In this document: positions 1 to 64,000 of the stretch, piece after piece
How positions within the stretch are numbered: the stretch's first letter is position 1
How the letters are laid out: the number at the start of each line of letters is the position of its first letter
Sequence record: NC_029091.1
Direction: 5' to 3' (one strand)
Origin: Escherichia phage APCEc01
Length of the DNA: 64,000 nucleotides
The notes under the pieces: generated by a model
Seen by the model: the letters and a program-made list of their open reading frames with translations, nothing else
Databases searched by the model: none
What the model was told of the DNA's origin: nothing
Position numbers and translations under genes: made by a program

Positions 1-1130
1 ACTTTCTCTTGGTCTTCTTTCTTTAATTTGTTCCCAGTAGTTTCTTGGAATCCTTCTAAAGCACGTCCTTCTATTTCGTCCGCGGTATCACCAAAACCTA
101 TAGCACGCAATATAGACGCGGAGAGTTTAGCCATTCCTAATTGAATTAGTTCACCTAAGTTCATTAATGCTGTTCCTACACCTTTGACAATAGCAACGGT
201 TAAACCACCCCAGTCTCCAGCTTCCCACAATTGTTTTATAGAGTCAATAGAAGTGAATATATCACTTAAGAATTTACCCCACTCTTTAGCTTCATCGGAG
301 AATTTAGTAAAGTTTTCATCAAATAAATCCCAGGCAGAAGTGAACTTGTCTGTCCAATATTTGAAATGGACTATCAATAAATCAATACCGATAACAATAC
401 CAAGAATAAGTGCGGCCATTTTTGCTGCTTCAATAGCAGCCGTTATAGTGTATTTGAAAAGCATTCCAGCAATTCTGTCTGAAATTGATATTGATTTATT
501 AAACCCGGTTTGAACTGTTTTGGTGAGCATTGCAATTTTATCGCTCAATTTAAAGCTAATTCCGCCTTTAGAATCGGAAGTAGAATTAGCACTTTCTTGA
601 ACCGGTGCTGGGAAGAAATCTTCGTCTGGCTTATTATCAATCTTTTCAGGTGTAGGGAATGCTTTAAACAACTCATCAGAAGTTTCATTCTCAACCACTT
701 TAACAGGTATTGCGTTCTCAATTACTTCAAGAGAGGTGCCTCCTGTATTTTGAATAGCGGTAGATGTTTGTAATTTTTGCTCTAATAATGTAGCTAATCG
801 GTCTAACTTAGAGCTTATTGCACTAGAAACTTCGTTTATACCTTTAGTGACTTCAGTTTGTTTTTCAATAACTTCTGCGATAAGCTCTGTGCCTTCAGCA
901 GTATTATCTGTCGAATTCTTTAAGTCTCCAATTGATTCAATAATTCCATTGCCTTTATCTTCTACACTTTGTGATGTGAGTTCAGACGCGGCTTGGACAT
1001 CGTCTAGTTTTGATGAAATGTTATTCAATGCTTCTAATGAATCGGTAGCTGCATCAGCAGCTACTTTTTGTGGTTTATTATCGGCAATGACCTTATTTCT
1101 ACGCATGGATTTCATTTCTTCAGGTTTCAT
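1..1130 (-). CDS. 29: gp29 baseplate hub / tail-length determinator, partial (N-terminal ~376 aa; C-terminus lies beyond window start)
   Basis: Minus-strand frame opens with ATG at 1130 overlapping gp28 stop (ATGA); translation [21 protein letters not shown]... matches T4 gp29 as recalled; synteny 51-27-28-29. Plus-strand ORFs 184-1346 are shadows. Confidence 0.7.
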   Translation of the reverse strand, partial: MKPEEMKSMRRNKVIADNKPQKVAADAATDSLEALNNISSKLDDVQAASELTSQSVEDKGNGIIESIGDLKNSTDNTAEGTELIAEVIEKQTEVTKGINEVSSAISSKLDRLATLLEQKLQTSTAIQNTGGTSLEVIENAIPVKVVENETSDELFKAFPTPEKIDNKPDEDFFPAPVQESANSTSDSKGGISFKLSDKIAMLTKTVQTGFNKSISISDRIAGMLFKYTITAAIEAAKMAALILGIVIGIDLLIVHFKYWTDKFTSAWDLFDENFTKFSDEAKEWGKFLSDIFTSIDSIKQLWEAGDWGGLTVAIVKGVGTALMNLGELIQLGMAKLSASILRAIGFGDTADEIEGRALEGFQETTGNKLKKEDQEK

Positions 1131-1660
1131 TCAAGCAATCCAATAATTTCTGCTATACCCTTAATAGGACCATTAGGGCCTGGAATAGCAATAGTTGTCG
1201 AAAGGTCTTCTGCCCATTTGATTACAAAAGCAGGCATCTCAAGGAAAGAAATTTCTTTCTCTTCGTCATTAACTTTTATTAAGCAATTTGATAGCATTTC
1301 ACTGATTGTAGCGAATTGTTCAAATTTGCCTGGGGGTCTAAAATAAAAAGTATTACCTTGAAATTGGAATTCTGTTCGTTGGCATACATAGACGTCATCT
1401 AGTTTATAAGTGAATCCATCTTTTTCAACTTCAGACTTAAGTTTGTTATTAAATTCCAATATGTGTAGACATGCAAAATCAAAATCTGCGGGACTCATAT
1501 TTTTACAAATAGAATCAGCTAAGATTTTCATGTTTTCATCAGGGCCTTTAACGTCCTTTAAAAGATTATAATGTTTGAGCCCTAATTTGGGAATCATTAC
1601 CTTTTTATTAGACTGTGGTAGAATTATTTTCTTTAGAGGTAGAATCAGATTTAAGTTCAT
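1127..1660 (-). CDS. 28: gp28 baseplate hub distal subunit
   Basis: 177 aa, size and position identical to T4 gp28 between 27 and 29. Confidence 0.8.
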
Positions 1661-2780
1661 TTTTAACCTTAACTGGGTTAACAGGTTCTAACACCATTGA
1701 GTTGGTAAACATGTACAGATGAGTTTGTGAGTTGTTATTTGATAACTCATGAATAACTTCATCTACGTAAAATTCGGATTTGAATTGGTTCTTTTGGTCA
1801 ACAAATATAATTTTAGTAGCAGGCGTTATGTTAAAATTGCCTGTAGTAGTGCATTTAGCATATCCGTCATATTGAGCCATTGTCTGAAGACGACTTGCTT
1901 CTTCAAATCCATTACGATAGGTCATTTCGGAATATCCACCGGATCTTGACACAAGAATAGCATTATCACCATCGCCTGTAACAATAACCGGAATAGATGT
2001 ATCTAAAAATGAATGAGCGAATATCGTGGCGTTTTTAATAGGGTCTCTTGTAAATTGGTTAGCTTTAGTCATCCAGGTGAAATCCCATACTAATGGATAC
2101 TCAAGCTCTTGAATATACTGACCTACAGTATTTGGCTCACCTACAATCATCTTAATGCCTTCCTGACCAATAAGAGTATCGTAGTCAATCATGTTTACGC
2201 CTAAAATATCTTGCCATACGAATACGAACTTATCACTCGCTGTAGCAAGTCCTAATTCTCTGACATATGCCAAATAATCATCAAATGTGCTTGTCCAAGG
2301 GATATCAGGAACATAAGCATTAATAGTGTTTATTGGCGGAGTAATTAACGCACGGTCTTTGTATATGACACCTAACATTTCACGTATAGATTCGCCTGCG
2401 TCCCGGAAGAATGGACGCCCAAATTTAAGGTTCTCTATAGAATGTATTGTTCCAAGCTCAATTGCAATAATATTGTCACCTTTTGAGTCCACAGACACAG
2501 AATAATGTCTACATCCATAAATTCGAGTTCTAACTTGGAGAGGTGTGTTTGAATTTGAAACAGAGATTTGAACTATCTGTCTACCGTCCATTTTAGTGTG
2601 GATGTTTTTAGTGTCATAAAATTGAAGAATCCCTTCATTTCTTCCATATAGCGAATCTCGCATGGTTAAAGTTGTTATTGTTGCCGCGAGTTCAACGTAT
2701 CTATTTTCTTGCCAAGCCGAATAATCTTGGTATAATTTAACGCTTAAGTTAGGATATCCTGGACGTTGGAATACTTTCAT
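1608..2780 (-). CDS. 27: gp27 baseplate hub subunit
   Basis: 390 aa; [16 protein letters not shown]...[21 protein letters not shown] closely matches T4 gp27 as recalled. Confidence 0.9.
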
Positions 2781-3529
2781 TTTTTATGGTCCTTTTCTAC
2801 TAATGTTAAAGCAATACCACGTTCAACAGGAATCATTTGCATAATAGAATCCAATGTGTATTGACTCTTTACTAGTGAATGGTTTATCTGATAGAATGTA
2901 AAAATCTCATCAGGGTTAACTAACAATTTAAAAACCTCTAAGATATCAGTATATGTTTTAACATGTCGTTCACAACAACCTAATCTAAGGGTCAAATTAA
3001 TAGGGTTCATAGAAGCAATAACCTTCTCGAGCGAGTCAATGTCTATTGCTTCTATTACTTGGATTTGGTTCTCTTCAGTCAAATCATTCCATGGGTACCA
3101 TTCGTCATTATAATATATTTCTTTTATGTTTTCACTTATCATTAATGCCTTGTTGTCATAAAACTTTTCAGGGAAAGAAAAACGTATTTTTATACCAGCA
3201 ACATCAAGTTCAGGTTCGACTAGTTCTTTTTGATATATCTCAAATGGTGCAGTTTTTTCTTTAGAGCATTTAGGGCAAGTGAAAATAACGGGAACTTTTG
3301 TTTTGCCTATAGAGCCTGCAAAAACTTGCAGGAATATAAATGGTTGCCATGTTTTAGGATACTCGCCAAAATAATCATCAATCAGATCGGCAATTATTTC
3401 TTTTTGTTCTTGTGGCGAACGATGTTCGATATCATTTCTAACTAGTAAAAAGTCTCTATAATCCGCTACGGTGAACGGCTTGAAACGATGAACACCATCC
3501 GGTAATTTACAACGAATTATATTAGCCAT
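2777..3529 (-). CDS. 51: gp51 baseplate hub assembly catalyst
   Basis: 250 aa, position upstream of 27, size as T4 gp51. Confidence 0.8.
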
Positions 3530-3546
3530 AATTACTCCTTTTCTAT

Positions 3547-3558
3547 TATTTATAAATA
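3547..3558. promoter_or_regulatory. palindromic late promoter element TATTTATAAATA serving divergent genes 51 and 26
   Basis: T4 late promoter consensus TATAAATA readable on both strands between divergent late genes. Confidence 0.5.
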
Positions 3559-3576
3559 CACAATAAAGGAGTTAAC

Positions 3577-4203
3577 ATGTACAAATATACGTTTACAGTA
3601 CGTTTAGGCGATAAAGAAGTGAATTGTAGAGCCTTTACTTTAAAAGAATATTTAGGACTCATAGGTGCGCGGGCTACCGGTACTATTGAATCCGCAGTGA
3701 ACAATATTATCACTAATTGCTCTAATGCTAAAAACTTGACTAAACAAGAAGCCGAGTTATTGTTGGTAAATCTGTGGGCCCATTCATTAGGTGAAGTGAA
3801 TCAAGAACACACCTGGAATTGTTCCTGTGGGCATTCATTTCAAGTCTATATGAATTTATTGCACACTCAATTAGATGAACAGGCCGATCCCTGGTATTCG
3901 TTCAGCGGTATTAAAATTAAGTTCCGTCAACCTAAATTATTTGACGATAAAAATATCGCATTAATGATTGCTTCATGTATTGAGGCCGTTTTTGTCAATG
4001 GAGAGTCCATCCCTGTTGAAGATTTAACTGAAGCAGAAATAAACGACCTTTATGGCCTTATAACGGAAGATGACATGATCAATATTAAAAATCTTTTAGT
4101 ATCACCATCAATTTATCTAGCAACCCCTATTAAATGTCCCAAATGTGGGGCGTCACACGTTCACACAATACGAGGCCTCAAAGAATTCTTTGAGTTACTA
4201 TAA
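3577..4203 (+). CDS. 26: gp26 baseplate hub subunit
   Basis: 208 aa, size and synteny as T4 gp26. Confidence 0.8.
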   Translation: MYKYTFTVRLGDKEVNCRAFTLKEYLGLIGARATGTIESAVNNIITNCSNAKNLTKQEAELLLVNLWAHSLGEVNQEHTWNCSCGHSFQVYMNLLHTQLDEQADPWYSFSGIKIKFRQPKLFDDKNIALMIASCIEAVFVNGESIPVEDLTEAEINDLYGLITEDDMINIKNLLVSPSIYLATPIKCPKCGASHVHTIRGLKEFFELL

Positions 4204-4601
4204 TGTCTAATATCAATAAACTTTATTCAGATATCGACCCAGAAATGCGTATGGATTGGAACAAGGACGTTGCTCGTTCTGTAGGACTTCGTTCTATTAA
4301 AAATAGTCTTCTTGGCATAGTGACAACTAGAAAAGGCTCACGCCCCTTCGACCCTGAATTTGGATGTGATTTGGTCGATGAACTTTTCGAGAACATGACA
4401 CCACTTACAGCCGATACGATTGAGCGTAATATCCAGGCAGCTGTTCGTAACTATGAGCCACGCATCGACAAACTTTCTGTAAGTGTAACGCCAGTATATG
4501 ATGACTATATGGTTATAGTAGAGATTAGATTTTCGGTCGTAGACAACCCTGACGATATTGAACAAATTAAACTTCAGTTAGCGTCAAGCAATAGAGTGTA
4601 A
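4203..4601 (+). CDS. 25: gp25 baseplate wedge subunit
   Basis: 132 aa, size and synteny as T4 gp25; ATGA-type overlap with gene 26. Confidence 0.8.
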   Translation: MSNINKLYSDIDPEMRMDWNKDVARSVGLRSIKNSLLGIVTTRKGSRPFDPEFGCDLVDELFENMTPLTADTIERNIQAAVRNYEPRIDKLSVSVTPVYDDYMVIVEIRFSVVDNPDDIEQIKLQLASSNRV

Positions 4602-4626
4602 TGCTTCAAGGCAACCTATGTATAAT
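4599..4626 (+). promoter_or_regulatory. T4 middle promoter (MotA box aTGCTTCA, 12 nt spacer, TATAAT) upstream of uvsY
   Basis: MotA box consensus TGCTTtA about 12 nt upstream of sigma70 -10 TATAAT. Confidence 0.5.
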
Positions 4627-4680
4627 GGTTTTAGGTCCTTCCGATACAGCCGGGAGATTATTAGTTAAAGAGAGAATATT

Positions 4681-5094
4681 ATGAAGCTGGAAGATTTACA
4701 GGAAGAGTTAGACGCAGACTTAGCTATTGATATGACAAAGTTGCAATATGAGACGGCGAATAATGTTAAGTTATACAGCAAATGGCTACGTAAGCACTCA
4801 TTTATTCGTAAAGAAATGTTGCGTATAGAGACTCAGAAGAAAACTGCTCTAAAAGCAAGATTAGACTACTACTCGGGACGAGGTGACGGTGATGAATTCA
4901 GTATGGACCGATACGAGAAATCTGAAATGAAAACTGTCCTGGCCGCAGATAAAGATGTGCTTAAAATAGAGACTACTTTACAATACTGGGGAATTTTACT
5001 TGAGTTCTGTAGTGGTGCACTTGACGCAGTTAAGTCTCGTAGTTTTGCACTTAAACATATCCAGGATATGCGAGAATTTGAAGCGGGGCAATAA
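4681..5094 (+). CDS. uvsY: UvsY recombination mediator
   Basis: 137 aa, size and position as T4 UvsY between gene 25 and uvsW. Confidence 0.85.
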   Translation: MKLEDLQEELDADLAIDMTKLQYETANNVKLYSKWLRKHSFIRKEMLRIETQKKTALKARLDYYSGRGDGDEFSMDRYEKSEMKTVLAADKDVLKIETTLQYWGILLEFCSGALDAVKSRSFALKHIQDMREFEAGQ

Positions 5095-5318
5095 TGCGTT
5101 ATTCAATTGAAGATGCCTTTAATAATGACGAAGAATTTGAAACTGAAATTAAATTCTTAATGGAAAAGTATCGTCTACGTCGTCAGGATATTCGTATCCT
5201 GGCAGACCACCCGTGTGGTGAAGACGTCCTTTATATTAAAGGAAAATTTGCCGGATATCTTGATGAATATTTTTATTCTAAAGATATGGGCATTGATATG
5301 CATATGAGAGTTGTATAA
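5094..5318 (+). CDS. hypothetical protein (uvsY.-1 position)
   Basis: 74 aa ORF with ATGA overlap to uvsY. Confidence 0.6.
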   Translation: MRYSIEDAFNNDEEFETEIKFLMEKYRLRRQDIRILADHPCGEDVLYIKGKFAGYLDEYFYSKDMGIDMHMRVV

Positions 5319-5321
5319 ATA
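5314..5321 (+). promoter_or_regulatory. late promoter TATAAATA
   Basis: exact TATAAATA about 30 nt upstream of ATG at 5351. Confidence 0.45.
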
Positions 5322-5350
5322 GATATGTAATTTCAACTTAGGAGGCAATC

Positions 5351-5518
5351 ATGTCAGATAAGATTTGTGTTGTCTGTAAAACTCCAATCGATTCTGCATT
5401 GGTTGTTGAAACAGACAAAGGACCAGCACATCCTGGTCCTTGTTATAATTATGTCCAACAATTGCCGGTTTCAGAAAGTTCAGAAGAGCAATTGAACGAA
5501 ACCCAACTTTTACTATAG
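5351..5518 (+). CDS. small Cys-containing protein (55 aa; uvsY.-2 position), not in ORF track because under 60 aa
   Basis: SD GGAGG 6 nt upstream of ATG; CVVC...C motif suggests zinc ribbon. Confidence 0.5.
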   Translation: MSDKICVVCKTPIDSALVVETDKGPAHPGPCYNYVQQLPVSESSEEQLNETQLLL

Positions 5519-5545
5519 TGTTACCTTTTTTGCCTATGGTTTTTG

Positions 5546-5572
5546 GCCCTTCCAAAAAGGTTGGGCCTTTTT
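5546..5572. terminator. bidirectional rho-independent terminator between convergent genes
   Basis: GGCCC...GGGCC hairpin flanked by T-runs on both sides. Confidence 0.6.
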
Positions 5573-5577
5573 TTTAA

Positions 5578-5808
5578 TTAGAAGTCTTCTTCCACATCCT
5601 CATCATCGCCTTCAAGTTCGGCACGCTTACCTGCTAAGGCATCCCTGACAGAAATATCATCTGTATCTTTTAATTCCGTTTCTTTTATACGTTTCTTATA
5701 ATAAGCTTCCAATTCTTCAAGCCCTTCTAGGGTATGACAACTAGCAATTTTACCCATGAATTCGTCAATAGATGCTTCGTATAAAAATTGTTTAAATTCA
5801 AGTACCAT
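5578..5808 (-). CDS. uvsW.1: UvsW.1 small acidic protein
   Basis: 76 aa immediately downstream of uvsW as in T4. Confidence 0.7.
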   Translation of the reverse strand: MVLEFKQFLYEASIDEFMGKIASCHTLEGLEELEAYYKKRIKETELKDTDDISVRDALAGKRAELEGDDEDVEEDF

Positions 5809-5833
5809 TTTTATCTCCTAAGGGCCGAAGCCC

Positions 5834-7348
5834 TTATAAATTAATTGTTTTCATTACATAGTTAAATTTCTCATCAGCGTAACGTTGGATACGATCAATA
5901 CCGTGTTTTAACAAGTAATTAAGATGAGTATACTTCTTTTTAGTATTTAATGATTTAGGTTTTACACCTGCATCGTCGATGAGATCCCAAACTGTAGCAA
6001 CAGATTTAGAACCATGCTTGCGAAGCACGCGACCTACGGTTTGAAGTACGATAATTTTTGATTTAACACCATGGGCAAAAATAACATGATGAAGATTCTT
6101 GACTGAAATACCAGTAGAGAATACTCCATATGATGCGACAATAATAATGCCTTTACCATTTTCTGCCATGACTTTAAGCGCGTTACGTGTTTCAGTATCA
6201 ACTTCACCTGATACGTAATAAACTTTTTCGTATCCAAGCTCTTTAATAGCTTCAAATATTTCTTTACCGTGTGTAACGTGTTTAAACATTACAAAGGCGT
6301 TCTCGTCTTTCTTAGCCAATTTGACTGAAAGTTGAGCAATCCACTTTGTACGTCGTTTTAGTCCGGTAATAATTTTAACTTCTTCTTGGTATGTTTTACC
6401 TTTTAATTTGGTGGCGAATTCGTCCGGATAACGAAGGAAAATACTATTAATCTTAAGCTCAGTTACCTGTCCATCTTCCATTAATTTAGACGTGCTAACA
6501 GGACGGAAGATTTCGCCGAACATACCTACGTACTGCATTACATTGGCTTTTCCGTCTCTTAATGAGCCAGATAAACCGAATTTAAACATACAATTATTTA
6601 ATCCTGCGATGATTGAAGAAATACTTTTGCCTGTTGCTAAGTGGCATTCATCGTTCATCATCATACCGAACTGAGAGAACCATTCTTTAGGCTGCTTAAC
6701 TACCGTTTGCCATGTGCCAACAATAATTGGAGCGTCGTTTTTAGATTTGTCTGCTTTATCAGCACCACCGCCAATTTTCTTAATCATCGAATGACTAAAC
6801 AAGCGATAATCAACAAAATCATTAGCCATCTGGGTTGTCAATGCTGTTGTAGGGACGATAATGAGAATTTTACCTTCATAGTTCTCTAGATAATATCGAG
6901 CTAAAAGTGCTTGGATTAGTGATTTACCTGCTGATGTCGGAAGGTTTAAAATTCGACGACGATTAACTAGTCCTTCATATACTGCATCTTTTTGATACCA
7001 ATGTGGTTCGATTTTGGCGTTGCCCGAATAAATTTCTTGTTTAGAAAGCCATGCGTCAAAATCTTCTCTGGTAAGGTCTTCGGTCTCAAAGATTTTAGGG
7101 TCAATCCATACAGAATAACTCATATTGCTACAGAACTTTTTTATTTGTCCTACAAGTCCATATGGTAACAAACGGTTGTAATCTAAAAGTCGAATTCTAC
7201 CATCCCATTGCCCATAGCGATATTTTGGGTTAAATTTATACCCGTCAGCTTCAAAGCTAAAAAAGTCACGAAGTTCGTAAAACGTACTTTCGTCGCATTC
7301 AATGCGCACGTGACTAAAATCATAAAAATGTACTTTAATGTCAGTCAT
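5834..7348 (-). CDS. uvsW: UvsW DNA helicase (SF2)
   Basis: 504 aa; MTDIKVHFYDFSHVRIECDESTFYELRDFFSFEADGYKF..., Walker A LPTSAGKS, DECH box; near identical to T4 UvsW as recalled. Confidence 0.92.
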   Translation of the reverse strand: MTDIKVHFYDFSHVRIECDESTFYELRDFFSFEADGYKFNPKYRYGQWDGRIRLLDYNRLLPYGLVGQIKKFCSNMSYSVWIDPKIFETEDLTREDFDAWLSKQEIYSGNAKIEPHWYQKDAVYEGLVNRRRILNLPTSAGKSLIQALLARYYLENYEGKILIIVPTTALTTQMANDFVDYRLFSHSMIKKIGGGADKADKSKNDAPIIVGTWQTVVKQPKEWFSQFGMMMNDECHLATGKSISSIIAGLNNCMFKFGLSGSLRDGKANVMQYVGMFGEIFRPVSTSKLMEDGQVTELKINSIFLRYPDEFATKLKGKTYQEEVKIITGLKRRTKWIAQLSVKLAKKDENAFVMFKHVTHGKEIFEAIKELGYEKVYYVSGEVDTETRNALKVMAENGKGIIIVASYGVFSTGISVKNLHHVIFAHGVKSKIIVLQTVGRVLRKHGSKSVATVWDLIDDAGVKPKSLNTKKKYTHLNYLLKHGIDRIQRYADEKFNYVMKTINL

Positions 7349-7375
7349 GTCAAATTACCATGTAATAAATATAGT

Positions 7376-7383
7376 TATATTTA
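7376..7383 (-). promoter_or_regulatory. late promoter (TATAAATA on minus strand) upstream of uvsW
   Basis: plus-strand TATTTATA; the same ATAGTTATATTTATA context recurs upstream of gene 20. Confidence 0.4.
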
Positions 7384-7398
7384 TAATGAGGAAATACC

Positions 7399-8067
7399 AT
7401 GATCGATAAAGACTATATTGAAGAGTTACGTGCTCTTTCCGATAAAAAGGAAGCCAAAGCTAAACTGTTTGAATATGCGAAACAATTTGGCATTAGTGTT
7501 AAGAAAACAAAATCATTCGATAATATTGTTATTGATATCGAAGAAGCTCTTAACGCACTGGCTGATGAACCATTACCTGAAACCGATGGATTATCTATCA
7601 CCGATTTAATTACTGCCGCAGATGATGTGGACGGTGTTAATTTCACCAACGAAGAAGTTAAAGAAGAAGCTATTCTGTTGTTTGATTCTCCAACAGAACA
7701 AGTTGAAGTATTAGAAGTTGTCGAACAAGAAAAAGAATTCGACCATGATAAATTCGAAGAAGCAATTACTCAGGTTGTTGAATCTGAAAAAGAGCCTGAG
7801 ACAGAGGTAAATAAAGAAGTAAAATTTGTTCTGCCTGAAAATTTTAGTCCTACACTCATTAAATTAGGCAAAGCCCCAGGATATGTTACTGTTCCTTGGT
7901 GGATTTATCAATGGATAGCCGAAACCCCAGATTGGAAATCTCGTCCAACCAGTTTTGTGCACGCTTCTGCTCACCAAACATTATTTAGCTTAATTTATTA
8001 TATTAATCGCGATGGATCAGTTCTAATTCGTGAAACTCGTAATTCTTCTTTCGTAACATTAAAATAA
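7399..8067 (+). CDS. inh: putative Inh (inhibitor of prohead protease), acidic protein
   Basis: 222 aa between uvsW and hoc, same position and similar size as T4 inh; identity by synteny only. Confidence 0.45.
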   Translation: MIDKDYIEELRALSDKKEAKAKLFEYAKQFGISVKKTKSFDNIVIDIEEALNALADEPLPETDGLSITDLITAADDVDGVNFTNEEVKEEAILLFDSPTEQVEVLEVVEQEKEFDHDKFEEAITQVVESEKEPETEVNKEVKFVLPENFSPTLIKLGKAPGYVTVPWWIYQWIAETPDWKSRPTSFVHASAHQTLFSLIYYINRDGSVLIRETRNSSFVTLK

Positions 8068-8076
8068 GGATAGCTT

Positions 8077-9207
8077 ATGGCTTTTACAGTTGATATAACT
8101 CCTAAAACACCTACTGGAGTTATAGATGAGACTAAGCAGTTTACTGCTGCACCCAGTGGTCAAACTGAAGGTGGAACTATTACCTATGCATGGAGTGTAG
8201 ACGATGCTCCCCAAGAAGGATCAGCAGAAACTTTTGATTATGTGTTAAAAGGACCTGCCGGAACAAAAACAATTAAAGTTGTTGCAACAAATACTATTCC
8301 TGATACTGACGCTGAAACAGCAGAAGCTACTACAACTATCACAGTTCAAAATAAGACACAGACGACTACCTTAGCCGTAACTCCTGCTAGTCCTTCAGCT
8401 GGAGTAATTGGAACCCCAGTTCAATTTACTGCTGCCTTAGCTTCTCAACCAGCTGGAGCGTCTGCTACGTATCAGTGGTATGTAGATGATTCACAGGTTG
8501 GTGGAGAAACTAACTCTACATTTAGCTATACTCCAACTACAAGTGGAGTAAAAAGAATTAAATGTGTAGCCCAAGTAACTGCGACAGATTATGATGCAAA
8601 GGAAGTTACTTCGAATGAAGTATCATTAACGGTTAATAAGAAGACAATGAATCCACAGGTTACATTGACTCCTCCTTCTATTAACGTTCAGCAAGATGCT
8701 TCGGCTACATTTACGGCTAATGTTACGGATGCTCCAGAAGAAGCGCAAATTGCGTATTCATGGAAGAAAGATTCTTCTCCTGTAGAAGGGTCAACTAATG
8801 TATATACCGTTGATACCTCGTCTATTGGAAGTCAAACTATTGAAGTTACTGCAACTATTACTGCAACTGATTACGATAGCAAAACTATTACAGCAGAAGG
8901 TCAAGTTCAGGTAACTGATAAAGTTGCTCCGGAACCAGAAGGTGAATTACCTTATGTTCATCCTCTTCCACATCGTACTTCAGCTTACATCTGGTGCGGT
9001 TGGTGGGTTATGGATGAAATACAAAAAATGACTGAAGAAGGTAAAGATTGGAAAACTGAAGATCCAGATAGTAAATACTACCTGCATCGTTACACTCTTC
9101 AGAAGATGATGAAAGACTATCCGGAAGTTGATGTTCAAGAATCACGTAATGGATACATCATCCATAAAACTGCTTTGGAAACTGGTATCATCTATACATA
9201 TCCATAA
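8077..9207 (+). CDS. hoc: Hoc highly immunogenic outer capsid protein with tandem Ig-like domains
   Basis: 376 aa (same as T4 Hoc); repeated T-rich Ig-like segments ...TYAWSVDD..., ...TYQWYVDD..., ...AYSWKKD... Confidence 0.8.
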   Translation: MAFTVDITPKTPTGVIDETKQFTAAPSGQTEGGTITYAWSVDDAPQEGSAETFDYVLKGPAGTKTIKVVATNTIPDTDAETAEATTTITVQNKTQTTTLAVTPASPSAGVIGTPVQFTAALASQPAGASATYQWYVDDSQVGGETNSTFSYTPTTSGVKRIKCVAQVTATDYDAKEVTSNEVSLTVNKKTMNPQVTLTPPSINVQQDASATFTANVTDAPEEAQIAYSWKKDSSPVEGSTNVYTVDTSSIGSQTIEVTATITATDYDSKTITAEGQVQVTDKVAPEPEGELPYVHPLPHRTSAYIWCGWWVMDEIQKMTEEGKDWKTEDPDSKYYLHRYTLQKMMKDYPEVDVQESRNGYIIHKTALETGIIYTYP

Positions 9208-9211
9208 TCGT

Positions 9212-9240
9212 AAGGGGCTTCAGCCCCTTTCTTCGTTTTT
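9212..9240 (+). terminator. rho-independent terminator after hoc
   Basis: AGGGGC-ttca-GCCCCT hairpin followed by T-run. Confidence 0.6.
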
Positions 9241-9308
9241 AAAGCATACAAAACACAACTTGAGATTGATGTATATAATGGCACAAACCAAATAGTACGG
9301 GATTGATT

Positions 9309-9494
9309 ATGAGAGCTGAAGTTGAAGTTTATACATTACATGAGGCGGGATTTTCATTCGTAGAAATTGCTCAAAAAATTGGTTTACAACCTAAAGAAGT
9401 TGGATTACTATGGACTAAAGCCGAGATAGCTCGGTCAAAGTTTAAAGCAAAAGAAAAAGTTGTATACCGTAAACGTTTGATTAACAAAAGGTGA
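9309..9494 (+). CDS. hypothetical small protein (24.3 position)
   Basis: ORF between hoc and rnlB; first ATG at 9309 (track start is TTG). Confidence 0.45.
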   Translation: MRAEVEVYTLHEAGFSFVEIAQKIGLQPKEVGLLWTKAEIARSKFKAKEKVVYRKRLINKR

Positions 9495-9498
9495 AGAA

Positions 9499-9750
9499 AT
9501 GAGTTTTGCACAGGAATTAAGAGAAAGGGCGCTGGCCACTAAAGCTAATTTGTTGAGTGATTTTATTACTAACTTCTCTGTGATGGCAGAGAAAGCCGCT
9601 GATAAAGGCCAGACACAATTCACGTACTACCCGTCAAAGAACGATTTAACTATAACTGAACAAGTCGGTCAATGGCTTCGTGATAACGGCTTTCAGTACA
9701 AAATTAATCACGACCAGCGTGATGGTCATTGGATAGAAATCAAGTTCTAA
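9499..9750 (+). CDS. hypothetical protein (24.2 position)
   Basis: 83 aa ORF, SD GGTGAAG upstream. Confidence 0.5.
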   Translation: MSFAQELRERALATKANLLSDFITNFSVMAEKAADKGQTQFTYYPSKNDLTITEQVGQWLRDNGFQYKINHDQRDGHWIEIKF

Positions 9751-9778
9751 TATGCTTTACAATTTTTGATGGTATAAT
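9751..9778 (+). promoter_or_regulatory. middle promoter (MotA box TGCTTTA, 13 nt, TATAAT) upstream of rnlB
   Basis: sequence atatGCTTTAcaatttttgatggTATAAT. Confidence 0.5.
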
Positions 9779-9869
9779 GAATCTAGGTTCTATCCATTCA
9801 AATTAAACATCCGGTCAGAGATAGAGTCTCTGCTAATTATTTTGATATTATTATTTATAATGGTGATTT

Positions 9870-10868
9870 ATGTTTAAGAAATACAGCAGTCTTGAAAACC
9901 ACTACAACTCTAAGTTTATTGAAAAACTCTACACTAATGGTTTGACTACTGGTGTTTGGGTAGCACGTGAGAAAATCCATGGGACTAACTTCTCGTTAAT
10001 AATTGAACGTGACAACGTCACATGCGCCAAGCGCACAGGCCCTATTCTTCCGGCAGAAGATTTTTATGGTTATGAAATCGTACTCAAGAAGTATGATAAG
10101 GCTATTAAAAACGTTCAAGAAGTAATGGGTAGTTCTCGAGCCGTATCATATCAAGTATTCGGTGAATTCGCTGGTGGTGGAATCCAGAAAGGTGTTGACT
10201 ACGGTGAAAAAGATTTTTATGTGTTCGATATCCTTATCAATACAGAAAGTGGTGATAATACGTATTTGACCGATTACGAAATGCAAGATTTCTGTAATGA
10301 ATTCGGTTTTAAAATGGCACCAATGCTTGGACGTGGCACATTTGATGCTCTTATCATGATTCCAAACGATCTTGATTCTGTCTTAGCCGCTTATAACGCC
10401 ACGGCATCGGAAGACCTTGTCGAAGCAAATAATTGCGTATTTGATGCTAATGTTATTGGCGATAATACGGCAGAAGGTTATGTTCTGAAGCCTTGTTTCC
10501 CTAAATGGCTGCCAAACGGTACTCGTGTAGCTATTAAGTGCAAGAACTCTAAATTCAGTGAAAAGAAAAAGTCTGATAAGCCTATTAAAACTCAGGTTCC
10601 ATTAACCGAAACTGACAAAAACTTGCTTGATGTTCTAGCTTGTTATGTTACATTAAATCGTATTAATAATGTGATTTCTAAGATTGGTGCTGTAACGCCA
10701 AAAGATTTTGGCAAAGTGATGGGATTGACTGTTCAAGATATTCTGGAAGAAACTTCTCGCGAAGGTATTGTATTAACATCATCTGATAATCCGAATCTTG
10801 TTAAGAAAGAATTAGTCCGAATGGTGCAAGATGTTCTGCGTCCTGCATGGATTGAATTAGTATCATAA
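9870..10868 (+). CDS. rnlB: RNA ligase 2 (Rnl2)
   Basis: 332 aa; nucleotidyltransferase motif I KIHGTN at residues 35-40; size and position as T4 rnlB. Confidence 0.85.
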
Positions 10869-10870
10869 CG

Positions 10871-10898
10871 AAAAAAGGGACCGTAAGGTCCCTTTGTT
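10871..10898. terminator. bidirectional terminator between rnlB and gene 24
   Basis: AAAGGGACC-gtaa-GGTCCCTTT hairpin with A-run and T-run flanks. Confidence 0.65.
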
Positions 10899-12182
10899 TT
10901 ATTCATCAATGATAATTTTTGGTAGCTTAACACCTAATAAAACAGACAAGTCTGAACGTCCTGCCATTTTATCCATGTCCCCGCCATCAATTATTCTCGC
11001 TTCTTTTTCGTCTTTTGCTACTGTGTAAGGATTTGCTGATAAAGCATATCTAACCAATAATCCGATAGACGGTTGCAAACTTTCCGGATCAACTACAACT
11101 TTAAATGCACCGACATGTTCCGGGTCATCTAAATCTACTCCTTCAGTGTATGGAGCATAAAAGATGGACCCTACAATTTCTTTTTCGCCGATATTTTCTA
11201 CAACACCCACAATAACATAATCTAACGGACTGTTGGTATCGCAGTAAAGAGGTAATCCATTTGCCAAGAATCCATAAGCATTTTGTGAAAGATACTTGTC
11301 ATCTTCTGGCTTATGTTTTAACCAACCAGAAGCAGCAAGAATAGCAGCTGCACGAGCTGAGGCTACACAAAACGTTGCAGTATAAGTTGTCTCTTTTTGA
11401 ATGTGTGATACCATTTCACACACCATTCGATATAATGAACGACCTGCTTCTGGAGCGGATGCATAGCTCAAGTCAATAAATCCGGTGTCAGTAATTCCAG
11501 TAACTTTATAACGTTTCGATACAGTAATTAAAGACTGAAGAATATCTTTATTAATTTCATCAGCCATTTCAGTAGCAAGCAAATCTTCTAAGAAGTTAGG
11601 GGCATCAAATCCATTCGCTTCCAAATCTTGCGCTAATTCAACCGTGAGGCCAGTTTTAAGTTTACGAGATTTGACTGAAGTTTGCCATTTATTAATCTGG
11701 AATCTTGCATCAGAAATTTCGCTACCAGAGCTTTCAAATTTGCTTGTTACCGCTGCATCTGAAAATAACCGTACCTTTAAATGAACGACTGCAATCTGAA
11801 GAGCTAATTCTAGATCACTTTCTTGAATATCTGCAAATGGTGTATCTTCTAACACTTTATAGACGATATTATTATATTTGAAAAAATCACCTTTATTTAG
11901 TGTGACTTTTGATTCTTCTGTGAGCTCAGTAATTTTTTCTCGGTCTACATATCCAACTTCGCCAGCATAAGTAGCACCGGTTTTAAATGTGAATTCGTTA
12001 TCTGGGTTAAGATATTTGATACCATAAAAAGCAGCAACAGGTTGATTAGTTCTTTGTGTTGCTACAATGTCAGAATATATTAATTTAGTCGTAGCGCGAG
12101 TCAAAGCAACGAGATTTGGGCGACCAATTGAGTTGCTAGTAGACGTTGTAGATTCACGCAATAATTTTTGGATTTTACTCAT
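10899..12182 (-). CDS. 24: gp24 head vertex protein
   Basis: 427 aa, gp23 paralogue, size equals T4 gp24. Confidence 0.9.
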   Translation of the reverse strand: MSKIQKLLRESTTSTSNSIGRPNLVALTRATTKLIYSDIVATQRTNQPVAAFYGIKYLNPDNEFTFKTGATYAGEVGYVDREKITELTEESKVTLNKGDFFKYNNIVYKVLEDTPFADIQESDLELALQIAVVHLKVRLFSDAAVTSKFESSGSEISDARFQINKWQTSVKSRKLKTGLTVELAQDLEANGFDAPNFLEDLLATEMADEINKDILQSLITVSKRYKVTGITDTGFIDLSYASAPEAGRSLYRMVCEMVSHIQKETTYTATFCVASARAAAILAASGWLKHKPEDDKYLSQNAYGFLANGLPLYCDTNSPLDYVIVGVVENIGEKEIVGSIFYAPYTEGVDLDDPEHVGAFKVVVDPESLQPSIGLLVRYALSANPYTVAKDEKEARIIDGGDMDKMAGRSDLSVLLGVKLPKIIIDE

Positions 12183-12209
12183 TGCATTTTTTCCTTATGT
12201 GATATAGAT

Positions 12210-12217
12210 TATTTATA
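12210..12217 (-). promoter_or_regulatory. late promoter TATAAATA (minus strand) for gene 24
   Basis: plus-strand TATTTATA about 30 nt upstream of gp24 start. Confidence 0.5.
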
Positions 12218-12223
12218 AAGATT

Positions 12224-12253
12224 GTTTACAACGTATTTGGTATGTGATACTAT
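12224..12253 (+). promoter_or_regulatory. T4-type early promoter (GTTTAC -35, 18 nt, TACTAT -10)
   Basis: matches T4 early promoter architecture; the -10 and leader are identical to the copy at 48560. Confidence 0.55.
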
Positions 12254-12289
12254 AGACTTATCAACTACAGAGGAGTAAACAAAATGACT
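12248..12289 (+). repeat. 42-bp promoter/leader/start cassette, identical copy at 48560-48601
   Basis: tactatagacttatcaactacagaggagtaaacaaaatgact read at both loci. Confidence 0.8.
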
Positions 12290-12553
12290 AAAGCACGTTT
12301 CTTACGAGATACTTTAAAAGTTCTGGAAGCTGAAGCAGTTAAGTTAGTAGAAAAATATGGTGCAAAAGTTAATGGTAATGCCTTCAACAAAGTATGGATG
12401 AAAGTTGATTCTGAAGCTCGAGCTAAAGGTTATTGGGCCACTGATAAACTTGCATCATTCAAAAACAAAGACGGTTCTCCGGCATATGTCCAAGAAGGTA
12501 TGCCTAATTGGCAAAATATTTTGAAAACTTACATCGAAATTGCACAGAAATAA
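12284..12553 (+). CDS. hypothetical early protein (89 aa) inserted between late genes 24 and 23
   Basis: ORF with SD GAGGAG and early promoter; opposite strand to flanking late genes. Confidence 0.6.
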   Translation: MTKARFLRDTLKVLEAEAVKLVEKYGAKVNGNAFNKVWMKVDSEARAKGYWATDKLASFKNKDGSPAYVQEGMPNWQNILKTYIEIAQK

Positions 12554-12557
12554 AACC

Positions 12558-12588
12558 AAAAATGGGAGACCGAAGTCTCCCAAAATAA
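12558..12588. terminator. bidirectional terminator between small ORF and gene 23
   Basis: GGGAGAC-cgaa-GTCTCCC hairpin flanked by A/T runs. Confidence 0.65.
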
Positions 12589-12605
12589 GATTTAATCAAT
12601 TAAGA

Positions 12606-14174
12606 TTAGATGCCTTTTACATATACACGGCGGAAGTAAGCGTTCTTACCAAGGCTGTTCAGGATAGATGGCATACCGGACTGGATGCGAGCACCTGGAG
12701 CCTGCAGGGAACTTTCAGCAAACGGGTTAACACCGATACCGTAACGAGTTTTAAAGCCCATTACCGGCTGGAAGTTCTTAGGATCGGAACCACGCAGCGG
12801 GGTAAGTGCAACGTAAGGAGCATAGTAAATACCTGCATCCATTTCGTTAGCGCCTTTGTAACCAACGGTGAAGTAATCCTGTTTAGCATACTGGTCGATG
12901 TATACGCGGTATTTACCACCAAGTACACCGGCAAATACAGACTTAGTAGTGTCGGTATTAAAACCAGAAGCCAGACCCTGTGCAGCGTAAGAAATACCAG
13001 TATCAACTGAAGCCAGTACGTTAACTACGTTACGGGAAGCGATAATGAAGTTACCTTCACCGCGACCGGTTTGACGAGCAATTTCAACTGCTTCTTTATC
13101 AATCTGGAACAACAGAGATTTAAAGCTTTCACCGGCCCAACGAGCACCACGGATATCAATCGGGTCCTGGAAGTCAAATACACCAGCTTTAGAACCCGGA
13201 GTCAGGGTCATACCAGATTTACCAACCTGTGCAGAGTAGTTAATCCAATCAACAACTTCACGGTTGATTTCTAGCATAATTTCTGTAGCCAGAATACCGC
13301 TCAATTCAGCATCAGCATCCATACCGTGTACTGCACGGAGGTCTTGTGCTAATTCGATAGAGTAAGCAGCTTTCAGCTGGCGAGATTTAGCTTCGATAAC
13401 TTGTTTATCGATACGGAAGCCCATTTCATTCCATGGGTTATCGGTAGAACCGTTGAAACCTTCCTGGAGTTCAGCGATAGAAGTAGCCATACCTTCAGCG
13501 ATTTCTACCAGTGCACCAGCTTCCATTTGTTTCTTAACTTCTGCATCTAATTTAGCTGCATCAGTTGCACCAGAATCAAGTGTTACGACAGCAGAAGCTT
13601 GCAGATATACAGTACCAGTTTCTTGGAAGAAGTGAGTATAGATATCACCTACAACAGTAGTAGTGCCAGCAGCCAGAGCTGGGAATTTCTTAGCAGCACC
13701 CTGACCAGAGAACATCGCATCTGGAGCATACATCGGATGGAAAGCTTCTTTAGCGCCAGCAGCGATAGGGTCTTTACCATATACTGCACGGAGAGCAAAT
13801 ACCTGACCGGTCGGGCTGTTCATAGGCTGAACACCACAAATATCAAAAGCGATCAGATTAGGAATAGCACGACGAACCATACCCATAACTGCCGGCCCAA
13901 TTTGGGTTACTGCACCAGAGGTTTGACCCGCTGCGATGTTCTGAGCATTATAACCATGGTCACCACCAATTTCAGCTTCGGTCAAGAAAGAACCAAATGC
14001 CTGAGCGATTTTCTCGTCTTTATATTCAGGGGATACTTCGAAATCTTTTTCCTGGTTTTCGAAGATTTTAGCGATAATAGCCTGCTTGCTGTTAGCGATT
14101 TCCGGCAGGCCTTCACCTTCCAGCAGTTCTTTCCATTTGTCTACGAGCTGAGCTTTAGTTTTGATAGTAGTCAT
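12606..14174 (-). CDS. 23: gp23 major capsid protein
   Basis: 522 aa; near identical to T4 gp23 as recalled over almost the whole length. Confidence 0.97.
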   Translation of the reverse strand: MTTIKTKAQLVDKWKELLEGEGLPEIANSKQAIIAKIFENQEKDFEVSPEYKDEKIAQAFGSFLTEAEIGGDHGYNAQNIAAGQTSGAVTQIGPAVMGMVRRAIPNLIAFDICGVQPMNSPTGQVFALRAVYGKDPIAAGAKEAFHPMYAPDAMFSGQGAAKKFPALAAGTTTVVGDIYTHFFQETGTVYLQASAVVTLDSGATDAAKLDAEVKKQMEAGALVEIAEGMATSIAELQEGFNGSTDNPWNEMGFRIDKQVIEAKSRQLKAAYSIELAQDLRAVHGMDADAELSGILATEIMLEINREVVDWINYSAQVGKSGMTLTPGSKAGVFDFQDPIDIRGARWAGESFKSLLFQIDKEAVEIARQTGRGEGNFIIASRNVVNVLASVDTGISYAAQGLASGFNTDTTKSVFAGVLGGKYRVYIDQYAKQDYFTVGYKGANEMDAGIYYAPYVALTPLRGSDPKNFQPVMGFKTRYGIGVNPFAESSLQAPGARIQSGMPSILNSLGKNAYFRRVYVKGI

Positions 14175-14191
14175 TTGTGTTAACCTTTAAA

Positions 14192-15004
14192 TTAGAAACG
14201 AGATGCGACTTTCGCATATAAACTTACATTAGAATTCTGTTCTACCTGAGTTGTGGTAGTGTCAACTGCTTCGGCAACAAAATTAAGACCGGCAGCGTCA
14301 TTGTCAACTGTATTTATACTTTCGGTAATAGCGGCTTCTTCTTTAGTAGAACCTTTAACCATTTCTACAATAGCAGTTAACTTAGTACCAAATGCGTCAG
14401 AATAATCCATACCTTCAACCAGGCCAATAACTTTTTCTTTCTGAGATTCAGTCAGGTCTTTTACGCTTTCATTAATAGCGGTTTCACGCTGAACGTAATT
14501 GATATATGCATCACGTTTGGTAACTTCTTCGAACAAACGAGCGGTTTCTTCTTTATGTTCGGCCAGCTCTTCTTCCATTTCTGCTACAACATCTACAGAT
14601 TCTTCTGGAACAACAACGTTATGTTCAACAAACAGTTCTTTCAGACCACCAAGCATGGATTCGAACAAATCAGCTTTAATGCCTTTATCAACTGCGATTT
14701 GGTTTTCTGCGAGCCATTCTTTTGCAAGATGGTCTAGGAATTTAGAAGCTTGTTCAGCCAATTTTTTATCAGCTTTCTCTTCAGCATCTTCTTTAGCCTT
14801 TTCAACTTCTTCTTCGGCCTTTTCGGCGATGGCTTTGATATGAGATTCAGCAAGTTTGACTGCTTCCTGCTTAACGGTGGCTTCGAATACAGTGCTGAAA
14901 TTAGCTTTAACGTCCGGAGACAGTTCTACTGATTCGAAAACACTATTAAGAGCAACTGAAGTCTCGATGTTCTGAGCTTCTTTCAAAAGTTGTTCTTTGA
15001 TCAT
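14192..15004 (-). CDS. 22: gp22 prohead core scaffold protein
   Basis: 270 aa, acidic coiled-coil-rich, size and position as T4 gp22. Confidence 0.85.
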   Translation of the reverse strand: MIKEQLLKEAQNIETSVALNSVFESVELSPDVKANFSTVFEATVKQEAVKLAESHIKAIAEKAEEEVEKAKEDAEEKADKKLAEQASKFLDHLAKEWLAENQIAVDKGIKADLFESMLGGLKELFVEHNVVVPEESVDVVAEMEEELAEHKEETARLFEEVTKRDAYINYVQRETAINESVKDLTESQKEKVIGLVEGMDYSDAFGTKLTAIVEMVKGSTKEEAAITESINTVDNDAAGLNFVAEAVDTTTTQVEQNSNVSLYAKVASRF

Positions 15005-15034
15005 TTTAGTGTCCTGTGGTTTAGATTACATTAT

Positions 15035-15042
15035 TATTTATA
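15035..15042 (-). promoter_or_regulatory. late promoter TATAAATA (minus strand) for gene 22
   Basis: plus-strand TATTTATA just upstream of gp22 start. Confidence 0.45.
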
Positions 15043-15679
15043 ATGCTTTTAAACTCTCTGCGAGAGCTTTAAATGCTTCGTCAGCACTGTTTTTGGTGAT
15101 TTCCACCGAATTTTCTGATTCTGATATTTGTTTAGGAGTAACCCAAGCATCTGGAGCAGAAGGTCCCCATACGGCATCTACGCCGACGGTTAATTTAAAT
15201 CCTTCGTTCACGATACGGTACCCTTTATTGGTGTCGGTTAAAGAACCAAGACCACGAGAGGAAACACCTGGAATCCAACCAGCTCGTATATTAGCAGCTA
15301 ATTTATCGCCGGGACCATGGTCGCCTTCAATAATTCTAGCACGTCCATATACATCGTTTCCTTTCCACCACATATCTTCGATAATGATAGCGGCTTGCAT
15401 AGGGTCAACATTTGCACGAGGTGGATGGTTTAATTCTCCAAGGGCTTGTTTGGTTGCGACTTGTTCTTTAATATAGTCACTTACTGCTTTTTCCAAAACG
15501 CGTTTAGGATATAAACGTTTATTTCGGTTAACAACCTCTGCCTGAAGAAAAATACCTTCTATATAAAGCCCTGGTTTTAAGCCAGAATCTTTTCCATCAT
15601 GAGATTCCAACATTGGAACGCCATCAATAATCTCACCGGGTTGACCCCAAGTTTCAATAAGTAACTCGGGTTTATTCAT
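15038..15679 (-). CDS. 21: gp21 prohead core protease
   Basis: 213 aa; [20 protein letters not shown]... matches T4 gp21 as recalled. Confidence 0.9.
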   Translation of the reverse strand: MNKPELLIETWGQPGEIIDGVPMLESHDGKDSGLKPGLYIEGIFLQAEVVNRNKRLYPKRVLEKAVSDYIKEQVATKQALGELNHPPRANVDPMQAAIIIEDMWWKGNDVYGRARIIEGDHGPGDKLAANIRAGWIPGVSSRGLGSLTDTNKGYRIVNEGFKLTVGVDAVWGPSAPDAWVTPKQISESENSVEITKNSADEAFKALAESLKAL

Positions 15680-16104
15680 TAGCTTAATCCTAATGCTTTA
15701 CGACGTTTAAGAGCCTTTTTACGCTTACGCAAGCCTTTAACTTGGCCTGAAGGGTTAGCTTTTTTAGCTTTAACGACCTTACGAGCGATTTGTCTACGTT
15801 TTGCTTTAGAAAGACCAGTGGTTTGGAACGCGTTACGTTCACGAGTTTTACGGTCTTTAGTGCGGGTGACTTCACCACGAGAAGAAACATGTTTAACGAT
15901 AAACTCATTTAACTGTTCTTCATTAATAATGGAAGCCATTGCAACAGCTAAATCCGTTTCAGTTTCAAGCATGTTCTCGATAATAGTATTTATATCGTCA
16001 ATATCGAGAGCAGAAGACAATGCATCGATTCGGCCCTGTGCTTCAGGAATAAGTGCTTCGACATTTTCGAGTACCAATTCATAAGATTCAGGGATAAGAT
16101 ACAT
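15679..16104 (-). CDS. 68: gp68 prohead core protein
   Basis: 141 aa, basic C-terminus, position between 67 and 21. Confidence 0.7.
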
Positions 16105-16343
16105 TATTCATCGTCCTCATCATCTTCGTCTTCGTCGTCATCGCCTTCATCAGCGTCGTCTTCCGAAGCTTTAGCTTTCTTTTCTTCTTCTTCAGGTTCT
16201 TCGCCTTCAATCAAAAATTGAGAAGCGATTTCTGCTTTGCGTGCTTCAATCAAACGAACCGTTTTTTCTGCCATTGCACTTTCAAAAAACTTTCGAGTAG
16301 CAACGAGGTCGTTTGATTTAATAGCTTGAATTAAATCGTCCAT
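16104..16343 (-). CDS. 67: gp67 prohead core protein
   Basis: 79 aa, highly acidic C-terminal tail, position after gene 20. Confidence 0.7.
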
Positions 16344-17914
16344 TAAAAATCCTCTTGTTCTTGGTCGGGGTCTTGGAAACGAGCCTCTTTCGACTCTTCT
16401 TCAATTTGCTTAGCCTCTTGTTCAATTTCCTCGTCAGACATCTGAAGAATATCTTTCATAGCTGTTCTGTGAGAAATATATTTACCAATAAATGGTTCGG
16501 CCATCTGAAGCATATTAATGCGACGCTCCAGAATCTCAGCATCCTTTAATTCCGAGAAATAACTATCCCGATGAAATTTTATCTTAATATTATTTATTTC
16601 ATCATTCCACTCATCTTCTGTAATAATTCCTTTAAGAATTAAATTAGTTTTAAGCGGGTCTAGGAATATCTCTTCAAATTTATGTTGCAGCTCACGAATA
16701 AATTTACCAAATGACAATTCATCTCGTGTAATAGAAGTACCAGCATCAAACTGTATACCACCTTGGTCACTTGGAATACGGGTAATAGGAATACGTAAAG
16801 CCATATAAAGCGCATTACGGAACCAACGTACATCTTCCATATTTCCGGTATTATCTGCACCTGGTAATGTATCAACTTCTGTTACTGCTTTACCATCACG
16901 TCGTTGTAACCAATAATCTTCGGTCATCGACATAATATGCTGTTGGTTTTTAATCTTGCCTGTAGTAGCATCATATGCAATACGGTTTTTCATCGTATTC
17001 ATAACATGTTGCATATGTTCTGCTGCTTTTCTTGAAGGCATATTACCTGTATCAACGTACCATACACGACGATCGGGAGCACGAGTAATACGATAAATTA
17101 CGACAGCATCTTCAAGAAGTTTTAATTGGTTCGCTGGCTTAATAGCCCGATGCAAATAACCGATGATATTTTTACCACAACAATCAACTAAACCAGAATG
17201 GGCGTAAACAATCGCGGCTTTAGGGATTTTTATTTTTGTGCCCGCTTCATATATGCGACCATCACAAGCATAAGATTCGTGTGATGTGTCATAAATGAAA
17301 TATTCTTTATAACCCTTGACTATTTTAACACCGGCTTCAGTGGTTGTAATAACTTCACGGACATATTGAACTTGACGTGGGTCTAAACGACGAAGCTCTT
17401 TAATACCTTCTTTAGGGCGTTTAGGGTCAATAATTTTATGGAAGAAAATTCGAGAATCTACATACCAACGTCTAAAATGATCTGAACCTTTACGTTGGAA
17501 AGATAAATGATTCAACACTTCGTTAAATTCATCCAACATCATTGATTTGATATTTGGGCTAAATTTTGTGTTGTCTAAATTTATAGAAACGACTTCTGTA
17601 TCGTCTTCATACACGATAGCATCGGAAACTATTTCAGAGACTGCATTATCCACTTCATAGTTCGTCATCAAATTTCGATACGTATCGATTAATTCACGGG
17701 TTGATTTGAGCCCTGGTTCTTGACTACCGAACATTCTCTGAAACATAGCATTATATGTTTGCTGTGCTTCATTTTCAGATACTTCGTATTCTTTAGCGCC
17801 GTCGTCCAATTTTGGTGCGGTGATAGATTCTAAATTTTCTTTTTCTTGGTCTTTGTAATCACGTTCGTCCATTTTTGCCCATGGAGCAAACAAACTTAAG
17901 ATATTAAATTTCAT
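16343..17914 (-). CDS. 20: gp20 portal vertex protein
   Basis: 523 aa, size and sequence consistent with T4 gp20. Confidence 0.9.
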
Positions 17915-17942
17915 TGTATTCTCCGAATGGGAATTATAGTTA

Positions 17943-17950
17943 TATTTATA
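17943..17950 (-). promoter_or_regulatory. late promoter TATAAATA (minus strand) for gene 20
   Basis: plus-strand TATTTATA about 30 nt upstream of gp20 start. Confidence 0.5.
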
Positions 17951-17998
17951 TGGACTTCTCCGTCATCACGGGAAGCTGGGGATTTCTCCCCAACCAGA

Positions 17999-18490
17999 TT
18001 ATTCCCACCAATCAAGAGCAAGAGTTACTTCGAACGTTTCAATCTCGTTATTGCTGTCCCAGTCAAGAGATACTTCGCCAACGTTAGTAGGCCACAAGCC
18101 GACAATTTCAACTTCTTTAGTGACCGTTTTAGCATCACGGGCAAATTGACGAACGATAGCAGACTTTTTATATTCAGCAGGTTTACCACCGGTAATTTCA
18201 TTACCTTGTCCTGCTGCAATACCTTGCCAATCAACAAATTTCTGACGAATGCTATGAGCATCATCGTTCATTACTGTAATAGTCCAATCATCGAATGTAC
18301 GATCACCGGCCACGTTAATTTTACGGTTCATATAAGAAACAGGAACCTTTTCAACAATCGCAGCAGGAAGAGCCGTAGCACGACACTGGAAGCTAAAGTT
18401 TTGCCCAAGATAAGAGATTTCTACTTCGAACAGGTTAGGGCGAGCGAAATCACCTGATTCGAAGGCACGAGTTACGTCATCTACAAACAT
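17999..18490 (-). CDS. 19: gp19 tail tube protein
   Basis: 163 aa, as T4 gp19. Confidence 0.9.
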   Translation of the reverse strand: MFVDDVTRAFESGDFARPNLFEVEISYLGQNFSFQCRATALPAAIVEKVPVSYMNRKINVAGDRTFDDWTITVMNDDAHSIRQKFVDWQGIAAGQGNEITGGKPAEYKKSAIVRQFARDAKTVTKEVEIVGLWPTNVGEVSLDWDSNNEIETFEVTLALDWWE

Positions 18491-18562
18491 ATTAGCCTCT
18501 GTAGTAATATGGGCTTAGGATTAACCTGATGCCCATAGAATTAATTTTTAAACGATATAGTA

Positions 18563-18591
18563 TATTTATATGGGCTACCGAAATAGCCCAT
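18563..18591 (-). promoter_or_regulatory. late promoter TATAAATA plus 8-bp stem hairpin between genes 18 and 19
   Basis: plus-strand TATTTATA followed by ATGGGCTA-ccgaaa-TAGCCCAT inverted repeat. Confidence 0.45.
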
Positions 18592-18602
18592 CAGGCGTCT
18601 TA

Positions 18603-20582
18603 TTAACCACCTACAGCACCAATCAGTTCGTCGAAATCGGCACCAGTTGCTGTTGCTACAAAGTTCAACGTAATATAATTTATCGAGCGGGCAGGTTGTA
18701 AGTAGAAAGTAGCTACAAATTCATTACGGTCGATAACTGCTGGGGTGTTATTGGTAGTATCACAAACAACTTTAAAGTTATATACACCACCGAGAGCTTT
18801 AATACCCTGTAGATATTGAGAAGTCTCTGTACGGAAAGAAGAACGGGTAAATGCGTTGTTCAATTCAAACAGGCGATATTTGGATGCTGAACCAATGTTC
18901 GTTTTAACCATATTGAACAAACGACGAACGTTAATACGGTCAAATGGTGAAGGAACAGAAGTGACAGTTTTATCACCGTACAGAACATACCCATCACCAC
19001 CGGTACCAGTAACAGGGTTAATAGCTTCCTGATACAAACGATCACGCTGTGGTTGACGAGTTTCAATTGCAAGCTTAATAACGTTAAGAATTTGTCCACG
19101 ATTATAACCAGCAGGAGACATCCAAGGCTGAGAAATATTGTCTGTGCGAGCACAAAGACCCGCGATATCAGCAGCTAACGGAACCCAACGATTCACATCA
19201 TTATATTTATCATATTGATATTTATAGTTACCGTCAATAGCGGCATAAGTAGAACTTACATTAAAGTTATTATCAGTGTAAGTTCCTGACGCAGTACGCC
19301 AATCAACCAGATTATCAACTGCACGATTAACAGGAATACCGACTATAGTTGCACGTGGCGGTGAGCAAAGAACCAAGCAATCTTGACGAGAATCACCAAT
19401 TGCTACAACATGTTTCTGAACTGTAGAAGCAACTTCTAAAGATTCACCTGCACAAGAACCGGCAATAAACAACTGCGCATTAACAGATTCGCGGTCAGCA
19501 AACAAATCCCAAGCTTCCATTAAATCACCAGCGTCAACCGTTTCATTAGATGATAAGCCGCCACCCAGTTTGATTACGCCAGAGAAACCTTTTGGCCAAC
19601 CTTGTGCAGTAGCGAAAATATAATTGCTTGCGCCTTTAGCAAAGAAATCATCAATAAAGATATTACTACCATAAATATCGCGTTCACCGCGTTTAGTAGA
19701 AAGAACTACACTCTGGACTACAGCATCGTTACGACGAACGATAATTGCATATTGGTCATCAGTTTGTGGGCCATACCCAAATATTGCTTTAGCAGTAGAT
19801 GCGCGAGTACCACCATCAGGATAAATTTTTAACTGGGCTGAAGCACCTTTGTCGTAGTCTGCTTTAGATACGATTTCAATTTCGAGCTGGTCACCAAGTT
19901 CACCAGGATAAAGAGCAACTACGCCTGGGACACCATATTTTTTAATAGATTCTTGGAAAGTTAGAGAAGTAATAGCTTCTTCAGAAGTTTCAACTTCAGT
20001 TAACAGAATACCCGAATCGGTTACGATAGAACCAATTGTAATAACGCCAGAAAGTCCAGAAGAACTGGCAACTTCGGCGGTCCAGTTAGAACCCAATGCC
20101 GGATATTCATTAATTTCTTTTGCACGAGCAATAATTTTACCGGTTGGGATGTAAATGTTAAGAATTTTACCATCGACATCAACTGAAGTGACATAACCAT
20201 CTGCTTCAACAGTTTCGGTCAAATACTTAACGATAATTTTATCACCAACTGCATAGTTACTACCAGCAGCAGAAATTGTGAATTCAATATTGCCTGCTAC
20301 AGGAGATGAGTTCTTAGCAGTATCACGGTCAACTGCGCGTACAACACGAAGGTCATTACCATATTGAAGGAAGTTCATAGCAGACATGAAATAATCTGCT
20401 GTATCCGTATTAGGAGTACCAAACATATCAACTAATGCAACTTCATCAGTGATTTGTTTAATCTGGAATGCAGGTCCCCATTGGAATTTTCCAGCCAGGG
20501 CAGCAGTACCAGTGGAGTTATTAACTACAGTACTCTGTACGGTAGTTTCTTTGAGCTCAACGCCCGGAGAGAGAAGTGACAT
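18603..20582 (-). CDS. 18: gp18 contractile tail sheath protein
   Basis: 659 aa, identical size to T4 gp18. Confidence 0.9.
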   Translation of the reverse strand: MSLLSPGVELKETTVQSTVVNNSTGTAALAGKFQWGPAFQIKQITDEVALVDMFGTPNTDTADYFMSAMNFLQYGNDLRVVRAVDRDTAKNSSPVAGNIEFTISAAGSNYAVGDKIIVKYLTETVEADGYVTSVDVDGKILNIYIPTGKIIARAKEINEYPALGSNWTAEVASSSGLSGVITIGSIVTDSGILLTEVETSEEAITSLTFQESIKKYGVPGVVALYPGELGDQLEIEIVSKADYDKGASAQLKIYPDGGTRASTAKAIFGYGPQTDDQYAIIVRRNDAVVQSVVLSTKRGERDIYGSNIFIDDFFAKGASNYIFATAQGWPKGFSGVIKLGGGLSSNETVDAGDLMEAWDLFADRESVNAQLFIAGSCAGESLEVASTVQKHVVAIGDSRQDCLVLCSPPRATIVGIPVNRAVDNLVDWRTASGTYTDNNFNVSSTYAAIDGNYKYQYDKYNDVNRWVPLAADIAGLCARTDNISQPWMSPAGYNRGQILNVIKLAIETRQPQRDRLYQEAINPVTGTGGDGYVLYGDKTVTSVPSPFDRINVRRLFNMVKTNIGSASKYRLFELNNAFTRSSFRTETSQYLQGIKALGGVYNFKVVCDTTNNTPAVIDRNEFVATFYLQPARSINYITLNFVATATGADFDELIGAVGG

Positions 20583-20609
20583 TTTAATTCCTCTTAATTT
20601 GCTTTATTT

Positions 20610-22926
<2,317 letters not shown>

Positions 22927-22935
22927 ATTTACCTC

Positions 22936-23760
22936 TTATTGTTTTCTAGGACCAGGAGGGGTTGGTGGAGTCGGGATTGGAATATCATGAGTATAAGTTT
23001 GTTCAACTTCACCATTCCAATCTTGTGCTTCAACGTCTCTCGGTTTAATTTCTGTATCAACTGATTCAAAAACACTGGCGGCTGTTTGAAGGTCTCGTTC
23101 ATTAGCATGAAAATCAAGATAAGTCGTTTTAATAAGGCCTTCAGCTGCGCCTACCGGAGGATACATCCATCCATTTACTTCAAATGTTAATGACCACTCT
23201 AAACGTCGTCGAGATAAATTATCACCGTCTATTTGTTCATCCATTGCTGCTGCCATCCATACGACTTTAATATCCCTTTCAAATGGAATATCCTGCCCAT
23301 ATTGCTCAATCATAGTCGTATTAAAATGCGGCTGAAAATATGGAATAATTTGCTCAACGATTTGGAACATATCATCTTCATAACGAGTAAAGATGCTCAG
23401 TTCAAAAATCATTTTAATTGGTGATGGGTTGTATTGGTCTACAATATCCTTAGTCGATTTACTCAAAAGAGAGTTATTCAATATATTCGTTTTAAACGTT
23501 GGGTTATAAACGAAATCTACCATTTGGAGATTTATACGTGGTAGAATAGTTTCGACTTTAGCCACATCTTCTTGTGAGTTTATAGAGGTCCATTTATTAA
23601 GTTTCATCATAAAGTGCTCTTTAGATGCATACGTAATAGGAACTCTAATTAATTTATTGCCTGTAGACAATTGACGGTTAACTTGGATATTTGAAAACAA
23701 ATCGCCCATCATTGTGATATATCGCCTGAACGACGAGTTGTAAAAATAACCAAACATCAT
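22936..23760 (-). CDS. 15: gp15 tail sheath stabiliser / tail completion
   Basis: 274 aa (true start may be second Met), position and size as T4 gp15. Confidence 0.8.
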   Translation of the reverse strand: MMFGYFYNSSFRRYITMMGDLFSNIQVNRQLSTGNKLIRVPITYASKEHFMMKLNKWTSINSQEDVAKVETILPRINLQMVDFVYNPTFKTNILNNSLLSKSTKDIVDQYNPSPIKMIFELSIFTRYEDDMFQIVEQIIPYFQPHFNTTMIEQYGQDIPFERDIKVVWMAAAMDEQIDGDNLSRRRLEWSLTFEVNGWMYPPVGAAEGLIKTTYLDFHANERDLQTAASVFESVDTEIKPRDVEAQDWNGEVEQTYTHDIPIPTPPTPPGPRKQ

Positions 23761-23809
23761 TTCTCCTAACCGGCCTTTCGACCGGTGTTTGCTTTATCTT
23801 ATCTATTTA

Positions 23810-24574
23810 TTAATTCATAAACCCATCGTCAAATGGTGAATTTTGTCTACCACGGTTGTTAACTACTACATACGGCTCAACGTATTCACTTGCCTCTGAA
23901 TTGATTTGCTCAACTTCAGAATATTCATCGATATTAATGTCATGGATACCGTCAAGATTTCTAACAGGGTTAAGTTCCAAGTCACTAAATTCAGGTATAT
24001 TGATACCTTCATTTTTCTGAAGCACCGGATTGATTTCTTCGCCAGAGTAAATAAACTTGCCTGCAGTAATTTTACGAATCGCATTTTTACCTACTTGATA
24101 GAATGGGTCATATGGTTCAACCCAGTTAATCTCAAACAAACTGTTGTCCATTGGGAAGTATATTAAATCACCTTCCTTAGGCTCCTGATTGTTGACCTGG
24201 TGTTTGAAAAGGCCCGGGTTAATAGATAATGTAACCTCGTCTTGAACTTGCATTCCGAAGTTGCTGAAGAACGATTTCGCTCCTTCATAACCTTCAAAAG
24301 AGTTCAGATATGCAGCAAATTTCCATGCTTTAGTAAATTTATTTTTAAGGTCCTCACCAAAGATAAGGTCCACGGCAACATATTCACGTGGAACATAAAA
24401 ACATTCAATACCGCGCATCTGTATGCTTTCTGCCACTAGAACATCGGCTAATGTCTGACTATTCTCATAATTATTAAAATTGACAAATGGATTGAGGATT
24501 TCGGTCTCATTTGTCTGAGAATACCCACCACGATTTTCTAGCTTGGCGAAAAGATTTTTATCATAAGTTGCCAT
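23810..24574 (-). CDS. 14: gp14 neck protein
   Basis: 254 aa, synteny. Confidence 0.8.
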
Positions 24575-24575
24575 A

Positions 24576-25502
24576 TTAACCTACCAAAATACCTGCAGGA
24601 GGGTCCAGTAAATATAACTCTTCTCGTAAAGCTTCTTTCTCTAAACGAGCTTCTTCAATTAATCGAACACCATCAACAGTGACGCCACCAGGTAACATCA
24701 TACCTTGATGTTTAGCAAGAATTTGTCCATTAAGCTCTTTAGCTAATGCAGTTGCATAATCTTTAACCCAGCGGTTGTTATATGCGCCTTGTTTAGTTGC
24801 AGGATCTTCACCAACTCGACGTCCTACCAAATTATGGTCTGGATTATCATAACGTTCAGAAATAGACCATGAATCACGAGGACCAACCTGACCGTACCCT
24901 ACTGTATTTCCTACCATCTTATGGGCCTCGATATAAGAGCGAACATACGATTCAACGATAATGACATCTTTCTGTCTAAAGTTACCCATTACTTTTAATT
25001 GCTCGTTTGCAGAGTTAAACCAAAAATCTGGAAGAGGAGCAATCATATCTTGAAGCATACCCATATAAGATACTAATTGAGAATAATACCCGAGGTCAGC
25101 GCCAAAAGCGTTTGGGCCGTAGAATTTACCACAATTACTACCCATACCACCTGAAACACCAGCCATTCCTAAAAGGAAATCGGTGAACCATGGATAAGTT
25201 GCATTACCATCCATTGAAGTAATAGAGCCAACATTTGTTCTTATAATTCTTGTTACGGCAAATACGTTAGAACCACGCATATCAAATACGCCGTGACGGT
25301 ATTTTTCTTCGTCATCAACAAAAAATACATGGAAACCTTTATTCAACCCGTCAAAATGGTATTCGCCATAAAGTTCTAACGCTCGTGAAATACAATCATA
25401 AATTTGGTCCGTAGTTAATTCAACATTTACAATAGGAGCGCCTAAACGACGTAATATTACATCCTTTAATTCTTTAGGGTTTTGTGCATTATAACCTGAC
25501 AT
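24576..25502 (-). CDS. 13: gp13 neck protein
   Basis: 308 aa, synteny. Confidence 0.8.
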
Positions 25503-25534
25503 ATAAATCCTTTAGGGCCCGAAGGCCCTTTTCA

Positions 25535-26983
25535 TTAAGCTGTAGGAAGTTCAACCCATGCGCCATCTTTGCGAACATAGAATTTACCGTCTGAAGGAGC
25601 ATCTTCAATATATCCAGCGTCCTTAAGAGTCTGGATTTCAGCTTCTGCAGCGGCCAAATCAGTTTCAAGAGTAGCAATTCTAGAAGTTAAACCATTAATT
25701 GTCATATCATGACTTTTAACTGTAGGCAATATACCGCGTTCTTCAACAGTCGAACAATTTGGGTTGGTGCCATTTATAAGAGTATTTAATGTGTTTACAG
25801 AACCCTTAATTCCTGTGCTATTAGTCCCAACATCAGTTTGAATGCTCTGAATGTCATTACTCATCCCACTGATAGTTCCTTCAAGCTCTCGAGTACGATA
25901 AAGCAAAGAGCCGTCTGGTTCCGGTTTCCCACCTGAAGCGTCAACACCAACTACGTTATTTAACCATGACACATTAAAACGCAGTCCTGACGAAGAATCA
26001 GAGCCGACAACAGTGTTCAATGCTCCGATAGCATCAGTATTGAGTTTAATACGTCCTTGGATTGTAGTAGGCAAATCATCAGCGCCAATGGCAGTTTCTA
26101 CCGTAGTCAAACGAGGTTTAATACCACCTGATTGATTGAGCTCAAGATTAATGTCGTTTATTGCTGAACTATTCGCATTAGTTGTAGTAATAATAGAAGT
26201 CGTATTAGGATACCCAATAGACTGTTTAATGCCATCCAAGTCAGCATTTTGACGCGACAAAGTTAAATCAATACCGGAAAGACGACTAAACACTGGAGTA
26301 GTGAAAGAAGTACGAGGCCCCATTTCTTCGCGCAAGTGTTCGACTTCAATAGTTAAAGAGCCGACGTCAGAATCAGCAAATTTAGTTTCTAAATCAGTTA
26401 ATCGAACACCATGGTCAACAATTACGGAGCTATTAGTCATAATACGGCGTTTCATACCAGTGCTATCATTTCCTGGAGTAGGAACCCCATTAATATCTTG
26501 ACCAGTATATTGTCCTAATTCATTTTTAATCCAAAGCAGGTCATTACGAACCGTTCTATAAACTGAATCTGTTTCCTGATTATAAACACCAATATCATCA
26601 GTATTCGCATCAATATGTTCATTCAAATCATTCAATTCACTAGCATGGGTTTGAACTGTGACTTTAATGACATCAATATCTTGGGTGTTCTGGCCTATCT
26701 GTGCAAGAGCATCAACATCCCCAGAAACATCTAAAATACCTTGAATAACTTTGATATCTTCATTGGCCGTATTCAAAGAAGATGCTATAGTTTTAATATT
26801 AACATCTAACGCTTCTACGTTACGTTGAACTTCAACAATAGGGCGGTTCATTACACCTTCAGAACCGTATTTTGTGTCAGCACCTGTTATTTCTTCATCG
26901 TTTTTAATCCATTCAATACGACTCTGACCCGCGTCTGGCGGGCCGTCAACATATGGTAAATCTACCAGAGTTATATCAGACAT
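25535..26983 (-). CDS. wac: fibritin (whisker antigen control) with C-terminal foldon
   Basis: 482 aa coiled-coil protein ending GYIEDAPSDGKFYVRKDGAWVELPTA, a foldon-like motif. Confidence 0.85.
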   Translation of the reverse strand: MSDITLVDLPYVDGPPDAGQSRIEWIKNDEEITGADTKYGSEGVMNRPIVEVQRNVEALDVNIKTIASSLNTANEDIKVIQGILDVSGDVDALAQIGQNTQDIDVIKVTVQTHASELNDLNEHIDANTDDIGVYNQETDSVYRTVRNDLLWIKNELGQYTGQDINGVPTPGNDSTGMKRRIMTNSSVIVDHGVRLTDLETKFADSDVGSLTIEVEHLREEMGPRTSFTTPVFSRLSGIDLTLSRQNADLDGIKQSIGYPNTTSIITTTNANSSAINDINLELNQSGGIKPRLTTVETAIGADDLPTTIQGRIKLNTDAIGALNTVVGSDSSSGLRFNVSWLNNVVGVDASGGKPEPDGSLLYRTRELEGTISGMSNDIQSIQTDVGTNSTGIKGSVNTLNTLINGTNPNCSTVEERGILPTVKSHDMTINGLTSRIATLETDLAAAEAEIQTLKDAGYIEDAPSDGKFYVRKDGAWVELPTA

Positions 26984-28566
26984 TATTTTACCTTAATGAT
27001 ATAGTTTAAAGAAATATTCCATGGACGAGTTTCATTTCCAATTAATTCTGGACGATTCATGGTATATTTAGAGTTACGCTGAGACGCTGGATCAATTTCA
27101 TATCCTTCGTTAGTAAAATATGAACGGTTATCCCAGTCAAGTCCTTTACGAGTACCAACAAAGTTTGAACGACGAGTATTACCAAATGCACCGGAATCGT
27201 CACGTTCGCCAAAACCACCAGCGTGCTTATGATACGACATCTGTTGTTTTTGCACTTCACCGACATATCCACCGGTACAACCTTCCGCCAGACGAGGCTT
27301 ACCGAATTGGTCATTACCATTAACATTAGGGTTAGTTAAATGGTTACCACGACCTGAGCCGCGAACAAATAATCCACGCATATCAGGCAAGCCTGGGTTA
27401 GAAGAGCTACCACCATATCGTGTCCCAATTCTGGAAGCATATACAGGACATTCTGAAGCAGAAACGGTCCCACCATGACAGAAGCGCCAGTCAGAACTCG
27501 GTAAACTATCTGCAGCCCACATTGTAATAGCGCCAACTGGAAGAATTCGGTCCAATTCATTTTGAGTCACAATACGATTGCCTTGAATATAACCACCGGT
27601 CATATTGACATTACCCGTTATATTAGCGCCACCAGAACCAACCGTCAACGTATTATTAATGCGAAGCGTGCCATTAATAGTTTGTCCGCCTCGTTGGTGG
27701 ATAACATCAGCATTCCAAGCAAGGGCAGAAGAACCATCACCACCTGATTGGCTACCCGCTTGTGTAGTTAAACGAACAACTCCACGTAAAGAAGTTGTAG
27801 CCCCACGCCCGTTTAATGTTGCGCCGGTCACTACAACTGAAGAGTTGTTACTATTTACTTCAGTCTGTGTCCCTAGTTTAACGACACCTTTATTAGTTTC
27901 TGATGCTACTGAATTCATAAAGGTATAAGGTGAAATTGCATAGCCTTCACGCAGGGTGCCTTGTTGTGCTTGAGCAACTGTAGCCAAACGAACAACACCG
28001 GTAATAGATTCGGTGGCGTCACCATTATTTGGAGCAATTTGTGAAATAAGTTTAATTGCTAATTGTTGTGTTTTTAACGGGGTCATTGCCGTTGTATCGT
28101 CAGAACCAGCTAATGCCGCAGCAGAAGTTGAAATTTTAATTACACCATTTGTTGCTTCTGTTGACACTTTTGTCTGAAATACATTGTCTATTTTTTGATT
28201 CAATTTAAGCGGAGTAATTGATGCATCGTCAATAGCTCCAGTTACTGCTTCATCTCCAGTAGCATAACGAGTTAAGCCATATTGAGTTTCAGTTGCATTA
28301 GGATATTGTAGACGAGCATTCAGTGTTGCCGGAGTAACAGCTTTACTATTATCTAATCCATCAATAACTTCTTGTGGAGTAGCTATTTGAATAATTCCAG
28401 GTGTAGTAGTTGTTGCTTCCGGTACGCCATTAACACCTGAAGGAGAAATGGCAGCTAATGCGGCTTGGACATTAGTGACTGTGTCTGGAAAATTCGACCC
28501 CGTAGGGTCGAATTCAACGTAAATGGATTCGTTTGAAACGTGTTGGTATGTATTGTTATTACTCAT
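26983..28566 (-). CDS. 12: gp12 short tail fibre
   Basis: 527 aa, equal to T4 gp12; repetitive Gly/Thr-rich N-terminal region. Confidence 0.85.
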
Positions 28567-29240
28567 GAGGCTCTCACAAAGTGGTAGAAAACGGTAGGAG
28601 TATCATGGTTATCAAGAGTAACCGTTTGGGCACCCAATAAATTCCATGTTCCGTATCCGGATTTTGCTTCAGACAAAATTTCTTGCGAAATTGTTACACC
28701 AAACGAAGCATATGTTGGCAACACATGACGTTGGTTATCTAAATATGTCACCTGAAGTTTATTACCTTCAGACGGATGGTCTTTATAAGAAGAAATAGCG
28801 ATTTGATTAGCAATGGCTTCTTGTAAAGCTATACGAACTTGTGCCGTTAATTCGTTATCAGTCATACCAATTGTTGCTTTAACAGCAAGTCCAAATACGT
28901 TAATAACGACCGGCGTTCCAGGGGCCAAAGTATCGTCGAGAACATCACCAGAAAAAGTCCAATAATCAACTTGTGCTGTACCTTCAGGCGATACGCCTGA
29001 AGTGTTTGTGACAACAGTACCAATATCAGCTCGTGCCATATTATGGACATCATTTATTGCAGATTCTACGTTAGCGTCATAAAAACCGCGAGCTAACTGA
29101 GAAATAGTCACAGAACCTACAGCTTGGTTGTTTAAAACATCAATTTGAGCTGGATTTTTTCTGTAATTCAAAAAATCAGCATGGCGGGAAATAACTCCCG
29201 CCTTTGTATTAAGTACAGTCATTATGCAATCCTTACCCAA
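28563..29240 (-). CDS. 11: gp11 baseplate wedge / short-fibre attachment
   Basis: 225 aa, synteny. Confidence 0.8.
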
Positions 29241-31027
29241 CGGTATACAGTTATAGATGGCTGAATATTAGTTATAGAACGCGCTGGAACATGAGATTCA
29301 TTAGTCTTTGCATGGTCTTCACGATATTTAGTGTAAATAGGACCTTCTTCATCCGGGTCGTATTGGCAACCGCCTATAATTACTGTACCATTATCATCAG
29401 AAATAAGAACCTTTTCATCGGTTTGTGTAGCTGGTAAATCAGCATTTTCTAATGTGATGGTTGTTACACCAACGGTACCACCTGCAGTATGAGTAGGGTT
29501 ACCATTGACGTCAAGGTCATTATTATTTAATGCAAAATTAGGATCCGACGCGTCATCATTCCAACCTGCTAATACTTTGCCTTGTCCCCAAATTTTCCAC
29601 GAACCAAAACCTAAATAAGTGGCCGGATTATTAGGGTTAACCGCATTTTCGTAAATAGTCCCGACAGGATAAATTGTATCAAATATTGCTGAGATAGTCG
29701 AGAATTCACGTTCATACTTAGGAACAGGTTCTACATTAGGCCATCCAATTTTATCGAAATCGGTTAATGCAACGTCACCAGTAATTTCAATGTTAGACCC
29801 TTGAGAAACATATTTCTCATCAGCGACATCAAGAATTTCTTCCATTTCAAGAAGAGTTCCTAAATCGTTATTAAACCATGTGATGGTAATAATGTCTTGG
29901 TCTTCAAATTGACGGTCAAACAGAATTGCGCTAGGGATATTATCAGTATATTCAATCGCATAATCTGTATACGATTGAGTCCATGTCCCACCGAGATTAG
30001 CGCATGACTCTTCAGAATCAGCATCCACACCTTCACAACGGAAAATAGGAGTTCCAACAGTACCCGCTAATTCTTGGAGAATACCATTGAAGCGAACTTC
30101 TAATGAATTCGGGTTAGGTGGTTCTGTAGGATTAATACCAAATGCTGTAAATGGAATAGACCTGAATGTACTCAAATCAGTGACGTAAATACTTCCGTCA
30201 ATAGACTTTTTAGCAGTCAATTTACTATCTAAAATGCGAACTTGGCGACGAGTATATGAACTACGCCACTGAGAAACACCGTCTAGGAATGTCTCAATTT
30301 GTACAGTGTCCCCAACATTACATGGTTGGCGTAATCTAATATTAAATCCATCAAGTGCAACCAGTTCACCAGGATTAGCGCCTGGAGAACCAAAATCACT
30401 ATTATCACTGAATACATCACCATAATACAATTCGTTGCCACGATGTTTTACGCGAATGTTGTTAACGTTATAAGAGGTCCCGTTAAAAACATCCATGAAA
30501 TCGGTCTGACCTTGGGTTTCAACCAGATATTCTCTACGAGCAACATTACTAATGTCAGAGCTAACTATTTTATCAATTTGTTTGTTCTTGATGTATTCCC
30601 AACGACCAGGAGCACAATAAACTAATTCTAAATCAGAGAACTGAACGTTAATTTCTACCGGAGATGAAGAACCTTTAATCGTGTCCCCGTTTGCCGGAAT
30701 TAAAGTAACAGGGTTAATGTTCCAAGTTGCAAATACGTCACGAGCACGAATAACTTTATTATAGTCTGCAATTGTACCTTTAGGAAGATTTACCGAAACT
30801 CGCCCAGAAGTAGTATTAATTGCATAAGATTTACCCCAAGCGGCCTTAAGATTAAGACCATCAGCCGCATCATAAGTCTTCCATGCGCCAGCGGCATAAG
30901 GAACTTCACCATCACCTAATTCATAATAGATTTCGTCAAAGTTCTCATTTATTTTTTCACCACCTCGACGAAGGTAATCGCCTTGTCCGTCATCAACGAC
31001 GTTACCAATTTTAATATTTTGTTTCAT
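29222..31027 (-). CDS. 10: gp10 baseplate wedge subunit and tail pin
   Basis: 601 aa, synteny. Confidence 0.85.
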
Positions 31028-31899
31028 TATTGAGCGACCCCAATTTTCTGAGTTGAGATAATTTTAACTGCTGAACGTAATCCAATAATATCGGATGTAA
31101 TCGTCATAGTAGCAAAGTTGTTAATAATACTAAAGCTAATATTAGCAATCTCGTCGGTTTCATCTACATTACCAACTCGCATTACTGCAAATTCGGTAGA
31201 AAGAACTTCTGAGTTAATTGTATCTATTAGAATATTTATTTCGCATGTTTTTATTTTTCTACCGTCAGCGGATTGGCATGTAACAAGCAATTTAGCCATA
31301 TTATAATCTGTGCGATAAAACAGAGGAATAGAAACTGAGTTTCCTGTAAGACTCCAAGTCCCATCGACAGGAGATTCTTTCTGCCCAAACATGCTATCAG
31401 TAGAATAATTCCATACTGAAGTTGGCCCGTTAAGTTCAACACAACGAAGAACAACATGGGTATAAGGGGTGGAAATAACAAGATTATTAAGAACACCTTT
31501 AATTGAACCATCGGTTACTTGGATACTTAAAGGATTGTTAACAGAAATAGACCCATTAGAGTTTATGAATTCTACAGAATCACCTAATTCAGGACGGTCA
31601 ATAATAACAATCACACCGCCATCAGAAGCATCAATATCATGCATGGTGCCGGGTTTAATAGGAGTTTGATAATCGATCGCCTTTCCTTTTTGATAATAAC
31701 CTGTGGCATGAATAGTTTGACCTGTAGGTCCGGTTCCATCTGCTACGGCCATTTTACGTTGATCGCCAAATGCATTGTAAATAGCGTTGATATCGTCATT
31801 TATTTTATTACCACCGTCGAATAAGATATCACCTGTTGAGGCATTACCAATTTCGCCGGTATCGATTAATTGTTTAGGAGTTTGCTTAAAAAATGCCAT
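31027..31899 (-). CDS. 9: gp9 baseplate wedge, long-tail-fibre socket
   Basis: 290 aa, synteny. Confidence 0.85.
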   Translation of the reverse strand: MAFFKQTPKQLIDTGEIGNASTGDILFDGGNKINDDINAIYNAFGDQRKMAVADGTGPTGQTIHATGYYQKGKAIDYQTPIKPGTMHDIDASDGGVIVIIDRPELGDSVEFINSNGSISVNNPLSIQVTDGSIKGVLNNLVISTPYTHVVLRCVELNGPTSVWNYSTDSMFGQKESPVDGTWSLTGNSVSIPLFYRTDYNMAKLLVTCQSADGRKIKTCEINILIDTINSEVLSTEFAVMRVGNVDETDEIANISFSIINNFATMTITSDIIGLRSAVKIISTQKIGVAQ

Positions 31900-31931
31900 A
31901 ATTCTGCCTTTTGTTGTCCGATATTATATTC

Positions 31932-31970
31932 TATTTATAGATACAAAAATGGGAGCCCGAAGGCTCCCTA
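31932..31970 (-). promoter_or_regulatory. late promoter TATAAATA (minus strand) for gene 9 plus GGGAGCC-cgaa-GGCTCCC hairpin after gene 8
   Basis: plus-strand TATTTATA and adjacent perfect hairpin in the 8/9 intergenic region. Confidence 0.5.
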
Positions 31971-31971
31971 A

Positions 31972-32976
31972 TTAAAACATAAACAAAATGTTAATTTCTT
32001 CTGTTTGGTCCATTGCCATAATAACAGGTGGTCGGTTTTCCATATAAATCATTTCACCGGAATGATGTTGCAGGTCTCTAGGGTCGTAATAATCCTTTTC
32101 TGCTTTAACATTAGGGTCATTTGGATTTTTCTTAGCTTCTAACGGGTTTGCGATAATTGATATCTGTCTAAAACCCTTGTTACCAGGCAAAGCTGCCTCA
32201 GGGAAATAAACAGAATCAAAATATGCTTTAAACCGCATCGTATTAGCTTTAACACGGTAAATCAAACCGTAGTCATCTTGTTGCCAAGTTAAGTTATTTT
32301 CATATCCCCAACGGGTGGGGTCTTCTTTAATTTCTTCCGGCCATGGAACTACAAGATATTCGTTAGTGCAACGGTTAATTGACACATCGGCAGGAATCTC
32401 ATAAAGATATTCCCAAATATATCCATCACCGGTTTCGATAACCCCATTAGCATCGCCTCTGCCTTCAGGAGGAGACATAGAACGAACAGACGGAGTCCAT
32501 TTACCACCCAATTTAAGACATTCATCTTTATTATCTAAAGATTCTATTGAACAGAGCCCTACGTCAGGGACATCTAAACAACGGTAAATTAACCAACCAG
32601 CTCCAACTTCTGTCGCGTTGTACGGAGCAGTATTACATGCGACTATATCGTTAATTCTAAACGTGTAAGGGTCTGGATATCGCACATCTCCCCAATCACG
32701 TCTAGGAATAACAGAATCTAACATTGAAGGTAAAACTTTAACGGTGCCCATCATATGGGTCCACATATCAGTAACACCAAGAACAGAATCTGTAGGATAA
32801 GGTGGGGCGAAGCCCACCTCATTTTCATTTGACGCCCAAGGCTCTGAACGTCCAAACGTAATATAAATGGAGTTCTTATCATCTCCATCCCCAACTGAAT
32901 TATAAAAATTCAGCATTTTCTCTGTTCTAAATTTTGATGTAACTATTGCACGATAGATAACACTTGAATCATTCAT
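31972..32976 (-). CDS. 8: gp8 baseplate wedge subunit
   Basis: 334 aa, equal to T4 gp8. Confidence 0.85.
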   Translation of the reverse strand: MNDSSVIYRAIVTSKFRTEKMLNFYNSVGDGDDKNSIYITFGRSEPWASNENEVGFAPPYPTDSVLGVTDMWTHMMGTVKVLPSMLDSVIPRRDWGDVRYPDPYTFRINDIVACNTAPYNATEVGAGWLIYRCLDVPDVGLCSIESLDNKDECLKLGGKWTPSVRSMSPPEGRGDANGVIETGDGYIWEYLYEIPADVSINRCTNEYLVVPWPEEIKEDPTRWGYENNLTWQQDDYGLIYRVKANTMRFKAYFDSVYFPEAALPGNKGFRQISIIANPLEAKKNPNDPNVKAEKDYYDPRDLQHHSGEMIYMENRPPVIMAMDQTEEINILFMF

Positions 32977-35900
32977 CTAATTTAACCTGTGGTGGATTCA
33001 CGGGGTCTCTTGGATTTCCTACATTATCGATTAACCGTTGTTCAACCAAATCTCTAAATCTAGAGAATGTTGTTCCGGACGCATCAAATAATGGGCTCAT
33101 CAGTTTACGTCGTTCCGATGGAAGTTGACCTTGAAATATGGAGTTATTGTTTTCAGCGTTATAATCTTCAGGTAATGGATAATCTTGACCAGCCATAGGG
33201 CCTATTTCATATATCGCTTTACCTGTAATAGGGTCAAACTCAACATTTCCTTGTGGGTCTAATTTAGCCACTCGGTCTGCATATTTAGTCGGTAATCCAG
33301 AATCCCACTTATAGTTTTTGTATTTATTAATAATGGTTTCAACATGTTTAAGTGTTAATCCGGTGTTAATAAACATTGTGAGAAGGGTAATTGCGATAAA
33401 TCCAAATCCAACCGGATGAACAAAACGTAATACGTCTGATTTCCAACGAGATGATGGAAGTTTAGATTTAATCTTCATTACGTAGTATGCTCTACCACGA
33501 TTTATGTAATCGATGTTGTTCTGAGAAAGCTCTTTACCTTTAATACCACGAACAATTTCGCCTTCAAAACCAGGGAGTCTTTCAGCTTTAACTTCCTGTC
33601 CTTGGATTAAACGACCTAAGAGGTTGTGAATTGTTACAGTCCATTGTAATTTACCTTTAGAGTAACTTCTCTCGATATACGTCACATTACAACGTCCTGT
33701 AGCGGTGTATATGGTTTGTCCGACCAAATCTTCTGTCAACGAATCAGATTCAATGATGATATCATATTCGGTCCCGGAACTAGATTCAATTTCAATTTCA
33801 ACATCTTCGTTATAAAGCACTTTAAACAAGAATTTATACGATGCTTCAGTTCCTTTAGTTGAATAGAAGTCATAACTTCTTGATTCAAAGAAACGAGACA
33901 CTAAATCGCGTTTTTCGGCGTTTAAGTAAATGTTTCGTTTATAAATCTCAGACCATAAATATTCCCACGCATGTTCTTCGCGCGGATATTGATTTTTAAT
34001 AAGATTTAAAAGGTTGTTATAATGGGTCCCATAACCGTCAGAAAGATACTGAATATAAGCCTCGCAGAATGCTTCAAAGTTTGTATTATCTAAAAGATAA
34101 GACTCCGGCATCATTGTAGTGAGCAATGGTCGTAAATCCGGGTCTGCAATACCGTCCTCTTCTACAGGAGTCCATGTGGTATCTTTTTCTTGGTTTTGTA
34201 ACGATGCTGTTAAGAATATATTAGTAGGCTTCCAAATTATAGAAACATTATCTCTAACACGATAACTAAAATCATAATAAGAAATAATCTCACCTGATGA
34301 TTTATAGAAAATCATGCCGGATGCATATTTTTTAAATCCGGCGAAATCTACGTTAGGCATCACTATTGTACAGTCACCGTCCTTCCAATATTCATGAACT
34401 TCACGGTCTGAAGAACTAAGTGGATGATTCTCAATAACCTTAGTGTAAAGTAAATCAGAATAAATTACAACAGCCTTGTCTGAGTTATTAATCCAACATC
34501 GAGTACCGGACTTTCTAGAATAACTAAAGAATGGCTCAGCATAGTATTCCATCGGTTGAGGAGTGAACGATTCCCATTGAGAGTCTTCAGTTGAAATAAA
34601 TGCCATCATATGATAATGTTTATCAGCCAACCATTCGCGAGGATACTCATATTTAACAGCACCGATTAAACCGTACTTGATTTGTGTTTTTGGGTCATCA
34701 ACAATATCCGATTCTAGAAATTTAAAATTACTAGATGAAATAGATAACTCAACACCATCAGTAGACATACTGGTGTACCCAGGTTCAATACGACGGCGTT
34801 CTTCTTCAGTATTACCAAACACACGTTTAAATGTGCCAGCATCATGGTCTAGAACGTAAACGCCCTTATCAGCAGAATCAACAATAGGAGTAGTCCTCGG
34901 GTCGTCATTAAGATTAACAACTTCACCGATAATCAGTGCAAATATTTTACCGCCGACAGAATCCATTTTATAGCAAACTGCCTTAGGGTTACCTGTGATG
35001 TTAAATGTTTCTTGTTCAAACAAACGTTCGGAATACGTCGGAGATAACGGGTCTGAATCAATAGGGGCATTACTAGTTTTAATAAAACGAACTTTATCTC
35101 GAGCAGCAACGTATACATAATCGTCATTGCAAACGATAGCTTCTGCAATACGTGACACGTTAGCAGGTAATGATGCGTAGTTACCAAATATTTCTACATC
35201 AAATCCTAAATTTAACTGGTCACCAATTTTAGCAAATGTTATATCTTGAGAACTAAATCTCACATCACCAGCAGACCAACGAACGTCAGTTGATTTACGG
35301 CCGTAAAATAATTTATCATACCCAAGAACATACGTGGTATAACCTGTCTGGTAATACACTGTTCTTGATACAGGGTACCCTACACGGTCATTAAACAATT
35401 TAACCGATTTCCAGGTTTGTCCCTTATCATTAGAGACTTTAACCACAGGCTGATACCGTTCAAACAAATAAAGAATTCCTTCGGATTCCATCAAATAAAC
35501 ACGGTTTATATCATGACACACCTGTTGAATCGAACCTTGAATTTCATGATACTCATTTTCGCCAATAATGAAATTTTTAATAGATGAAATATCCGCATAA
35601 GCAGGGCTAAATTGGAACGATTCATTCATTAGAGCTGCCATTATAGTGTCGTTATTAAAATCGACATAAGACATGTTGTTATTTGTAAATTTTTCTCTAA
35701 TAAAAGTGTTAGCCAATTGCATTTCAATCATATGTTGAAATGTATACGCGTTAGTCTGAAATGATTCAAATATTTCGGTATATACCCAATCAGATCTCTC
35801 GAAGCCTTCGGCGGCAGTTGATACACGAATAATATAAGAAGTTAATGGGTCTAAGCTACTTTCGAACCAGTTGCTATTAGGAGTATATCCTAAATTTATC

Positions 35901-36067
35901 CATCTGTAGCTGGCAGGGGGAATTATTTCCCCGTCTGCCGTTTTAGTCTCAGCGATTTCTACGAAATAGTAGAAATTAGCACCAACGTCATCCCAGCGTA
36001 TTTGAACTTGGTTAGCGGACAACTTGGATATTCTGAGACTTGTGACTGCTGGCGCTTTTACTGTCAT
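32969..36067 (-). CDS. 7: gp7 baseplate wedge initiator
   Basis: 1032 aa, equal to T4 gp7. Confidence 0.85.
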   Translation of the reverse strand: MTVKAPAVTSLRISKLSANQVQIRWDDVGANFYYFVEIAETKTADGEIIPPASYRWINLGYTPNSNWFESSLDPLTSYIIRVSTAAEGFERSDWVYTEIFESFQTNAYTFQHMIEMQLANTFIREKFTNNNMSYVDFNNDTIMAALMNESFQFSPAYADISSIKNFIIGENEYHEIQGSIQQVCHDINRVYLMESEGILYLFERYQPVVKVSNDKGQTWKSVKLFNDRVGYPVSRTVYYQTGYTTYVLGYDKLFYGRKSTDVRWSAGDVRFSSQDITFAKIGDQLNLGFDVEIFGNYASLPANVSRIAEAIVCNDDYVYVAARDKVRFIKTSNAPIDSDPLSPTYSERLFEQETFNITGNPKAVCYKMDSVGGKIFALIIGEVVNLNDDPRTTPIVDSADKGVYVLDHDAGTFKRVFGNTEEERRRIEPGYTSMSTDGVELSISSSNFKFLESDIVDDPKTQIKYGLIGAVKYEYPREWLADKHYHMMAFISTEDSQWESFTPQPMEYYAEPFFSYSRKSGTRCWINNSDKAVVIYSDLLYTKVIENHPLSSSDREVHEYWKDGDCTIVMPNVDFAGFKKYASGMIFYKSSGEIISYYDFSYRVRDNVSIIWKPTNIFLTASLQNQEKDTTWTPVEEDGIADPDLRPLLTTMMPESYLLDNTNFEAFCEAYIQYLSDGYGTHYNNLLNLIKNQYPREEHAWEYLWSEIYKRNIYLNAEKRDLVSRFFESRSYDFYSTKGTEASYKFLFKVLYNEDVEIEIESSSGTEYDIIIESDSLTEDLVGQTIYTATGRCNVTYIERSYSKGKLQWTVTIHNLLGRLIQGQEVKAERLPGFEGEIVRGIKGKELSQNNIDYINRGRAYYVMKIKSKLPSSRWKSDVLRFVHPVGFGFIAITLLTMFINTGLTLKHVETIINKYKNYKWDSGLPTKYADRVAKLDPQGNVEFDPITGKAIYEIGPMAGQDYPLPEDYNAENNNSIFQGQLPSERRKLMSPLFDASGTTFSRFRDLVEQRLIDNVGNPRDPVNPPQVKLDE

Positions 36068-38037
36068 TGTGAAATAGGCTCCAAATCTATAGTTAAGTAC
36101 TGAGGACGTAAGTCATTTTCGAATACGATTAAAGAACCATCCTTTGTAAAAATAATATCATCTGCAGGGTCGGAATAAAGTTCAATTGTTTGAACTTCAA
36201 AACGGTCTGAAGTGAGGTCAATTTTAGCAATGTTCCAATAAATCGAATCGGCAGGATAATTCACTTCACCAATTGAATAGTATTTGTTTCGTCCGTCAGT
36301 AACAGTAAGTTTATTAAAATCATTACCTGTATAAGGTTGTATATTTTCGTTTTCAACAACATCACCGTCCGCAAATGGACCAATAATAACTTGACCTATG
36401 CCACGGTCATTACGGTCAGAAGATACTATGCGAACACCATATTTAATAGTTTCGTTTGCATTTTCTGGATTAGGTCTGTGCGAATCAAACGAGAATATAT
36501 TAGATTCCATCGATCTATCTTTAATCTGATTATTGTATTTAATACCGGCCTCAGGCGTTTTATAGAAGTTTTGTACTTCGCGAACCATTTGAATAGTAGC
36601 TGAAGAACCAATAATAGAAATATCTGCATCATCGACATAAGTTAGCATTTTAGATTTTGCAAACGATGAGTTAAAAATTTCTACATCTTCAATATAATAT
36701 CGGTCAATTTTATTAATAATTTGCCCTTCAAGATATTGCTCTGATTCTTGAAGTTTATTCAACGCGTATGTAACTTTGATATTCATTTTGATAAACAAAT
36801 AATCAGGCGAAATAACAACAGGTGTAATAGTCCCTAAGTTATAATCATTCAAATAGTTTTTGATATCATCACGTTGGACAGAAGTCAAATACAATCCAGA
36901 TTTAGGCTTAGCAGCAATATATGCGTACCCTGGTTTAGATGAATCTGTGAATGTTTGAACCGCCTGAATAATAGAACCAAACCGCTCAGAAACGAATGTG
37001 TCATAGTCGGGAGCGGTTACACAACGTTGTTGAGTTTCGCGTTTAATTGTGCCTAATTCGCGGATACGTTCAATATCTTCAGGGTCACCACCGCCGTCGG
37101 CCCCAACAAAGTCTGGGTTATTGCTAGGGTTCTCATTAATATCTATTACCGTGATATTAGCTAATGTATCAGCATAAGAAAATCCTACAGCACCGTTAGC
37201 ATCTGCGCCATTAGTAGAAATATACTCAATTACGATTTTAGAACCCTGAACAGGTTTAAGGCCACCAATATAGTTAGATGTTAACGCACCTTCTGACGTG
37301 TTAATAGAGATTTCGCCTTCACCAAAATAAAATTCGGTGTTCCCATCAACTGTTTCACGCATATAATAGATTGTTGACGTAGAACCAGCGTGAACCATCG
37401 ACTTACGAGTCCAGTTAATCCATTCTGCTCCGTCAACATACAACTTAACCAAATTACGGTCAATATTCTTATCACGAATAATGATAGGTTTTAATCTATC
37501 AAATGTTAATTCAGTGCGAACAATACGTCCTTGAGCTAATCGAAGACGTGGAAAATATTGGTTATTTTTGTCTTTAACTACAATGACATCTTCAGTAGAA
37601 ACAAAGTTATACGGGTTAACAGAAGTATCTTTAGCGTATGCTAAGAAACGAGTGCCACGTGGAATGGTGATATAGTTTCTATTTAATGCATCTGTACATG
37701 TGAGCATAATTTCTGTTTGTGCTGCTGATTTAGATGAAGGCAGATATCCGTTATCTTGAGCCGCTTGTACAACAGAACTACGCAAGTTTGCAGTACGCAT
37801 AAAACTTTCATACACTGCACTATTACTGAACTGTTGGATGTAAAGAGTGTTATATGCTAAAAGGTCGCACAATACGTTTAAGCGTGAACCTTCAAAATCA
37901 TAATCAAGAAATTCATTCTGTCCATTGAGCCATTCGATAATGTTCTGTTTGATTTCGGCAAATGTGCCCCCGATAAAAATCTCGGGAATAGCATTCGCTG
38001 TTCGGGTTAATTGATAATTTACAGGAGTGTTTGCCAT
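36064..38037 (-). CDS. 6: gp6 baseplate wedge subunit
   Basis: T4 gp6 begins MANTPVNYQLTRTANAIPEIF; this is residue 20 of the track ORF, so start set at 38037 instead of 38094. Confidence 0.85.
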   Translation of the reverse strand: MANTPVNYQLTRTANAIPEIFIGGTFAEIKQNIIEWLNGQNEFLDYDFEGSRLNVLCDLLAYNTLYIQQFSNSAVYESFMRTANLRSSVVQAAQDNGYLPSSKSAAQTEIMLTCTDALNRNYITIPRGTRFLAYAKDTSVNPYNFVSTEDVIVVKDKNNQYFPRLRLAQGRIVRTELTFDRLKPIIIRDKNIDRNLVKLYVDGAEWINWTRKSMVHAGSTSTIYYMRETVDGNTEFYFGEGEISINTSEGALTSNYIGGLKPVQGSKIVIEYISTNGADANGAVGFSYADTLANITVIDINENPSNNPDFVGADGGGDPEDIERIRELGTIKRETQQRCVTAPDYDTFVSERFGSIIQAVQTFTDSSKPGYAYIAAKPKSGLYLTSVQRDDIKNYLNDYNLGTITPVVISPDYLFIKMNIKVTYALNKLQESEQYLEGQIINKIDRYYIEDVEIFNSSFAKSKMLTYVDDADISIIGSSATIQMVREVQNFYKTPEAGIKYNNQIKDRSMESNIFSFDSHRPNPENANETIKYGVRIVSSDRNDRGIGQVIIGPFADGDVVENENIQPYTGNDFNKLTVTDGRNKYYSIGEVNYPADSIYWNIAKIDLTSDRFEVQTIELYSDPADDIIFTKDGSLIVFENDLRPQYLTIDLEPISQ

Positions 38038-38045
38038 TTTAATTC

Positions 38046-38339
38046 CTATTTTATAAAGACTTTTGACGAGGCCTGAGAAACAGTATCCCCGCATGAAATT
38101 GGGTCAGCCATTTGAACGGCCTTTTTACCGGTGACGTATACTTTAGATGTACGAGGTTCAGTAACACCTCCATGAGTCTCGTATGGTTTTTTAATTTCTG
38201 TATGAGGTGTTATTTGGTCTCCTGCCACAAGAACAGGAATACCACCGGTGAACACTTTAGATTGGGAAGCATTTATTACAGTAGGAGGCCATGCTTCATG
38301 ACCTGTTGTAACACACTTGTCGTAACTTAAGCCAGACAT
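38046..38339 (-). CDS. 5.4: gp5.4 PAAR-repeat spike tip protein
   Basis: 97 aa from [11 protein letters not shown]...; matches T4 gp5.4 as recalled; the track ORF N-terminal extension is in frame but not used. Confidence 0.8.
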
Positions 38340-38341
38340 TT

Positions 38342-38857
38342 TCACGGCCTCACATAAACATAGTTTCGTAATTGATGAGCCCATTTGCTCCAATTTCCTA
38401 CTATAGTTTTTGTATAAACCTTAGTAAGAGTTTTTTGTACTGGAGCCGGTGGAGGTTCTGTACCAGAGTCACTTCTAGAACCGCCTGATGAACTTTCTTC
38501 TTGGTAGTTATAAATCATTTCAACCGTATAACTAAACACTTTACGAAGATTCTGAGGAGCTCTCCACAAATATAACTGTGTGGACTCATCTTTTGGTAAA
38601 TCATCCCATGAAGATGCGGTTTCAAAATCATCATTTAATCGGTATTTCAATGCGTCCGAAGAAAAGCTAAACACACTTTCATATGTTCCATATAAACGAT
38701 TACCATCTACCGTAATGCCTTGTGTCGGTTCATAATCTGTTATATTTATTGACACTAAAGTTTCGGTTGTTTCTAACTGTGGAGTAAAAAGGGCGTCTAT
38801 TGACGCCCCTTCCATGTCTTCTCCTAAGTCGGTATTTAAAGGAAGTATTTGTGCCAT
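38342..38857 (-). CDS. hypothetical protein (gp5.1 position)
   Basis: 171 aa between gene 5 and 5.4. Confidence 0.55.
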
Positions 38858-38860
38858 ATA

Positions 38861-40594
38861 TTACCCAATATCAATACGAGATCCGTCAACAGTGTATTGT
38901 CCTGAAGCTACTGAGCTCATTGTAGACATTGTTTCTGCCCAATCCCCGGCAACAGTCATATCAACATTACCATTAACAGTCCATTTAACGTTTCCGTTGA
39001 CGGTGTAATCATGATTCCCTTCGACCTGAGTTTTTGCATCACCTTTAACAAGAATATCTGCATTTCCGTCAACAACTATTTTGATATTACCCTTAACGTA
39101 AAGAGTTCCATCGCCTTCAACAGTTTTAGATTGATTACCACGAATAAAGATTGTGTCATTGCCGTCTATTTGATGGAGGCGGTCTGCCATGTTATAATAT
39201 ATTTCATTAGCACCAACGTTAACAAGCTTATCGCCAGAAATCAAAAAGTTCCCATCGCCATTAGTGATGTCAAAAAGGTCTTCTACAGTTTTACGAGTAC
39301 GACGCCCAGACGGAGAAACTTCCTCATATGACCCTGTTGGATGAACTAAGCGATAACGTTCATTACCTGGAGTATCGTCAAATTCTTGGATATGACCGCT
39401 TTCTGTTTCCATAGCATGAACGTATGGATACTCACCACGATAACTTGATTCCGGTTCTTTAAAAAGGATGCGTGAATCTAATGGAACAGGAGGACCAGCT
39501 GGGTCTTCTGGATCGGTATTTCTAGTAACTAAATCGGCACCAACTCCTGGTGAAGGCGGCGTTTTAACAGGAACACCATATGATTCCATGTTACCGGTTA
39601 AAATAATTGTTGTTACACGTGAAGCGCGTCCTTTAGTCTGTTGGAACCATAATGAATCGCGTCCAGATTTGTATGCAGTTTTCCAATCGCCTGCGGCCAT
39701 TGCTTTAAGCATAGTATTGAATTTTGCTACACCACCAACGCCCATTTGGAAACACATGTTTTCTAATGCCATTTGACGAGACCTGTTCATTTTAGCATAA
39801 ACAGGACCTACTTTAGAATTAGAACGAATGTCTTTCTGCATCTTAGCAAGGTCTTTCTCAAATAACGCTGTTGCTTCTTCTAATGTAATAGTTCCCGGAT
39901 TTCCTGTTACTTCACGCCCTACTTGATCGGATAACAATTTATTAATTCGAGACATATCTCGGGTCTTTTCCATTACGATAAGGTGTCCAATACCTACGGT
40001 AGGATATCCGAGATGGTCCCAATACACTTTATCACGAAGACCTTCGTCACGACGTAACATTTCTGTTATTGTAAAATTAGGGTCATCATCTTCTGGAATA
40101 TTTGCTAAATCTGTATCATCTGGGTTTATACCATAATCCAAGTTGTTATCTTGAATTACGTTAGAGTTTGAATAATAACCAGCTTCACCACCTTGGTTTA
40201 ATACGTTCGTATCATTACCTAAACGTCGTGGATACTGGCCTGTCGGGTCTGAAAAACCTTCAAGTCTATTAGGCTTTTCACGTACGATTCCACCGTATGT
40301 ACCAAGTACAATCCCGTTTGTTTTCCATTTGTCTAAGAAATGACCATATACTCGAGTTCCTTCAACAGGACCTGTAACAGAACCACCAATACCTGACATT
40401 GATGCAGACGTAATAGGTTGAATAACAGTCATCCATGGAAGTTTTTCTGTAGGAATACCTTGTACATCACCTTGTGCTCTCTGTGCTGGATGAAGACCAA
40501 CGACTCGAACTCGAACTCGCCCTTGTTTTAATGGGTCCATTCTGTCCTCGACAACACCCACGAACCAATTAAGGCTACTGCTAATCATTTCCAT
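38861..40594 (-). CDS. 5: gp5 baseplate hub subunit with tail lysozyme and C-terminal beta-helix
   Basis: 577 aa; lysozyme-like middle domain; C-terminal V-x-G-N/D octapeptide repeats (VKGDAKTQVEGNHDYTVNGNVKWTVNGNVDMTVAGDW). Confidence 0.9.
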   Translation of the reverse strand: MEMISSSLNWFVGVVEDRMDPLKQGRVRVRVVGLHPAQRAQGDVQGIPTEKLPWMTVIQPITSASMSGIGGSVTGPVEGTRVYGHFLDKWKTNGIVLGTYGGIVREKPNRLEGFSDPTGQYPRRLGNDTNVLNQGGEAGYYSNSNVIQDNNLDYGINPDDTDLANIPEDDDPNFTITEMLRRDEGLRDKVYWDHLGYPTVGIGHLIVMEKTRDMSRINKLLSDQVGREVTGNPGTITLEEATALFEKDLAKMQKDIRSNSKVGPVYAKMNRSRQMALENMCFQMGVGGVAKFNTMLKAMAAGDWKTAYKSGRDSLWFQQTKGRASRVTTIILTGNMESYGVPVKTPPSPGVGADLVTRNTDPEDPAGPPVPLDSRILFKEPESSYRGEYPYVHAMETESGHIQEFDDTPGNERYRLVHPTGSYEEVSPSGRRTRKTVEDLFDITNGDGNFLISGDKLVNVGANEIYYNMADRLHQIDGNDTIFIRGNQSKTVEGDGTLYVKGNIKIVVDGNADILVKGDAKTQVEGNHDYTVNGNVKWTVNGNVDMTVAGDWAETMSTMSSVASGQYTVDGSRIDIG

Positions 40595-41169
40595 TATGCA
40601 ATCTCCATCTCACGAATCAAATCAGTAATAAACGAGTTTATATCTTCTTTTGCAACAATTTTTATTTTACGAAGTTTTTCGTTATCTAATACAGCCGCTT
40701 CATAAATATCTACTGCAGCTAAAGGTCCTTTATATTGCGGATACTTACGAGCTTCATCACCTTTATCGTACCACACTAAAGGCTCGTCAGGATATGAAAC
40801 TAAATTGTAAAATTTCTCACGGTTCTCGTTAATATGATAAAGAATTTGGTCGCCGCCTGCATTAGCATATTTCTGAATAGAAGCTTGATACGCTGCTTCC
40901 TGAGATGTAATCCAACCATAATACGGGTCGTAGTTGTCATTACACATCAAAAGGACCCAGTATAATTGAGGGTTGCCATAAATGATATTCGCTAGTTCTT
41001 CAGGACGCGGAGAGCCTTTAATATAATAAGAACGTAATCTATAATTGGCAGCAACACGCTTAAAGTACTCTTTATAGTTACGAAATATGTCTGTCATAGG
41101 AATAGTAGGTGCATTCTTATCAACTGTTTTAGCACTATATCCTATTGGGTCGAAGAATGTAAATAACAA
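40594..41169 (-). CDS. 53: gp53 baseplate wedge subunit
   Basis: 191 aa, synteny next to gene 5. Confidence 0.8.
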   Translation of the reverse strand: MLFTFFDPIGYSAKTVDKNAPTIPMTDIFRNYKEYFKRVAANYRLRSYYIKGSPRPEELANIIYGNPQLYWVLLMCNDNYDPYYGWITSQEAAYQASIQKYANAGGDQILYHINENREKFYNLVSYPDEPLVWYDKGDEARKYPQYKGPLAAVDIYEAAVLDNEKLRKIKIVAKEDINSFITDLIREMEIA

Positions 41170-41196
41170 GATAGTCTCCTTCCAATATGAAATTGG

Positions 41197-41219
41197 TATA
41201 AATAATAATACTATTTATA
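41197..41219. promoter_or_regulatory. divergent late promoters (TATAAATA on plus for gene 4, on minus for gene 53)
   Basis: plus-strand TATAAATA at 41197-41204 and TATTTATA at 41212-41219. Confidence 0.5.
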
Positions 41220-41230
41220 AGGAGGACAAC

Positions 41231-41680
41231 ATGGCCTACTCTGGTAAATGGGTCCCAAAAAATTTAAAAAAATACCGTGGAGACCATACCAAAATAACGT
41301 ATCGTTCAAACTGGGAAAAATTCTTTTTCGAATGGTTGGATAAAAATCCAGAAATTATTGCATGGGGTAGTGAAACAGCAGTAATTCCATATTTTTGTAA
41401 TGCTGAAGGTAAGAAACGTCGATACTATATGGACATATGGATGAAAGATGCATCAGGTCAAGAGTTCTTTGTAGAAATAAAACCAAAGAAAGAAACTCAG
41501 CCACCTATTAAACCGGTGAATCTTACAACTGCGGCTAAGAAACGTTATATGAATGAAATCTACACGTGGTCTGTGAACTGTGACAAATGGAAAGCTGCCT
41601 CAGCTGTTGCTGAAAAGAGAAATATAAAATTTCGAGTTCTAACCGAAGATGGTCTTAGAAAACTCGGATACAAGGGGTAA
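41231..41680 (+). CDS. 4: gp4 head completion protein
   Basis: 149 aa from [18 protein letters not shown]...; matches T4 gp4 as recalled; SD AGGAGG. Confidence 0.85.
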
Positions 41681-41682
41681 TT

Positions 41683-42504
41683 ATGAGCATATTCCAAATT
41701 ATATCTGAAGGCGTACAAGCCCCTAAGATTGCTCAGTCTATGAATGAAAGAAAATGGATTGAGATAGGATTAGAATACAAGAAAGCTAAAGAGAAAGGAA
41801 TCACTGCAAAAGCATTTGCAGAATCAAAAGGAATAAAATACTCGTCGTTTACATCTGCAATGTCTAGATATGCATCATCTATTAAGACTGCACAGAAAAT
41901 TGAAACGCTTGAATCTAAACCTAAAAATAAACTCAATAAGCAAGAACGTCAACTTCTGATGATAAACTCGTTTCGCAGTTCAATACGAGAAAAGATTAGA
42001 AATGAAGGCGCAGCAGTAAACAACAAATCATCTAAGTGGTTTGTTGAAACAATTAAAAAAAGTGTAAAAGGTCATAAAGTAGTCAAGCCTACGCCAGGCA
42101 AAATTTATACTTACGTGTATGATGCTAAACATAAAGATACTCTGCCATACTGGGACCGATATCCTTTGATTATTTATTTAGGATTAGGTAAACATAATTT
42201 GATGTATGGGTTAAACTTGCACTATATCCCACCTAAAGCACGTCAACAGTTTCTTGAAGAATTGCTGAAGCAATATGCTAGCACAACTACTATTACTAAT
42301 AACACAAAGTTGAAGATAGACTGGAGCAAGGTGAAAGGATTTCAAGGTGCTGACAAAATGATTAAAGCATACCTGCCAGGCCACATTAGAGGAACAATAA
42401 CAGAAATAGCTCCTAAAGACTGGGCTAACATAATCATGTTACCTACTCAGCAGTTTATGTCAAAAGGAAAACGTTTCTCTGCGAATACTGTTTGGAAATC
42501 TTAA
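41683..42504 (+). CDS. 2: gp2 DNA end protector
   Basis: 273 aa, size and position as T4 gp2. Confidence 0.8.
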
Positions 42505-42606
42505 TTCTATTCTCTTCCGTTCTTCTGATATTCTGTTGAACCGGATTAATGGAAGAGACCTAAAACCATTATACTGCATTTTTATTAAAGCGTTTTTGAG
42601 GTGCTT

Positions 42607-43191
42607 ATGACTCGTCCAACGAGACAGATTTTTAACCAAACAAATATAACAAACTTTGTTGTGGATATCCCAGATAGTACACGAACTTCAGGTTTTGTGC
42701 TCAATGCCCAAACAGCTCCATTGCCAGGTGTGAGAATTCCTGTTGTTGAAACTGTGACAGGCACAATGGGGTTAGGACGTGCAATGCGTGCAGGCACCAC
42801 ATTTGAATACGACCCTTTTGTTGTACGATTTATAGTTGATGAAGACATGACGTCCTGGATGAACATGTATAAATGGATGCTCAGCACTAATAACTATATA
42901 ACCGGACATAATACGGCCCACTCCGATGGTCCTGAGTTTGTTACTTTGCACATTTTAAACAACAATAAGACTGAAGTAGTTTTGACGGCGAATTTCTATA
43001 AACCATGGATTTCTGATTTGAGTGAAATTGAATTTAGTTACACCGAAGACTCTGACCCTGCCGTTACGTGCGTAGCAACTATTCACTATGCGTACATGAC
43101 GATAGAAAAGGATGGTGAAGTCATTGTATCTCAACAACCACGTCAAGCAGTCGAATCTAAATCCATTTCTAGACACCCTTCCTTGCGTTAA
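42607..43191 (+). CDS. 3: gp3 tail completion / sheath stabiliser
   Basis: first ATG at 42607 (MTRPTRQIF...); track start 42601 is a GTG. Confidence 0.75.
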   Translation: MTRPTRQIFNQTNITNFVVDIPDSTRTSGFVLNAQTAPLPGVRIPVVETVTGTMGLGRAMRAGTTFEYDPFVVRFIVDEDMTSWMNMYKWMLSTNNYITGHNTAHSDGPEFVTLHILNNNKTEVVLTANFYKPWISDLSEIEFSYTEDSDPAVTCVATIHYAYMTIEKDGEVIVSQQPRQAVESKSISRHPSLR

Positions 43192-43244
43192 TCGCTTCTA
43201 GCTCCGTATGTTATAATCACTCATAAATTATATGAGGAAAACCT

Positions 43245-43979
43245 ATGGAGCTAATCTTTTTAAGTGGCATCAAACGTAGTGGTAAAGACACCACTGCTGA
43301 TTACATCAATTCAAACTTTAAATCCGTAAAATACCAATTAGCATATCCAATTAAAGACGCTCTAGCAATAGCCTGGGGACGTAGGCATGCTGAAAATCCT
43401 GATGTATTCACAGAGTTGAAATACGAATACTTTGAAGGCATTGGATACGACCGTGAAACACCATTAAATCTCAATAAGTTGGATGTTATTGAATTATTGG
43501 AAGAAGCGCTAATTTATTTGCAAAGTCAATATTTACCGATTAATAATGTTAAAGTATTATCATCGTTAGAAGGTGGATATTCGTATCTAGATATTAAACC
43601 ATATGAAGCCCTGCGTGAAGCTATAAATAATATCAACGACACATGGTCAATCCGCCGTCTTATGCAAGCCCTCGGTACGGATGTTGTCGTTAATTTATTT
43701 GACCGTATGTATTGGGTTAAACTTTTTGCATTAAACTATATGGATTATATTGGAAGTGATTTCGATTACTATGTTGTGACCGATACACGCCAAGTCCATG
43801 AAATGGAAACCGCTAGAGCGATGGGTGCTACAGTTATTCATGTGGTTCGCTCTGGTACGGAATCCACCGATAAACATATTACAGAAGCTGGGTTGCCTAT
43901 TGAAGAAGGCGATTTAGTTATTACAAACGACGGCTCTTTAGAAGAGCTTTATTCTAAAATTGAAACAATCTTAAGGTAA
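43245..43979 (+). CDS. 1: gp1 deoxynucleoside monophosphate kinase
   Basis: 244 aa; P-loop GIKRSGKDT; size and position as T4 gp1. Confidence 0.85.
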   Translation: MELIFLSGIKRSGKDTTADYINSNFKSVKYQLAYPIKDALAIAWGRRHAENPDVFTELKYEYFEGIGYDRETPLNLNKLDVIELLEEALIYLQSQYLPINNVKVLSSLEGGYSYLDIKPYEALREAINNINDTWSIRRLMQALGTDVVVNLFDRMYWVKLFALNYMDYIGSDFDYYVVTDTRQVHEMETARAMGATVIHVVRSGTESTDKHITEAGLPIEEGDLVITNDGSLEELYSKIETILR

Positions 43980-43983
43980 TAAA

Positions 43984-44669
<686 letters not shown>

Positions 44670-44682
44670 TTTTCACAAAACA

Positions 44683-44712
44683 GTTTACATAAAGATGATG
44701 GTGTGTTACTAT
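44683..44712 (+). promoter_or_regulatory. early promoter (GTTTAC, 18 nt, TACTAT); upstream 26 bp identical to 53125-53150
   Basis: aaataattttcacaaaacagtttaca shared with the promoter at 53143. Confidence 0.55.
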
Positions 44713-44746
44713 CATCCTATCAAATAAACAGCCTCAAGGAAATAAA

Positions 44747-45034
44747 ATGAAATCCTATAAAGAATTTATATCACCTTTTGCTAACGTTTCTACTCTGACC
44801 GAAGCAACCCTTACTTCCGAAGTTATTAAAGCAAATAAAGGACGTGAGGGTAAACCAATGATTAGCCTGGTTGACGGCGAAGAAGTAAAAGGTACTGTTT
44901 ACTTAGGGGATGGATGGTCTGCTAAGAAAGACGGCGCTACTATTGTTATCTCTCCGGCCGAAGAGACTGCACTGTTTAAAGCTAAGCATATTTCTGTAGC
45001 TCAGCTTAAAATTATTGCAAAAACTCTTCTGTAA
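44747..45034 (+). CDS. ipI: internal protein I-like, capsid targeting sequence MKSYKEFI
   Basis: 95 aa (T4 IpI size), N-terminal CTS resembling T4 consensus MKTYQEFIAE, position next to 57B. Confidence 0.6.
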   Translation: MKSYKEFISPFANVSTLTEATLTSEVIKANKGREGKPMISLVDGEEVKGTVYLGDGWSAKKDGATIVISPAEETALFKAKHISVAQLKIIAKTLL

Positions 45035-45037
45035 GTA

Positions 45038-45086
45038 GTTTACATGCTGATAGGACTATGTTATAGTAGTCCTATCAAAACAAATG
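45038..45086 (+). promoter_or_regulatory. early promoter embedded in stem-loop (PeSL-like cassette, copy A)
   Basis: GTTTAC, 17 nt, TTATAG inside 9-bp inverted repeat ATAGGACTA/TAGTCCTAT; near-identical copies at 51859 and 53423. Confidence 0.6.
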
Positions 45087-45104
45087 AGTAAATGGAGAAA
45101 TAAA

Positions 45105-45290
45105 ATGAAACGCGCTGAACTGATTCGTAATGTTGCTGTAGTAATTGCTTCAATGGCTTTTAGTTTTTCGATGTTTGTAGGATTCATTTGCGGACTACTG
45201 ACAACAACTGAAAATTCTATCTCATTGGTAGTAGCATTTCTAATCGGTTTAATCGCTATCGTTATGGATAAAATTGCAAAAGGTGAGTAA
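45105..45290 (+). CDS. small membrane protein (61 aa, two predicted TM helices)
   Basis: start chosen at ATG with SD GGAG; hydrophobic stretches VAVVIASMAFSFSMFVGFICGLL and LVVAFLIGLIAIVM. Confidence 0.5.
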   Translation: MKRAELIRNVAVVIASMAFSFSMFVGFICGLLTTTENSISLVVAFLIGLIAIVMDKIAKGE

Positions 45291-45291
45291 A

Positions 45292-45654
45292 ATGAAATAT
45301 CACGTATATGCGGATTTTGAAGCAAATCCTTCTAAAGACCCTGATTGTCGTTTGATACGCAAACCATTTGATTCAGCAGCTCAAGCATGGACTTGGATTA
45401 AATCTAAATCGCCTGGTTATATGTTCTTTGAAGTAGTCGATGACAATGGTACACTGCATCCAGAACCTACAGAAACTATTAATTTCCTTCTGTTTGCTGG
45501 TTACGACTGTTATCCTCTTGGTGGTATTGATGATCTTGTTGCTACAGGAAAAACTGTTGAGGCTCTTCGCGAAATTTATAAAAACGCAGAAGAAAATTTT
45601 GACTGGTACCAGATTGTCAGTGCACATACTTTTGAAGTGGTGGAACACTCATGA
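45292..45654 (+). CDS. hypothetical protein (120 aa)
   Basis: ORF with SD GGTGAG upstream of MKYHVYADF. Confidence 0.5.
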   Translation: MKYHVYADFEANPSKDPDCRLIRKPFDSAAQAWTWIKSKSPGYMFFEVVDDNGTLHPEPTETINFLLFAGYDCYPLGGIDDLVATGKTVEALREIYKNAEENFDWYQIVSAHTFEVVEHS

Positions 45655-45941
45655 TTCTTTACGCTAAAGTAAAATCTGTCGAGAACGGATATGAAAGCGA
45701 TCAACGTGCAGCTAAAGCACTAGTCGATGACTATGGTATTTTGACTAATTTTGAAGTTGAAAAGGTTTATATCGACCGTTCATCTTCGCAAGTTAAATTA
45801 CTCTGTGAAGATGATAAATTTAACACAGTTAACTTTGATTTCTTTATTGAAACAGAAAAAGGCCCTCTTGAATATGATATTTTCAAGAATCCTTTGAAAT
45901 TACGTTGCATTGAATATAATTACATTAATATGGTACGGTGA
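45651..45941 (+). CDS. hypothetical protein (96 aa)
   Basis: ORF with ATGA overlap to upstream gene. Confidence 0.5.
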   Translation: MILYAKVKSVENGYESDQRAAKALVDDYGILTNFEVEKVYIDRSSSQVKLLCEDDKFNTVNFDFFIETEKGPLEYDIFKNPLKLRCIEYNYINMVR

Positions 45942-45945
45942 GTAA

Positions 45946-46461
45946 ATGAATATTTGTTTAGGCAGTACAATTCCTAAGGGTTACGTAATTGATGTCACTA
46001 CTTGGGAAAATGACGGCGACAACTATAAAACTAAAACGTTGTTTGGTGTAGAAGAGCATGAGCTCCAACAGTTTAAATATCTCTTGAAGAAATTTAAGAG
46101 TCGTCATTCCAGCACTAAAGCTGAACGTTACTGTGGTAATACACCATTCAGTGATTGCTCGCTTTTAATCTATGAATACTTGGTTGAAGGACTGTTCTCA
46201 GACCAGCTTTATCCAGAATTCATTAAAAAGGTCTTTGGTATTGAAGTCGACCTTGGTAATAAATCTGAAGAAGACGAATCGCGTGTATTTGACCTGTTCC
46301 ATGAGAATGGATATTTAGTATCAGAAGGTCTCATTGATATTCTTGGCCATGCTTCTGAATATTATGATTATGATTTCTTGCGTGTAGTTGAATGTGTTGA
46401 ATTTGCTTATATTGAAGAAGAAATCGTTTTGCCGACTGTTAAAATGATTGATTTGCTTTAA
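45946..46461 (+). CDS. hypothetical protein (171 aa)
   Basis: ORF in early operon. Confidence 0.5.
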   Translation: MNICLGSTIPKGYVIDVTTWENDGDNYKTKTLFGVEEHELQQFKYLLKKFKSRHSSTKAERYCGNTPFSDCSLLIYEYLVEGLFSDQLYPEFIKKVFGIEVDLGNKSEEDESRVFDLFHENGYLVSEGLIDILGHASEYYDYDFLRVVECVEFAYIEEEIVLPTVKMIDLL

Positions 46462-46540
46462 GAATTATGTGTTATTATTAATTCATACCCTCTATTACCA
46501 AAGGTGCTCTAAAGTGCCTTTCATAATAGAAAGTTATTTA

Positions 46541-46614
46541 GGCCCTGTAGCTCAATGGTTAGCAGCAGTCCCCTCATAAGGGAAAGGTTACCAGTTCGAA
46601 TCTGGTCTGGGTCA
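46541..46614 (+). tRNA. tRNA with CAU anticodon (Met or lysidine-modified Ile)
   Basis: cloverleaf: acceptor GGCCCTG/CTGGGTC, anticodon loop CTCATAA, T-arm ACCAG-TTCGAAT-CTGGT; D-stem imperfect. Confidence 0.6.
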
Positions 46615-46620
46615 TATATT

Positions 46621-46697
<77 letters not shown>

Positions 46698-46715
46698 ACT
46701 TTAAGTGAGGAAAAT

Positions 46716-47060
46716 ATGAAAGGTAATATTTATCTGGTAGTTCATGATTTAACGTTTTATTTTAATGAACAGGATACAGTTATTTCCGACCGGTTGATTA
46801 ATTCGTTATATCAACACGCTGATTACGTTTATTTCCAAAATGAATTTGGCCATTGGAAGTTTCTTAAAAACCGTTCCGGGTTAACTAGTTTTGAATACTT
46901 TGACCGTAAAGACCTTTTAAACGAAATTCCATTACAACATCGGTTCCAGAAACGCGAATCACTATACTATTGTCGTCATATACCAAATGCTGAATGTGTT
47001 TATGAAGCGATTAATCTATGGCGTCGGCGTCGAGAGCAAATTGATGATATGCCAAAATAA
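46716..47060 (+). CDS. hypothetical protein (114 aa)
   Basis: start at ATG with SD GAGGA downstream of the tRNAs; the track ORF start lies inside the tRNA. Confidence 0.5.
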   Translation: MKGNIYLVVHDLTFYFNEQDTVISDRLINSLYQHADYVYFQNEFGHWKFLKNRSGLTSFEYFDRKDLLNEIPLQHRFQKRESLYYCRHIPNAECVYEAINLWRRRREQIDDMPK

Positions 47061-47064
47061 GAAG

Positions 47065-47372
47065 CCGGGTCGCTACCGGCAAGTCGTCGGACTGATGTTC
47101 CCTGAGTAAGGACTGGTCTTAATAAATCTTTACGATTTGTTAATATCCCCTTACATCACAGCAGAAACGGCGCACAGAATTATCGATTCGAGGAAATATC
47201 TTTGTCGTAAGCCGAGTAGCGTTTTTGACGGAACGTTCGGATATGGTCGAGATATGGCCTTTTAAAAATATTGAGTAGCGTCAACTGCTTAATAACCGGG
47301 TTCGAATCCCGGCGTTTCGTACAAACACTTGCCTTAGCAGGTGGAACCCCGACAAGGTTGCCGCAAGGCTTA
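47065..47372 (+). ncRNA. putative small stable RNA region (position of T4 rnaC/rnaD species 1 and 2 RNAs)
   Basis: about 300 nt with no plausible plus-strand ORF, tRNA-like T-arm CCGGG-TTCGAAT-CCCGG at about 47287, ends at a terminator. Confidence 0.3.
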
Positions 47373-47400
47373 GCCCCTTCCGAAAGGTCGGGGCTTTTTG
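47373..47400 (+). terminator. rho-independent terminator
   Basis: GCCCCttccgaaaggtcGGGGC followed by TTTTTGG; same motif family as 47916 and 63611. Confidence 0.6.
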
Positions 47401-47444
47401 GCATAATAATAAATAGATAAGTTAATTAACTTAGGAAAAGCAAC

Positions 47445-47909
47445 ATGAAATCATACGCTGAATTTTTGACTGAACAATCTAGTTCAGATGTAAAAGCCGC
47501 TGCGATTGCAGCAATTCAAGCAGGTAAATATTCTTACAAAGACGCCTCTGATGAAGAACGTTTCCGTTTTATTAGAGATTTTAAAGCCGAAGGTTTTACT
47601 AATGCTAATACTGTTAGCCGAGTTTTTAAAAGCCTAGCTGCATCAGGTGAATTGTTCCAGAAAGCTACAGGTAAAGCACCTGCGCCAAAAACAGACCCTA
47701 AAGCAGCTCAAGAAAAAAATATCGCCAAAGGAATTATTTCTAAGTATGAAGCAATTCTTAAAGAGCTTTTAGTAATCAAAACAGAAGGCCAGAAACTGGC
47801 ACGAGCACATAGCTTCAAAGATAATCCTCACGCTCATAGCCTTGAGTATGTTGAAGATATCCAAAAACTTATTAAAGACCGTATCTGGTCTGCTAAACAA
47901 ATTAAATAA
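47445..47909 (+). CDS. internal-protein-like protein with capsid targeting sequence MKSYAEFLTE (154 aa)
   Basis: N-terminal CTS motif, lysine/alanine-rich. Confidence 0.55.
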   Translation: MKSYAEFLTEQSSSDVKAAAIAAIQAGKYSYKDASDEERFRFIRDFKAEGFTNANTVSRVFKSLAASGELFQKATGKAPAPKTDPKAAQEKNIAKGIISKYEAILKELLVIKTEGQKLARAHSFKDNPHAHSLEYVEDIQKLIKDRIWSAKQIK

Positions 47910-47915
47910 TAGAAT

Positions 47916-47944
47916 GCCCCTTCCTTATGGTTGGGGCCTTTTGG
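47916..47944 (+). terminator. rho-independent terminator
   Basis: GCCCCttccttatggttGGGGC then CTTTTGG. Confidence 0.6.
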
Positions 47945-47975
47945 TATCTAGGGCATAAAAATATTTCATAAAGAT

Positions 47976-48004
47976 GTTTACTTCTTCTAAGGACATGATA
48001 CTAT
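47976..48004 (+). promoter_or_regulatory. early promoter (GTTTAC, 17 nt, TACTAT)
   Basis: consensus spacing; leader tagacttatcaacc...gagga resembles other cassettes. Confidence 0.55.
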
Positions 48005-48032
48005 AGACTTATCAACCATAGAGGAAAATGTT

Positions 48033-48536
48033 ATGAGTCTTTACACTGAACTGAATAAAAAATCTGAAGAATCTGCTGAAACTATTTTTAAAAACGTGCA
48101 AAAGCGTATTTTGGAAAAGATGTACGATGCAGCATCTAAAGGTGAAAAATCTTGCCGGTTTCCGATGAGGTGTTCTTCTGATTTATGCGCAAATACTATT
48201 GAATGGCTGGAAAGTGAAGGTCTTACGGTAGAGAAAAACCCGGCGACTTCTATTGACGGCGAATCATATATTAGTATTTCTTGGGATAAATCAAGGGTAG
48301 AAGAGAAAGATGGTGATTGGGTTGTAGATGTTAAAACTTCTGATGGTGGACGTTCTGTTGAAGTTTCAGCTGTAGTTAAAGGCACCCACGAACAAAGGAC
48401 TTGGGGTTGGGGTGGTGAAGAAAAAGAAATTGTTCTTAGTGTGATTGCCAGGTCAACTAGTAATAAAATTGCACAAAGCATCATTGACGCTGCAATTGCT
48501 GAAGCAGAAAAAATTTGCAAAATTAAAAATAAATGA
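48033..48536 (+). CDS. hypothetical protein (167 aa)
   Basis: ORF with promoter and SD; the overlapping minus-strand ORF is a shadow. Confidence 0.55.
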   Translation: MSLYTELNKKSEESAETIFKNVQKRILEKMYDAASKGEKSCRFPMRCSSDLCANTIEWLESEGLTVEKNPATSIDGESYISISWDKSRVEEKDGDWVVDVKTSDGGRSVEVSAVVKGTHEQRTWGWGGEEKEIVLSVIARSTSNKIAQSIIDAAIAEAEKICKIKNK

Positions 48537-48537
48537 T

Positions 48538-48565
48538 GTACAAACGCCAAGGATGGTGGTACTAT
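48538..48565 (+). promoter_or_regulatory. early promoter (TGTACA -35-like, TACTAT -10)
   Basis: -10 and leader identical to cassette at 12248. Confidence 0.5.
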
Positions 48566-48601
48566 AGACTTATCAACTACAGAGGAGTAAACAAAATGAC
48601 T
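48560..48601 (+). repeat. 42-bp promoter/leader/start cassette, second copy
   Basis: identical to 12248-12289. Confidence 0.8.
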
Positions 48602-48760
48602 ACTTTAATTATTTGGTTCGATGAAAATGAAGAAACATACTGTGTGAATATTGGTGAAAGTCCAATGCCTGAATTTGAATCCTCGGATAAAAACTCTGTT
48701 GTATCTTGGGCTGAAGGTTATAAAGCAGCTAAAGGTGACGTTGAAATAATTTACATCTAA
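48596..48760 (+). CDS. hypothetical small protein (54 aa), not in ORF track
   Basis: ATG preceded by SD GAGGAG from the cassette; MTTLIIWFDENEETYCVNIG... Confidence 0.45.
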   Translation: MTTLIIWFDENEETYCVNIGESPMPEFESSDKNSVVSWAEGYKAAKGDVEIIYI

Positions 48761-48778
48761 GTAAGTTTATGTTATAGT
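48750..48778 (+). promoter_or_regulatory. early promoter (TTTACA, 17 nt, TATAGT)
   Basis: sigma70-like hexamers with 17 nt spacer. Confidence 0.5.
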
Positions 48779-48806
48779 AATCACATCAAATCAAGAGGAA
48801 AATAAA

Positions 48807-49034
48807 ATGGCTAAAGTTAGTATTGATGTCGTTGATTATGAATACACCGAAGAAGTTATTCGCAACCGACACCCTGAAGTTCGTATCGATTCAGTCCAAG
48901 ATTCCAAGTTCTGGACAACTGAGCTTAATCTGAGTGGTCCTTATGAAGCTGTTAAGAAGTTCATGGTTGAAGAATACTGCGAAGGCATGCACCCCGAAGA
49001 CGCCAAGTTTTATGTCAATTTGATTAAAAAATAA
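48807..49034 (+). CDS. hypothetical protein (75 aa)
   Basis: ORF with SD AGAGGAA. Confidence 0.5.
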   Translation: MAKVSIDVVDYEYTEEVIRNRHPEVRIDSVQDSKFWTTELNLSGPYEAVKKFMVEEYCEGMHPEDAKFYVNLIKK

Positions 49035-49069
49035 TTTACAAACTCTTGAGAGCAGAGTATAATGCTCTC
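49035..49069 (+). promoter_or_regulatory. early promoter (TTTACA, 17 nt, TATAAT) with -10 inside inverted repeat GAGAGCA/TGCTCTC
   Basis: consensus hexamers and 7-bp inverted repeat flanking the -10. Confidence 0.55.
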
Positions 49070-49104
49070 ATCGGATAACAAACCACCAATTGAAAGGTAA
49101 TAAT

Positions 49105-49698
49105 ATGAACACACTGAAGAAACTTGTTGAATTCATCCGCACTAAACTTGGTACTGCTATGGCTAAAAATCTGACTGTCGAAGAACAGTATAACGCAGCT
49201 GCAGATAAGTTGATTACCCAAATCAAAGAACTAAAAACGGCTTCTGTTAAATCTATTAATGAAGAAAAACGTATTCGCGAACTTGTTAATGAAAAGAACA
49301 AACAAGCCGCTTCTAAGGAACGTGAAATTCGTAAGCTCTTGGCTGAAGGACAAGATGTTACCATGCATGCTAAGCTTGGTCTTCTGTATCGTCGAACTGC
49401 CGAACAACTTAATACAAAGGCTGACGGGTATGCCGCTATGCGAATTGAAATTGCTCGTAAGGTGGTTGAACTTGATGATGCTCGTCAGAATCTGGCAATC
49501 AAACTCGAATACATTCGTGAAACTCGAGCAGCCAATGCCCTTGGTATCTCTACGGCTGATGATGTAATTGAAATCGCTGCACTGACTAAGGTTGATATCG
49601 AAGACACTCTGACTCGTGTTGAAACGTTCAATGGCACTCCAGCCGGTGTCGAAACCACTTCTGCTGATGTACAAGAATATATTAACTCTTTGAAATAA
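49105..49698 (+). CDS. hypothetical coiled-coil protein (197 aa)
   Basis: ORF, predicted mostly helical; the minus-strand ORF 49231-49749 is a shadow. Confidence 0.5.
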
Positions 49699-49705
49699 AA
49701 TAATA

Positions 49706-49730
49706 CGGAGGACTCCGGTCCTCCTTTTGG
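49706..49730 (+). terminator. rho-independent terminator
   Basis: GGAGGACtccgGTCCTCC followed by TTTTGG. Confidence 0.6.
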
Positions 49731-49747
49731 ATAATAAAGGAGTTAAC

Positions 49748-50350
49748 ATGCGAAACCAAAATAATGATATTGACTCAATGTTCGAAGAGTTCCGAGATAA
49801 GGTAAATCCACCTACGTCTTTAGTTGATTCATTACGATATGTTGCAACCGGACGTAAATGGTACTGGTCGTCTTCTTATGAGACTACTGAGAAAACGGCT
49901 AGCCATAGCAGAAAATCTTTATTAGCCCCAGGTATTATGATTCATGATATCGGAGCTATTGCTAAACTAGTTGCAGACCATGATATTAGATTCACCGATT
50001 TCGTTGCTCCTACATGGTCTGTTTGTTGTTTAAACACTGAATGGGAATATATCAGCGAACGCTCTAAAGATTATTATGGTTTTAGAGATAAGCTTCTGAG
50101 GTCTAACATGTTTTATATTGATACAGAAGTTCTGGTCAATAATAAAAAATACTACTTCACTTTAATCGTCGATTCTGAAACTATGTATGAAGGCGGGCCT
50201 TTGCTTAAGAGAGTTGATGCTTTAAGTGCTATTGATGCGCTTTATGAAACTATGGTTGTTAGTCCTAATTTCACTAACAATTTAATCCTTGAGCAATTTA
50301 TTATGGAATGTAGAGAATATGTCAAAGCCAACCCTGTACATGCCAATTAA
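49748..50350 (+). CDS. hypothetical protein ending in F-I-M-E-C-R motif (200 aa)
   Basis: ATG with SD AAGGAG; C-terminal ...LEQFIMECREY. Confidence 0.5.
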   Translation: MRNQNNDIDSMFEEFRDKVNPPTSLVDSLRYVATGRKWYWSSSYETTEKTASHSRKSLLAPGIMIHDIGAIAKLVADHDIRFTDFVAPTWSVCCLNTEWEYISERSKDYYGFRDKLLRSNMFYIDTEVLVNNKKYYFTLIVDSETMYEGGPLLKRVDALSAIDALYETMVVSPNFTNNLILEQFIMECREYVKANPVHAN

Positions 50351-50714
50351 GCCCTGGGCATACGAATACAAGCGTAAATTAATCCCAAATGAAGTACTAT
50401 TTGGCCCTATTTTAGCTTTAGCATTTTTAATCTTTATGATTATAGGAGCTGTTTTAGATTCCAATAAAGTTATATCGTCTGATGCAGCATTTTCATTAAT
50501 GTTCGTCGCACCACTTATTGTACCGTTTTTATTAATGCCTATTAATTGGGTAGGATATTGGCACCAAGGCCGTCATCACAGAGCTCGAGTAAGAGAATGG
50601 AAAGTTCAGTGCGCAAAAGCCCAAGCTCAGTATGATGAAGCTGTTAAAAAGTATGAATATGAAGAAGCTATGGAATTCGTTAAGGAAATAAGATGCAAAA
50701 GCCTCAACTCTTAA
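50319..50714 (+). CDS. membrane protein, F-x-K-E-x-R-C C-terminal family (131 aa)
   Basis: two predicted TM helices; ends ...AMEFVKEIRCK; start uncertain (50289, 50319 or 50340). Confidence 0.45.
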   Translation: MSKPTLYMPIKPWAYEYKRKLIPNEVLFGPILALAFLIFMIIGAVLDSNKVISSDAAFSLMFVAPLIVPFLLMPINWVGYWHQGRHHRARVREWKVQCAKAQAQYDEAVKKYEYEEAMEFVKEIRCKSLNS

Positions 50715-51052
50715 CCGTATGGCCTTCTCTTGGTGAGAACATTCTAATTTTTATTATGAGTATTGGCATGGGATTTGCCTTTGGATTAGTTGGATTTCTT
50801 ATTGACGGCGTTGTGTTAGGATTTATAGGGAACACTGGTGGATTCACAGACCAATGGCAGGACTTACGGTATACCCAAGCCTTTGCATCCATCGCATCAT
50901 TTTGTACTGTAGTCTATTTTTACTACGATTTTATAAACCACAACAAGAAAAATAAAAAGGTTTACGCTTCTCAAATGATTAGTTATAATGAACTCCTAGC
51001 TAGACGTGAAAATGAAACAATCGAAAACTTTATTAAGGAATGTAGAAAATGA
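50693..51052 (+). CDS. membrane protein, NFIKECR C-terminal family (119 aa)
   Basis: 2-3 predicted TM helices; ends ...ETIENFIKECRK. Confidence 0.5.
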   Translation: MQKPQLLTVWPSLGENILIFIMSIGMGFAFGLVGFLIDGVVLGFIGNTGGFTDQWQDLRYTQAFASIASFCTVVYFYYDFINHNKKNKKVYASQMISYNELLARRENETIENFIKECRK

Positions 51053-51354
51053 GTAAGATTATTGAAATTAAAGTACCAGAGTTTAATGATGCCAAATCCG
51101 CTTCAGATGCAATTTATAAACTTCTGAATCAAGCTGAACGTATCGAAGAAGAAGCAACAAAGATCGCAGACCAATATGCCGTATCATTTTCTGTAGGTGA
51201 TTATGGTAGCGGTCGTACTTATTATCCTAAGGGTGAAATCGTATCCCAGTGGATGAAAGATGAAATTGAAAATAATGGCGGCGATGTTAAGCGTGAAGGT
51301 AATGGATACGTTATTACTGAAGGTGCTTGGGTTTCGTCTTCTGCGTTGTGCTAA
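51049..51354 (+). CDS. hypothetical protein, GWVSSS-x-x-C C-terminal family, member 1 (101 aa)
   Basis: ends ...EGAWVSSSALC; ATGA overlap with upstream gene. Confidence 0.5.
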   Translation: MSKIIEIKVPEFNDAKSASDAIYKLLNQAERIEEEATKIADQYAVSFSVGDYGSGRTYYPKGEIVSQWMKDEIENNGGDVKREGNGYVITEGAWVSSSALC

Positions 51355-51363
51355 GGAATCATT

Positions 51364-51636
51364 ATGTCTAAAGAACAAACCGAACTGGCTGAAGCTGTAG
51401 CAAAAATCTATGCAGCTATTGAGGCTGCCAAAGAAATTGCTGATAAACAAAACACAACATTCAACTTGTACCCAGCTTATGGTATGGGTGGAACCTATCA
51501 TTCACCCGGACATCTTAAAGCCGATCTTGAACGTTGTACAAAAAACGGCTATGCTGAATGGGCTGACGTTTACCAATACGACTACAACCTGAGCCTCGAA
51601 ACTGGTGGTTGGGTCGCATCTTCTCACACTTGCTAA
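51364..51636 (+). CDS. hypothetical protein, GWV-x-SS-x-x-C family, member 2 (90 aa)
   Basis: ends ...GGWVASSHTC; SD AAGGAA. Confidence 0.5.
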   Translation: MSKEQTELAEAVAKIYAAIEAAKEIADKQNTTFNLYPAYGMGGTYHSPGHLKADLERCTKNGYAEWADVYQYDYNLSLETGGWVASSHTC

Positions 51637-51645
51637 GGAAACAAT

Positions 51646-51843
51646 ATGTCTCGTGAATTAGATTGTGCTGTACGTACGGCAGTAGCTGCTCTGGAAAACC
51701 TGTTCCAAATTGCAACAGAAGAACGCGAAGAAGTTACATTATGGATTGAAGATAACGCAGGTCTGAATCTCCAGGACGCGATCTCATTATCCCACAATAG
51801 TATCACTGTTCAAGGCTGGGTATCATCTAGTTATTCTTGCTAA
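51646..51843 (+). CDS. hypothetical protein, GWVSSS-x-x-C family, member 3 (65 aa)
   Basis: ends ...QGWVSSSYSC; SD AAGGAA. Confidence 0.5.
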   Translation: MSRELDCAVRTAVAALENLFQIATEEREEVTLWIEDNAGLNLQDAISLSHNSITVQGWVSSSYSC

Positions 51844-51847
51844 AACA

Positions 51848-51896
51848 GTTTACAACAAGATAGGGCTATGTTATAGTAGTCCTATCAAAACAAATG
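51848..51896 (+). promoter_or_regulatory. early promoter in stem-loop (PeSL-like cassette, copy B)
   Basis: GTTTAC, 17 nt, TTATAG; gatagggctatgttatagtagtcctatcaaaacaaatg. Confidence 0.6.
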
Positions 51897-51905
51897 GAGT
51901 CCACA

Positions 51906-52145
51906 ATGATTTATTACGAAAGTATCGGAACCAAAGTGGTTAGTAAAACCATTACTCGTGAAAAGTTTGCAAAGATATTCGATATGCGTTATAAAAAATC
52001 TGAACACAAAGGCATCCGATTCGAAGATGCGCACTGTACAATTTGCCCTTATAATGAAGACATAAACGGTACAATCGTTCCATTGGTAGAGGCTTCACAT
52101 GATGACCTCTGGGATGAATATAATATCGCATGTCGTGAAATTTAA
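51906..52145 (+). CDS. hypothetical protein (79 aa)
   Basis: start at ATG after SD GGAG (the track start ATG is part of the SD). Confidence 0.45.
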   Translation: MIYYESIGTKVVSKTITREKFAKIFDMRYKKSEHKGIRFEDAHCTICPYNEDINGTIVPLVEASHDDLWDEYNIACREI

Positions 52146-52173
52146 GTTAATGAATTAATCCGAGGAAAATATT

Positions 52174-53130
52174 ATGATGTTAGTTATTGGTTCTCGTGCA
52201 CTTCACTATCACGGTCTTATTGATTCTAGCGCTATTAAAAATAGTGATTGGGACTTTATTGCGGACCAAGGTTCTTGGAATGCATTCAAAAATCAAATGA
52301 TGGGTGTATATGTTCACCAAGATAACCCTGATGTCCAAGTTTTCAAATGCTTCCATAATGGACGCGAAACTCATTTTGAAGCATATATTGTTCCGGCAAT
52401 CACTAATGTCCGTGAATTAGTCGGTGAACTCACTCCTGAAGATTTCACGTCTTCTTATGACCTTTTAAAATACGCCAAGAAAAATTTGACTAAAGACCGT
52501 TTGAACGGGTTTTACTGGGCAACTCCTGAGATATGTCTTGCAATTAAGATGTCTCATCGTTTCAAGAAAAATAATCCATTCTTTTTAAAGACTATGAACC
52601 ATATTCAGTATCTTCGTGGTAAAGGTGTTACACTGAACGATGAACTTACTGAAATTATGCTGAAACGCCAGAAAGAAACCTTGAATTATGCTCACCCAGT
52701 TCTTGACACTTCTAAAAGTGCGTTCTTTAAAGATGACATCTATACATATGACCATGATACTATTCATGAAGCCATTGCACTAACAGACCGTCCAGCGTAT
52801 ACATTTTATATGAAAGATGGTTCTGAAGTCATGACCTCACGCGAGAAGTTCGAATCATTACCAGAAATGGTCAAATTGGCCGGCGTATACGAAGAATCAT
52901 GTGTACTAGCGTTAGAACGTTCTCAGATTCCTAATAACTTTGAAATCCATCCACGTGATAGTTTTATGATGGCCCTTGAAAAGGTCTGTACATCAATCAC
53001 ATCAGGATGGTTCCGTGAGTTCGCTTGGGAAAATTATAGCAAAGTAGTAAGTATGTACCAAAGCTTAGGACACGACGATTACGTCAAGCGTTTCAAACAA
53101 AACTTTCATATGGTAAAACCTTTCAAATAA
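52174..53130 (+). CDS. hypothetical protein (318 aa), possible nucleotidyltransferase-like N-terminus
   Basis: largest ORF of the accessory region; N-terminal IGSRAL...SDWDF weakly resembles the G-S...D-x-D signature. Confidence 0.5.
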   Translation: MMLVIGSRALHYHGLIDSSAIKNSDWDFIADQGSWNAFKNQMMGVYVHQDNPDVQVFKCFHNGRETHFEAYIVPAITNVRELVGELTPEDFTSSYDLLKYAKKNLTKDRLNGFYWATPEICLAIKMSHRFKKNNPFFLKTMNHIQYLRGKGVTLNDELTEIMLKRQKETLNYAHPVLDTSKSAFFKDDIYTYDHDTIHEAIALTDRPAYTFYMKDGSEVMTSREKFESLPEMVKLAGVYEESCVLALERSQIPNNFEIHPRDSFMMALEKVCTSITSGWFREFAWENYSKVVSMYQSLGHDDYVKRFKQNFHMVKPFK

Positions 53131-53142
53131 TTTCACAAAACA

Positions 53143-53172
53143 GTTTACAAGGTCTGTAGTTGTTGATACTAT
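53143..53172 (+). promoter_or_regulatory. early promoter (GTTTAC, 18 nt, TACTAT); upstream 26 bp identical to 44665-44690
   Basis: shared aaataatttcacaaaacagtttaca. Confidence 0.55.
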
Positions 53173-53210
53173 AGACCTATCAAAACAAATGAGTGAATGG
53201 AGATATAAAA

Positions 53211-53411
53211 ATGACTACTTTGAATAAACGTTTCGGTAAAGCTAAACCTGGTTGTGCAGCAGAACGTCGTTATGTTTTCGCTCAGTTAGAAGATGTAGAG
53301 TATCAGATTAATCAAGTTCACATTACTGGCATCGAGCCTATGTGTGGCCTTGAAGCTCTTCGTGAAGTTCGTGATGGGTATCGTCGTGACATCGAAGAAA
53401 TGTCAAAATAA
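53211..53411 (+). CDS. hypothetical small protein (66 aa)
   Basis: ATG after SD GGAG; MTTLNKRFGKAKPGCAAERRY... Confidence 0.45.
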   Translation: MTTLNKRFGKAKPGCAAERRYVFAQLEDVEYQINQVHITGIEPMCGLEALREVRDGYRRDIEEMSK

Positions 53412-53412
53412 G

Positions 53413-53455
53413 TGTACAAACTGATAGGACTATGTTATAGTAGTCCTATTAAAAC
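53413..53455 (+). promoter_or_regulatory. early promoter in stem-loop (PeSL-like cassette, copy C)
   Basis: gataggactatgttatagtagtcctattaaaac, nearly identical to copies A and B. Confidence 0.55.
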
Positions 53456-53469
53456 ATGAGGAGAATATT

Positions 53470-53775
53470 ATGAAATTAGGCGAAACCAACCGAATTGGTC
53501 TTTTAACAATATTTGTATCACTTTTTTACGCAGCTCTTTCTGTTGCAGTATTACAAAAGGCTTACAGTATGGATGGTGTTCCTGGTTTTGTATTCTTATC
53601 GCCGTTTTTGCTATTCGTTGGAGCATTGTTATTATATGCCACGACTAGTTTCGACCATAACGTCTGGGTCAATTATAAATGTAAATTGTCTGAAGAAGAA
53701 CACGCAGAAGCTCGTAAAAAAGCTATTGAATCTACCAATCTAGAAAATTTCATTAAAGAATGTCGAGGAAAATAA
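53470..53775 (+). CDS. membrane protein, NFIKECR C-terminal family (101 aa)
   Basis: two predicted TM helices; ends ...NLENFIKECRGK. Confidence 0.5.
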   Translation: MKLGETNRIGLLTIFVSLFYAALSVAVLQKAYSMDGVPGFVFLSPFLLFVGALLLYATTSFDHNVWVNYKCKLSEEEHAEARKKAIESTNLENFIKECRGK

Positions 53776-53776
53776 T

Positions 53777-54463
53777 ATGAATAGTTCTAAAGTGTTTAAT
53801 AGTCAAGCTCGTGCAGTAGGTGGTTTTGCTCATGCGATTAAAAATGACCAGATTAAAAACGAGCCTATGTTCTTTAATTGCGATTTGAATTTTGCTTTTG
53901 ATAACGGCGGTCCAATTACTCGTAGCTTTATCCAAAATCTCCCTGACGATTGGAAAGACTCGGATGTAGTATTTGATTCACGAGTCCATATGCTGATGCC
54001 TGGTTGGTATCCTGCTATTCCTGGTTATCACCATGATGACGTACCACGCCCGGATATTCCGGTTGGTCAACATTTTATTACTGCAGGACAACCTGACTAT
54101 GACAATCCTCGCTATTTGTCTGAACATATTCTTGGTCTTGTTAACGCTGATGTGTGTCCTACTCATTTTGCAACAGGAACTGCAGAGTTCAGTCAGATTC
54201 CTGATGGCGAACTTATCTATCGCCAGTGGCACAAAGAAGTCCTCGAAAAAATCGAAAAAGGCGAACTAGAGAAATGGGAAGCTCCAGATCGTACTCTTCT
54301 TCAGTTTGATTGGCAAACATGGCACACTGGTTCTCGTGCAATTAGTAACGGATGGCGTTGGTTCGGACGTGTATCTCGTAATACAGACCGAGTTAAAAAG
54401 ATTACCAATGAAATTCGTGTCAATGCCCAAGTTTATCTGGAATTCCCTATGGAAGGATGGTAA
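53777..54463 (+). CDS. hypothetical protein (228 aa), His/Asp-rich, possible metal-binding fold
   Basis: ORF with SD GAGGAAA; contains YHHDD and WHTGSR segments. Confidence 0.5.
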   Translation: MNSSKVFNSQARAVGGFAHAIKNDQIKNEPMFFNCDLNFAFDNGGPITRSFIQNLPDDWKDSDVVFDSRVHMLMPGWYPAIPGYHHDDVPRPDIPVGQHFITAGQPDYDNPRYLSEHILGLVNADVCPTHFATGTAEFSQIPDGELIYRQWHKEVLEKIEKGELEKWEAPDRTLLQFDWQTWHTGSRAISNGWRWFGRVSRNTDRVKKITNEIRVNAQVYLEFPMEGW

Positions 54464-54954
54464 TGATTAACAAAACATATTGGTCTAATATAGACGATGG
54501 CAACGAAGGTATTTCATACTATTCAGTAGATTGGACAGGATGTCCATCCTACTTAGTGAAACATATTTGCCAAGAATTTAAAATCGACCAGCCAGCAGGT
54601 ATTATCGTGAACAGATACATTAATGGATATCAACCTATCGATGAAGTAATACGAACAACTCAAGCTGAGCTTGAAAAGTTTTTCAATAAGTGCCAATGGA
54701 TAACAGGATGGATTATATTTGTACCGTCGGTATGGTTTTTTAGTACTAAGGTGAGTTCTTTCGGTTTTGTTGATATTATTGCTATCTTATTAGCATCTGC
54801 TATCGTAAGTATAATTGGCGGTATAATTGGTGGAGGTACTGTAGGCATCATTATTAATCTTGTTAAAAGTAGTTTACAAGAACGTAAAGACAAGATAAAG
54901 GCCAAGAATAATGAAGTTGAACGTTTTATTACCGAATGCAGGAATTTGAGATGA
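54457..54954 (+). CDS. membrane protein, F-I-T-E-C-R C-terminal family (165 aa)
   Basis: C-terminal half hydrophobic (two TM helices, GxxxG-rich); ends ...VERFITECRNLR. Confidence 0.5.
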   Translation: MVMINKTYWSNIDDGNEGISYYSVDWTGCPSYLVKHICQEFKIDQPAGIIVNRYINGYQPIDEVIRTTQAELEKFFNKCQWITGWIIFVPSVWFFSTKVSSFGFVDIIAILLASAIVSIIGGIIGGGTVGIIINLVKSSLQERKDKIKAKNNEVERFITECRNLR

Positions 54955-55187
54955 GTATAGCAATTTACATTAAATCAGAATCATGTGATAGTTATCTGTA
55001 CACATATGATAAAGATGTGTCAGAAGAAAAAATCAAAGACGACCTTAATATGGACCTTGATATGTTCTGTCCTATTGCAGATTACAAACTTGCGGTCTCT
55101 AATAGTGAAAGTCCATCTAAAGAAACGCGCATTGAAGAATTTATGTCCGAATTAATGGCCAAATCATGGGACCGAGATGATGAGTAA
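54951..55187 (+). CDS. hypothetical acidic protein (78 aa)
   Basis: ATGA overlap with upstream gene, SD AGGAA. Confidence 0.45.
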   Translation: MSIAIYIKSESCDSYLYTYDKDVSEEKIKDDLNMDLDMFCPIADYKLAVSNSESPSKETRIEEFMSELMAKSWDRDDE

Positions 55188-55635
55188 GAAAAATAAAGTG
55201 AAAGAACTATCAGCCGGTATTATTTTCCTTACCGAAGATAAAGAATTATTCATGGGGCGTGTAACTGGTTCTCGTCCTAAAGGTGCATTAGCTCATCGGT
55301 GGGATATTCCTAAAGGCCGTGTCGAACCTGGCGAATCTCCTATTGAAGCCGCTATTCGTGAATGCGAAGAAGAAACTGGGTTTACACAATATGACCCTGC
55401 CTTCCTGAAAGACCTAGGTGAACATCATTACTCAGACAATAAGAATATTCATCTGTTCCTATATACCATCCCTGTAGAGCACGAGCAATTCAGAAACAGT
55501 GTTTGTAATTCCTATCATACATTCCCAGACGGACGACAGATTCCTGAATTTGATGCATTCGCTTTAATTAAACCTTCTCAATGGGAATATGTAATGGGTA
55601 AATCATTATATAAGGTGCTCACTACACTCCTATAA
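55177..55635 (+). CDS. nudE: Nudix hydrolase NudE
   Basis: 152 aa; Nudix box GRVEPGESPIEAAIRECEEETGF; immediately upstream of e as T4 e.1. Confidence 0.8.
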   Translation: MMSKKNKVKELSAGIIFLTEDKELFMGRVTGSRPKGALAHRWDIPKGRVEPGESPIEAAIRECEEETGFTQYDPAFLKDLGEHHYSDNKNIHLFLYTIPVEHEQFRNSVCNSYHTFPDGRQIPEFDAFALIKPSQWEYVMGKSLYKVLTTLL

Positions 55636-55642
55636 GTAATAA

Positions 55643-55668
55643 ATACCTCCTATAAACGTGGGAGGTAT
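55643..55668 (+). promoter_or_regulatory. stem-loop sequestering the lysozyme RBS, with late-promoter-like TATAAACG in the loop
   Basis: 8-bp inverted repeat ATACCTCC/GGAGGTAT; 3' arm contains SD GGAGG two nt before ATG. Confidence 0.55.
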
Positions 55669-55669
55669 T

Positions 55670-56158
55670 ATGAATATATTTGAAATGCTTCGTAATGACG
55701 AAGGTCTTAGACTGACTTTATACAAAGACACTGAAGGCTTTTGGACGATTGGCATAGGCCATTTAGTAACAAAGAACCCGTCTTTAGCCGTAGCTAAAGC
55801 TGAACTTGACAGAATGATCGGTCGTAAATGCAACGGTACAATTACCCTTGATGAGGCTGAAAAGCTATTTAATGAAGACGTTGATAAAGCCGTCCGCGGA
55901 ATCTTGGGTAATGCTAAACTTAAACCGGTATATGATTCTTTAGACGCAGTTCGTCGGTGTGCATTGGTCAATATGGTCTTCCAAATGGGTGTAGCAGGAG
56001 TCGCCGGTTTTACTAATTCTCTTCGTATGCTTCAACAGAAACGTTGGGATGAAGCGGCAGTAAATCTAGCCCAATCTAAATGGTATCGTCAGACACCTAA
56101 TCGCGCGAAACGCGTAATCTCAACATTTAAAACAGGAACTTGGAAAGCGTATATATGA
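55670..56158 (+). CDS. e: endolysin (T4 lysozyme)
   Basis: start at [15 protein letters not shown]...; catalytic-site context [12 protein letters not shown]; matches T4 lysozyme as recalled; track ORF starts 4 codons upstream. Confidence 0.92.
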
Positions 56159-56436
56159 AAACATATAGTGAATTTTTATCAGAATCTATTCTTAACGAAG
56201 CTACTGACACATTTGCAACTAAGCTAGGTGCAGCTTTGGTTGAAGCTGAAAGTCTATTAGCACGTATTTCTGAACTTGCTAGTAAGATAGATACTCGCAA
56301 ATTTGAACGTACCAGCGATATCGCTAAGCTTGAAGCCTTGTTGCGTATGTGCGATAAACCAGAAGAAATCGCTAAGAACGGCTCGCTGATGAAACAACGT
56401 CTTGAAAAATATATTTCAGGCGCTTCAGAAAAATAG
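56155..56436 (+). CDS. internal-protein-like protein with [13 protein letters not shown] (93 aa)
   Basis: CTS motif; ATGA overlap with e stop; IpIII/IpII locus position. Confidence 0.55.
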
Positions 56437-56437
56437 T

Positions 56438-56489
56438 GTTTACTTCCTCCAAGGGTTTTGATACTATACATTCATCAACTACTTGGAGG
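56438..56489 (+). promoter_or_regulatory. early promoter (GTTTAC...TACTAT) inside 8-bp inverted repeat CCTCCAAG/CTTGGAGG containing the SD
   Basis: promoter hexamers and inverted repeat read directly. Confidence 0.5.
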
Positions 56490-56494
56490 AAATT

Positions 56495-56908
56495 ATGACT
56501 CGTATCAATTTAACACTTGTTTCTGAACTGTCCGACCAACATCTTATGGCTGAGTATCGTGAATTACCACGCGTATTTGGTGCAGTCCGTAAACATGTTC
56601 AAAACGGTAAACGTGTAAAGGATTTTAAAATCTCTCCAACATTTATCTTAGGCACAGGTCACGTAACATTCTTTTACGACAAACTCGAATTTTTACGTTT
56701 ACGTCAAATCGAGCTAATCGCTGAATGCTTGAAACGTGGTTTCAAAATCAAGGACACGACTGTCCAGGATATTTCCGACATTCCTGTAGAATTTCGTAAT
56801 AATTACGTCCCGTCCGAAGCGTCCATTGCGATAAGTCAAGCACGCTTAGATGAAAAAATTGCTCAACGTCCGACTTGGTACAAATACTATGGTAAATCAA
56901 TTTACTAA
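56495..56908 (+). CDS. denV: endonuclease V (pyrimidine dimer DNA glycosylase / AP lyase)
   Basis: 137 aa from [35 protein letters not shown]...; near identical to T4 DenV as recalled. Confidence 0.92.
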
Positions 56909-56915
56909 GGAAAAA

Positions 56916-57176
56916 ATGAAAATGTATCAAGAATTTATCATTGAAGTAGATGCCAAAGACCCCAAATTTAAAGTTAAAGCTTTCATTGGTGATGCGGAAG
57001 ACTTTGGCTCATTAAAACGTAATGGGTATTCTTTCTTGGGTGGCGATGGTAAAGAAATCAACACCTATGCAAAACGTAGTGAAATTGCTTATGTTGTAGT
57101 AAGTCCTAAAGTAGATGTTGACGATATTGGATACGATTTTAACAACTTCGGAATTATTTCTGGCGGTAAAGCTTAA
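56916..57176 (+). CDS. internal-protein-like protein with CTS MKMYQEFIIE (86 aa)
   Basis: CTS motif, SD AAGGAAA. Confidence 0.55.
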   Translation: MKMYQEFIIEVDAKDPKFKVKAFIGDAEDFGSLKRNGYSFLGGDGKEINTYAKRSEIAYVVVSPKVDVDDIGYDFNNFGIISGGKA

Positions 57177-57182
57177 ATTGTT

Positions 57183-57212
57183 TACGCTTAAGTATTAATA
57201 TGGTATAATTAC
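57183..57212 (+). promoter_or_regulatory. early promoter (GTTTAC, 18 nt, TATAAT)
   Basis: consensus hexamers. Confidence 0.55.
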
Positions 57213-57239
57213 TCTATCAAAACAAACAAGGAAACAAAA

Positions 57240-57554
57240 ATGAAAACGTATAAAGAATTTATTGCAGAATCCGCCAACCAACGCGTTGAAGGTGGTTATA
57301 TTTGGATTGAACAAGTTGAGCCACCGAGCCGCACTTCTACAGGTAAATGGAAAATTACTGTTGACGGTCCTGGCGGTAAACGTAGGACTCTTAAAGAAAT
57401 TAACGGGTACTATGAAGAAGCTCTTTCGGATGCAGGAACTTACATGATGCAAATCATGATTAAAAACCCTGAAAACCGTTTTGCAGCTAAAGTCTTCCGT
57501 CGTATTGGTAATAAACTTTATGATGCATACTCTAAAAACTTCCCTAAAGAATAA
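57240..57554 (+). CDS. internal-protein-like protein with CTS MKTYKEFIAE (104 aa)
   Basis: N-terminus almost identical to T4 CTS consensus. Confidence 0.6.
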   Translation: MKTYKEFIAESANQRVEGGYIWIEQVEPPSRTSTGKWKITVDGPGGKRRTLKEINGYYEEALSDAGTYMMQIMIKNPENRFAAKVFRRIGNKLYDAYSKNFPKE

Positions 57555-57579
57555 CATAAATTAAAACAATAGGAACAAA

Positions 57580-57909
57580 ATGAAAACATATCAGGAGTTT
57601 ATCACTGAAGTTACATTATCTGCGGAACAGAAAGCTGCTATCGAAGAAGGTAAAAATCCCAAAGTAACATACAAAGTAAATAGTAAAGGCGTTTTTGATG
57701 GCTTGGTTCAAGACCCTGAATTGAAAAAAGCTCTTTCTAAAACTAATGCGTACTTTGCTCCTAAATTTAACACAGCCGGTGTACTTATTGGATTGGACGT
57801 ATTCAACTCTAAAGGTGTTCTATCTAATGCCTTTGGTTATGCCGCTAACAAAATTACCAAAGCAGCATGGGAATCCAATACCAAACAAGCTCAAAAGCCT
57901 AGAGTATAA
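57580..57909 (+). CDS. internal-protein-like protein with CTS MKTYQEFITE (109 aa)
   Basis: N-terminus matches T4 CTS consensus. Confidence 0.6.
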   Translation: MKTYQEFITEVTLSAEQKAAIEEGKNPKVTYKVNSKGVFDGLVQDPELKKALSKTNAYFAPKFNTAGVLIGLDVFNSKGVLSNAFGYAANKITKAAWESNTKQAQKPRV

Positions 57910-58082
57910 TTCTTGCCTAATAAAGGGAAACGCAACCTCTCCTCATGAACGTCGAGTCCTCTGAGTGATGTACCTTTTCCAACCTGTAATAAGGTCGAGC
58001 CCAAGTGCGGTAATGGGTTTACATAGCGAGTCGAAGGACCTAACATGTGCCACGGAATGGCCCAAACCTTAAGAGAAATAAT

Positions 58083-58622
58083 ATGAGAACATTTTTAACT
58101 GGACCTTATCTATCCCTGATGAATGCTTTTACACACCATTCTGATGCTAGAGTAGAAGAAATTTGTAAGAACGGTTATGTCCCACCATTTGAAGACGTAC
58201 TCAAGCAGTACTGTACACTTCGTTTAGACGGCGGCCGACAATCAGGTAAATCAATTGCTGTGACTAACTTTGCTGCTAATTGGCTGTATGATGGCGGAAC
58301 AGTTATTGTTCTTTCTAATACTTCAGCTTATGCTAAAATTTCTGCTGGCAACATTGAAAAAGAATTTTCGCGTTATTCTAGCGACGATATTCGATTCCGT
58401 TTATTTACTGATTCTGTTCGTAGTTTTATTGGCAATGAAGGTTCTAAATTCCGTGGATTAACGCTTTCTCGTATTCTGTATATAATTGACGAGCCTATTA
58501 AAGCTCCTGATATGGATAAGATTTACAATGTACATATTAAAACAGTCCAACACTGTTGCAAAAGCAAATATTGCATCGGCGGTAATGCTCGTCCTCAATT
58601 TTTTGTGATTGGAATGCAATGA
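58083..58622 (+). CDS. P-loop NTPase of unknown function (179 aa)
   Basis: Walker A GGRQSGKS and Walker B-like ILYIIDEP; first ATG at 58083 (track start is GTG). Confidence 0.5.
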   Translation: MRTFLTGPYLSLMNAFTHHSDARVEEICKNGYVPPFEDVLKQYCTLRLDGGRQSGKSIAVTNFAANWLYDGGTVIVLSNTSAYAKISAGNIEKEFSRYSSDDIRFRLFTDSVRSFIGNEGSKFRGLTLSRILYIIDEPIKAPDMDKIYNVHIKTVQHCCKSKYCIGGNARPQFFVIGMQ

Positions 58623-58927
58623 TGACCACTATTGAAGTTTTTGAATATTGTTATAACAGCCCAGTATGCAATAAAAGGGCCCTTGTAGAAAATTACGAGA
58701 TTTACCATTTTAAACCTAAACGATACCGTTTGACTAAAGGTCCGTTCGCAGGGCAGCAGGTTCTTTGTACTGCTCCTAATGCACGGTTGATGACTAGTAT
58801 TCCACATTTCAAAATGGAATTTATTGACGGGCCATTTAAGGGATTAATCACTCAAAGTTTAATGGCGTTTAATTCCGACCCATTTTTGATTAAAGAAAAA
58901 ACTTGGATAAATTTATTTTCTAATTGA
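58619..58927 (+). CDS. hypothetical protein (102 aa)
   Basis: ATGA overlap with upstream gene. Confidence 0.45.
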   Translation: MMTTIEVFEYCYNSPVCNKRALVENYEIYHFKPKRYRLTKGPFAGQQVLCTAPNARLMTSIPHFKMEFIDGPFKGLITQSLMAFNSDPFLIKEKTWINLFSN

Positions 58928-58933
58928 GGTTAT

Positions 58934-59296
58934 ATGAAAGCATATCAAATTCTTGAAGGCACACACAAAGGCACTATTTATTTTGAAGACGGTACTCAAG
59001 CCCGGATTATTGTCTCTAAGACTTTTAAAGAAGACGCTATTGTAGACCCGGAAATTTTCTACGGTTTGCATGCCCGTGAAATTGAAATTGAACATCACCC
59101 TAAAGTTAAAATTGAAGGTGGTCAACATCTGAACGTTAACGTTCTGCGTCGTGAAACTCTAGAAGATGCAGTTAAGCATCCAGAAAAATATCCGCAGCTG
59201 ACCATCCGTGTATCTGGTTATGCAGTTCGCTTTAACTCTCTGACTCCGGAACAGCAGCGCGACGTTATCGCTCGCACCTTTACTGAGAGTCTATAA
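58934..59296 (+). CDS. grcA: autonomous glycyl radical cofactor (GrcA/YfiD-like; T4 Y06I-type)
   Basis: 120 aa; C-terminal glycyl radical motif [27 protein letters not shown]; C-terminal ~57 aa match E. coli GrcA as recalled; host-like codon usage in 3' half. Confidence 0.8.
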
Positions 59297-59520
59297 TGGC
59301 TAAATTGATTATAGAAGGGTCTGAAGATGTTTTAAAATGTTTTGCCGCCTGGTTTAGTTGCTCAGGCGAGCAATCATTCACTGAAGCATTTAGAATGGGT
59401 GATATTACCGGAAACTATCCGGCAACTGATATCACTGTACGTGGATATGGTATTAATGAGCCTATCCAATTGGTCGAATATGACCTTGCCACTGATGAGG
59501 AAATTCCTTATGTCGATTGA
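59296..59520 (+). CDS. hypothetical protein (74 aa)
   Basis: overlapping stop/start with grcA-like gene. Confidence 0.45.
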   Translation: MAKLIIEGSEDVLKCFAAWFSCSGEQSFTEAFRMGDITGNYPATDITVRGYGINEPIQLVEYDLATDEEIPYVD

Positions 59521-59776
59521 AGACATCAAAGGCTACAAGCCGCATACCGATGATAAAATCGGTAAAGTGAACGCTATTAAAGATGCAGAAGTCCGTCTTG
59601 GATTGTTGTTTGATGCTCTGATTGAAGAAGCATATATCTTGAAAGAAAATGAAACAGAGCAACAAACCAAAGAAGATATGGATGCAGTGCAGGCTCTTAA
59701 GTATGCTAAGCAACATCTAAAAGAAGCCAGCATGTGGGCGTGTCGTGCAGTATTTCGACCTGAGGAAAAATACTAA
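59511..59776 (+). CDS. hypothetical protein (88 aa)
   Basis: ATG at 59511; longer track ORF from 59342 overlaps the upstream gene and is less likely. Confidence 0.4.
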
Positions 59777-59991
59777 TGGCTTCTACTATTACTGGGTTAT
59801 TGGACTTTCAAGAAAAGGTCAACAAAATTTGTAGTGAATACTTAAAGTATCTTGAAGAAGACCTTGAAGATTGTAAGGAAGAAGGCGAAGAAGACTATGC
59901 TGACCAGCGTCGACGCCAAATCGAAGAGATGAGGCATTTCGCCAATATGGTATCTAAAGAATCTTGGGCTTTAACTCCATTTTATCAATAA
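59776..59991 (+). CDS. hypothetical acidic protein (71 aa)
   Basis: ATGA-type overlap, SD AGGAAA. Confidence 0.45.
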   Translation: MASTITGLLDFQEKVNKICSEYLKYLEEDLEDCKEEGEEDYADQRRRQIEEMRHFANMVSKESWALTPFYQ

Positions 59992-59995
59992 AGTA

Positions 59996-60044
59996 GTTTA
60001 CTTCTCCTCTAGTTGTGTTACTATAGACCTGTCAACTAGAGGAG
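59996..60044 (+). promoter_or_regulatory. early promoter (GTTTAC, 17 nt, TACTAT) inside perfect 12-bp inverted repeat that includes the SD
   Basis: CTCCTCTAGTTG at 60004-60015 and CAACTAGAGGAG at 60033-60044. Confidence 0.6.
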
Positions 60045-60052
60045 AAATCAAA

Positions 60053-60511
60053 ATGACTATCAATTCAGACGTTTTTATCCGCCGTAATAAACTCCGTCGA
60101 ATCTTTGAAACGGAGTTCCGCAAAATAAATGCCGGTATAAAAGATGCTGCAAAGTCTCTTGGACTACCAGGCTTTCATATCAAGTATTCTCAACATCTCT
60201 TAGATCGTGCCATCCAGAGAGAAATAGATGAGAATTACGTTTTTGAATTATTTCATAAAGTAAAAAATCATGTTAAAGAAGTTGCAGAATTTTTATCAAT
60301 GCCGGCACGTCCAGATGTTGATGAAGATTTTGTCGAAGGTGTCGAATATCGCCCAGGCCGTTTAGAAATAACTGATGGAAATCTTTGGTTAGGACTTACA
60401 GTTTGTCGCGAAAATCCGGCATTCAAAATGAAGACTCTTCAATGCAGAATGGCTATTATTAACAATAAACGACTACCAGGAAAAGCTTCTAAAGCAGTGA
60501 TTAAAATCTAG
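60053..60511 (+). CDS. regB: RegB site-specific endoribonuclease
   Basis: 152 aa; MTINSDVFIRRNKLRR...KYSQHLLDRAIQREIDE...LQCRMAIINNKRLPGKASKAVIK matches T4 RegB as recalled. Confidence 0.9.
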   Translation: MTINSDVFIRRNKLRRIFETEFRKINAGIKDAAKSLGLPGFHIKYSQHLLDRAIQREIDENYVFELFHKVKNHVKEVAEFLSMPARPDVDEDFVEGVEYRPGRLEITDGNLWLGLTVCRENPAFKMKTLQCRMAIINNKRLPGKASKAVIKI

Positions 60512-60519
60512 AGGTAAAC

Positions 60520-61062
60520 ATGAGAAAAGCACTACTCGCTGGTCTATTTGCTCTTTCATTATCAGCACATAGCTCCGAGCATACTTTTAGTAATGTCCAA
60601 CTCGATAACTTGAATTATGCTTATCAGTTTGGGGAACAGTTTTCTAAGGATGGAAAATTTAAAACGCATGAAAATATGCATAAGAAAGGACTTGGATACA
60701 TAATGGCCGCAATACTATGGCAGGAATCATCTGCCGGTATTAATCTTAAAGATAAGAAAGGTCACCATGCGTATGGAATGTTCCAAAATTATCTACCGAC
60801 AATGAGGGCAAGAATTAACCAGCTTGGTTATAATATGACTGATGCCCAAATTAAGAAAATGCTATCTAAGCGGTCTAATTCAGCCAGATGGGCTTATATC
60901 GAATTTTCTTATTGGTTAAATATACATAACGGGGATATAAGAAAAGCTATATCCTCATATAATGCGGGATGGAAGACAAGTGCCGGAAGTAAATATGCTT
61001 CTGAAGTCCTAGAAAAGGCTAATTACCTTAAATCAAATAAACTACTGGAAATAAAAGAATGA
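60520..61062 (+). CDS. secreted lytic transglycosylase-like protein (SLT domain)
   Basis: signal peptide MRKALLAGLFALSLSAHS; SLT motifs E-S (WQESSAG), AYGMFQ, YNAG. Confidence 0.6.
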   Translation: MRKALLAGLFALSLSAHSSEHTFSNVQLDNLNYAYQFGEQFSKDGKFKTHENMHKKGLGYIMAAILWQESSAGINLKDKKGHHAYGMFQNYLPTMRARINQLGYNMTDAQIKKMLSKRSNSARWAYIEFSYWLNIHNGDIRKAISSYNAGWKTSAGSKYASEVLEKANYLKSNKLLEIKE

Positions 61063-61406
61063 CCAAAATGTTGGCTTTAATAGTTGGCTTGGTTTCATTT
61101 AACGCTCTTGCTAATACTACATATACTGATGTAACGGAGTATACAAACAGAACGGCGTCTGATTACTGTGGTAAAAGTCAAGAGTGTAAAGTAGATTTTT
61201 CACAAAAATTGTTATATGCGTATAAAGACGGAGAAAAAGACGGGGCGTCTAGTAGGTTCAAGGCGTCTACCTTAATTAAAAGATACTATAAAAAATGGCA
61301 AATATTAGAATGCTCGGTGGCGGAACCTAAAGATAAGGCAGCATGCAATTCTATGGTGGACCGTCTAGTTGACTCTTATAATAGAGGACTTGCAGCAAGT
61401 GATTAA
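61059..61406 (+). CDS. secreted small Cys-containing protein (115 aa)
   Basis: signal peptide MTKMLALIVGLVSFNALA; four Cys residues. Confidence 0.5.
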   Translation: MTKMLALIVGLVSFNALANTTYTDVTEYTNRTASDYCGKSQECKVDFSQKLLYAYKDGEKDGASSRFKASTLIKRYYKKWQILECSVAEPKDKAACNSMVDRLVDSYNRGLAASD

Positions 61407-61866
61407 AAACTATATCAAGGGCGATATTGTCGCCCTGTTTTCTAAAGGTAATAATATTGCTCATGGGTGTAATTGTTTTCATACAATGGGCGCGGGTGTG
61501 GCAGGACAATTAGCAAAGGCTTATCCAAAAATTCTGGAAGCCGATAAACTTCAAACCGAATTCGGAGACGAGTCTAAACTCGGGACTTATTCGGTTTATG
61601 AAAAATATTTTAAGACCCATAAAGCTTATTGCTTTAATCTTTATACACAGTTTGAGCCGGGACCTAATTTTGAGTACTCTGCTTTAATGAATTGTATAAT
61701 AGAATTAAATGAATTCGGAAAGAATAAGATAATAAAGCCTGTAATTTATATGCCAAGAATTGGTGCAGGTATTGGTGGTGGAAACTGGGATGTCATCGAA
61801 GAGATTTTAGATACGTATTCTACTAAACTAGAAATTGTGATTGTTGATTGGGAACCGTTATTATGA
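61399..61866 (+). CDS. macrodomain-like protein (ADP-ribose binding/processing fold), probable GTG start
   Basis: motifs GNNIAHGCNCFHTMGAGVAGQL and PRIGAGIGGGNWDVIEEIL resemble macrodomain N-x(6)-GGGV and P-x-I-S-T-G-x-x-G signatures; no in-frame ATG before the first motif. Confidence 0.5.
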   Translation: MIKNYIKGDIVALFSKGNNIAHGCNCFHTMGAGVAGQLAKAYPKILEADKLQTEFGDESKLGTYSVYEKYFKTHKAYCFNLYTQFEPGPNFEYSALMNCIIELNEFGKNKIIKPVIYMPRIGAGIGGGNWDVIEEILDTYSTKLEIVIVDWEPLL

Positions 61867-62075
61867 ATATACATTATCCACATCCATATGACCCAAAGAA
61901 TAAGGCAGTAATTATTCGTCAATGGGAACGCATTTGTCGTACCAAATGTCCAATTAATAGTCCACATGATGTAGATAAAGACTACATCGGAACATTCGTT
62001 GAATATACCTTTATTGATAAGAAAGGCCGTAAACAACATGTAGAAGAATATTGCTTAAAGGTGACATGGCTATGA
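61863..62075 (+). CDS. hypothetical protein (70 aa)
   Basis: ATG overlapping upstream stop (ATGA). Confidence 0.45.
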   Translation: MNIHYPHPYDPKNKAVIIRQWERICRTKCPINSPHDVDKDYIGTFVEYTFIDKKGRKQHVEEYCLKVTWL

Positions 62076-62278
62076 GTCAAACAAAAATTCTTACAGGTGC
62101 TAAATGCGAAAAATGCGAATGGCCTGTAGTTTTTGCTTTATGCAATGACGAAATGGCTTGTGATTTTGATTATTGGTGTTACTGTTCGAACAAAGGTTGT
62201 AGCAATCATAAAGGTGAAGGGTTTTACTCAGGATTTTACCCTTACCCAGATTTCGTTAAAGAAGGTGAACCTAAATGA
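62066..62278 (+). CDS. Cys-rich small protein, putative zinc ribbon (70 aa)
   Basis: C-x2-C (CEKCEW) and further Cys pairs; start 62066 or 62072. Confidence 0.45.
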   Translation: MAMSQTKILTGAKCEKCEWPVVFALCNDEMACDFDYWCYCSNKGCSNHKGEGFYSGFYPYPDFVKEGEPK

Positions 62279-62457
62279 AATTGACTAAAGAAGAGAAAAC
62301 TAAACTGTTCGAACTTATCCATGACCTATTGGATGAGCAAGCAGCCACCAATGCGTACGATGAATATGCTCCTTTGACGGACGAAGAATATCAAGCATTG
62401 TTGGAATCATTTGACAGGAAAGAACAAGAACTCATTGACTATGTGAATTCACTATAA
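62275..62457 (+). CDS. hypothetical acidic protein (60 aa)
   Basis: ATGA overlap. Confidence 0.45.
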   Translation: MKLTKEEKTKLFELIHDLLDEQAATNAYDEYAPLTDEEYQALLESFDRKEQELIDYVNSL

Positions 62458-62466
62458 GGGACTCTT

Positions 62467-63048
62467 ATGGCTAGTTTAATTTTTACCTATGCCGCTATGA
62501 ACGCTGGTAAGTCTGCTTCATTACTTACTGCTGCACATAACTATAAAGAACGTGGCATGGGTGTATTAGTTCTTAAACCGGCTATTGATACTCGCGATTC
62601 AAAAGGTGAAATAGTCTCTCGTATTGGTATTCGTCAGGATGCCAATATAATTACAAAAGACATGGATATCTTTGAATTTTATAAATGGGCTGCAGCACAA
62701 AAGGATATTCATTGTGTATTTGTTGACGAAGCTCAGTTCTTAACTACTGAAAAGGTGTATCAACTTAGTCGTATTGTTGACGTGTACAATGTGCCGGTAA
62801 TGGCATATGGACTACGAACAGATTTTAAAGGTAATCTATTTGAAGGTTCTCAAGCATTAATGGCTATTGCCGATAAGCTTGTTGAACTTAAAGGTGTCTG
62901 TCATTGTGGTAAAAAGGCCACAATGGTAGCTAGAGTCACGGAAGACGGACTTCCAATTACAGATGGCAGTCAAATTGAAATTGGTGATACCGATAGATAT
63001 GTGTCATTATGCCGGAAGCATTGGAATGATTTGACAGGGTTGTTATAA
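62467..63048 (+). CDS. tk: thymidine kinase
   Basis: 193 aa; P-loop AAMNAGKS, Walker B FVDEAQF, C-terminal zinc ribbon CHCGKK...C; matches T4 Tk as recalled. Confidence 0.92.
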   Translation: MASLIFTYAAMNAGKSASLLTAAHNYKERGMGVLVLKPAIDTRDSKGEIVSRIGIRQDANIITKDMDIFEFYKWAAAQKDIHCVFVDEAQFLTTEKVYQLSRIVDVYNVPVMAYGLRTDFKGNLFEGSQALMAIADKLVELKGVCHCGKKATMVARVTEDGLPITDGSQIEIGDTDRYVSLCRKHWNDLTGLL

Positions 63049-63075
63049 ATACTAATATCTAACCAAGAGGTATAT

Positions 63076-63288
63076 ATGCAGCAATTAAACGAAAGACAAC
63101 TTCGTAATCTTACTGTAACCCAATTAGATGAAATCCGAAGAGAATTAGGACATTCTATTTCTCATTTAAACGAGGATATCCGTCAAACTGGTTCTAAAGC
63201 TGATTATACACGCAAGCGCAAGCTGGAAAAATACCTCACAGATGTTAAGGCCGTCCAAAGGCGAAAAATAAATACTGGCCAAAATTAA
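63076..63288 (+). CDS. hypothetical protein (rI.-1 position)
   Basis: 70 aa between tk and rI. Confidence 0.5.
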
Positions 63289-63300
63289 CAGGAGGCCTAT

Positions 63301-63603
63301 ATGGCCTTAAGAGCGATAGCTGTCATAGCGATGCTGGGGTTTTTTGCAGCAACAACTCCTATCGTTGGTACTGCACATATCGACCCATATTTTGATAACT
63401 TTATGGAATCAGGGATTAAAAACGTATATACTTTGTTTGAAATTCAAAATGTCGAGAATTCTGAAAAATTCTATAAGTATATGGCAAAGCATTACAAAAA
63501 TAGCCCCTGTGATGATGCATTTGAATGTCATGAACAAGGCATAAAAACTGCCAGACAATTTGCCGAGTTCATGAAAATAAAATTAGAGCCTACATCTATC
63601 TAA
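63301..63603 (+). CDS. rI: RI lysis inhibition regulator (antiholin), secreted
   Basis: 100 aa; N-terminal signal/SAR segment; DPYFDNFMESGIK...CHEQGIKTARQF resembles T4 RI as recalled; position next to tk. Confidence 0.7.
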   Translation: MALRAIAVIAMLGFFAATTPIVGTAHIDPYFDNFMESGIKNVYTLFEIQNVENSEKFYKYMAKHYKNSPCDDAFECHEQGIKTARQFAEFMKIKLEPTSI

Positions 63604-63610
63604 TTTACTA

Positions 63611-63638
63611 GCCCCTTCCGAAAGGTTGGGGCTTTTTG
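63611..63638 (+). terminator. rho-independent terminator after rI
   Basis: GCCCCttccgaaaggttGGGGC followed by TTTTTGG. Confidence 0.6.
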
Positions 63639-63648
63639 GCATCTATCA

Positions 63649-63677
63649 GTTTACTTCTCCTCAGGTTGTGTTATAGT
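63649..63677 (+). promoter_or_regulatory. early promoter (GTTTAC, 17 nt, TATAGT) with CTCCTC...GAGGAG inverted repeat
   Basis: consensus hexamers; partial inverted repeat includes the SD. Confidence 0.55.
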
Positions 63678-63704
63678 AAACCTTACTTACTAGAGGAGAA
63701 CGTT

Positions 63705-63884
63705 ATGTCACGTAAAGAAAAAATTTCTAAGTTAATGTTTTTGATTGAAGAGTACGCTAATGCGGTATCTGATTGGGAAAATGCTCATGGTTGCGAAGAT
63801 GGAGACATCGACATTAACAGAGCTATGAAAAAGATGGCTGAAGCCCACACCGAATTGCAAATGTATGTTAACGAGATTATGTGA
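63705..63884 (+). CDS. hypothetical protein (59 aa)
   Basis: ATG with SD GAGGAG; the track ORF N-terminal extension overlaps the promoter. Confidence 0.45.
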   Translation: MSRKEKISKLMFLIEEYANAVSDWENAHGCEDGDIDINRAMKKMAEAHTELQMYVNEIM

Positions 63885-63891
63885 GGATATT

Positions 63892-64000
63892 ATGCTTTAC
63901 GATTATACTGGAAAATCTGAAGACGGTGTACTTGAACTTTTACCTGAAAGCGCTGAAGATGATGATACGGTGGTGATGTTTTGTAAAAATGGCCCTGGGG
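63892..64000 (+). CDS. hypothetical protein, partial (3' end beyond window)
   Basis: ATG with SD GAGGA; MLYDYTGKSEDGVLELL... Confidence 0.35.
   Translation, partial: MLYDYTGKSEDGVLELLPESAEDDDTVVMFCKNGPG

Follow-up and report, generated by a model that had tools for sequence, protein, structure and literature searches.

A putative antisense early module between capsid genes 23 and 24 of an RB69-like phage and its shared promoter/leader patch

The 64,000-nt stretch of Escherichia phage APCEc01 (NC_029091.1) analysed here, hereafter the window, belongs to an RB69-like T-even phage of the genus Mosigvirus. Between its capsid genes 24 and 23 lies what its sequence suggests is a one-gene early transcription unit, placed antisense within the late capsid operon of Mosigvirus. 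We consider it probable that an old antisense early module came to occupy a once-empty slot, that a short promoter/leader patch was later exchanged within Mosigvirus, and that segD was added downstream. The order of these events (an originally empty slot versus loss in Tequatrovirus, and small ORF versus segD first) is proposed by parsimony from a handful of genera. The locus is a case of ordinary, well-documented phage mosaicism and its anatomy is already present in public annotation. The record of phage vB_EcoM_SA35RD, whose intergenic sequence is identical, marks the late promoter, the early promoter, the ORF and the terminators.

Anatomy of the slot between genes 24 and 23

Shigella phages JK36 and JK42 and Escherichia phage SCS57 have the same sequence as positions 12150-12650 (100% identity), and about 100 further records reach at least 99%. 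The slot is bounded on the left by gene 24 for the capsid vertex protein (10899-12182, minus strand; ORF list, and gp24 in identical public records) and on the right by gene 23 for the major capsid protein (12606-14174, minus strand; ORF list and annotated public records). The intergenic region measures 423 bp and holds, from left to right, the late promoter P24 of gene 24, an early promoter, a leader with a Shine-Dalgarno sequence, an ORF and a hairpin. An earlier reading of this DNA, made from the sequence only, had described a plus-strand 89-aa ORF between convergent minus-strand capsid genes. The ORF list confirms the ORF (12284-12553, plus strand), but genes 23 and 24 are co-directional, both on the minus strand, and the ORF is antisense to both. 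Of the ORFs in the window slot that reach 40 aa, this one alone is conserved in relatives or has a match to a protein family. The ORF list gives no GIY-YIG ORF in the slot, and the window carries the segD-free allele.

The T4-type late promoter of gene 24 was read directly from the sequence as TATAAATA (TATTTATA on the plus strand; 12210-12217, minus strand). It is kept in every lineage compared, empty slots included, and is also annotated in the identical region of SA35RD. Back-to-back with it, six bases apart, stands a T4-type early (sigma-70) promoter (12225-12253, plus strand), which scored 9/12 with TG in a consensus scan and is annotated in SA35RD as well. It consists of a -35 element TTTACA (12225-12230), a 17-nt spacer and a TG-extended -10 element TACTAT (12248-12253), from which promoter activity and early timing are predicted. 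The late promoter P24 probably doubles as the A/T-rich upstream region of this early promoter. A Shine-Dalgarno sequence, GAGGAG (12270-12275, plus strand), was read 8 nt 5' of the ATG, and folding of the shared leader gave no stabilising RNA structure, the leader being unstructured. With this arrangement, host RNA polymerase would transcribe the 89-aa ORF directly after infection, and the intergenic region would later be used the opposite way for genes 23 and 24.

A GC-rich hairpin, GGGAGAC-CGAA-GUCUCCC (12563-12582), was detected by terminator scan and folding. The sequence-only reading called it a bidirectional terminator, which holds insofar as either strand can fold into the hairpin (-13.5 and -16.1 kcal/mol). 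On the minus strand, however, it has a C(UUCG)G loop and is followed by a U-run (UUUUUGGUUU), making it the intrinsic terminator of gene 23, whereas the plus strand beyond the hairpin reads AAAAUAAGAUUU, without a U-run. The terminator scan called the minus strand only; one public record marks both strands. The hairpin is kept in occupied and empty slots alike. It is thus primarily the terminator of gene 23, and the plus-strand transcript has no canonical terminator. With its flanks (12550-12599), the hairpin is 78% like a second late-region hairpin at 31937-31986.

The 89-aa protein and the states of the slot

The ORF had been regarded as novel, but a database search with the protein showed that it is already known as RB69ORF188c or phrog_6003. 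The phrog_6003 match is full-length (E=2.1e-45, residues 1-89 against profile positions 1-90 of 90), and the PhAPEC2 record annotates the ORF as similar to RB69ORF188c. With tblastn, the ORF was found in 238 phage records, about half of them with at least 80% identity (Mosigvirus) and about half with 30-38%; the window protein is 98-100% identical to that in many Mosigvirus records. In RB69 and PhAPEC2 the homologues are found in the 23-24 interval, antisense to both capsid genes, and the divergent homologues orf173 of JS98 (Dhakavirus) and ORF190c of VR7 (Gaprivervirus) have the same place and orientation. RB69ORF188c, JS98 orf173 and VR7ORF190c, all hypothetical proteins of phrog_6003, therefore share family and position with the window ORF. 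Metagenomic homologues between genes 24 and 23 show 71% (P0004), 70% (P0005), 61% (P0006) and 34% (P0016) identity; one source names P0006 'NADPH-dependent curcumin reductase CurA', an apparent annotation slip. Unlike in the window, the ORF in the RB69 reference record (NC_004928; L013 3792-4032) is interrupted: clustered substitutions and indels break it into RB69ORF188c and RB69ORF189c, the cause being either sequencing errors of an older date or decay to a pseudogene. The copy of phage mogra is split as well (P0007).

An alignment of homologues at 30-70% identity shows conserved residues throughout, and the AlphaFold model (pLDDT 89) predicts three helices and a beta-hairpin. The conserved full-length family and the confident model indicate that this is a real protein. 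Distant homologues at about 35% identity were found with an hhalign probability above 99% (P0021, P0023 and a protein of Acinetobacter phage ABPH49, Vequintavirinae). One neighbours a GpJ-type tail gene, another stands among a series of small ORFs, and the third belongs to ABPH49; such different phage contexts suggest that the gene is a mobile accessory gene on long time scales. Two further candidates from an exhaustive HMMER search, the giant Big_2/Ig-repeat proteins P0022 and P0024, were rejected as spurious: their scores add up many weak repeats, and their domains are all-beta as opposed to the helical model. In Pfam, DUF4859 stayed below the gathering threshold (17.9 bits against a cut-off of 22.6, E=0.0029). 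The NCBIfam search with the 89-aa protein returned no match, the fold search with its model returned no informative match, and a literature search for JS98 orf173 found nothing. Our best guess is that the product is a non-essential early accessory protein of the host-takeover or anti-defence type.

Comparison across T4-type phages agrees with the earlier suggestion that the 23-24 slot is a hotspot, which is found empty, with the ORF, with the ORF and segD, or with segD alone. The empty slot of most Tequatrovirus phages (e.g., RB14) is about 83 bp long and contains the late promoter and the hairpin, without an early promoter. Empty slots without an early promoter are also present in Jiaodavirus, Karamvirus, Acinetobacter phage Acj61 and Enterobacter phage HK6; the gp24 of HK6 is labelled 'homing endonuclease', another apparent annotation slip. 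The gene segD alone is found in T4, T6 and about 50 other records. Its presence in the T4 slot, as stated in the earlier reading, was confirmed, on the strand opposite to genes 23/24. In 38 records, including that of JK45, the slot holds a small ORF of JS98 type and, behind it on the same strand, a segD-like gene. In Aeromonas phage 44RR2.8t.2 (L025 325-1489) the slot contains two ORFs of 95 and 288 aa on the capsid-gene strand, unrelated to the small ORF and to segD. JS98 (L001), VR7 (L002) and the phages of loci L015 and L021, which represent Dhakavirus, Gaprivervirus and related metagenomic phages, carry tandem gene 24 copies (24a and 24b) beside the slot; the window has one.

Genes 24 and 23 of JK45 are about 100% identical to those of the window except for the slot and the last approximately 35 nt of gene 23. 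These are replaced by a tract with the JS98-type ORF and segD, and the end of gene 23 is T4-like. The assignment of JK45 to Tequatrovirus is apparently a further annotation slip, given that its genes 23/24 are identical to those of Mosigvirus. LF82-2 is identical to the window through GAGGAG (12275) and JS98-type beyond, placing the crossover inside the Shine-Dalgarno sequence; in the same collection, LF82-41 carries the allele that lacks segD. The slot tracts extend over 1898-2987 in JK45 (L010) and 2001-3087 in LF82-2 (L009), on a Mosigvirus backbone. Judged from these mosaics, the tracts with the JS98-type ORF and segD would fit homing-endonuclease co-conversion with variable tract ends. 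There are hints of a SegD target or immunity polymorphism near the last approximately 35 nt of gene 23. It is more likely that segD is a later add-on downstream of the ORF than a replaced ancestral occupant.

In T4, segD is preceded by TTTACA-N17-TATTAT with TG (10/12; NC_000866, approximately 107253-107281; L005 3754-3782, minus strand). The position of this candidate promoter is homologous to that of the small-ORF early promoter of other T-even phages. Bioinformatic searches had found no segD-specific promoter (Edgell et al. 2010 review, PMC2988022), and our literature search for segD transcript data found nothing. The small ORF and segD could be a functional pair, in which the early unit provides a promoter and landing site, and the ORF product or an antisense transcript into the 3' end of gene 23 modulates SegD or the expression of genes 23/24. 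We regard this as quite unlikely; if it were true, T4 segD would be driven by the TTTACA-N17-TATTAT promoter at approximately 107281-107253.

The shared promoter/leader patch and its history

An identity of 42 bp between 12248-12289 and 48560-48601 had been reported in the sequence-only reading. It is real, but its true length is 43 bp (12248-12290 = 48560-48602, both on the plus strand). The repeat extends from the first base of the -10 element through the leader, the Shine-Dalgarno sequence, the ATG and codon 2 to the first base of codon 3, and a comparison extended to 12244-12290 gave 46/47 matches with the second site. The second copy is part of an early promoter at 48537-48565 (plus strand; -35 TGTACA, 17-nt spacer, -10 TACTAT) in the e.8-e.6 accessory region, and it is predicted to drive a 54-aa ORF (RB69ORF145c, phrog_5461; 48596-48760, plus strand). 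Homology between related phages breaks there at approximately 48519 and 48602, which are the two ends of the promoter/leader cassette, and the upstream or downstream genes differ in PhAPEC2, AV112 and others. This e-site has its -35, spacer, -10 and TAGACTTATCAA in common with the orthologous site of Tequatrovirus RB14, whereas the remaining leader differs, its 3' part CTACAGAGGAGTAAACAAA missing from the RB14 site. The proposal that early cassettes mark recombination junctions is supported by PhAPEC2, AV112 and RB14 at the 48560 site and by the crossover in LF82-2.

The similarity of the two copies is exceptional among the early cassettes of the phage. When all pairs of the 13 early promoter/leader cassettes in the window were compared, the longest shared run was 43 nt (the slot and 48560), the next 25 and the median 7, showing that the two copies are far more alike than membership of a promoter family explains. 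The 43-mer is found only in Mosigvirus-type phages, at 223 places in 140 records. The slot copy of RB69 has three substitutions relative to its other copy, which indicates that exact identity is not functionally required.

Other early cassettes of the window have repeated features of their own. The early promoters at 45033-45088, 51843-51898 and 53407-53462 possess a 10-bp inverted repeat (GATAGGACTA ... TAGTCCTATC) bracketing the -10 element, which puts a stem-loop inside the promoter, not beside it. Six small early ORFs, at 44747, 47445, 56155, 56916, 57240 and 57580, start with Met-Lys-(Ser/Thr/Met)-Tyr-x-Glu-Phe (ATGAAAnCnTAT..GAATTT), and this shared start suggests a paralogous family or a common N-terminal module.

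The sequences upstream of the ORF reveal which part of the slot was exchanged. A left junction, TATTTATAAAG..(G/A)TTTAC, is common to all occupied slots, T4 included, and the homologous slots that bear the ORF share TATTTATAAAG..GTTTAC, but their -10/leader sequences differ. A -35 and late-promoter junction shared by all occupied slots implies that the promoter is old in the slot; the -10-to-ATG patch alone is specific to Mosigvirus. In the closest relatives of the ORF (P0004, P0005 and P0006), the -10-to-ATG segment reads TTATTATGCTT... and is unrelated to the cassette. It is TACTATAGACCTATCAAAACATGAGGAG in JS98 and JK45, and VR7 and T4 have yet other sequences. The likeness between the JS98-type upstream region and the cassette goes no further than their common early-promoter family. 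By this comparison, the ORF is older in the slot than the shared patch, which most likely replaced the slot's own -10/leader and not the ORF.

This bears on the claim that the content of the slot had been replaced through the shared cassette, i.e., that the 89-aa ORF came in by recombination through it and displaced, for instance, segD. Several facts speak for this idea: the 43-bp identity stops just within the ORF, replacements at the 48560 site and in LF82-2 have their junctions at the cassette edges, segD occupies the slot in T4, and distant homologues in other phage types show the gene to be mobile over long times. Nevertheless, it is unlikely. Homologues of 30-71% identity occupy the same slot, the closest of them (61-71%) and those at 30-37% alike with an unrelated -10/leader, and the ORF predates the patch. 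Moreover, every occupied slot has the -35 and late-promoter junction, phages with both genes carry segD downstream of the ORF, and the 43-mer is present at these two sites only and in Mosigvirus only. The earlier reading had itself named occurrence of the ORF at this position in most T4-like phages, without identity to the cassette, as evidence against replacement, and this is largely what we find in three genera and in metagenomic relatives.

The identity could also reflect selection for one optimal promoter and 5'UTR, for example by a co-regulator that recognises the leader, instead of recombination. The strong shared early consensus (TACTATAGACyTATCAA, GAGGAG, AAAATGACT) and the unstructured leader, as expected for efficient initiation, agree with such selection, but it is very unlikely as the explanation: the eleven other early cassettes of the window share at most 25 nt among themselves, the RB69 slot copy tolerates its substitutions, orthologous sites in other genera have different leaders, and convergence to 43/43 identical bases is implausible without copying. 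That the similarity arose by chance, or that the ORF is a non-coding artefact, might be considered for an ORF of only 89 aa in an A/T-rich genome, but the probability is practically negligible. None of 100 dinucleotide-preserving shuffles of the window gave a match of the repeat, and the full-length PHROG match (E=2e-45), the residues conserved across homologues of 30-70% identity and the confident structure model (pLDDT 89) refute the artefact.

The identity is thus most likely the footprint of recombination over a short patch, or of gene conversion, in which two cassettes of one subfamily took part within Mosigvirus. As to its direction, the balance tips slightly toward transfer from the e.8-e.6 site into the slot over the reverse. 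Polarity had also been sought in codon 2 (ACT versus AAC in JS98 and VR7), but this argument was dropped, as P0004 and the distant homologue P0023 also start with Met-Thr-Lys; codon-2 ACT is native to the ORF family.

According to the preferred account, the slot would originally have been empty; a module of early promoter and small ORF would have entered it long ago, between the late promoter and the terminator of gene 23, and would then have diverged in place. The module would also have been the landing place of segD, inserted downstream of the ORF, with T4 keeping promoter and segD only. In the Mosigvirus lineage, a short patch from one cassette would have been copied into the other, replacing the -10/leader, and the same cassettes act as crossover points for module exchange.

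Comparison with known systems

Repeated early promoter cassettes shuffle small non-essential ORFs in T4-type phages, and within core regions cassettes of the PeSL (promoter-early stem-loop) type accompany plastic non-essential genes (Arbiol 2010, PMC2839356; Comeau 2014, PMC4122927; Repoila et al. 1994, as cited in these papers). The locus resembles PeSLs in having repeated early cassettes next to small non-essential ORFs. The cassette edges, with two exact copies, are also junctions of insertion, deletion and replacement between related phages, as for PeSLs. Furthermore, the early promoter of the slot matches the published T4/PST-type consensus TTTACW-N17-TAYWAT (Comeau 2014, PMC4122927) that belongs to the PeSL description.

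The locus also differs from PeSLs. The slot copy has no upstream stem-loop: a scan of 12000-12800 found only the hairpin 3' of the ORF, the sequence upstream of the slot -35 being TATTTATA and the start of gene 24, and the 48537 copy also lacks a strong upstream hairpin. Because the upstream stem-loop is absent, we call the element a PeSL-like early promoter/leader cassette and not a PeSL proper. What the two sites share is not a terminator and a promoter but a patch that starts at the -10, spans the leader and enters the ORF, and the exchange appears to have involved this patch and not the cargo. In addition, the copies lie 36 kb apart across essential genes, so that excision of a mini-circle between them would be lethal. 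Near-identical GC-rich terminator hairpins stand elsewhere in the window, at 47371-47404, 47914-47947 and 63609-63642, and also at 5544-5577; those at 47371 and 63609 are 97% identical. Early promoters come within a few bases after these hairpins, which gives them the look of true terminator and promoter modules of PeSL type in the accessory region.

No new kind of element is shown by this locus, and its value is illustrative and not surprising. It is a clean, well-populated example of how T-even phages remodel a core structural operon, illustrating module insertion between a late promoter and a terminator, short promoter/leader patch exchange, and a homing endonuclease that rides on the module and probably drags flanking sequence along. 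It also provides a concrete candidate promoter for T4 segD.

Another close known system is T4 segD, a free-standing GIY-YIG homing endonuclease gene (PMC2988022). The window differs from T4 in having no endonuclease gene, and the 89-aa protein is unrelated to SegD. Both genes nevertheless occupy the same slot in antisense orientation, with a homologous left junction and an early-type promoter, and the two are linked by the 38 public genomes in which segD stands directly downstream of a homologue of the ORF.

Follow-up and report, generated by a model that had tools for sequence, protein, structure and literature searches.

Analysis of the window, by which we mean the whole 64-kb stretch of DNA studied here, indicated that five early genes in the variable cluster extending from the tRNA genes to nudE/e encode proteins that end in a common short peptide, that this tail is under purifying selection at the protein level, and that it is joined to protein bodies without other detectable similarity. 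Our preferred reading, which in our judgement has about an even chance of being correct, is that the tail forms a cytoplasmic, modestly amphipathic docking helix that would give its carriers a shared partner.

Five early genes with a common C-terminal tail

The window belongs to a Mosigvirus (RB69-like, T4-type), the region being 99% identical to the Mosigvirus Shigella phage JK42. The genes lie on one strand in the order e.6–e.5–e.4–e.3 ... e.2–nudE–e, which matches the T4 annotation when ORF order is compared and agrees with the annotation remarks 'similar to T4 e.3/e.4' in phage ATK47. All five ORFs that the earlier note had singled out were recovered with their coordinates and C-terminal sequences exactly as it gave them. 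Four are orthologous to T4 e.5, e.4, e.3 and e.2, with full-length similarity to the T4 and Tequatrovirus proteins (BLASTP; PHROG 2607, 2604, 2330 and 2203), and the fifth is an extra small membrane protein. In T4, these four are hypothetical early proteins whose genes, arranged and oriented as here, occupy the stretch from the tRNA genes to nudE; they carry the same C-terminal motif, and no function for them was found in the databases searched; the window differs in having a fifth carrier (53470-53775) and a full-length e.2.

The first carrier (49748..50350; this and all features below are on the + strand) is a soluble, 200-aa homologue of T4 e.5 (BLASTP 47% identity, E 7e-64; phrog_2607, E 6e-95), whose motif FIMECR (50297-50314) is followed by EYVKANPVHAN, overlapping the start of e.4. 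Between e.6 and e.5 lies a terminator-like stem-loop site, GGAGGACTCCGGTCCTCC followed by a T-run (49707..49724), which carries a terminator annotation in phage ATK47 and is the upstream limit of the translationally coupled run e.5-e.4-e.3 plus following genes. The T4 e.4 homologue (50319..50714; BLASTP 54% identity, E 3e-53; phrog_2604) is a two-TM inner-membrane protein with hydrophobic peaks at residues 31-45 and 58-72 and 11 K/R in its C-tail, and its start is consistent with the T4 annotation (MSKPSLY). Its tail reads EFVKEIRCK as previously quoted, but the Cys falls outside the motif position, leaving the variant FVKEIR (50676-50693); the final 22 nt overlap e.3, and the Cys codon TGC shares its TG with the e.3 start codon. 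In Dhaka- and Gaprivervirus, e.4 ends in FIKEVRNGTA and the Cys is absent. The membrane protein homologous to T4 e.3 (50693..51052; 36% identity; BLASTP E 5e-22; phrog_2330) has hydrophobic peaks at 28-42 and 63-77, the motif FIKECR at 51029-51046, and a stop codon that overlaps the next ATG (ATGA).

Farther downstream, 53470..53775 encodes M4, a Mosigvirus-specific, 101-aa, two-TM protein (phrog_9798, E 9e-68; hydrophobic peaks 14-28 and 41-55; FIKECR at 53749-53766), which among the loci examined was present only in those of Mosigvirus type and is lacking from T4. The block formed by M4, the 53777 ORF, e.2 and nudE is directly preceded by a site that resembles a T4 early promoter in our promoter scan, TGTACA-N17-TATAGT with an upstream TG (53413..53441); homology of the window to locus L004 begins at 53406, and an indel boundary in locus L005 lies at 53412. 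The last carrier is a full-length homologue of T4 e.2 (54457..54954; phrog_2203, E 8e-56; named e.2 in RB69, P0007), whose start is probably 54463 (MINKTYW, by comparison with relatives) and not 54457, and in which a soluble N-terminal domain precedes two hydrophobic segments and the tail (FITECR, 54925-54942). By BLASTP it matched full-length Tequatrovirus e.2 with E 1e-12 and the shortened T4 e.2 with E 1e-8; in the T4 reference, two compensating single-base indels reduce the annotated e.2 to 103 aa and leave its motif unannotated downstream. The other T4 versions of the motif contain different residues, namely KFVKECR in e.5, KFVKESR in e.4 and EFVIDCR in e.3.

Spread of the tail and the bodies that carry it

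The motif is real, and chance does not account for its recurrence: six-frame translation of the 64-kb window yields F[IVLM].E[CI]R five times, whereas first-order Markov shuffles average 0.37 copies and never exceed 3, and the strict form F[IV].ECR is present four times against 0.045 expected. All five copies lie on the + strand within real ORFs, 1-11 residues before the stop. No C-terminal copy was found in the ~97 kb of JK42 beyond the window (L021 and L022), where the only matches are three internal ones, each >100 residues away from a C-terminus. More generally, the motif can be written as h-x-x-[FW]-[IV]-x-x-C-[RK], taking the form (L/I/V)-E-x-F-I-x-E-C-R in the window, and as a C-terminal element it is found in at least eight protein families of the tRNA–nudE early-gene cluster, including soluble proteins of 92-116 aa and an additional membrane protein, 'e2b'. 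The carriers represent at least seven T4-like genera (Tequatro-, Mosig-, Dhaka-, Gapriver-, Kanagawa- and Winklervirus, a Klebsiella T4-like phage and Serratia phage Muldoon). Family alignments indicate that the tail is the most conserved segment of e.5 and of e.2: the invariant columns include F184, C188, R189 and E190 in e.5 (23 sequences, ~18% identity) and D14, I19, D25, K146, I158, C161 and R162 in e.2 (seven genera-level sequences), with F184, C188 and R189 and I158, C161 and R162 being the respective motif residues. In the e.3 family they include E106, N107, E108, F113, C117, R118 and K119.

The five ORFs had been described as a paralogous family, and this holds in part. With tails in place, cross-family hhalign matches spanned just 10-20 tail columns and vanished on tail removal; without tails, no pair among e.2, e.3, e.4, M4, S92 (the soluble 92-aa family) and e.5 reached 15% probability in these shallow family alignments. 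In addition, e.5 is soluble and differently built, and e.4 lacks the motif Cys. Homology beyond the motif uniting all five ORFs was thus not detected by hhalign, the partial exceptions being M4 and the e.2 family phrog_2203 (a weak match, E 1.2e-4, residues 7-99, over 87-93 residues), e.3 and e.4 (62-75% probability, 43-54 columns) and e.2 and e2b (e.2 vs e2b2, 95%, 80 columns; e2b1 vs e2b2, 91%, 94 columns). The weak M4/e.2 and e.3/e.4 links suggest that some of the membrane proteins may be old duplicates. Extended further, these matches, together with the adjacency of the genes and the documented gain and loss of cassettes at repeats, could be taken to mean that the C-terminal half of e.2, e2b, e.3, e.4 and M4 are very old tandem duplicates without a common partner, in which the tail alone is still recognisable because it contributes to the folding, topology or stability of each protein individually, the soluble carriers having gained it by fusion. 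We consider this rather unlikely, as the membrane families show zero cross-family signal once the tails are removed, soluble families whose bodies are quite different likewise have their highest conservation in the motif, and the same four residues would not be expected on such different proteins if they were a purely structural end-cap.

When 1.84 billion proteins were searched exhaustively with a tail profile, the family's own members were the only matches and no host protein with a similar tail emerged; a model in which the tail mimics a host protein is therefore unsupported. A role in superinfection exclusion or membrane-acting anti-defence had also been put forward but found no support: the five proteins gave zero matches in PADLOC, Pfam and NCBIfam, whether to the exclusion proteins Imm and Sp or to known defence and anti-defence families, and JK42 carries separate imm and sp genes elsewhere in its genome.

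Codon choice and gene gain and loss at the motif

The tails of e.3 (AAC TTT ATT AAG GAA TGT AGA) and M4 (AAT TTC ATT AAA GAA TGT CGA) differ at four positions, 4/4 of them synonymous, and the codons quoted in the earlier note were correct. Among 43 distinct DNA instances of the motif, Arg is encoded by AGA (12), AGG (8), CGA (6), CGT (13) and CGC (1) and Cys by TGT (17) and TGC (16) at near parity, while F and I/V show only synonymous or conservative changes. The varied Arg and Cys codons, the synonymous drift at F and I/V and the intact tail of Dhakavirus e.5 show purifying selection on the peptide, as had been argued from the e.3 and M4 codons.

In Tequatroviruses without e.2, the junction lies inside TGCAGGAAA, which comprises the C-R-K codons, and is unbroken in at least 30 records, PST and PP01 included; in the Kanagawaviruses IME523 and ZX14, which differ by an e2b indel, it lies inside TTAAAGGATGCCGTAATGG. 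Neighbouring genes thus share a repeat at their 3' ends, and as judged from these two events, e.2 in Tequatrovirus and e2b in Kanagawavirus, this makes the motif DNA a site of unequal recombination at which whole genes are gained or lost with the tail and the downstream start intact.

In T4-like phages, modular shuffling is mediated by promoter-early stem-loop (PeSL) motifs (PMC2839356, PMC4122927), whose early promoter has the consensus TTTACW-N17-TAYWAT (PMC4122927). The tail motif resembles PeSL cassettes as a short conserved repeat at gene boundaries in hyperplastic regions with gain/loss junctions inside it, in the two events examined. PeSLs, however, are intergenic, combine a promoter with a stem-loop and are conserved as DNA, whereas the motif is coding, conserved as protein with synonymous drift, and contains neither promoter hexamers nor a stem-loop; our scan places such elements at 49035, 51849, 53144, 53413 and 49707-49724. 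One might still hold that the DNA function is primary, the 3'-end repeat acting chiefly as a coding counterpart of PeSL cassettes, an in-frame linker for recombination that allows insertion or excision of genes while translational coupling is preserved, with the peptide as a tolerated by-product. Two independent indels with junctions inside the motif, the presence of the e.2-less junction in many isolates, a PeSL-type indel nearby (53150-53411) and the established PeSL-type shuffling of T4-like hyperplastic regions (PMC4122927, PMC2839356) would all fit, but copies within the same genome are not homogenised and differ mostly synonymously, with Arg switching between AGR and CGN, which is unexpected under selection for DNA homology, and an identity of just ~9-20 nt makes a poor substrate for homologous recombination. 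We therefore regard a primary DNA function as quite unlikely.

Topology and a candidate docking helix

In line with the earlier prediction of two or more TM helices in four of the five proteins, each of these four displays two Kyte-Doolittle hydrophobic peaks, and e.5 has no TM-like peak. Their C-tails contain 8-11 K/R each, and as the motif is located at the end of this K/R-rich tail, past the last TM segment, the positive-inside rule indicates that it is cytoplasmic; in e.5 and the 92-aa family, it is carried by soluble proteins without a signal peptide. The helical hydrophobic moment exceeded the shuffle mean in 8/8 tails and was individually significant in 1/8. The AF2 model of e.5 contains a helix at 179-194, where pLDDT is <50 (mean 60), and the AlphaFold model of e.2 is poor (mean pLDDT 36), so that the predicted helix and its exposure rest mainly on the sequence pattern.

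Since V, I, S or M replaces the Cys in e.4-type tails, it is probably a small core residue and less probably a metal ligand. We consider it very improbable that the chemistry of the Cys is what is conserved, be it through clustered tails that bind metal (e.g. Zn or Fe-S shared among subunits), a Cys/Arg modification site or, in the soluble members, a membrane-targeting amphipathic helix. Such ideas are encouraged by the e.5 and e.2 families, in which both the Cys and the basic residue after it are invariant, and by the basic, modestly amphipathic character of the tails; yet the Cys is replaced in e.4-type tails, there is one Cys per tail, the acidic motif residues (FIKECR, FIEECR) suit a membrane-binding helix poorly, and Pfam and NCBIfam yielded no metal-binding family that matched.

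The motif also overlaps the start region of the downstream gene, as the earlier note had observed, the next ATG lying 0-10 nt past the Arg codon; its K-E, E-E and R-G/N codons also serve as the Shine-Dalgarno of that gene, so that a joint constraint from RNA acts on part of the motif. That the downstream ribosome-binding region alone imposes the tail similarity is largely refuted and extremely improbable: the motif does always lie within ~30 nt upstream of the next ATG, with a Shine-Dalgarno of AAGGA/GAGGA from K-E/E-E codons or AGGA/GAGGA from R-x codons, but the codons bearing it differ between genes, F, I/V, C and R fall outside any Shine-Dalgarno and vary synonymously, Dhakavirus e.5 retains FITECREY intact ~20 nt upstream of the next start with its Shine-Dalgarno AAAGAGG following the motif, and in a tightly packed genome the next start region overlaps any C-terminal motif.

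E-F-I-x-E bears a superficial likeness to the capsid-targeting sequence of T4 internal proteins and its gp21 sites (MKTYQEFIAE, cleavage after L/I-x-E). That signal (MK[ST]Y.EF[IL].E, with an invariant Glu) is N-terminal, whereas the tail is C-terminal, conserves a C and an R that are irrelevant to the signal, and has D, Q, G, N, H, Y or M at the Glu position in several families. Genes with capsid-targeting-like N-termini flank the cluster at 47445, 56140, 57240 and 57580.

The C-terminal tails of T4 gp55, gp33 and gp43 bind the gp45 sliding clamp. They provide an analogy of working only, being short hydrophobic C-terminal peptides on unrelated phage proteins that dock to one partner. In JK42, gp55 ends in SLDFLYEDDN and gp33 in TLDFLL; in place of their LDFL[YL], and of the clamp-binding pattern [ST]-L-D-F-L-[YLF], the present tails have h-x-x-F-I-x-x-C-R (L-E-x-F-I-x-E-C-R in the window, with a conserved C-R and no LDFL), and their carriers are mostly membrane proteins.

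The e.4-type tails without Cys count against a docking helix. Many Tequatroviruses lack e.2, and L005 has an internal deletion in e.3; such dispensability of individual members in nature speaks against a complex that requires every one of them. If the docking reading is correct, the tail peptide would form 1-2 turns of a modestly amphipathic helix, one face of which would present a hydrophobic residue at -3, F at 0, I/V at +1 and C at +4. Such a helix could be a shared docking tag for co-expressed, partly translationally coupled early proteins, which may bind one another or have as their putative common partner a single phage or host protein on the cytoplasmic side of the inner membrane.

Five early genes and their common C-terminus

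Across window positions 49700-55200, identity reaches 99% to Shigella phage JK42 and 97-99% to many other Mosigviruses; judged by its sequence, the window comes from the genome of a T4-type phage of the RB69-like genus Mosigvirus. Since nudE (55177-55635), the T4 lysozyme gene e (55658-56158) and denV (56483-56908) are recognisable downstream, the five ORFs under study sit in the variable early block (T4 e.8 to e.2, from the tRNA genes to nudE). By similarity and position, all five being on the + strand, they are the homologues of T4 e.5 (49748-50350), e.4 (50319-50714) and e.3 (50693-51052), a full-length homologue of e.2 (54457/54463-54954), and a gene for a Mosigvirus-specific protein of 101 amino acids, M4 (53470-53775). 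The genes themselves are already known, as hypothetical genes. With Pfam, NCBIfam and PADLOC, the five proteins and two of their neighbours gave no match above threshold, PHROGs matches for the five were to families of 'unknown function' only, and word-indexed homologue searches with the proteins returned only close T4-like relatives. Several GenBank records name the e.4 homologue a 'sulfurtransferase' (window 50340-50714; e.g. JK42_00136), which looks like a propagated annotation error and has no support in Pfam, NCBIfam or PHROGs profiles. Those records begin e.4 at its second ATG (50340); we favour 50319 because the N-terminus is conserved with T4 and Dhakavirus.

The earlier note had described the five as sharing a C-terminal F-I-K-E-C-R motif and as mostly small membrane proteins, four of them with two or more predicted TM helices. 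Both descriptions hold, as the motif lies in real + strand ORFs, 1-11 residues before the stop, and two hydrophobic peaks are present in four of the five proteins, e.5 having no TM-like peak. For the candidate roles in superinfection exclusion or anti-defence that the note also named, the analysis gave support neither for nor against. In the six-frame translation of the window, F[IVLM]xE[CI]R occurs five times against 0.37 expected (maximum 3 in 200 Markov shuffles) and the strict form F[IV]xECR four times against 0.045. The relaxed form [FW][IVL]xxC[RK] has only three matches in ~97 kb of JK42 outside the window (loci L021 and L022), all more than 100 residues from any C-terminus and one in a non-coding frame. 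ORF 51906-52145, ending NIACREI, was rejected as a sixth member, its orthologues ending YCYEI or YVAEI. The e.6 homologue (49105-49698, +; 197 aa, phrog_1203), whose conservation far exceeds that of the adjacent genes and which looks rich in coiled coil, holds a motif-like L-x-E-F-I at its N-terminus; in a genome so rich in AT, this is probably a chance effect of composition.

Other genes of the block have features of their own. Directly after e.3 lies a second tandem family (51049-51354, 51364-51636 and 51646-51843, +), two members matching phrog_899 and one phrog_4882, all ending G-x-W-V-x-S-S-x-x-C before the stop (WVSSSALC, WVASSHTC, WVSSSYSC); the related-phage loci examined hold 2-5 copies (ending, for instance, GFWYSSSMSC or IWYPSSC), with Cys always the last residue. 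The 318-aa protein of 52174-53130 (+) matches Pfam DUF7277 (E 1e-27) and DUF7275 (E 3e-79) and is found in the same block in several genera, T4 being without it. Also absent from T4 is the 228-aa product of 53777-54463 (+; phrog_1843, no Pfam match), which shows 75-100% identity across Mosig-, Dhaka- and Gaprivervirus, Klebsiella and Aeromonas phages and has homologues of ~30% identity in Pectobacterium, Bacillus, Gordonia and Mycobacterium phages.

A module carried by several families

T4 keeps the motif with other residues, e.5 ending ...LLLEKFVKECREYVKA, e.4 ...EIMKFVKESRCKSQS and e.3 ...SMKEFVIDCRKIK. The T4 reference e.2 (locus L003, NC_000866, 67472-67960), annotated as 103 aa with a premature stop, seemingly lacks it because of -1 and +1 single-base differences, 78 nt apart, from other Tequatroviruses, in which e.2 has 162 aa and ends NNFITECRKLK; this same tail survives intact in T4 in the original frame, 3' of the annotated stop. 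The indel pair reflects an old sequencing error or else a true lesion of the laboratory strain, and the reference annotation of e.2 appears truncated. Dhaka- and Gaprivervirus carriers are e.2 (...LNSFIEECRK), e.3 (...LETFIKECKS), the e.5-position protein (...LNRFITECREYAKE) and a soluble protein of 109-116 aa (...KLFLEYCRS). Kanagawavirus tails read DFVDQCRANIK, LFIKNVRRK, SFIQMCRGNQNVS, KFIKGCRNGRN and DFVKGCRNGHN; those of a Klebsiella T4-like phage EFIKHCREAVNG, RFIKYCRGKHVS, NWIKGCRK, NWVKGCRK and AFLKEMRK; those of Winklervirus EFVKMCRTKH, YFIKECR, DFIKGCRK and DFIRGIRS; and that of Serratia phage Muldoon EFIKYCKDKY. The Muldoon carrier (L024 8251-8547), a 98-aa protein with two TM segments that adjoins nudE and ends ...DEFIKYCKDKY, has been labelled 'putative holin or antiholin' solely from its TM content and closeness to the endolysin gene.

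From these carriers the general form is h-x-x-[FW]-[IV]-x-x-C-[RK], h being a hydrophobic residue three before F, and it ends or nearly ends at least eight protein families, all inside one gene block. It was not seen beside nudE in one Slopekvirus and one Pseudotevenvirus, nor in the non-syntenic Aeromonas phage 25 locus or a Tegunavirus locus. A HMMER search with a profile of the five tails against 1.84 billion representatives gave five matches at E <= 0.001, all of them relatives of e.3, e.4, M4 or e.2, and thus no host or foreign protein with the tail was found. In a limited search of databases and literature, we nowhere found the common tail described, nor how widely it occurs, nor its part in indel junctions.

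BLASTP between families aligns only the last 9-20 residues, and comparing small family alignments profile to profile yields 50-95% probability over 10-20 tail columns; once the tails are taken off, no two different families among e.2, e.3, e.4, M4, the soluble 92-aa carriers and e.5 pair at 15% or above. Weak longer links connect M4 with the e.2 PHROG (E 1.2e-4 over ~90 residues), e.3 with e.4 (43-54 columns, 62-75%), e.2 with e2b, an extra membrane protein of Kanagawavirus (80 columns, 95%), and one e2b protein with the other, so that some membrane members may be old tandem duplicates. To this extent the proposal of a single paralogous family may survive for part of the membrane set; it fails for the whole, given the lack of cross-family signal once tails are removed and the solubility of e.5. 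Proteins at the e.5 position, which are soluble, resemble distant homologues of one another across genera (probability 89-94%). Their alignment (23 sequences, ~18% identity) is invariant at M1, L29, N96, F184, C188, R189 and E190, and that of e.2 (seven sequences, 22-35% identity) at D14, I19, D25, K146, I158, C161 and R162. Hence, in proteins whose bodies have diverged almost beyond recognition, it is the motif that is best conserved, and the bodies on which it sits are unlike each other, which is how a module behaves, and on these comparisons a C-terminal module shared by several families is the better term. That the tail is a mere relic of duplication, with no common partner behind it, we consider unlikely, the weak longer links among membrane members standing on one side and the tail-restricted similarity of the families on the other.

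Gene gain and loss, codon use and translation starts

Tequatrovirus locus L011 lacks e.2 (L011 9900-10100 compared with L009 9460-10040). Its sequence matches the e.3 tail as far as GATTGCAGGAAA, and beginning at TGCAGGAAATTAAAATG it matches the e.2 tail and nudE start of relatives that have e.2; consequently, its e.3 ends FVIDCRKLK immediately 5' of nudE. This junction is present as a single unbroken piece in at least 30 records among the matches listed, including Yersinia phage PST and phage PP01, a lower bound because split matches may be merged in the search. Similarly, Kanagawavirus IME523 is without the e2b that ZX14 has between e.2 and nudE, and the switch point falls inside TTAAAGGATGCCGTAATGG, encoding [IV]-K-G-C-R-N-G (L013 9400-9540 compared with L019 9100-9550). 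As these two polymorphisms with junctions inside motif DNA show, the repeated tails act as crossover sites, and whole genes are gained or lost at tails with one tail and the downstream start retained. Such motif-bounded exchange shows translationally coupled gene strings remodelled without intergenic elements.

Shuffling mediated by promoter-early stem-loop (PeSL) cassettes has been described for hyperplastic regions of T4-like phages (PMC4122927, PMC2839356). The two events found here are alike in that their junctions lie inside a repeated element, but the motif differs in being coding and conserved as protein. An indel that by its sequence is of PeSL type (53150-53411) adjoins the motif genes: the 66-aa ORF 53211-53411 is a cassette between two T4-early-promoter-like sites, TTTACA-N17-TACTAT (53144) and TGTACA-N17-TATAGT (53413), and is absent from the related Mosigvirus contig L005 (8236-8242). 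The same contig (6030-6060, window 50710-50960) carries a ~240-nt internal deletion of e.3 that spares the first codons and the tail, indicating that e.3 is dispensable in nature. P0050, a metagenomic protein of 60 aa, is a chimera in which an N-terminal fragment of e.3 and e.3 tail residues are joined to the e.4 tail (...RENETIEAVKKYEYEEAMEFVKEIRCKSLN), suggesting further rearrangement among these genes.

The two natural junctions within motif DNA would suit a tail that is primarily a DNA-level recombination linker. We find this quite unlikely, as motif copies within one genome are not homogenised and recombination therefore cannot be what maintains them. Among 43 distinct DNA instances of the motif, Phe is encoded by TTT (37) or TTC (6), the following codon is ATT, ATC, GTT, GTG, GTA or TTA, Cys is TGT (17) or TGC (16), and Arg is AGA (12), AGG (8), CGA (6), CGT (13) or CGC (1). 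The switches between AGR and CGN and the even use of Cys codons argue for selection on amino acids and not on the RNA or DNA sequence. The case for protein-level selection had been made from codon differences between two identical segments; these were quoted correctly, four of four being synonymous, and the variation at Cys and Arg bears the argument out. An Rfam search of 46.5-56.5 kb returned only two tRNAs, hence no known RNA element at these gene junctions.

A role in Cys-specific chemistry or in membrane targeting is very unlikely. Cys is invariant at its motif position in the e.5 and e.2 families; e.4 has I, S or V there (FVKEIR, FVKESR, FIKEVR), and the Cys of coliphage e.4 lies two residues further on, in a TGC codon whose TG belongs to the overlapping e.3 start codon, and is missing from Dhaka- and Gaprivervirus e.4 (...RNGTA). 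It is hardly credible that the likeness of the tails is imposed by downstream translation initiation, for although the motif overlaps the next initiation region, as had been claimed (ATG 0-10 nt past the Arg codon in most cases), and its codons supply the Shine-Dalgarno sequence, they are different codons in different genes (AAGGA or GAGGA from K-E or E-E where ATG follows directly; AGGA or GAGGA from R-N or R-G where it is 8-10 nt off), and in Dhakavirus e.5, ~20 nt 5' of the e.4 start, FITECREY is intact with the Shine-Dalgarno (AAAGAGG) 3' of it. The overlap mostly follows trivially from having a motif at the C-terminus where genes are tightly packed. The ribosome-binding site probably also constrains the x-E positions, but F, I/V, C and R are free of it.

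A possible docking peptide

In the four membrane proteins, the motif closes a tail of 28-51 residues with 8-11 Lys/Arg after the second hydrophobic segment. By the positive-inside rule, such K/R-rich tails would be cytoplasmic; no signal peptide is present in the soluble carriers. An alpha-helix would put the hydrophobic residue at -3, F, I/V and the C at +4 on one face, and all eight tails tested have a helical hydrophobic moment above the mean of their shuffles, though for only one of them is the excess individually significant. AlphaFold2 places a helix at e.5 179-194 with pLDDT <50 (23 sequences; mean pLDDT 60, pTM 0.58), in a model too weak to position it relative to the rest of the protein, and the e.2 model from a shallow alignment is unusable (mean pLDDT 36); the tail helix is accordingly a prediction. 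In the PDB, Foldseek matches of the e.5 model were at best E 0.12, with TM <0.25, and a PDB profile search with e.5 matched only cullins, which we rejected as spurious.

The tail is conserved at the protein level, is modular, ends K/R-rich segments and is restricted to this cluster. We give an even chance to the reading that it serves its carriers in common as a docking peptide in the cytoplasm. On this reading, early proteins that are expressed together, several of them with translational coupling, would be led to one partner on the cytoplasmic side of the inner membrane, which might be the tailed set itself or one protein of either phage or host. The helix, the cytoplasmic placement and, most of all, the partner's existence are inferences. 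That e.2 and e.3 are lost in nature speaks against a complex that needs every member and fits independent adaptors with one common target.

In T4, the nearest parallel in mode of action is the gp45 clamp, on which gp55, gp33 and gp43 dock via short C-terminal tails. The gp55 and gp33 tails in JK42 (SLDFLYEDDN, TLDFLL) are unlike the motif, and identity with a clamp-binding motif was rejected on this difference. Identity with a capsid-targeting or gp21 site was likewise rejected, the location being wrong and the Glu variable. Four ORF starts that flank the e-cluster on both sides (47445, 56140, 57240 and 57580, +) read MK[ST]Y-x-EF[IL]-x-E, the N-terminal capsid-targeting sequence that characterises internal head proteins of T4.

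A wider reading, which we regard as rather improbable, is that the tail is a portable module with two purposes, a protein address tag and an in-frame DNA recombination linker. As a tag, it would plug a newly acquired early protein, membrane or soluble, into one inner-membrane hub; as DNA, the tail and the next gene's start site would form the linker, and cassettes could be swapped, duplicated or lost with tag and translational coupling kept. If true, the tail would be the coding-sequence counterpart of PeSL elements.

The e.2-e.8 block is an uncharacterised, non-essential early region of T4-type phages, and a peptide common to at least eight otherwise unrelated families is the first functional link within it. 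A common partner, if real, would give a whole set of hypothetical proteins a role at once. We therefore see the shared tail not as a new kind of system, but as a testable handle on an uncharacterised T4 block.

Follow-up and report, generated by a model that had tools for sequence, protein, structure and literature searches.

A tandem trio of Cys-tailed small proteins in Escherichia phage APCEc01 is probably the local face of a widespread phage module with a nucleotidyltransferase-fold enzyme

In this study, we analysed a stretch of 64,000 nucleotides from Escherichia phage APCEc01 (NC_029091.1), hereafter the window, in which three small genes follow one another on the plus strand. ORF A (51049..51354) encodes 101 aa, ORF B (51364..51636) 90 aa and ORF C (51646..51843) 65 aa, and their products end in GAWVSSSALC, GGWVASSHTC and QGWVSSSYSC, respectively, directly before the stop codon, exactly as a preliminary description of this DNA had reported. 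In a pattern scan the tails were located at 51328..51351 (W-V-S-S-S-A-L-C, ORF A), 51610..51633 (W-V-A-S-S-H-T-C, ORF B) and 51817..51840 (W-V-S-S-S-Y-S-C, ORF C), all on the plus strand. Alignment revealed a hairpin motif on the same strand in the first two genes, D-Y-G-S-G-R-T-Y-Y-P in ORF A (residues 51-60; 51199..51228) and A-Y-G-M-G-G-T-Y-H-S-P in ORF B (residues 38-48; 51475..51507). We refer to the products as Cys-tail proteins of types A, B and C, type C consisting of a helix plus the tail, without the YG hairpin. All three ORFs are preceded by a Shine-Dalgarno sequence of their own and are separated by gaps of 9 nt.

A sequence search showed that the trio region is 100% identical in Escherichia phage vB_EcoM_SCS57 and is matched at 97-99% identity by numerous phages of Mosigvirus (RB69-like, T4-type). 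Where relatives are annotated, e.3 and e.2 bracket the three ORFs; the RB69 equivalents of the ORFs are the RB69ORF139c lineage (ORF A), RB69ORF137c (ORF B) and RB69ORF136c (ORF C), and they are labelled hypothetical in every annotated relative examined. Genes for tRNA-Met and tRNA-Arg are present 4.4 kb upstream. A consensus scan revealed a putative promoter-like site, TTTACG-17-TATAAT (50961..50989, plus strand), which lies in the terminal part of e.3 and precedes ORF A by 60 nt; at its position the annotation of phage SA79RD has a T4-type middle promoter. Directly 3' of ORF C lies an 11-bp stem-loop (51859..51886, plus strand; dG -16 kcal/mol, z -3.5), which might serve as a terminator or a stability element. 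Its equivalent is annotated as a rho-independent terminator in SA79RD; the stem-loop has no T-run and was therefore missed by a simple terminator scan. Further downstream, between the array and the enzyme gene described below, an 83-aa ORF (51894..52145, plus strand) matches phrog_3723; it has an orthologue at the equivalent place in PEi20 and is not universal in other lineages, and whether it belongs to the module is uncertain.

The pattern W[VIL][SAT]S[ST]xxC followed by a stop codon occurs three times in the six frames of the 64,000-nt window, only in ORFs A-C, against an analytic expectation of 0.0016 per window and no occurrence in 300 shuffles. The tail codons vary synonymously among the three genes (gtt/gtc/gta, tcg/gca/tca and tct/agt), and therefore selection acts on the protein and does not preserve a DNA repeat. 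Comparison with orthologues from two other genera (VR7 and Marfa) gave dN/dS values of 0.22-0.44. We also considered that the tail might be kept through overlap with the ribosome-binding site of the next gene. This was rejected, since the Cys codon precedes the Shine-Dalgarno sequence, the codons differ synonymously and ORF C carries the tail with no Shine-Dalgarno sequence downstream. ORFs A-C are genuine phage genes of the early/middle type.

Profile searches assigned ORF A (E 1.3e-22) and ORF B (E 5e-19) to phrog_899 and ORF C (E 7.7e-37) to phrog_4882, both annotated as of unknown function, while searches of ORFs A-C in Pfam, NCBIfam and PADLOC returned sub-threshold noise only. Orthologues of ORF A are found in at least six genera. 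In its AF2 model (pLDDT 93) residues 15-43 form a long N-terminal helix, which is accompanied by a small sheet and, at the terminus, a short helical turn; no solved structure matches this predicted fold. In the model, residues 93-96 of the tail form a strand and residues 97-100 a helical turn at pLDDT of ~70-90, so modelled, the tail may be partly packed. The proteins are acidic (pI 4.6, 5.0 and 4.2 for A, B and C) and look cytoplasmic. Secretion or membrane targeting was rejected for all three, as they have no signal peptide, transmembrane segment or other hydrophobic segment (maximum KD 1.2).

The three ORFs had been described as tandem paralogues, and this holds for two of them. ORFs A and B are homologous over their full length (hhalign probability 98.8%) and remain so when the last 10 residues are removed (97.7%); they have in common the motif (D/A)YG(S/M)G(R/G)TY. 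ORF C lacks this motif and shares with A and B only the tail and a helical N-terminus. Its hhalign probabilities against them, 61% and 26%, fall to 3.5% or less once the tail is removed. Pairwise BLASTP E-values among the three proteins are 2e-4, 1e-3 and 3e-4. Homology beyond the last residues, whose lack would have spoken against the paralogy, is thus present between A and B and not demonstrable for ORF C, which is a tail-only variant because it has no YG.G.TY(Y) hairpin. Since the similarity of C to A and B vanishes without the tail, the tail appears to act as a portable module on partly related bodies.

The family turned out to be far larger than the trio. A word-indexed search retrieved 60 relatives, and the profile search that the preliminary description had recommended, run exhaustively over 1.84 billion representatives, yielded 745 clusters at 50% identity (E <=1e-3). 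Members are 68-175 aa long (median 87; 56-175 aa for the family as a whole) and acidic (median pI 4.4), and the match always extends to the last residue. An amphipathic helix at the N-terminus and a near-invariant C-terminal tail make up their architecture, usually together with a YG.G.TYY beta-hairpin; a fusion check found that the extra N-terminal part of longer members is coiled coil only. Among 136 new diverse representatives, 128 have a C-terminal Cys and six of the remaining eight have it penultimate, with one extra residue after it. In the 128 Cys-terminal members, Trp at -7 and Ser at -4 are each present in 127 and Ser at -3 in 125, whereas position -5 is S, A or P. The consensus tail is W-x-[S/A/P]-S-S-x(0-3)-Cys-COOH, the spacing from Ser to Cys being 0, 2 or 3 residues, and in most members the terminal Cys is the sole Cys. 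The hairpin is also well kept: YG.G occurs in 129/136 representatives, its commonest form in the family is the AYGMGGTY... of type B, and in 35 diverse members Y52 and G55 (ORF A numbering) are invariant and G53, T57 and Y58 conserved at 90% or more. Invariance of the tail across 128 members goes beyond what a structural role in a fast-diverging small protein would call for.

Five lineages (A-E) occupy the equivalent locus in other T4-like genera. In type D the motif is doubled, with an internal W-x-N-S-S-C right before a YGEE.G.EF hairpin and a terminal W-x-P-S-S-C. The number of copies per phage ranges from one to six, six tandem copies being found in one metagenomic phage. Among the genomes of 185,579 bacterial and archaeal species, none yielded a relative of the small proteins, and the family is restricted to phages. 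The literature searched contained nothing on the small-protein family or the module, experimental data included, and neither did the curated family libraries. GenBank labels on homologues ('tail completion protein', 'helicase' and 'prohead scaffold') are unsupported and mutually inconsistent, and a 'DefenseFinder protein' label on an Acinetobacter homologue was not reproduced by PADLOC. Likewise, the 'sulfurtransferase' label in JK42, which might have hinted at Cys or sulfur chemistry, was discarded: the gene that bears it is e.4, whose product is a membrane protein without Pfam support for that name. The common C-terminus had been proposed to be an interaction, modification or targeting signal. 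A shared signal is well supported by this conservation and by its presence on bodies that are not demonstrably homologous, as expected of a portable signal; targeting finds no support in the proteins, and for interaction or modification a candidate partner with a nucleotidyltransferase (NTase) fold is encoded nearby.

This partner, a protein of 318 aa, is encoded on the same strand at 52174..53130, 331 bp from ORF C in the window. Pfam knows it solely as two domains of unknown function, DUF7277 and DUF7275, and sequence and profile searches against PDB gave no match. Its AF2 model (pLDDT 90.7) has a MenT/ANT-type nucleotidyltransferase fold, and its structural relatives (comparison figures, unlabelled, in brackets) are MenT1 toxin (10.1), ANT(2'') (8.6), TglT/MenT3 (8.4), MenT4 (7.6) and LnuA (7.1). 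The protein shows the Pol-beta NTase fold with the G-[GS] ... D-x-[DE] catalytic motifs, the hallmarks G6-S7, D25-x-D27 and E69 being invariant or nearly so. The helical DUF7275 part carries a near-invariant polar set (K125, H128, K139, H194-D195, H198, E240-E241 and E248-R249). With the predicted fold, intact G-S/D-x-D/E motifs and some 15 more invariant polar residues, the enzyme is probably active. Invariance of four residues, T140, R165, C272 and R281, is confined to enzymes accompanied by Cys-tail partners. This restriction, read from the alignment, is suggestive but confounded by phylogeny, the correlation with C272/R281 being based on four outgroup sequences.

Several assignments of the enzyme were tried. 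None of the 32 enzyme members examined matches Pfam DUF1814, even at E = 1, only DUF7275 and DUF7277 being found. It is not RlaP, as there is no match to PF10127. An HD domain in DUF7275 was suggested by an H...HD...H pattern only, with no support from Pfam or PDB profiles. The enzyme is present in 732 sequenced phage records and forms at least 2,242 clusters at 90% identity, while in cellular genome collections it occurs only on five phage-like MAG contigs. RNA ligase and polynucleotide kinase genes lie within 5 kb of the enzyme gene in six lineages; tRNA genes are also found near it, and nicotinamide phosphoribosyltransferase genes are often nearby. RNA-repair and NAD-salvage surroundings of this kind are counter-defence-associated neighbourhoods (PMC7824862).

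For the linkage between the small proteins and the enzyme, we ran HMMs of both partners over 59 sequences (58 loci and the window) and took as informative those with more than 1 kb of flank. In 52/52 family-bearing sequences of this kind the distance between the enzyme gene and a family ORF is 11-1068 bp; this count leaves out three exceptions, whose contigs end too soon, and corresponds to nearer 10 than 52 independent observations because many of the loci come from related T4-like phages. The contexts are diverse: the e.2-e.3 region of T4-like phages, beside nrdD in Aeromonas phages, beside gp41/gp61 in an Acinetobacter phage, and further sites in Phapecoctavirus, Otagovirus, Menderavirus and jumbo phages. 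In the unrelated Xanthomonas jumbo phage XbC2, an enzyme 59% identical over 200 residues is encoded ~700 bp from family members. In metagenomic phages the order may be reversed, with the enzyme gene first and then six paralogues, and on metagenomic contigs with divergent family members the pairing is kept despite rearranged surroundings.

A search from the enzyme side gave the same picture. Family ORFs adjoin the enzyme gene in 6/6 phage lineages whose homologues have at least 38% identity (Phapecoctavirus, Otagovirus, Menderavirus, Acinetobacter Lazarusvirus, Salmonella Munch and Aeromonas 31) and on 5/5 of the phage-like MAG contigs. Four distant but bona fide DUF7277+DUF7275 enzymes (26-34% identity; DSS3_VP1, Streptomyces, Gordonia and Vibrio K460) have no Cys-tail neighbours. 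Their genes are followed instead by one to three members of another small-protein family, for which hhalign finds no relation to the Cys-tail family. That distant DUF7275 enzymes are flanked by unrelated small-protein arrays suggests that partnership with such arrays is a property of the enzyme family. Because a hairpin and a promoter-like site lie between the trio and the enzyme gene in Mosigvirus, the two may not be co-transcribed.

It is thus probable that we see in the trio one local instance of a phage module that is widespread but undescribed and consists of an enzyme and its Cys-tailed partners. Beyond what is directly established, namely the genes, the family and the invariance of its tail, the partner's fold and the linkage of the genes, an explanation has to account for three facts: a portable, nearly invariant tail with Cys as the last residue, several anciently diverged carriers of it in each phage, and an obligate link to a single conserved enzyme with an NTase fold. 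Judging from gene linkage, a functional partnership between the small proteins and the DUF7277+DUF7275 enzyme is likely. The tail also appears, with somewhat better than even odds, to be the element that contacts the enzyme, and only tentatively do we suggest that a Ser in the tail is covalently modified. Taken as a whole, our best explanation, to which we assign a probability of roughly 0.4, is that the Cys-tail proteins work with the enzyme, the tail being the handle and the Ser-Ser pair the acceptor of the modification.

According to this explanation, one enzyme would recognise several partners with different bodies (A, B and C in APCEc01) via their common tail. The tail would enter the catalytic cleft, where the Ser-Ser pair would accept NMP or phosphate and the invariant Trp and the carboxylate and thiol of the terminal Cys would serve as determinants of recognition or chemistry. 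The modified proteins might then act in host takeover or counter-defence. For action of an NTase-fold enzyme on a small partner or on Ser/Thr hydroxyls there are precedents: MntA polyadenylylates HepT, its small partner protein (PMC7641770), and MenT1 and MenT3 auto-phosphorylate the active-site residues T39 and S78 (PMC11375011). On the other hand, tRNA or small molecules, and not proteins, are the substrates of the enzyme's closest structural relatives, which counts against this model, and modification of Ser alone leaves the need for Cys as the last residue unaccounted for.

The main rival is an antitoxin-like role resembling that of MenA1, which we regard as unlikely. The small proteins would then be non-covalent inhibitors or pseudo-substrates that plug the MenT-like enzyme until it is needed, with the helix and/or the tail as plug and the Trp mimicking a base, the Ser hydroxyl a ribose hydroxyl and the carboxylate a phosphate. 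Both the co-occurrence of the genes and the acidity of the proteins would be accounted for, and MenA1, a helix-first protein of 68 aa encoded upstream of MenT1, does plug the MenT1 active site (PMC10435456). However, MenA1 depends on its helix rather than on a conserved C-terminal tail. Pfam DUF1814 does not include the enzyme, and no sequence or fold similarity to any antitoxin, MenA1 and AbiEi included, was found for A-C. Moreover, one inhibitor would be enough, yet three to six anciently diverged lineages are each retained across genera.

Two further readings are quite improbable, and we give them about equal weight. In the first, the small proteins would be adaptor subunits whose tail docks on DUF7275 while their variable bodies bring tRNAs, RNA ends or host proteins to the enzyme. 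A common tail on diversified bodies and the conservation of orthologous lineages agree with this, and the RNA ligase and polynucleotide kinase genes (within 5 kb in six lineages) and tRNA genes nearby would fit an RNA-end repair or modification enzyme that possibly needs specificity factors. However, strong acidity makes for poor RNA binding, none of the bodies contains a recognisable binding fold, and a docking motif would need neither invariant small polar residues nor a terminal Cys.

In the second, the tail would have a function of its own. It could, for instance, take part in thiol or metal chemistry, or its peptidyl-Cys-COOH end could insert into a host enzyme that deals with ends of this type, and adjacency to the enzyme gene would reflect shared regulation or co-inheritance only. 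The position of the Cys, last in 128/136 representatives and penultimate in six others, does point to recognition of carboxylate plus thiol, and the trio may form a separate transcription unit in APCEc01. Insertion of a tail into a host enzyme is also a known mode of action, as the C-terminal tails of CysE and CdiA-CT bind CysK. Against this reading, the linkage survives rearrangements, unrelated phage groups and both gene orders, which is hard to explain without functional coupling.

The weakest alternative is that the products are cross-linked proteins, in which the enzyme would activate a tail Ser, through phosphorylation or nucleotidylylation, for elimination to dehydroalanine and the Cys thiol would add to it, giving a lanthionine-like ring or, after decarboxylation, an AviCys-like one. 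In epidermin-type peptides, AviCys and lanthionine rings have the topology S-x-x-C at the extreme C-terminus, as does the tail. We consider this reading very unlikely, even with the likeness of tandem multi-copy 'precursors' beside a single enzyme to RiPP clusters, Ser/Thr phosphorylation being within reach of NTase-fold enzymes (PMC11375011), a Ser-to-Cys spacing (0, 2 or 3) that varies like ring sizes, and the abundance of invariant residues in DUF7275 (His, Asp, Glu, Lys, Arg and Cys).

A more far-reaching reading is that large phages possess in this module a new system for modifying proteins. A MenT-like nucleotidyltransferase fused to DUF7275 would chemically rewrite the tails of a set of small proteins by nucleotidylylation or phosphorylation of Ser, possibly followed by elimination and attack of the Cys to form a lanthionine-like ring; the products would be effectors against host defences or for takeover, and distant DUF7275 enzymes would do likewise on the second, unrelated small-protein family. 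We consider this reading improbable as a whole.

The module is common in phages of Escherichia, Klebsiella, Acinetobacter, Pseudomonas, Aeromonas, Stenotrophomonas and Xanthomonas, several of which are therapy candidates, and all of its components are annotated as 'hypothetical' or wrongly. Four near-absolutely conserved residues at the extreme C-terminus offer a sharply defined and cheap experimental handle. If the enzyme modifies the small proteins or is gated by them, MenT/MNT biology would extend from bacterial toxin-antitoxin systems to phage takeover or counter-defence, and such a result would also assign roles to two Pfam DUFs and to two or more PHROGs.

Comparison with known systems helps to place the module. 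With type VII HEPN-MNT systems it shares the possibility that an NTase covalently modifies a hydroxyl of a small protein encoded by the adjacent gene (PMC7641770), which is the precedent for the preferred model. However, the partners here are not HEPN proteins, since A-C have no Rx4-6H motif, no HEPN Pfam match and another predicted fold; the acceptor in HepT is a Tyr, and there is no sign that the small proteins here are toxins. Another parallel is GlnD-PII, in which one uridylyltransferase acts on a family of small paralogous signalling proteins. The proposed likeness is that of one NTase-fold enzyme serving several small paralogues at a shared conserved site, whereas A-C have no sequence or fold relation to PII, and an HD-type domain in DUF7275 for removal of the modification is a guess from the above His/Asp pattern, which the Pfam and PDB profiles do not favour. 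RlaP (PF10127) is likewise a phage NTase repeatedly found near RNA ligase and polynucleotide kinase genes (PMC7824862), but the enzyme here has no PF10127 match and RlaP has not been described with Cys-tailed small partners.

Lanthipeptide or AviCys RiPP clusters resemble the locus in that several small ORFs, arranged in tandem and ending in Ser...Cys, lie beside an enzyme gene. In contrast, the products here are folded proteins of 65-100 aa in which the 'core' is conserved and the N-terminal part varies, and Pfam and PHROG scans of all neighbours found no known RiPP enzyme, transporter or protease, a dehydratase/cyclase (LanB/C/M/KC/L) or HFCD decarboxylase (LanD) also being absent from the Pfam labels of eight further loci. 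ThiS, MoaD and ubiquitin-like carriers differ as well, as A-C end in ...xxC and not in Gly-Gly and have no beta-grasp match. As for MenAT1/AbiE-type modules, the enzyme here is not DUF1814 by sequence and carries a unique, highly conserved helical domain, DUF7275; the partners come in arrays of one to six with a beta-hairpin and an invariant Cys tail, unlike MenA or AbiEi; and the module is phage-encoded, with none found in cellular genomes. The arrays of Cys-terminal tails and the DUF7275 domain are without a described counterpart, and the module, while standing outside the bacterial NTase-plus-small-partner modules by sequence membership, resembles them in layout and in the fold of its enzyme.

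Distant DUF7277+DUF7275 enzymes, related to the 318-aa protein encoded at 52174-53130, were found at the Streptomyces, Gordonia, Vibrio K460 and DSS3_VP1 loci (L020-L023). No Cys-tail neighbours were present beside these four enzymes; instead, downstream of each lie one to three copies of another family of small proteins (L020 6217-6612; L021 5594-5893, 6648-6959 and 7493-7846; L022 4618-4908, 4905-5375 and 5621-5815; L023 5614-5922 and 5991-6356) whose C-terminal end reads ...GWYxSYxGGxYDG...EVxPxxKxITVY. Comparison of this family with the Cys-tail family by hhalign revealed no relation. The occurrence of another small-protein family after the distant enzymes implies that small-protein arrays may be constant working partners of this enzyme family.

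An 83-aa ORF (51894-52145; phrog_3723) lies downstream of the array and upstream of the enzyme gene; it includes a conserved segment, FEDAHCxIxPYNED..G.I.PL, and carries ...C(R/Q)EI at its C-terminus. This gene order is found in Mosigvirus and in PEi20 (counterpart at L006 5204-5434) and is not universal in other lineages. A second site resembling a promoter (TTTACA-17-TATAGT, extended -10 TG; 51849-51877) lies just upstream of the ORF and overlaps the hairpin after ORF C. In this phage, the trio may be transcribed as a unit separate from the enzyme gene.

Within the Cys-tail family, type-D members (L003 4637-4861, L004 4188-4412, L006 4190-4420, L016 4413-4631 and L025 4741-4959) have two copies of the tail motif, of which the internal one, W-x-N-S-S-C, runs straight into a YGEE.G.EF hairpin. 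Such a fusion hints that the C-terminal Cys of types A and B packs onto the start of the YG hairpin, either within one molecule or between subunits. Frameshifts were also observed (proteins P0002, P0006 and P0046): the type-A gene of the RB69 reference genome (RB69ORF139c, P0002, 71 aa) is truncated by a frameshift past residue 67, and a type-B gene of vB_Eco_mar005P1 (P0046, 75 aa) is frameshifted as well. Thus, single copies appear to be dispensable in the laboratory, or else these frameshifts are sequencing errors.

Three membrane-type proteins flanking the module, e.4 (50340-50714), e.3 (50693-51052) and a third one (53470-53775), share the C-terminal motif ...(N/E)F(I/V)KE(C/I)R(G)K, with synonymous differences between the copies. 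Its Lys-Glu codons, AAGGAA, are also the Shine-Dalgarno sequence of the next gene, which overlaps or abuts. Similar ends were seen on soluble proteins of Marfa (FIKYCRGK, L004 4686-4994) and PEi20 (FIQMCRR, L006 4719-5009). In GenBank record JK42 (L001 4341-4715), e.4 is labelled a 'sulfurtransferase'; the product looks like a small membrane protein and had no Pfam match, and the label appears spurious. GenBank labels also vary for homologs of ORF B (51364-51636; 'tail completion protein' or 'helicase') and of the enzyme ('prohead assembly scaffold protein', 'DefenseFinder protein' or 'putative nucleotidyltransferase'), the last being the only one of these labels consistent with the predicted fold.

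With regard to the wider gene neighbourhood, RNA ligase and polynucleotide kinase genes were located less than 5 kb from the enzyme-plus-small-protein module in six phage lineages (L005, L011, L013, L020, L021 and L024), and nicotinamide phosphoribosyltransferase genes adjoin it in six lineages (L007, L008, L018, L020, L023 and L025). Both surroundings are of the counter-defence type.

Follow-up and report, generated by a model that had tools for sequence, protein, structure and literature searches.

Nucleotidyltransferases (NTases) of the polymerase-beta (Pol-beta) fold play central parts in the immunity of bacteria and in the counter-immunity of phages, and they include the CD-NTases of CBASS, the MenT and AbiE toxins, the HEPN-MNT systems and the decoy synthases of the NrdC.11 type. 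Enzymes with this fold normally attack the alpha-phosphate of an NTP with a hydroxyl group. Some of them modify proteins, such as the MNT antitoxins, which AMPylate HEPN toxins, as well as GlnE/GlnD and DrrA. The NTase of the pseudomycoidin lasso-peptide cluster modifies the C-terminal Ser of the linked peptide (PMC8498205). In MenT3, R76 and K79 of the segment R76-x-S78-K79-D80 hold the gamma-phosphate of ATP, and a Ser/Thr phospho-acceptor is strictly conserved in the families of the DUF1814 superfamily (PMC11375011). MenT1 is controlled by MenA1, a 68-aa protein that occludes two MenT1 protomers at their active sites (PMC10435456). NrdC.11-type phage NTases were reported to make 3'3'-cGAMP and c-di-AMP, inhibiting TIR-STING (10.1101/2022.06.09.495361; 10.1101/2025.06.06.658234).

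The window analysed here is a stretch of 64,000 nucleotides from Escherichia phage APCEc01 (NC_029091.1), and its source is a Mosigvirus, i.e., an RB69-like T-even phage. The gene compared with the systems above was the following:

52174..53130, + strand: gene of the 318-aa protein, RB69ORF134c homolog, Pfam DUF7277 + DUF7275, phrog_2141.

The ORF ran on the + strand from an ATG start at 52174 to a stop at 53130, and the N-terminus of the protein was MMLVIGSRALHYHGLIDSSAIKNSDWDF. A Shine-Dalgarno sequence, GAGGA, was located at 52162-52166, 7 nt 5' of the ATG. The sequence-only reading had called this ORF the largest of the accessory region, and in the ORF list it was indeed the longest between 48 and 58 kb, with 318 aa versus 228 aa for the second longest. 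The 3.5 kb around the gene had 99.7% identity with Shigella phage JK42. The gene was positioned within a variable region, with e.3 on one side and e.2/nudE/e (lysozyme)/denV on the other. In T4, e.3 directly adjoins e.2 at the site that is occupied by the cassette in APCEc01. The family was not found in the 139 of 169 kb of T4 that were scanned; the remaining interval, 90-120 kb, holds late structural genes.

The 318-aa protein was a full-length member of DUF7277 + DUF7275 and of PHROG 2141, all of which are entries without a function. DUF7277 covered aa 2-101 (97.2 bits, E 9.5e-28) and DUF7275 covered aa 120-305 (265.6 bits, E 3.2e-79), with a gathering cut-off of 27 for each. The match to phrog_2141 had an E value of 1.7e-150, and a short form of the protein corresponded to phrog_6944. 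No match was obtained in NCBIfam, the sole PADLOC match was a 13-bit Cas8b, which was not meaningful, and in the PDB, sequence searches started from either the protein or a 68-sequence profile gave nothing but a spurious PsaB match. A Pfam scan of the 68 aligned members at E<=1 revealed no consistent tie to any NTase family, and no paper on the family was found in full-text literature searches. The gene is carried as 'hypothetical protein' in 732 phage records, and a few records bear the evidently wrong label 'prohead assembly scaffold protein'. The hosts of the phages include Escherichia, Acinetobacter, Aeromonas, Pseudomonas, Vibrio, Klebsiella, Gordonia, Streptomyces and others.

A profile search of 1.84 billion representatives returned 1,598 clusters (50% identity) at E<=1e-3 and 568 at E<=1e-30. 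The best 150 of the 1,598 clusters were all 284-377 aa long and were nearly all aligned end to end, and this uniformity indicates one architecture. The family was essentially restricted to phages. In about 185,000 bacterial and archaeal species genomes (one genome per species), 10 loci were present, mostly on MAG contigs, and the others were a few actinomycete chromosomes with the short form. Cellular homologs in TA-like or defence-island settings were also considered, and the material was confined to these 10 loci. A conserved enzyme partner across lineages (RNA ligase, kinase or NAD-salvage enzyme) was sought, and none was present among the neighbours compared. As a single case, NamPT was located near the short form in Vibrio phage K412.

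The N-terminal part of the protein contained the following features:

52174..52623, + strand: Pol-beta-type nucleotidyltransferase core, residues 1-150, beta sheet plus helices to H137-149.
52189..52194, + strand: G6-S7 NTase motif at the beta1/alpha1 junction; G in 100% and S in 97% of 146 representatives.
52246..52254, + strand: D25-W26-D27, predicted metal-binding carboxylates on beta2; D25 99% (rest E), D27 100%; codons GAT TGG GAC.
52378..52380, + strand: E69, third predicted catalytic carboxylate, on a beta strand; acidic in 143/145 (L-INS-i realignment).
52546..52557, + strand: K125-M-S-H128, helix after the sheet; K125 100%, H128 98%.

Conservation was evaluated in 145-146 family representatives, one per 50%-identity cluster, with no more than 52% identity to the 318-aa protein. 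G6, S7, D25, D27 and E69, along with many C-terminal residues, were invariant in the first alignment. In the predicted structure, residues 2-5 formed a strand and residues 6-12 a helix, and the hG[GS] motif at the beta1/helix junction was present as V-I-G6-S7. D25-W-D27-F was placed on strand 26-31 and E69 on strand 64-73. The carboxylate pattern of [DE]h[DE]h on beta2 and h[DE]h on a later strand was present, with conservation of 99%, 100% and 99%.

The resemblance to a G-S...D-x-D signature that the sequence-only reading had pointed out was located at G6-S7 and D25-W-D27. Both were near-invariant across these diverged representatives, and hence the signature was not a chance match. The spacing had been described as longer than typical: S7 is separated from D25 by 17 residues, the family consensus has 15 at this place, and classical members have 9-13 from G[GS] to the first Asp. 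Structure prediction had been suggested as a check, and the alpha/beta NTase core fold was found in residues 1-150 of the predicted structure. The best structural matches of the 318-aa protein were the tRNA-modifying toxins MenT1, MenT3 and MenT4. Because the fold was matched, the longer S7-D25 loop is evidently tolerated; it weakens the motif-based recognition, not the fold assignment. The conserved active-site residues and the MenT-like structural matches supported the N-terminal nucleotidyltransferase that had been raised as a possibility. The 318-aa protein is very probably a polymerase-beta-type enzyme that transfers nucleotides, and there is good reason to expect a real, active NTase.

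The short forms of 261-263 aa in Gordonia and Vibrio phages (27-29% identity) retained G-S and D-x-D. The family consensus ahead of the first Asp was R-x-P-K-D-x-D, with Arg at -4 in 89/145 and Lys at -1 in 32/145. By likeness to K189/H191 of MenT3 (PMC11375011), K125 and H128 are candidate contacts for the phosphates and the base of the NTP. Since K125/H128 and helix 137-149 lie in the NTase core, the Pfam split at 101/120 does not coincide with the structural units.

The remainder of the protein formed a separate domain:

52621..53127, + strand: all-helical domain, residues 150-318, highly conserved, presumed acceptor-binding; H194, D195, H198, E240, E241, E248, R249, S277, G278 and R281 invariant.

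These residues, together with K125 and K139, were 100% conserved in the 145-146 representatives. A solved structure related to residues 150-318 was looked for, and none was found. An HD-domain phosphohydrolase was considered for residues 120-318, prompted by H128...H194-D195...E240, and was rejected because the helical HD fold was absent. The helical domain is novel and more conserved than the NTase core, and it most likely shapes the acceptor site.

Because small partners are encoded upstream of MenT toxins, the ORFs that directly precede the NTase gene were compared in distant phages. Upstream ORFs of Aeromonas phage 44RR2.8t, E. coli phage phAPEC8 and Pseudomonas phage phiPsa267 matched the C-terminal part of phrog_899, and each of them ended in W-x-S-S-(x-x)-C. 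In APCEc01, the small proteins were arranged in tandem:

51049..51354, + strand: small acidic protein 1, 101 aa, RB69ORF139c family, phrog_899-like, ends GAWVSSSALC.
51364..51636, + strand: small acidic protein 2, 90 aa, ends GGWVASSHTC.
51646..51843, + strand: small acidic protein 3, 65 aa, ends QGWVSSSYSC.

The members of this family were 40-202 aa long (median 86) and acidic, with a median pI of 4.36 and 193/212 below pI 5. They shared a helical segment at the N-terminus and the motif G-D-Y-G-x-G-x-T-Y-Y-P, and their C-terminal consensus was G-x-W-x-S-S-x-x-Cys. Cys was the last residue in 132 of the 143 distinct tails, Ser occupied -3 and -4 in about 105 of the 143, and Trp was found at -7 or -5. 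Some members had two copies of the motif, i.e., an internal W-x-x-S-S-C-Y-G-E and the C-terminal one. The family had no Pfam domain, no PDB relative and no name in the sources searched, and the small upstream proteins showed no kinship to known antitoxins.

The linkage between the small proteins and the NTase was evaluated in 80 diverse viral loci taken with 6-kb flanks on either side. A small-family HMM was run for three iterations against 15,983 six-frame stop-to-stop ORFs of at least 35 aa from 99 sources. The HMM gave 237 matches, among which 236 were upstream of the NTase on the same strand, one was downstream and none was on the opposite strand. One to six copies were carried by 81 of the 99 sources, and the median distance from the end of the nearest copy to the NTase start was 352 bp. 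Several loci without an HMM match held members that were recognisable by inspection or by a tail regex. The tail regex matched 201/237 family ORFs versus 28/15,746 other ORFs, and 24 of these 28 were on the same strand, upstream of or abutting the NTase start. The other four (L061, L064, L067 and L089, from one lineage) were about 7 kb off on the opposite strand and were the only tail-bearing ORFs there. In the reverse direction, retrieval by the small protein alone gave an NTase downstream in 33 of 34 loci, and the single exception was a 3.6-kb contig that ended inside the array.

Many of the sampled loci belonged to related T4-like phages, and the raw linkage counts consequently overstate independence; the NTases of the sampled loci formed 37 clusters at 70% identity, at least 25 of which had an array. 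As a control, the neighbouring 83-aa, 72-aa, 228-aa and membrane-protein ORFs were common to only 2-25 closely related T-even-like loci. These other neighbours were confined to close relatives, indicating that the linkage was not due to general synteny. No small-protein array was detected beside the short forms of about 260 aa in actinophages, actinomycete chromosomes and Vibrio phage K412. The short forms keep the catalytic motif without a small-protein partner, and hence the enzyme can exist alone. The NTase gene is the downstream member of a cassette that is conserved across very different phage lineages, and the enzyme is probably coupled functionally to the small-protein array.

The elements that flank and divide the cassette in APCEc01 were the following:

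50960..50988, + strand: T4 early/middle-type promoter, GTTTAC-17-TATAAT + GCTT box, 5' of the small-ORF array.
51848..51896, + strand: PeSL-type element at the 5' edge of the unit of 83-aa ORF and NTase; hairpin -16 kcal/mol, z -3.3.
51894..52145, + strand: 83-aa ORF, phrog_3723, contains C-T-I-C; lineage-specific, outside the conserved cassette.
53143..53191, + strand: second PeSL-type element, at the 3' edge of the NTase unit; hairpin -16.6 kcal/mol, z -3.2.

In phage SA79RD, the counterpart of the promoter at 50960..50988 carries a middle-promoter annotation. At 51848..51896, an early promoter (GTTTACA...TATAGT) overlapped an 11-bp hairpin and was followed by TATCAAAACAAATG. The element at 53143-53191 was nearly identical, with GTTTACA, the 11-bp hairpin over the -10 region and the same trailing sequence. 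A third copy was located at 45038-45086; chance alone would give no copy. PeSL promoter/stem-loop cassettes were reported to drive modular shuffling in T4-type genomes (PMC2839356, PMC4122927), and the three composite elements of APCEc01 match them. The NTase looks like an early gene in a PeSL-bounded module of its own, right after the array. A PeSL element and the unrelated 83-aa ORF stand between the array and the NTase, and co-transcription is thus not required in APCEc01. The 83-aa ORF itself was considered as a conserved antitoxin-like partner and was set aside because it occurred in only 14 closely related loci. Its comparison across loci brought the conserved small-protein partners to light.

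The analysis thus shows the fold, the invariant active-site residues, the new C-terminal domain, the confinement to phages and the gene linkage. That the enzyme is active, what its acceptor is, how the tail is modified and what role this plays are inferred, as follows. Residues 1 to about 150 form a core like that of MenT, ANT(2'') and LnuA, and this core would bind NTP-Mg2+ through G6-S7, D25, D27, E69 and K125/H128. Residues 150-318 would bind the acceptor. The enzyme would move NMP from the NTP onto a hydroxyl, possibly a thiol, in the conserved tail of the small proteins. The small proteins would then be substrates, and their modified forms would act early in infection as effectors of host takeover or counter-defence. 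Several diverged paralogs that keep the same invariant tail beside a single enzyme are what would be expected of an enzyme with its substrates, which suggests that the cassette is an undescribed enzyme-plus-substrate unit. Moreover, the pI was 6.5 (near neutral) for the whole NTase, 8.8 for its N-terminal half and 5.5 for its conserved C-terminal half, and the complementary charge of the NTase and the small proteins supports the tail as acceptor. Hydroxyl attack is usual for the Pol-beta fold, and together with the precedents on proteins and on a peptide Ser it supports nucleotidylylation of the tail. That the small proteins are the nucleotidylylated substrates falls somewhat short of probable, and the explanation as a whole, a catalytically competent NTase nucleotidylylating the tails of the linked small acidic proteins, is likewise offered tentatively.

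Several observations weigh against the small proteins as substrates. The closest structural relatives work on tRNA 3' ends or small molecules, not proteins. The short forms are partnerless, and the PeSL element and the 83-aa ORF split the two units in APCEc01. In the one lineage mentioned above, the only tail-bearing ORF lies about 7 kb off on the opposite strand. An extension of the same proposal is that the cassette is a phage protein-maturation system with RiPP-like chemistry, which is quite improbable. Here, the NTase would O-nucleotidylylate the tail Ser, and the helical domain would promote elimination to dehydroalanine. The terminal Cys would then add to give a C-terminal thioether ring (lanthionine or AviCys-like S-x-x-C); alternatively, the nucleotidylated Ser would prime a short oligonucleotide. 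By either route, the lytic phage would obtain covalently modified effectors for early use against host functions. In lanthipeptides, Ser is activated by glutamylation or by phosphorylation. Activation by nucleotidylylation would, if true, be a route distinct from both, and a viral one.

The structural matches may point to another acceptor. The protein would be a MenT/AbiEii-like RNA 3'-end NTase that extends or repairs the acceptor ends of tRNAs or of other RNAs, the purpose being host translation shut-off or the repair of tRNAs damaged by host defences, and the small proteins would be unrelated cargo of the island. The top matches MenT1, MenT3 and MenT4 are tRNA-modifying, the family consensus contains the MenT3-like R-x-x-K-D loop and K...H helix, the gene lies in a region next to phage tRNA genes in T-even-type genomes, and the N-terminal half of the protein is basic. 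However, 0/68 members matched the DUF1814/AbiEii profiles of Pfam or PADLOC, and the Ser/Thr phospho-acceptor of that superfamily (PMC11375011) was replaced by Pro in 67/145 and by Asn here. A near-neutral protein with an acidic C-terminal half does not resemble an RNA-binding surface, and the linkage to the small proteins across lineages would be left unexplained. An RNA acceptor is thus considered unlikely, albeit worth keeping in mind. The small proteins might instead be regulators, antitoxin-like inhibitors or activators, of an NTase that is itself a toxic or tightly controlled effector. The gene order is the same, with small ORF(s) preceding the NTase, and small upstream-encoded proteins control MenT toxins (PMC10435456). 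Yet one to six diverged paralogs per enzyme would be unusual for an antitoxin, the strongest conservation was in the extreme C-terminal Ser/Cys tail and not in a binding surface, and cellular genomes, the home of TA modules, held the family at a mere 10 loci. Regulation by the small proteins is improbable on these grounds.

The remaining explanations place the product of the enzyme elsewhere. Synthesis of free (cyclic) oligonucleotides that mimic or compete with the second messengers of host immunity would agree with the accessory region and early expression of the gene, and minimal phage Pol-beta NTases, including that of E. coli phage Av05, were reported to be able to make cyclic dinucleotides (preprint 10.1101/2022.06.09.495361; summary 10.1101/2025.06.06.658234). 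Such decoy synthesis has a low probability. An ANT(2'')/LnuA-like enzyme that inactivates an anti-phage metabolite (e.g., of the aminoglycoside type) or a host cofactor has a slightly lower probability still. The hosts span the Proteobacteria, the small forms are carried by actinophages, and a metabolite common to all of them is not obvious; in addition, the enzyme is double the size of ANT(2'')/LnuA and has an unrelated extra domain, and the small-protein linkage would find no explanation. The most improbable proposal is that of a pseudo-enzyme, or a purely structural or binding protein, with an NTase-like fold and no catalysis. The G-S to D-x-D spacing exceeds the classical one, which would suit such a protein. 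In contrast, the carboxylates, the G-S and the Lys/His were 97-100% conserved in representatives of the 1,598 clusters, the shortest forms included, which is the pattern of an active site.

The NTase assignment alone would be a useful but ordinary gain in annotation, whereas a cassette of an enzyme plus tail-bearing proteins was unexpected and is widespread. The family adds a further large branch to the Pol-beta NTases, essentially phage-only and comprising 1,598 clusters at 50% identity, which sequence methods show as two DUFs. This branch combines a MenT-like catalytic core with a new, very conserved domain. Its coupling to arrays of Ser-Ser-x-x-Cys small proteins spans phage families that share no other synteny. 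If the tails are modified by the enzyme, lytic phages would possess a new system of post-translational modification in which one enzyme serves many effector paralogs. Neither part of the cassette was found in the scanned 139 kb of T4, a plausible reason for the lack of study. Even if the idea about the substrates is wrong, about 1,600 clusters of 'hypothetical protein' become predicted enzymes with defined catalytic residues.

In comparison with MenT/AbiEii (MenT1 8an4, MenT3/TglT 6j7n and MenT4 6y56), motifs I and II and the bilobed structure were shared (features according to PMC10435456). The family consensus R-x-P-K-D is laid out like R76-x-S78-K79-D80 in MenT3. For motifs III/IV (K137/D152 in MenT1 and K189/D211 in MenT3), K125 was comparably placed and invariant; position 143, 18 residues past K125, was Asp in >90% of the family and His in the 318-aa protein. 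The phospho-acceptor position, two before the catalytic Asp, held Pro in 67, Ser in 17 and Thr in 10 of 145 members, and it is Asn23 here, whereas it is strictly Ser/Thr in the DUF1814 superfamily. The last 170 residues form a helical domain that is novel and unrelated. Furthermore, MenT/AbiEii enzymes belong to bacterial TA modules with AbiEi/COG5340 or MenA1, whereas the present family is from phages and its partners are tandem acidic proteins with Ser/Cys tails. The 318-aa protein had no match to AbiEii/DUF1814 (Pfam) or AbiE (PADLOC) at E<=10, and the 68 members had none at E<=1. Although the protein would work most like the MenT/ANT(2'')/LnuA group, membership in DUF1814/MenT was rejected according to the absence of a profile match, the non-conserved phospho-acceptor and the absence of a TA context.

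ANT(2'')-Ia (4xje) and LnuA (4wh5) are bacterial enzymes with a single module of 160-180 aa that act on small molecules; the 318-aa protein has no sequence similarity to them and differs further in its additional conserved domain and its family of partner proteins. The NrdC.11-type phage NTases (BCP1, Av05) are also of the Pol-beta type, their genes lie in the accessory regions of T-even-type phages and of others, and their catalytic site even contains S-D-W-D, but they form a different clade. Their signature, GS-x-AY[GAN]T-x4-SDxD with NP-x-h2[DE] about 60 residues on, is fitted by NrdC.11 of T4 (annotated 'nucleotidyltransferase') but is absent from the 318-aa protein, in which the stretch reads G-S-R-A-L-H-Y-H-G-L-I-D-S-S-A-I-K-N-S-D-W-D and no NP-x-h-h-[DE] occurs near residue 87. 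T4 carries NrdC.11, and the 318-aa family was not found in the scanned part of its genome. Kinship to T4 NrdC.11 and the anti-TIR-STING phage NTases was rejected (hhalign probability 0.1%, E 0.64; motifs differ).

The tandem genes beside an enzyme and the S-S-x-x-C tail would suit a RiPP cluster, but the small proteins of this cassette are 40-200 aa long, folded-looking and acidic, and their tail is conserved, not variable. Dehydratase, cyclase, protease and exporter domains (LanB/LanM/LanC etc.) were not found by Pfam in the enzyme or in ten neighbouring ORFs. MNT, GlnE/GlnD, DrrA and the pseudomycoidin NTase are precedents for an NTase fold whose target is a side chain in a linked protein or the C-terminal Ser of a linked peptide; however, these systems have one substrate gene, with no tandem array and no W-x-S-S-x-x-Cys tail. 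In summary of these comparisons, the 318-aa protein combines a catalytic fold that is already known with a new architecture and an undescribed genetic partnership.

The unit formed by orf83, an 83-aa ORF, and the gene of the predicted Pol-beta-type nucleotidyltransferase (NTase; the 318-aa protein, 52174..53130, + strand) was bracketed by two PeSL-type promoter/stem-loop elements. They and a third, nearly identical copy have the layout GTTTACA...hairpin...TATCAAAACAAATG; three copies were seen in the window, and none was expected by chance. The bracketing of the unit by two copies marks it as a putative shufflable module. The elements and the ORFs around the cassette, which comprises the array of small acidic proteins and the NTase gene, are as follows:

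45038-45086, + strand, PeSL-type element
50693..51052, + strand, predicted membrane protein (e.3/e.2-like)
51848-51896, + strand, PeSL-type element, first bracketing copy
51894..52145, + strand, orf83 (phrog_3723), with a C-T-I-C motif, inserted between the array and the NTase gene
53143-53191, + strand, PeSL-type element, second bracketing copy
53470..53775, + strand, predicted membrane protein (e.3/e.2-like)
53777..54463, + strand, 228-aa ORF, 3' of the NTase gene
54457..54954, + strand, predicted membrane protein (e.3/e.2-like)

Among the viral loci fetched for comparison, orf83 was carried by only 14, all of which were close relatives, and the 228-aa ORF, which had no Pfam match, was found 3' of the NTase gene in 25 T-even-like loci. 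The three predicted membrane proteins, which were placed on either side of the cassette, are paralogs with a common C-terminal tail in the ORF list of the window (...NFIKECRK, ...NFIKECRGK and ...RFITECRNLR).

The small family is characterized by its Ser-Ser-x-x-Cys tail. In some members the tail motif was doubled, with an internal W-x-x-S-S-C-Y-G-E and a C-terminal W-x-x-S-S-C:

L002:3353-3631
L020:4713-5117
L045:5700-5954
L088:5357-5677

Because these proteins have the motif twice, their sequences suggest that the tail motif itself may be the functional unit. The small ORFs were otherwise strictly placed upstream of the NTase gene and on the same strand; the exception was one metagenomic lineage (L061, L064, L067 and L089), in which the sole tail-bearing ORF, ending in ...YAWCSSSMEC, was located at about 12.0-12.9 kb on the minus strand, the one opposite to that of the NTase gene, and lay downstream of this gene at a distance of about 7 kb.

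In Vibrio phage K412 (L008; 1-663 and 1318-2103), the short-form NTase homolog had 261 aa and was located, in this single case, two genes 3' of a nicotinamide phosphoribosyltransferase gene and 5' of a gene for Mom-like DNA modification. In the public records of Klebsiella phage vB_KpnM-VAC36 (P0008) and Escherichia phage vB_EcoM_005 (H37), proteins homologous to the 318-aa protein were labelled 'prohead assembly scaffold protein', which looks like a propagated mis-annotation.

In phage T4 (L133), Tk.1 (10347-10550, - strand) gave a marginal match to the small-family HMM (E about 1e-3, 13.9 bits), in its N-terminal part, and lacked the Ser/Cys tail; the match is probably either noise or the trace of a very distant relative that has no tail. 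T4 NrdC.11 (5436-6446, - strand; ...YFGSHLYGTSTPESDVDF...) is unrelated to the 318-aa protein and carries the signature published for the anti-TIR-STING family of phage NTases.

Follow-up and report, generated by a model that had tools for sequence, protein, structure and literature searches.

A probable RB69-type orthologue of the T4 lysozyme translational-control hairpin upstream of gene e in Escherichia phage APCEc01

The lysozyme gene e of Escherichia phage APCEc01 (sequence record NC_029091.1) is preceded by a stem-loop that holds the gene's ribosome-binding site in its 3′ arm. We consider it likely that this element, which is of the RB69 type (Mosigvirus), is orthologous to the hairpin that controls translation of gene e in T4, with late transcription predicted to start from AATAAATA. 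The structure, its conservation, the promoter-like motif with its geometry and the folding energetics are shown by the present analysis; coordinates refer to the window, the whole stretch of 64,000 nucleotides that was analysed. Both the mechanism and its conservation are already in print, and the finding is to that extent already known, since the T4 mechanism has been demonstrated experimentally and compared across T4 relatives (PMC3014915).

Results

The nudE–e locus

The locus comprises the following features, given by position in the window.

55177–55635, + strand: nudE (Nudix hydrolase; phrog_1185, 4.4e-74), annotated nudE in RB69
55631–55638, + strand: TATAAGTA, late-promoter-like, 7/8, overlapping the nudE stop codon
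55638–55645, + strand: AATAAATA, predicted gp55-type late promoter (−13 to −6), 7/8, A(−13) variant, equivalent of T4 e promoter P1
55642–55653, + strand: 5′ arm of the hairpin, holding the anti-Shine-Dalgarno (anti-SD) sequence CCUCC (55646–55650) at −5 to −1 of the predicted late promoter
55651–55652, + strand: predicted late transcription start, put 6–7 nt past the last A of AATAAATA
55651–55658, + strand: TATAAACG, degenerate counterpart of T4 promoter P2, 6/8, probably inactive or minor
55654–55657, + strand: hairpin loop AAAC in the MFE structure
55658–55669, + strand: 3′ arm of the hairpin, holding the Shine-Dalgarno (SD) sequence GGAGG (55661–55665)
55670–56158, + strand: gene e, T4-type lysozyme/endolysin of 162 aa, assigned by homology to T4 lysozyme
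56155–56436, + strand: internal head protein gene (phrog_3499, 2.1e-46; RB69ORF127c)

Judged by its sequence the window belongs to an RB69-like Mosigvirus, and the nudE–e region (55177–56200) shares 98.9% DNA identity with RB69 and 99.3% with other Mosigvirus isolates. The nudE–e junction is common to the window, RB69 and T4. Residues 1–161 of the gene e product align with residues 1–161 of T4 lysozyme (E = 2.5e-89), and from this one-to-one alignment we take ATG 55670 to be the true start codon. The original RB69 record (AY303349, 65673) begins gene e at the second ATG, equivalent to position 55685 of the window, which is five codons short of the N-terminus aligned with T4 lysozyme and far from GGAGG; in other Mosigvirus records e begins at the first ATG.

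From ~49.7 kb up to e, genes are packed tightly on the same strand, and this array contains matches to T4-early-like promoters at 51849, 53144 and 53413. A consensus scan of the + strand found no terminator-like site from nudE to e, and from the hairpin at 49707 to e it returned only a weak one, at 54660. We propose that nudE would be the source of the early and middle read-through transcripts that enter e.

On the downstream side, the ATG of the internal head protein gene overlaps the e stop codon TGA (ATGA, 56155–56158). This overlap makes it probable that the gene is co-expressed with e from the same late promoter, and the arrangement suggests that two late functions are transcribed together from the e late promoter and are coupled in translation. 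The neighbour of e in T4 is instead ipIII, and a gap separates the two genes.

A stem-loop that pairs the Shine-Dalgarno sequence of e

The first-pass annotation had described an 8-bp inverted repeat in the e leader, and we find its two halves, ATACCTCC and GGAGGTAT, at 55643–55650 and 55661–55668. A repeat search extends it to nine perfect base pairs (AATACCTCC, 55642–55650, and GGAGGTATT, 55661–55669), and with the U·G, A-U and U·G pairs found by RNAfold the stem reaches 12 bp (55642–55653/55658–55669). Folding of the leader confirms a stable stem-loop of −16.3 kcal/mol with the SD of e inside its 3′ arm (z = −4.54; 0/200 shuffles fold as well), and the hairpin is kept unchanged when folded in a 151-nt context. 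In the read-through RNA the probability that GGAGG is unpaired is 0.00. The stem had been said to end two nucleotides before the ATG; instead, it abuts ATG 55670 directly. Likewise, the motif TATAAACG had been assigned to the loop, where its AAAC does lie, but its TAT and G are bases of the inner stem.

Of the window's 76 candidate start regions, the e leader ranks first by MFE, and none of the others has an SD-pairing probability as high as its 0.87. A perfect 9-bp hairpin is by itself not rare, as ten are present in the window against 4.1 ± 2.2 expected in Markov random sequence. An Rfam covariance-model search of the hairpin gave no match at the gathering score; the sole match, to mir-1912, is a sub-threshold chance match (24 bits vs a gathering score of 72).

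More perfect hairpins, of 9 bp or longer, lie at 45048–45080, 53424–53450, 28491–28515, 5418, 10874 and 28982, and the hairpin at 53424 coincides with a sigma-70-like promoter match (53413–53441). Two other genes in the window have an SD that is predicted to be paired: the dNMP-kinase-like gene at 43245 (~43205–43250; CUCAUA/UAUGAG, pairing probability 0.83) and the ORF at 49748 (49707–49750), which is preceded by a bidirectional terminator-like hairpin (49707–49724).

Late-promoter motifs and the predicted start

T4 late promoters carry TATAAATA at −13 to −6 (PMC1524935). The commonest natural variant in T4 has A at −13 (9 of 50 sites; PMC2988020), and T at this position is poorly conserved among RB69 late promoters (PMC1524935). 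AATAAATA overlaps the base of the hairpin 5′ arm and lies 24 nt from the ATG of e, inside the range seen for TATAAATA sites. When a position 10–45 nt upstream of an SD plus start codon is counted as promoter-like, 5/11 copies of AATAAATA and 10/18 copies of TATAAATA in the window occupy such a position; TATAAANN variants show no such enrichment in the window (5/88 vs the 10/18 of TATAAATA). Besides e, AATAAATA is found 26–43 nt upstream of an inh-like gene (7399), an unknown ORF (47445), an rI-like gene (63301) and a tail-sheath-stabilizer gene (23760); these copies begin at 7364, 47408 and 63267 on the + strand and at 23811 on the − strand. At 3547–3558 and at 41197–41219, two copies of TATAAATA, one on each strand, overlap each other or abut; they are directed towards ORFs on both strands and look like divergent late promoters.

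We place the late start of e at ~55651, from AATAAATA, because this motif is conserved, because the anti-SD falls at its −5 to −1, and because the +1 of TATAAACG would truncate the SD. With +1 at ~55651, the late mRNA would be without the 5′ arm. We infer that the active late promoter in this phage is AATAAATA and not the loop motif TATAAACG, which would be a decayed P2; in naming the latter, the first-pass annotation probably took the wrong one of the promoter-like motifs.

Cost of opening the ribosome-binding site

We calculated the ensemble free-energy cost of opening the segment from SD to AUG (dG_open). In read-through RNA this cost is 15.5–17.1 kcal/mol for the window, against 15.2 kcal/mol for the T4 control. 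It is 5.8 kcal/mol for RNA from AATAAATA (+1 at 55651) and 2.6 kcal/mol for RNA from TATAAACG (+1 at 55664), and the T4 RNAs from P1 and P2 give 4.3 and 0.5 kcal/mol, respectively. Across 26 homologous leaders, dG_open ranges from 7.8 to 18.7 kcal/mol in read-through RNA and from 0.5 to 7.5 kcal/mol in the predicted late RNA. TATAAGTA was rejected as a relieving promoter: its predicted +1 (55644) leaves a 10-bp hairpin and a dG_open of 14.5 kcal/mol, which is no relief, and conservation of the motif does not extend to other genera.

Conservation across e leaders

Protein homology was used to gather gene e leaders from IMG/VR and annotated phage records, and 20 of them, from Tequatrovirus, Mosigvirus, Dhakavirus, Gaprivervirus, Karamvirus, Jiaodavirus and unnamed contigs, were aligned with MAFFT. 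The only long invariant block is ATAAATAC (55639–55646), present in 20/20 aligned leaders and at least six Tevenvirinae genera. Most leaders have A immediately before this block; T4 and Dhakavirus have T there, and a few leaders have G. An anti-SD occupies the five bases after the motif (−5 to −1) in all 26 leaders tabulated, so that the predicted +1 falls just past it. The loop, by comparison, varies between leaders (TATACTCA, TATAATCA, TATCAA.., TATATAAG and TACTAACC), and among the leaders compared a perfect TATAAATA in the loop is found only in Tequatrovirus.

An equivalent SD-containing hairpin is present in every distinct e leader examined, covering at least six genera. The SD core is paired in the MFE structure of all distinct leaders in two sets (17/17 and 20/20); the pattern used to retrieve the 20-leader pairing set demanded ATAAATAC, and that set therefore says nothing on the invariance of the block. 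RNAalifold found no consensus structure for the MAFFT alignment of 20 leaders, because the anti-SD varies by single-nucleotide indels (CCTCC, CTCC, CCCC) that put the two arms out of register, and pairs were tallied sequence by sequence with the SD as anchor. Two compensatory changes emerge from this tally. In Gaprivervirus SP18 a U-A pair in the middle of the SD is replaced by C-G (CCCC/GGGG), and in two leaders (L070 and L089) an inner-stem C-G pair of the Karamvirus type is replaced by A-U. Several one-sided G·U changes also occur among the leaders, for example G55660A in leader L003. The stem extensions differ as well: some groups have outer AAUAC/GUAUU pairs, and the lineages without them have an inner stem extended by UAUC/GAUA.

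There is little covariation, since the two arms are under separate constraints, one from the promoter core and the other from the SD. Conservation of the sequence, taken alone, thus makes the case for pairing look stronger than it is, and there are only a few true compensatory changes. What pairing explains best is that the anti-SD is GC-rich although it lies in a spacer of a kind that is normally AT-rich (PMC2988020). Taken with the orthology and synteny with T4 and with folding energetics that match the T4 control, the conservation and the compensatory changes support the original proposal that the hairpin sequesters the SD of e under the T4 logic, with read-through RNA silent early and translation left to late RNA whose 5′ end falls within the hairpin.

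Discussion

Alternative readings of the hairpin

The T4-type mechanism might operate here with a different late promoter, namely TATAAACG in the loop as the counterpart of T4 P2, and a start at ~55664. This motif sits where T4 has its second, perfect TATAAATA, it matches at six of eight positions including the first six, and the transcript from 55664 has the lowest dG_open of those computed for the window. Its two mismatches fall at −7 and −6, however, and only 2 of the 50 listed T4 late-promoter sites deviate at more than one position (PMC2988020). The loop is also 2 nt shorter than that of T4, so that a +1 at G55664 would leave GGUAUUAUG, a 6-nt leader with only the GG of the SD. The motif is not conserved outside Mosigvirus, being absent from the leaders of Dhakavirus, Gaprivervirus, Karamvirus and Jiaodavirus, all of which retain the hairpin. 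In the window, the other five of its six copies are not upstream of genes, and the end of the copy at e lies 11 nt from the ATG, compared with 14–32 nt for promoter-like TATAAATA sites. We therefore regard it as unlikely that late transcription relieves the hairpin from TATAAACG. The T4-type mechanism put forward by the first-pass annotation is supported by orthology, conservation and energetics, and the part that made the loop motif its promoter is not supported.

Two further readings deny the hairpin a role in translation. It could serve mainly as a Rho-independent terminator or 3′-end stabiliser for the nudE transcription unit, as its GC-containing 12-bp stem begins 7 nt past the nudE stop codon and ARNold called it a terminator in KT184309 (ATK47). 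Yet the tail AUGAAUAU has three U in eight and was not flagged by the consensus terminator scan, Nolan et al. (2006) predicted no terminator at e in RB69, long early transcripts of T4 demonstrably extend into e (PMC3014915), and every lineage compared has the SD of e as the 3′ arm, which a terminator would not require. We rejected this reading for want of a U-tract, and consider termination a very improbable main function. Still less credible is an inverted repeat that arose by chance and regulates nothing, as a by-product of an A/T-rich promoter core beside a strong SD. Chance alone would give about four perfect 9-bp hairpins in 64 kb, and each arm is under its own constraint, from promoter core or SD. 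Neither constraint, however, explains the anti-SD CCUCC, which is atypically GC-rich for a late-promoter spacer; the compensatory changes and lineage-specific stem extensions keep the SD paired, and T4 offers a direct experimental precedent. Pure chance was rejected on the first rank of the e leader among the 76 start regions, on conservation and on the compensatory changes.

Some points weigh against our preferred reading, an orthologue of the T4 hairpin with its late start at AATAAATA. The HMM-based list of 31 RB69 late promoters (Nolan et al. 2006) contains no site at gene e. The spacer just downstream of the AATAAATA octamer is CCTCC and lacks the AT-rich segment that T4 late promoters usually have at −5 to −1 (PMC2988020); since the spacer of T4 e P1 is CCTTC, GC-richness here would be a peculiarity of the e promoter. 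Finally, the predicted late RNA keeps a weaker alternative structure, in which the SD pairs with codons 5–9 (SD P(unpaired) ~0.19). T4 P1 RNA has comparable residual structure, and it is translated.

Comparison with T4 gene e and other known systems

The inhibitory stem-loop of T4 gene e was demonstrated experimentally by McPheeters 1986 (NAR 14:5813), as reviewed in PMC3014915. There, long early transcripts extend into e and form the inhibitory structure, which cuts lysozyme synthesis ~100-fold, and transcripts from either of two late promoters do not include the 5′ part of the structure and are translated well; the late e 5′ ends map inside the hairpin (PMC3014915). Similar leaders, with late promoters in the 5′-strand region, have been predicted in close T4 relatives (Uzan & Miller 2010, PMC3014915, Figure 5). 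As far as the legend to that figure goes, RB69 is absent from its lists of phages with T4-identical leaders, with no structure, or with no gene e.

In T4 the leader reads ttttATAAATAccttcTATAAATActtaggaggtattATG, which aligns with the window base by base. The two loci share the orthologous gene, the nudE–e junction, the SD in the 3′ arm and a stem that abuts the AUG. They also share the ATAAATAC late-promoter core over the base of the 5′ arm, the anti-SD in the −5 to −1 spacer, and a nearly identical computed opening cost of the early leader (15–17 kcal/mol in the window vs 15 kcal/mol in T4). The −13 base is A in the window and T in T4, and a C-G pair stands in the stem where T4 has U·G (CCUCC vs CCUUC). 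The MFE loop is 4 nt in the window and 8 nt in T4. Both T4 promoters are perfect, P1 overlapping the base of the 5′ arm and P2 lying in the loop, whereas the window has at the latter position only the degenerate TATAAACG, 2 nt closer to the SD. The second TATAAATA in the loop is a trait of the T4 group and is not required for the mechanism.

The hairpins of T4 I-TevI, soc and gene 49 (PMC3014915) follow the same logic: long transcripts of early or middle origin have the SD, the AUG or both sequestered, and translatable mRNA comes from a late promoter that lies within the 5′ portion of the structure. They belong to other genes and have unrelated sequences, and are analogues rather than orthologues of the e element. 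An RBS-sequestering hairpin also precedes mobE of Aeromonas phage Aeh1 (Gibb & Edgell 2009, cited in PMC3014915), a different gene in a different phage lineage; gene e of Aeh1 itself is reported to be without such a structure (PMC3014915). Rho-independent terminators share with the window hairpin a stable stem-loop just after a stop codon, but the window hairpin has no U-tract and its 3′ arm is an SD, and read-through is known in T4.

A model for lysozyme control

By analogy with T4, early and middle transcripts from upstream promoters would read through nudE and carry both arms of the hairpin. Such RNA would fold into the 12-bp stem, in which GGAGG is buried and which reaches up to the AUG, so that ribosomes would not initiate and no lysozyme would be made before progeny assembly. 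Late in infection, gp55-RNA polymerase would start at ~55651 from AATAAATA (55638–55645). The anti-SD CCTCC, lying in the −5 to −1 spacer, would then not be transcribed, and the late mRNA, without its 5′ arm, would leave the SD accessible and allow lysozyme to be translated, probably along with the product of the overlapping internal head protein gene. Two parts of this scheme, the inhibition on long transcripts and the late 5′ ends inside the hairpin, are carried over from the experiments of others, which were made in T4 only.

Implications for annotation and for the Tevenvirinae

Several records label the hairpin differently. ATK47 (KT184309 108323–108359, window 55644–55680) carries the ARNold label 'putative terminator' on the same hairpin, and records G2285, G2469 and NBG1 likewise list a terminator under the match. 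These labels are likely mis-annotations of an RBS-sequestering hairpin. For annotation, the value of the analysis lies in three corrections: the hairpin is better not called a terminator, gene e is taken to start at 55670, and the late promoter is predicted at AATAAATA (55638–55645) and not in the loop motif.

The device would keep a lytic enzyme off early read-through mRNA and tie its synthesis to late transcription, and it is a textbook example of translational control via alternative 5′ ends. To this the comparison across genera adds a small refinement, in which the upstream promoter and anti-SD module form the conserved core and the T4 loop promoter is lineage-specific. We lean slightly towards the view that the ancestral and general e switch of the Tevenvirinae is a single module, made up of N-ATAAATAC, the anti-SD in the −5 to −1 spacer and the +1, that the T4 loop promoter is an addition specific to Tequatrovirus, and that Mosigvirus keeps only the decayed TATAAACG. 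If this is true, Mosigvirus would rely for late lysozyme expression on a single promoter, an A(−13) variant whose spacer is unusually rich in G and C.
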